A model generated the notes under the pieces. It saw only the letters and a program-made list of their open reading frames with translations. It did no database searches and was not told the origin of the DNA. Position numbers and translations under genes: made by a program. This document shows positions 1 through 8,696 of a stretch of DNA of 8,696 nt, in pieces (position 1 is the stretch's first letter; every line of letters begins with the position of its first letter). Source of the DNA: Octopus sinensis (lineage: Eukaryota); the NCBI RefSeq assembly GCF_006345805.1, contig NW_021828223.1:1-8696 (forward strand), in the 5' to 3' direction.

Positions 1-745
1 TCGTAGCACAACTTCTTCTATACGTCGTCATAATTTTTGTTTGATACTATTGCTCCGCCCCCACCCTCTTATCTTCCGTTAATTCTTCAACAGTTAATCT
101 CATAGAACAGCGAATATTAGTAGTTCTGTTCTAAAACTGACAAAAACTTTGGGAGAGATTTTTTTTTTTTTGTTCATTTTTTAAAGAAAAGAAACTGCTT
201 AAACAGAATTTAATACTAAATCGTTTCCCAGCAAAATATGATTTCCCCAACCTCAATCTGTAATTCCGTCAATTTATATGAGCTTTGCAAAAAAAAAAAA
301 AAAAAAAATTGCTAATTTGCATAGAGCAAGAATATCGTTGACGTAATATTTCCGATCACAGCTGAATACAATTACAACTTCCACTTCTTGTTGTTTCCTT
401 CATGGAAACGTCATTTTTTGGTTGGCTTTATTCTTATTTCAGAAGAGCGTTATACTAATCTGCCCAGCATCGTAGCAGTGTTGAATTTTGTATAAATCAA
501 ATACAAATCTCATTACTTGCAGATATCGCTCGATATGACGTTCGGTTTTGCTGAATATCAATCTAATCCTCATCTGTTTTAAGTGCTGTAGGATTGATGT
601 AAGTAAGCCCTACGTGAGTCTGTGACATAGTTTTCGTTTCCTAGTTGAATACAAATTCAGTTCAGTGAATTTATTGAAGATCATGAAAAGACAGATATCA
701 TAAGATTTTACAAGATTCTTGATGTGAAATCGTTGTGTTGAAACA

Positions 746-1140
746 GATATTGTTATATTTAGGGATGGTCATTTTTTTTATCGTTGCCAAATAAACACAT
801 GTTCTTCAGTTCATTTTTATTGTTGTTCTTATTTTAGACACTAAAAAAAACAAAGAAAAAACAAAAATAAAACTGAAGTGAAGAACGAATATACAGTGCG
901 TGTGTTTATTTGGCAACAAAAAAGTGACCGTCCCGAAATATAACACTAAAAAAAAAACAATAATAAAACTGAAGTGAAGAACGAATATACAGTGCGTGTG
1001 TTTATTTGGCAACTAAAAAGTGACCGTCCTGAAATATAACACTAAAATAAAAACAATAATAAAGCTGAAGTGAAGAACGAATATACAGTGCGTGTGTTTA
1101 TTTGGCAAAAAAAGTGACCGTCCCGAAATATAACAATATC
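746..1140. mobile_element. Foldback/MITE-like inverted-repeat element with a tandemly triplicated right arm
   Basis: 746-837 (GATATTGTTATATTTAGGGATGGTCA...GCCAAATAAACAC...TTTTAG) is the reverse complement of the ~96-bp unit ending GACCGTCCCGAAATATAACAATATC at 1140, with a ~13-bp deletion in the left arm. ACA flanks both ends (743-745, 1141-1143), a possible 3-bp TSD. Confidence 0.7.
838..1140 (+). repeat. Tandem repeat, 3 copies, period 96 bp
   Basis: CTGAAGTGAAGAACGAATATACAGTGCGTGTGTTTATTTGGCAA starts at 873, 969 and 1065. Units begin ACACTAAAA at 838, 943 and 1039. Confidence 0.95.
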
Positions 1141-1252
1141 ACAGAATGTATTTCCTGAACAAATGAAGATGGTAGAAAAGGAGATATGGCAACACACCAT
1201 TGATAGAGTGCTGAAGTACATGATTTAGAGAATTTGGTTTCCTCTCCCAAAA

Positions 1253-1401
1253 TCCTGAGTTCAAATCCTGTTAGGGACGGATTAGTCTTTCATTTATGCA
1301 AGGTCGTTAAAACAAGCAGTGCCACTTGTGTACTTGTTCGATAGAATTGACTGTTTCTTCTTTACAAAACTTGTGGTCTTCTACTAACAAAAGAAATTAT
1401 T
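1253..1401 (+). mobile_element. Old, degenerate copy of tRNA-derived SINE family B
   Basis: B-box-like GAGTTCAAATCC followed by a decayed TCTTTCATT...GGTCGTTAAAACAAG...TCGAT...TTGTGG...AAGAAAT, collinear with the 1721-1917 copy. Confidence 0.55.
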
Positions 1402-1489
1402 CCTATTACATCGATGGAGAATGATGGAGAGCAAAATCCACAGATAAAAGGCCATGCGTTATATAGTTAGGCCTCTTAAATGTTCACTC

Positions 1490-1625
1490 AATACAAATCC
1501 CGCCGGGGAGTCGACTTTGCTTTTCATCCTTCCGGTGTCGATACAATATAGTTCTTGAGAATAATGGGATCGATTTATTGAACTGCTCCAAAATATAAGG
1601 CTTTAGTACTTTGTAAAACAAGTAT
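1490..1625 (+). mobile_element. Degenerate fragment of SINE family B
   Basis: CAAATCCCGCCGGGGAGTCGACTTTGCTTTTCATCCTTCCGGTGTCGATA matches CAAATTCCGCCGAGGTCGACTTTGCCTTTCATCCTTTCGGGGTCGATA of the neighbouring copy. Confidence 0.75.
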
Positions 1626-1720
1626 CCAACTTTGTTGGCTAAGAGCTAAAAGCCGACAAGACTAGACCGTGATGTAGTTTTACTTTCGATCAGAAGCGAT
1701 TTCGATTCACTTTCAGCATT

Positions 1721-1917
1721 GAAATACGTGGCCGTATTTCGTCTGCCGCAACGTTCTGAGTTCAAATTCCGCCGAGGTCGACTTTGCCTTTCATCCTTTC
1801 GGGGTCGATAAATTAAGTACCAGTTACGCACTGGGGTCGATATAATCGACTTAATCCGTTTGTCTGTCCTTGTTTGTCCCCTCTGTGTTTAGCCCCTTGT
1901 GGGTAGTAAAGAAATAG
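1721..1917 (+). mobile_element. 5'-truncated tRNA-derived SINE, family B (octopus OK/OR-type, Nin/Deu-like central domain)
   Basis: B-box GAGTTCAAATTCC, central GCCTTTCATCCTTTCGGGGTCGATAAATTAAGTACCAG, 3' end TGTGGGTAGTAAAGAAATAG. Highly similar to the minus-strand copies at 6681-7068. Family naming is from memory, not a search. Confidence 0.88.
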
Positions 1918-2842
1918 TTATTCCTAAGAAATGCAAGAACACGACACAATCTCATTTGTAAATATAAATTAATCACCTATGACGATCCCTGTCCAAGTGA
2001 ATAACTGTTACTCTGTGTTCTGGGTTCAAAAGTTCCTGAGGCAGCTTAGCCCTTTTCGGCTATTTTTGTTTTCATCAAGAATGTCATATCACTAAAAAAC
2101 TTGAGTATTTGAATTCCTAAGAATGAGATTTTTGAAAATACTGAGGAGGAATTACAACCGTGTTTCGTGGTCTGCTACCACAACAGCTCCTTTATAGGAT
2201 CCAGTTAGCTCAAGACATCATCAGGAGGAACCACGTCCGGTTTCGGCCCCTACTCCTCTACCGTTTTGACGTGGTGGCCCCTCCCCCTTTTGGAGGTATC
2301 TTCAGCTCTGGTGTTGGGTGCATGTCTTCTTTCTTCTTCTTTCTTCTGTTCCCTGGCCTCTTCGATGCATCGTCAACGAGTGTCAGCCGGTGACGGACTG
2401 TCTTGTCAAATTTCTTCTTGGTCCTCATATAAGCACCGTACGAGACTACAAGAGAATATCTACCTGGTTGTTCGACTTGCTAGATATAAGAATTGAATAT
2501 ACCTTAAATGACACTCTCTTAAGCAATAATGGCACATGAATAATATAACCCTTTTATATGCGTGTAATAGGCTCATGTTATATCGTGTGTATACGCGCAT
2601 ACATTACATATCCTAATGTATGCGTGCACGCGTGTACGTGCGCCTGCATGCGTGTGTGTGTATGGACGTGTGAATCATAGCATCTCATGTTCGATCCCAA
2701 AAGAAACAAGCATGGTGTGTAGAGTGTTGTTGTTGTTAGTGGTGTTGTTATAGCCGCCGTGTGTTCTTCGTATGGAGATCGCAATATAAGTGTAGTGACT
2801 GAATTTAGTGAATTTCAAAGAGAGGTTTGTAGGTTGATAATA

Positions 2843-2872
2843 TACATACATACATACATAATACTTATATAC

Positions 2873-2908
<36 letters not shown>

Positions 2909-3781
2909 CGTGCGTGTGGTAGTGGTGTGTGTATATGTGAATATATTCATACATACATGCATACATACATACATACTTATATACATATATGTGTGTATGT
3001 GTGTGCGCGTGCGTGTGGTAGTGTGTGTGTGCGCGTGTGGTAGCGTGTGTATGTATATGTGTATATATTCATACATGCATACATACATACATATATACAT
3101 ACATACATACGTACATAAATACATACATACATCCATACATACATACATTCATACATACATACATACATACATACATACATACATACATACACACGTACAT
3201 ACATACATACATACATACATACATACATACATACATACATACATACATACATACATACATACATACATACATACATTCATTCATACATACAGACATTCAA
3301 CACACACATACATACATGCATGCATACATACACACATACATACATACATACATACACACATACATACACACACATACATACATACATACATACATACACA
3401 CATACATACATACATAATTACACACATACATACACACATACACACATACATACATACATACATACATACATACATACATACACACACATATACATACATA
3501 CATTCATACATACATACATACACACATACATACGTGCATATATACATACACACATACATACATACACACATGCATACATACATACATACATAATACATAC
3601 ATCATACATACACACACACATACATACATACATACATACATAATACATACATACATACATACATACATACACACACACATACATACATACATACATACAT
3701 ACATACATACATACATACATACATACATACATACATACATACATGCACACATACATACATACAAAACAAAACAAAACAAAA
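2843..3781. repeat. Compound microsatellite: (TACA)n with (GT)n/(CA)n blocks and a terminal (AAAAC)n
   Basis: Directly visible. It generates the spurious YIHT/MYVC ORFs. Confidence 0.97.
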
Positions 3782-4052
3782 GAAAGTTGCATCGTTGTGG
3801 CTGTATTCGAGTGTCGGTTCTTATCTGATGGTTCTTCGTTCTTTTCACTGCCGGTGCAGCTTCGTGAGGCAAAACATCATTGTTTGGAGCCAAGCACTTT
3901 GCGGAAGACATCAGCAGTACTTCCGTTCTGCTTTTTAAAGATTTGTCTTGGTATATGTTTTAGTGAGTATTTGTTACCTTGTTTTATATTTGAAAGTTCC
4001 TGCTGGCTACTCCCACTTGTTCTGCGCTTTCTTTTGTTCGATATTGGATAAA

Positions 4053-4459
4053 CAGGAGTGGCTGTATGGTAAGTAGCTTGTTTACCAACCACATGATTCC
4101 GGGTTCAGTCCCACTGCGTGCACCTTGGGCAAGTGTCTTCTACTATAGTCTCGATCCGACCAAAGCCTTGTGAGTGGATTTGGTAGACGGAAACCGAAAG
4201 AAGCCCGTCGTATATATGTATATATATATTTATGTGTGTGTGTTTGTGTGTCTGTGTTTGTCCCCCTAGCATTGCTTGACAACCAATGCAGGTATGTATA
4301 TGTCCCCGTTACTTAGCGGTTCGGCAAAAGAGACCGATAGAATAAGTACTGGGCTTACAAAAGAATAAGTCCCGGGGTCGAGTTACTCGATTAAAAGGCG
4401 GTGCTCCAGCATGGCCGCAGTCAAATGACTGAAACAAGTAAAAGAGTAAAAGAGTAAAA
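4053..4459 (+). mobile_element. Near full-length tRNA-derived SINE, family A (CORE-like domain, octopus OR-type)
   Basis: A-box-like TGGCTGTATGG, B-box-like GGTTCAGTCC, CORE-like CCTTGGGCAAGTGTCTT, internal (TA)/(TG) tract and (AAGAGTAA)-type tail. A second copy lies at 5264-5690. Confidence 0.9.
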
Positions 4460-4539
4460 CACTCAAATCTCAGAATTATTATGATACTTGCTATTGCCTT
4501 GTGTCACAAATCTGTTTTATTTATTTATTTATTTATTTA

Positions 4540-4862
4540 ATATTAATAGTTATCGCCAAACTAATATGGTAGTCTATAAATATAAGACTAAAGCTGCTGC
4601 TGATTAGCTCCAAGAGGCCATCGCCTCTAGCTAGCTATATGACACACGAACCTGCGTCCATTATAACCTTCGAACAGGGGAGGGGACGGTCAGCGTTCAC
4701 CTTGCTGGTCAGACATCTGCAGACATGTTCGAAGTTTATAATGGACGCAGGTTCGTGTGTCATATAGCTAGCTAGAGGCGATGGCCTCTCGGAGCTAATC
4801 AGCGACAGCTTTAGTCTTATATTTATAGACTACCATATTAGTTTGGCGATAACTATTAATAT
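4540..4862. repeat. 137-bp inverted repeat (4540-4676 / 4726-4862) with a 49-nt spacer
   Basis: Arms align without indels. About 4 mismatches by manual comparison. Confidence 0.95.
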
Positions 4863-5010
4863 CCAGTAACGCTGCCGTAATCTCCTTTAGAGAGACTTAG
4901 TAATTTTAATATTTCTATTATTGAAAACAAGTGGATGTATTCCACTGAAATTAGGTAAATAAATCCTTCGAACAGATGGTCGGTAGCGACACCTGTTGGG
5001 TCTGACTACG

Positions 5011-5051
5011 CTGCATTGATAAAGGGCAACAACCCTGAAACATGTCTGCAG
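5011..5051 (+). ncRNA. Minimal type I hammerhead ribozyme (U3-A8 variant), predicted cleavage after GUC at 5046
   Basis: CTGCA [stem I] TTGATAA [core] AGGG-CAACAA-CCCT [stem II] GAA ACATGT [palindromic stem III] C TGCAG [stem I']. Confidence 0.78.
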
Positions 5052-5263
5052 ATGTCTGACCAGCAAGGGGAAGCGGCTGACCTCCCCTGTTCGAAGGTTA
5101 TAATGGACGCAGGTTCGTGTGTCATATAGCTAGCTAGAGGCGATGGCCTCTTGGAGCTAATCAGCGGCAGCTTTAGTCTTGTATTTATAGACTATTAACT
5201 ATTAATATCCAGTAACGCAGCCGTAATCTCCTTTAGAGAGACTTAGTAATTTTAATATTTTTA

Positions 5264-5477
5264 TTTACTCTTTTACTCTTTTACTTGCTTCAGTCATTTG
5301 AATGCCGGCCATGCTGGAGCACCGCCTTTAATCGAGCAACTCGACCCCAGGACTTATTTCTTGTAAGCCCAGTACTTATTCTATCGGTCTTTTGCCGAAC
5401 CGCTAAGTAACGGGGACATAAAACAACACCAGCATCGGTTGTCAAGCAATGCTAGGGGGACAAACACAGACACACCA

Positions 5478-5518
<41 letters not shown>

Positions 5519-5690
5519 CACATAATACGACGGGCTTCTTTCAGTTTCCGTCTACCAAATCCACTCACAAGGCATTGGTCGGCCCGAAGCTATAGCAGAA
5601 GACACTTGCCCAAGGTGCCACGCAGTGGGACTGAACCCGGAACCATGTGGTTGGTAAGCAAGCTACTTACCACACAGCCACCCCTGCGCC
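5264..5690 (-). mobile_element. Full-length tRNA-derived SINE, family A
   Basis: Minus strand starts GGCGCAGGGGTGGCTGTGTGGTAAGTAGCTTG and ends ...GTAAAAGAGTAAAAGAGTAAA. Collinear with 4053-4459 and flanked by TATTT repeats. Confidence 0.92.
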
Positions 5691-5958
5691 TATTTATTTA
5701 TTTATTTATTTATTTAGTGTTTGTGTTGATTTCTTTGTTGGACAGATAAGTGCCAGCAATTTACAGTGATAACAGAGTAAGATCAAGACGGATAGGAAGG
5801 TGGGAGATGAGATCAAATAAGGGACACGATAGGGAGACAAATACTGCCATAAACAGTCATATTTTCATTTTTTTTTTCCATTTTTTCTTTTTTCTTTTGA
5901 AGTCCTTCAACTATTCCTCGTCTCTAGTTGCTTGATTGGGTGTCCTTATAGAGTAACA

Positions 5959-6378
5959 ACACACACACAGACGTACACACACATACACGTATACACACAC
6001 ACATGTACACAGACACACACACACACACACACGTACATACACACACGTACACACACACACACAGACGTACACACACACACACGTACACACACACACACAC
6101 GTACACACACACACAGCATTTACACAGGACAACCAACACACACACACGTACATACACACACACATGCATGCGCGCGTACACATACATACACACTCATACA
6201 TGCAAGCACGCGCATATAAGAATATACACACTTACACAGAAACATCACACACAAAAAAGGGGTACATACAGAGATACATTCACAGATACACAGGGACACA
6301 CACATACACACATGCATACACACACACACACGCGCGCGCGCGCGCATGCACACACACACACACACACACACATATATG
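5959..6378. repeat. (CA)n-rich compound microsatellite with periodic CGTA interruptions and a (CG)7 run
   Basis: Directly visible; (CG)n at ~6331-6345. Confidence 0.9.
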
Positions 6379-6680
6379 AGAACACAAGTACAGAGACATA
6401 CCCACTTACATATAAACACACCACCCGATATAAACCAGTCATCTGTGTTGTAGTATATGGTGATGATGTAATTCTTTCTTTTGCCTGTAGGTATGTTTTT
6501 GGTCGGAGTACTTGTGAGAAATGTACCCCATATTAACATTGCCCAACATATTCTACCCAACTGGTCATCATGTCTCAGGTATATATACCCAGTTTATTGC
6601 AACCTCTATGATTTTTTTCCACCTAAAATTGTGAAATATATTAAAATATATTTACATGTCTTTCTACCTATGTATATATT

Positions 6681-7068
6681 TATTTATTACCCACAGGGCA
6701 CTAAACATAGAGGGGACAAACGAGGACAAAGGGTTTCAGTCGATTATATCGACACCAGTGCGTAACTGGTACTTATTTAAGCGACCCAGAAAACATGAAA
6801 GGCAAAGTCGACCTCGGCTGAGTTTGAGCTCAGAACATATTTCTTTACTGCCCACAAGGGGTTAAACACAGAGAGGACAAACAAGGACAAACAAATGGAT
6901 TAAGTCGATTACATCGACCCCAGTCCGTAACTGGTACTTATTTAATCGACCCCGAAAGAATGAAAGGCAAAGTCGACCACGGCGGAATTTGAGCTTAGAA
7001 CATAACGCTAGACGAAATACTGCTAAGCATTTCGCCCGGTGTGCTAACGATTCTGCCAGCTCGCCACC
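6681..7068 (-). mobile_element. Dimeric SINE family B insertion with a 17-bp target-site duplication
   Basis: Full monomer 7068->6838 (GGTGGCGAGCTGGCAGAATCGTTAGC...) followed by a headless second monomer 6837->6681. CTACCTATGTATATATT occurs at 6664-6680 and 7069-7085. Confidence 0.92.
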
Positions 7069-7160
7069 CTACCTATGTATATATTGTGTGTGCATGTGTG
7101 TGTATGCGGAAATATTACGTATTATTATGATATTAAATCATATTATCATTATATTATTTG

Positions 7161-7462
7161 ATATATATATATATATATATTTGATGGCTTCCCCCTCGTT
7201 ATCGAGTATGGCCATTGCACGAAGCTTAACTGTTATTGATGCTGTGATCGAATGTGACTTTTTAGCCCAGCTAAAGATCTACAATGTCTTGTACAGAATT
7301 GGCAGCTAAAACCTTTACCGGTAATAGCCGGCTGTAGTTGTAACTGACTTCATGTACCTTTGCATGTCGTTTTAAGTCCTCCTCCGAATTACACACTCTC
7401 TTCCACATGCCTGACAGATATGATTAGTATGGTGTGTTACACCACCACCAGTGACCTGGTTG
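7161..7462 (-). mobile_element. 3' end of an RTE-clade LINE: two C2H2 zinc fingers, stop codon, short 3' UTR, (AT)n tail
   Basis: Minus strand 7319->7233 translates GKGFSCQFCTRHCRSLAGLKSHIRSQHQ*. Upstream, a frameshifted finger reads HICQACGREC/SEEDLKRHAKVH (7416->7352). A ~50-nt UTR ending GAGGGGGAAGCCATCAA is followed by (AT)n. Confidence 0.72.
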
Positions 7463-7463
7463 T

Positions 7464-7515
7464 ATATACATACATACATACATACATACATACATACATA
7501 CATACATACATACAT

Positions 7516-7548
<33 letters not shown>

Positions 7549-7572
7549 TATACCTACATACACATATATATA
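7464..7572. repeat. (TACA)n/(CA)n microsatellite
   Basis: Directly visible. Confidence 0.95.
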
Positions 7573-7692
7573 TGATCTGGTTCTTGACTGAAGATTAGAG
7601 GCTTCGAATGACCCGTCTGTTTTTTGTGTCGTCTATTTGAGTGTTTTGCGTTATTGTCCCATTTTGTATTTTTATATATATTTTTGATACAA

Positions 7693-7707
7693 ATATATAT
7701 ATACACA

Positions 7708-7756
<49 letters not shown>

Positions 7757-7798
7757 AATATATATATATATATATATAATTACATATATATATATATA
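7693..7798. repeat. (TA)n microsatellite
   Basis: Directly visible. Confidence 0.95.
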
Positions 7799-7950
7799 CG
7801 GTTGTTCAGTGTCGGACGAATGGGAGAAAGTGTTCAATACATGTCGTCGGAGAGGATTCATATTTTGTTTATTAATACTGAGTTTTGTCTCACGGTACGA
7901 GTTTTACACAGTTATGATCATCAGGCAAGACTTAGTTTCCCCGGATATCA
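7799..7950 (-). mobile_element. Probable Penelope-like pLTR fragment with decayed hammerhead motifs
   Basis: Minus strand reads GAAAC-TAA-GTC TTGC CTGATGA TCATAACTGTGT AAAAC-TC-GTA ... AATAAA. The island lies between (TA)n and (TG)n tracts. Confidence 0.4.
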
Positions 7951-8000
7951 TGTGTGTGTGTGTGTGTGTGTGTGTGGGTGCGTGCGTGCGTGGTGTGCGT
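7951..8000. repeat. (TG)n/(TGCG)n microsatellite
   Basis: Directly visible. Confidence 0.9.
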
Positions 8001-8490
8001 ATTGCTGAGCTAGGCTCTTCTGACATCAGGATTGCTTCTGCTTGATAGCGAAACTTTAGTCTTTGTTAGTGTCAAGATTTCTCCTAGTTCTGTAGCTCAC
8101 TAAAATCACCAAGAGAAAAGGGTCCAGGATGTCTCCCTGAACGATTCCTACGAACGCTGGAAACACTTTAGTGGGACCGTCTATGCTTTGCGTAACGTTT
8201 GATGATTTTCTTTTTTATAAATGACGTTGGTGGCTTTGACAGTTTATTTGGGATGCAATAGTCCCACAGGATGCGTAACATGAACCTTTTGTTGACACCA
8301 TCAAATGCCTTACTGATGATGTCTATGGCAGCGGAAACACGTGTCCACGACAGCCTTTTTCTCTCCAGAATAAAAGCCGGTATTTTTCCTTAATGGATTG
8401 TCAAATTTAGAAAATTCTTGATGTTATCTCCATTTCTAATACGGGGTTGATTTCAATCACCATTCTGGCAATTGTGACATCCTCTAGAGA
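8001..8490 (-). pseudogene. Decayed reverse transcriptase fragment of an RTE/RTE-X-clade non-LTR retrotransposon
   Basis: Minus-strand pieces in correct RT order: KFDNPLRKNTGF; KGCRGHVF; SKAFDGVNKRFMLRILWDYCIPNKL; SIDGPTKVFPAFVGIVQGDILDPFLLVILVSY. These match DFSKAFDS and GVLQGDTLAPFLF type motifs, with frameshifts and stops. The right boundary is approximate. Confidence 0.85.
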
Positions 8491-8566
8491 CAGAGATATT
8501 TTAAATAAATCATGAATTTATGTCGCATGGTATTTAATGTATCCGTACTTGACTGTATTGTTCATT

Positions 8567-8574
<8 letters not shown>

Positions 8575-8618
<44 letters not shown>

Positions 8619-8696
8619 TATATATATATATATATATATACTATATATAAGTATGTATGTATGTATGTAGGAATATATATACACATACATACATAT
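8575..8696. repeat. (TA)n / (TATG)n microsatellite
   Basis: Directly visible. Confidence 0.95.

Follow-up and report, generated by a model that had tools for sequence, protein, structure and literature searches.

The repeat at the centre of the window, by which we mean the whole stretch of 8,696 nucleotides that was analysed, is very probably a non-LTR retrozyme, likely mobilised by a Penelope-type enzyme. An earlier note on this DNA had assigned the repeat to such a family, and the assignment stands as far as the unit is concerned, a non-coding stretch of a few hundred nucleotides with a type I hammerhead under pairing constraint, but the copy in the window is not the complete tandem that had been supposed. 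Additional support comes from arrays of 2-7 ribozymes in a sister subfamily, from the lack of an ORF beside the unit and from its Penelope-like ends.

The copy in the window

The window is an entire small contig of a 2.7-Gb genome. Its forward strand carries a direct run of the unit at 4726..5265, in which 4726-4919 recurs at 5088-5265 with a spacing of 362 nt, as the earlier note had reported (171/194 columns, one 16-bp gap, E 1e-71); the second partial unit is the one that lacks the 16 bp. The run amounts to 1.49 units with a single hammerhead, and not to a tandem with one hammerhead per unit as had been claimed, and it stops at a fixed end, E2 (4919-4921-equivalent). Absent from the earlier description is a third piece at 4540..4729 on the reverse strand. 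This inverted, 5'-truncated copy starts at the equivalent of 5039, so that just the 3' half of the ribozyme is included, and its outer end is a second fixed end, E1 (4862-equivalent), lying against a (TTTA)n repeat at 4516..4539. Inverted and direct copies meet at 4726..4729 in a 4-nt overlap, TGTT. The same (TTTA)n repeat occurs at 5691-5716, past a repeat that flanks the insertion outside the element (5266..5686, reverse strand) and that has a separate copy in the opposite orientation at 4053-4460; this repeat is SINE-like, and it is its tail that borders the insertion. The target of the window insertion was AT-rich.

The unit is highly structured, as had been noted, with a predicted fold (as a line) that beats 100/100 shuffles (z -3.6) and with the hairpins named earlier at 4774-4789, 4813-4831, 4930-4946 and 4765-4774. 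A natural monomer from another locus (L063), folded as a circle, gives z -3.5 against 60 shuffles. The longest Met-ORF in the unit is 39 aa, in keeping with the claim that it is non-coding. Its period of 362 nt falls within the ~150-450 bp of tandem units in non-LTR retrozymes. The window copy holds one core, where an active retrozyme, by the definition in bioRxiv 10.64898/2026.07.22.740005, has at least two consecutive ribozyme units, an arrangement that is present elsewhere in the family. With one ribozyme and the 16-bp deletion, the window copy is likelier to be a dead end than to act as a source, and it is very unlikely to release a monomer. If transcribed, the inverted arms at 4540-4862 would fold into an extended duplex (92% paired) that is a likely substrate for editing or silencing.

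Several other features of the window were recorded. An exon-like stretch between AG and GT at 6491-6578 (forward strand) reads GMFLVGVLVRNVPHINIAQHILPNWSSCL and has no Pfam match; its product presumably resembles a sodium/proton exchanger, and the insertion may be intronic. A three-copy tandem of 96 nt lies at 852-1135, and another common repeat, with an internal duplication of 165 nt, occurs in both orientations at 1721-1916 and 6676-7033.

The hammerhead ribozyme

The type I hammerhead occupies 5001..5059 on the forward strand. Helix I (5011-5015/5047-5051), which continues into an internal loop and an extension, has 5 bp in the window copy and typically 6 bp; it is followed by the core at 5016-5022, a variant that reads TTGATAA (U3-A8), by the 4-bp helix II at 5023-5036, by GAAA at 5037-5040 and by the palindrome CATG at 5041-5044. 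The cut predicted by the earlier note, at 5046/5047, is correctly placed after GAAACATGTC (5037-5046). Among the Rfam matches in the window there was no hammerhead or other relevant family.

An alignment of 18 natural copies argues that this structure is maintained. RNAalifold returned helix I with its looped extension together with helix II, and once the 3-8 pair and helix III were added, 96.5% of 341 cells were paired and 17/20 pairs had changed on both sides, a count that leans on a structure predicted from the same alignment and that is of a kind inflated by kinship. The observed value was reached by 0/500 shuffles, and slid controls gave 30-50%. Positions 3 and 8 are U-A in 11 of the copies, C-G in 3, U-G in 3 and unpaired in 1, and position 7 varies freely. 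The palindrome of helix III occurs in ten spellings (CATG, CG, CGCG, CTAG, CCGG, CACGTG, CTATAG, CTCGAG, CCCGGG and CTGCAG), with exceptions that are scattered and confined to single copies. The build is that of a canonical type I hammerhead, with an active fold predicted from the covariation. As given in sections of PMC4209133, the canonical (retrozyme) build consists of a 6-bp helix I, a 4-bp helix II and a short palindromic helix III; the same sections account for cleavage as a dimer and report U3-A8 cores in Schistosoma. A reading of the ribozyme as the minimal Penelope type was dropped when the alignment revealed the canonical build. A further family of hammerhead-like motifs, with a TTGAGGA core, was seen among the loci L131, L132, L294 and L298.

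An abundant family with ribozyme arrays

The window repeat is a member of a dispersed and abundant family. A 201-nt piece of the unit gave 2099 first-look candidates, and the 30 loci taken from these were 95-100% identical. Exact patterns matched 213 times for the ribozyme, 522 times for a relaxed ribozyme and 1705 times for the tail junction, with 0 matches for the reversed-pattern controls; the last of these counts, for a single 30-mer, disposes of the possibility raised in the earlier note that the unit is single-copy. Near-identical sequence appears under four organism labels. The superfamily comprises at least five units of 360-375 nt, the window family (F1) and F2-F5, which resemble it in length and in the order of their parts at a mean column identity of 58%.

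Pieces within one locus differ by 3.2-3.6%, against 7.7% between loci, and subfamily letters are shared within a locus (132/166 for direct and 163/204 for inverted pieces), compared with 12.5% between loci. This sharing argues that each insertion derives from one template lineage.

Longer tandems, which the earlier note had proposed to look for, exist. Among twenty further loci, 12 of them chosen for close multiple hits, a sister subfamily (~82% identical) forms arrays of up to 6.85 units and up to 7 cores, mostly with the same ends; the multi-ribozyme arrays are L372-L379. An array of 5.7 units has a longest Met-ORF of 42 aa. Four of the five units in L379 lie within 0-1 substitutions of one another, and in L372 (558-3036) the units that carry seven ribozymes alternate between two types, a repeat at the level of the dimer.

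Copy ends

How the unit moves is indicated by the ends of its copies, which were analysed at 78 loci (89 chosen, 11 duplicates dropped), a set in which the window's subfamily and copies with a ribozyme are over-represented. Among the 3' ends of 130 segments, 54 lie at E1 (4862) and 57 at E2 (4921), so that 111/130 fall within windows that make up 9% of the unit. These sites are 178 and 237 nt downstream of the cut, and between them lies a 59-nt "tail" (4863..4921, forward strand). The earlier note had envisaged circular permutation of the ends, but they do not vary freely: the 3' ends recur at two sites, neither of them at the cut. In contrast, 5' ends are scattered (1/130 at the cut and 3/130 at a proposed start, 4979-4984). 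(TA)4+ follows 80/111 of the E1 and E2 ends, and a back-to-back inverted piece is present at 50/78 loci, E1 being paired with E2 in 36/50 of these. The longest run per locus has a median of 1.10 units and a maximum of 2.55, and 9/78 loci hold two cores in one run.

In published passages of PMC11167929, Penelope elements are described as having two internal start sites for reverse transcription that define a tail, with both target strands cut, and passages of PMC8557442 describe inverted 5' copies, tails and a (TA)n bias in Penelope-like elements. The copies analysed here carry all of these end traits, namely two 3' ends, a tail, 5' truncation, an inverted 5' copy and a bias toward microsatellites. 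The match between these traits and the fixed ends, tail, inversion and AT-rich targets of the unit argues that it is likely Penelope-mobilised, and we infer that E1 and E2 are start sites of reverse transcription.

The long inverted arms in the window could also suggest a fold-back DNA transposon (MITE) or a plain satellite, and the earlier note had itself allowed for a family with terminal inverted repeats. This is scarcely credible. The inversion point is different at every locus, 28/78 loci have no inverted piece at all, and fixed terminal inverted repeats were absent from the 78 loci. The outer ends of the arms are two different internal sites, and the RNA pairs covary.

Candidate Penelope partners

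Intact frames with RT and GIY-YIG domains are present in the same genome, and one such family carries a U3-A8/CATG hammerhead and has (TA)n targets. An abundant young Penelope family (L081-L092) encodes a 781-aa RT+GIY-YIG protein with a Cys-rich linker and has a second frame upstream; in L081 a U3-A8/CATG hammerhead lies ~560 nt past the stop, and this family is a candidate helper. Several further families of 780-1120-aa frames (L237-L286) have neither a Pfam match over the cut-off nor a pattern-detected hammerhead, and from their motifs we assume that they are Penelope-like.

An RT + GIY-YIG ORF is absent from the unit and from positions in register with it, and none of 93 sampled Penelope-type loci held an autonomous Penelope element with the window unit as its terminal repeat. 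GIY-YIG loci, the 781-aa family and a second Penelope-like group were each considered as sequence-linked partners and set aside, the matches being mere neighbours across (TA)n. A pair of ribozymes on contig C2, separated by 4.4 kb, was likewise rejected as a Penelope pair, since it flanks a LINE-derived parasite and not a Penelope ORF.

These results bear on whether the copies might be orphan pLTRs broken off an autonomous Penelope element, which the earlier note would have concluded had the unit always adjoined a Penelope ORF and had there been no ~360-nt RNA. The unit is not tied to such an ORF. The ends are organised like those of Penelope insertions, as this origin would predict, and the Penelope families were sampled in part (150 candidates scored out of 5029, and 138 out of 5789). 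Against it, units are linked head to tail through a single conserved junction (the 1705 matches above), the first 30 loci share no flanks beyond the unit, and the ribozyme build is canonical and not minimal. We regard an orphan-pLTR origin as improbable.

Circular or linear templates

The retrozyme reading can be put as a series of proposed steps. Arrays would be transcribed, and a U2-type promoter lying at the end of the unit before may drive this. Ribozymes would pair in twos via the helix III palindrome, and monomers would be cut out and ligated to circles. A Penelope RT-endonuclease supplied in trans would copy the unit into AT-rich DNA, nicking both target strands, with cDNA starting inside the RNA at E1 for one strand and at E2 for the other, and a short overlap would then unite the two cDNAs back to back. 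The window copy would be a truncated, 5'-inverted insertion of that kind with one ribozyme.

That circles arise from the arrays is slightly favoured. The principal alternative, which is possible though distinctly less probable, is a non-autonomous Penelope element that moves as uncut linear multimers, forms no circle and keeps its ribozyme for another step. Copies do pass the cut site intact, those of the window's subfamily are mostly about one unit long (the median of 1.10 above), and an anole Penelope used uncut RNA as its main template. A linear or dimeric source could give the alternation seen in L372, which a monomer circle leaves unexplained. However, copying from internal starts would shorten the element in every generation, and yet a period of 360-375 nt persists across families at 58% identity. 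Conservation of the palindrome points to selection for dimer cleavage, which would release monomers, and the near-identity of four of the five L379 units also counts against linear multimers.

Other observations temper the preferred reading of a Penelope-mobilised retrozyme with circular intermediates. The tail of 59 nt is longer than the 30-40 nt described, the 5' ends show no concentration at the cut or at the proposed start, and a Penelope ribozyme was dispensable for insertion in vitro. In sections of a study of frogs (bioRxiv 10.64898/2026.07.22.740005), 8/9 predicted Xenopus retrozyme dimers did not cleave and 1/9 did. This poor record of predicted dimers, together with the L372 alternation, weighs against circles. 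The unit-to-unit joint (5087-4726) was found in contigs of 3/4 sequencing runs guessed to be RNA, although a circle and a tandem give an identical joint and RNA and DNA are indistinguishable in such contigs. The contigs of the four guessed-RNA runs cover 28/28 bins, and a guessed intron at 4954-5023 was dropped because they contain no splice joint within the unit.

A promoter-like box

A conserved hairpin at 4924..4946 (forward strand) has a 5' strand resembling a box that lies at -57 to -61 of the U2 genes of this genome, and an AT-rich box at 4954-4961 (forward strand) is near this candidate snRNA-type promoter element. The U2 box, ATCAGT, was found at that distance in 27/27 U2 genes (30 loci, of which one was interrupted and two were unparsed) and in 0/25 U6 genes; the 27 U2 genes have no octamer within 400 nt. 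A tandem cluster of U6 genes (L355-L371, G000:C1) carries a TATA box and, at about -77, an octamer, and lacks the U2-type box. In 8/8 related monomers from four families, the best site for a U2 matrix falls at -53 to -57 relative to the LINE site discussed below, a weak signal that 15-91 of 500 shuffles equal. The box in the unit is also one strand of a conserved RNA hairpin. It may be a U2-type promoter of the unit, a suggestion made from sequence resemblance that we hold tentatively, at a little short of even. The box lies just past E2, so that only copies longer than one unit would hold the promoter.

A LINE and its derivative at a fixed site

The stretch at 4980..4996 (forward strand) is, in the window copy, the empty target site of a LINE and of its ORF1-only derivative, and it is duplicated in occupied copies. 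The LINE is L1/Tx1-like and a putative member of the Tx1 clade; its named homologs are 25-27% identical, and it has the ORF1 knuckle, APE-RT ORF2, target duplication and fixed target of Tx1-type target-specific LINEs. Both elements insert 29-36 nt upstream of the ribozyme core, ~55 nt behind the U2-promoter-like box, in three diverged families and with target duplications.

The derivative, which splits unit copies at this site, is 1.7 kb long and has one 445-aa ORF with a CCHC knuckle. Its protein had no match by word search or Pfam, and an Atlas lead points to CCHC/ZCCHC3-type RNA-binding clusters (0.91-0.93). The ORF is 27% identical to ORF1 of the autonomous APE-RT element (E 2e-20), with which the derivative shares the 3' ATAATAAAGA. 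Of the best 30 derivative 3' ends, 18 border the site in the window's family (from 14 loci and one duplicate), 6 do so in F3 and 2 in F2, and the other 4 are at different places. Both junctions are visible at nine loci, with a duplication of ~11-17 bp (some with mismatches), a fixed 3' junction and a variable 5' junction; an automatic finder of duplications often picked the preceding unit, so its output was set aside. Up to four tandem copies are inserted at one site, and a strict pattern finds 18 unit-derivative junctions, ~1% of family copies. The derivative was seen repeatedly at the same site (L127:1565-3286, L061 and L207-L216), and one deletion junction in the unit-derivative composite is shared by L127, L119 and L213, which argues that the composite was copied as a block. 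A contig under another organism label bridges the unit-parasite junction. In a tree of the 3' part of the half-LINE (29 rows, the duplicate L164 excluded), host labels clustered, not cleanly (4 changes for F1), and co-divergence was unsupported.

For the autonomous LINE, 28/30 3' ends lie at the equivalent site of F3-type units, one at a U2 gene and one elsewhere, some of the 30 rows being tandem or near-duplicate. A pattern-found core follows 33-35 nt on in 19 of the 28 and was recognised by eye in 3, and in 6 another inserted element comes next. A full-length LINE with an open 1140-aa ORF2 and a 17-bp duplication sits in the window's family at L381:943-6310 (G000:C1). L231 and L232 were recorded with it as full-length, and related copies stand in tandem at one site in L314-L316. 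At L310:1700-1913 the 3' end of the LINE directly adjoins the first base of a U2 gene that belongs to a U2 cluster, and the last letters of the element resemble the natural upstream flank of U2. Another element, noted among L131, L132, L294 and L298, occupies the F3-type target site.

The target letters differ between families, but TYATCGC is common to the F3-type site, the U2 site and the stray site; the simpler reading is therefore that diverged endonucleases recognise plain sequence. A more elaborate and rather unlikely possibility is a four-level nest, in which the LINE would locate its target by the transcription start of the host unit and not by a fixed DNA word. Penelope enzymes would spread a circular ribozyme RNA with its own U2-type promoter, and the LINE would be guided by tethering to the snRNA transcription complex or by pairing of read-through RNA trimmed by the host ribozyme (RNA-target pairing is discussed for SART1 and R1 in parts of PMC7265360). 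The half-LINE would ride on the LINE, and both would hitch-hike inside Penelope-made copies. Such a LINE would be parasitising a retrozyme and borrowing its promoter and ribozyme.

Comparison with known systems

Among retrozymes the family stands out by its variant cores, its measured Penelope footprint and its position-specific LINE pair. Literature searches turned up neither a retrozyme from a cephalopod nor a retrozyme-targeting LINE; supplements, Repbase and Dfam may list such families, and one supplement of PMC4209133 has no cephalopod. PMC7229834 deals with the retrozymes of coral, mussel and axolotl, for which it puts forward Penelope elements as possible mobilisers; its text mentions neither a cephalopod nor an octopus. 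As reported there, the retrozymes of coral, mussel (350-390 bp) and axolotl (330/350 bp) have, like the family described here, a short non-coding unit with a canonical type I hammerhead. Other common points, drawn from sections of PMC7229834 and bioRxiv 10.64898/2026.07.22.740005, are a weak palindromic helix III, the occurrence of both monomers and arrays, and Penelope elements in the genome. In contrast to those retrozymes, most families of the window superfamily have U3-A8, U3-G8 or U4C cores, the copies bear the full Penelope end signature, and there is a dedicated LINE parasite; circles are only predicted here.

The enzyme that moves animal retrozymes is so far a hypothesis (PMC7229834), with phylogenetic support for Penelope from frogs in parts of bioRxiv 10.64898/2026.07.22.740005, and the copies described here carry, in numbers, the footprint of two start sites that was measured in vitro for a Penelope enzyme. 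The pairing of an ORF-less retrozyme with a Penelope enzyme is directly testable using enzymes of the same genome, and the superfamily amounts to a set of natural mutants in which the hammerhead core and dimer cleavage can be studied. Like EN+ Penelope-like elements (Poseidon PAc in portions of PMC11167929, Neptune and Naiad in portions of PMC8557442), the unit has two 3' ends past the ribozyme, a tail, 5' truncation, an inverted 5' copy and a (TA)n bias. It differs from them in having no ORF, a tail of 59 nt, a canonical and not a minimal ribozyme, and no sequence-linked partner in the sampled loci. Newt satellite 2 is likewise a hammerhead repeat (~330 bp), one that cleaves as a dimer and has a reported snRNA-type promoter (parts of PMC2220036), whereas the promoter proposed here is a resemblance to the U2 genes of this genome.

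The LINE has its nearest parallels in Tx1, which inserts in Tx1D, and Keno, which inserts in U2 genes (PMC4494074); shared features are a fixed multicopy target, an ORF1 with a CCHC knuckle and an APE-RT-zinc finger ORF2. The derivative resembles half-L1 (HAL1) as an ORF1-only element that shares its 3' end with the parent LINE. Unlike the targets of Tx1-clade LINEs, the target here is a ribozyme retroelement, entered at the same position in three families with differing letters, and one copy of the LINE lies right where a U2 gene begins. A LINE that keeps one position while the letters of its target drift offers a clean system for studying how the specificity of APE-type LINEs changes.
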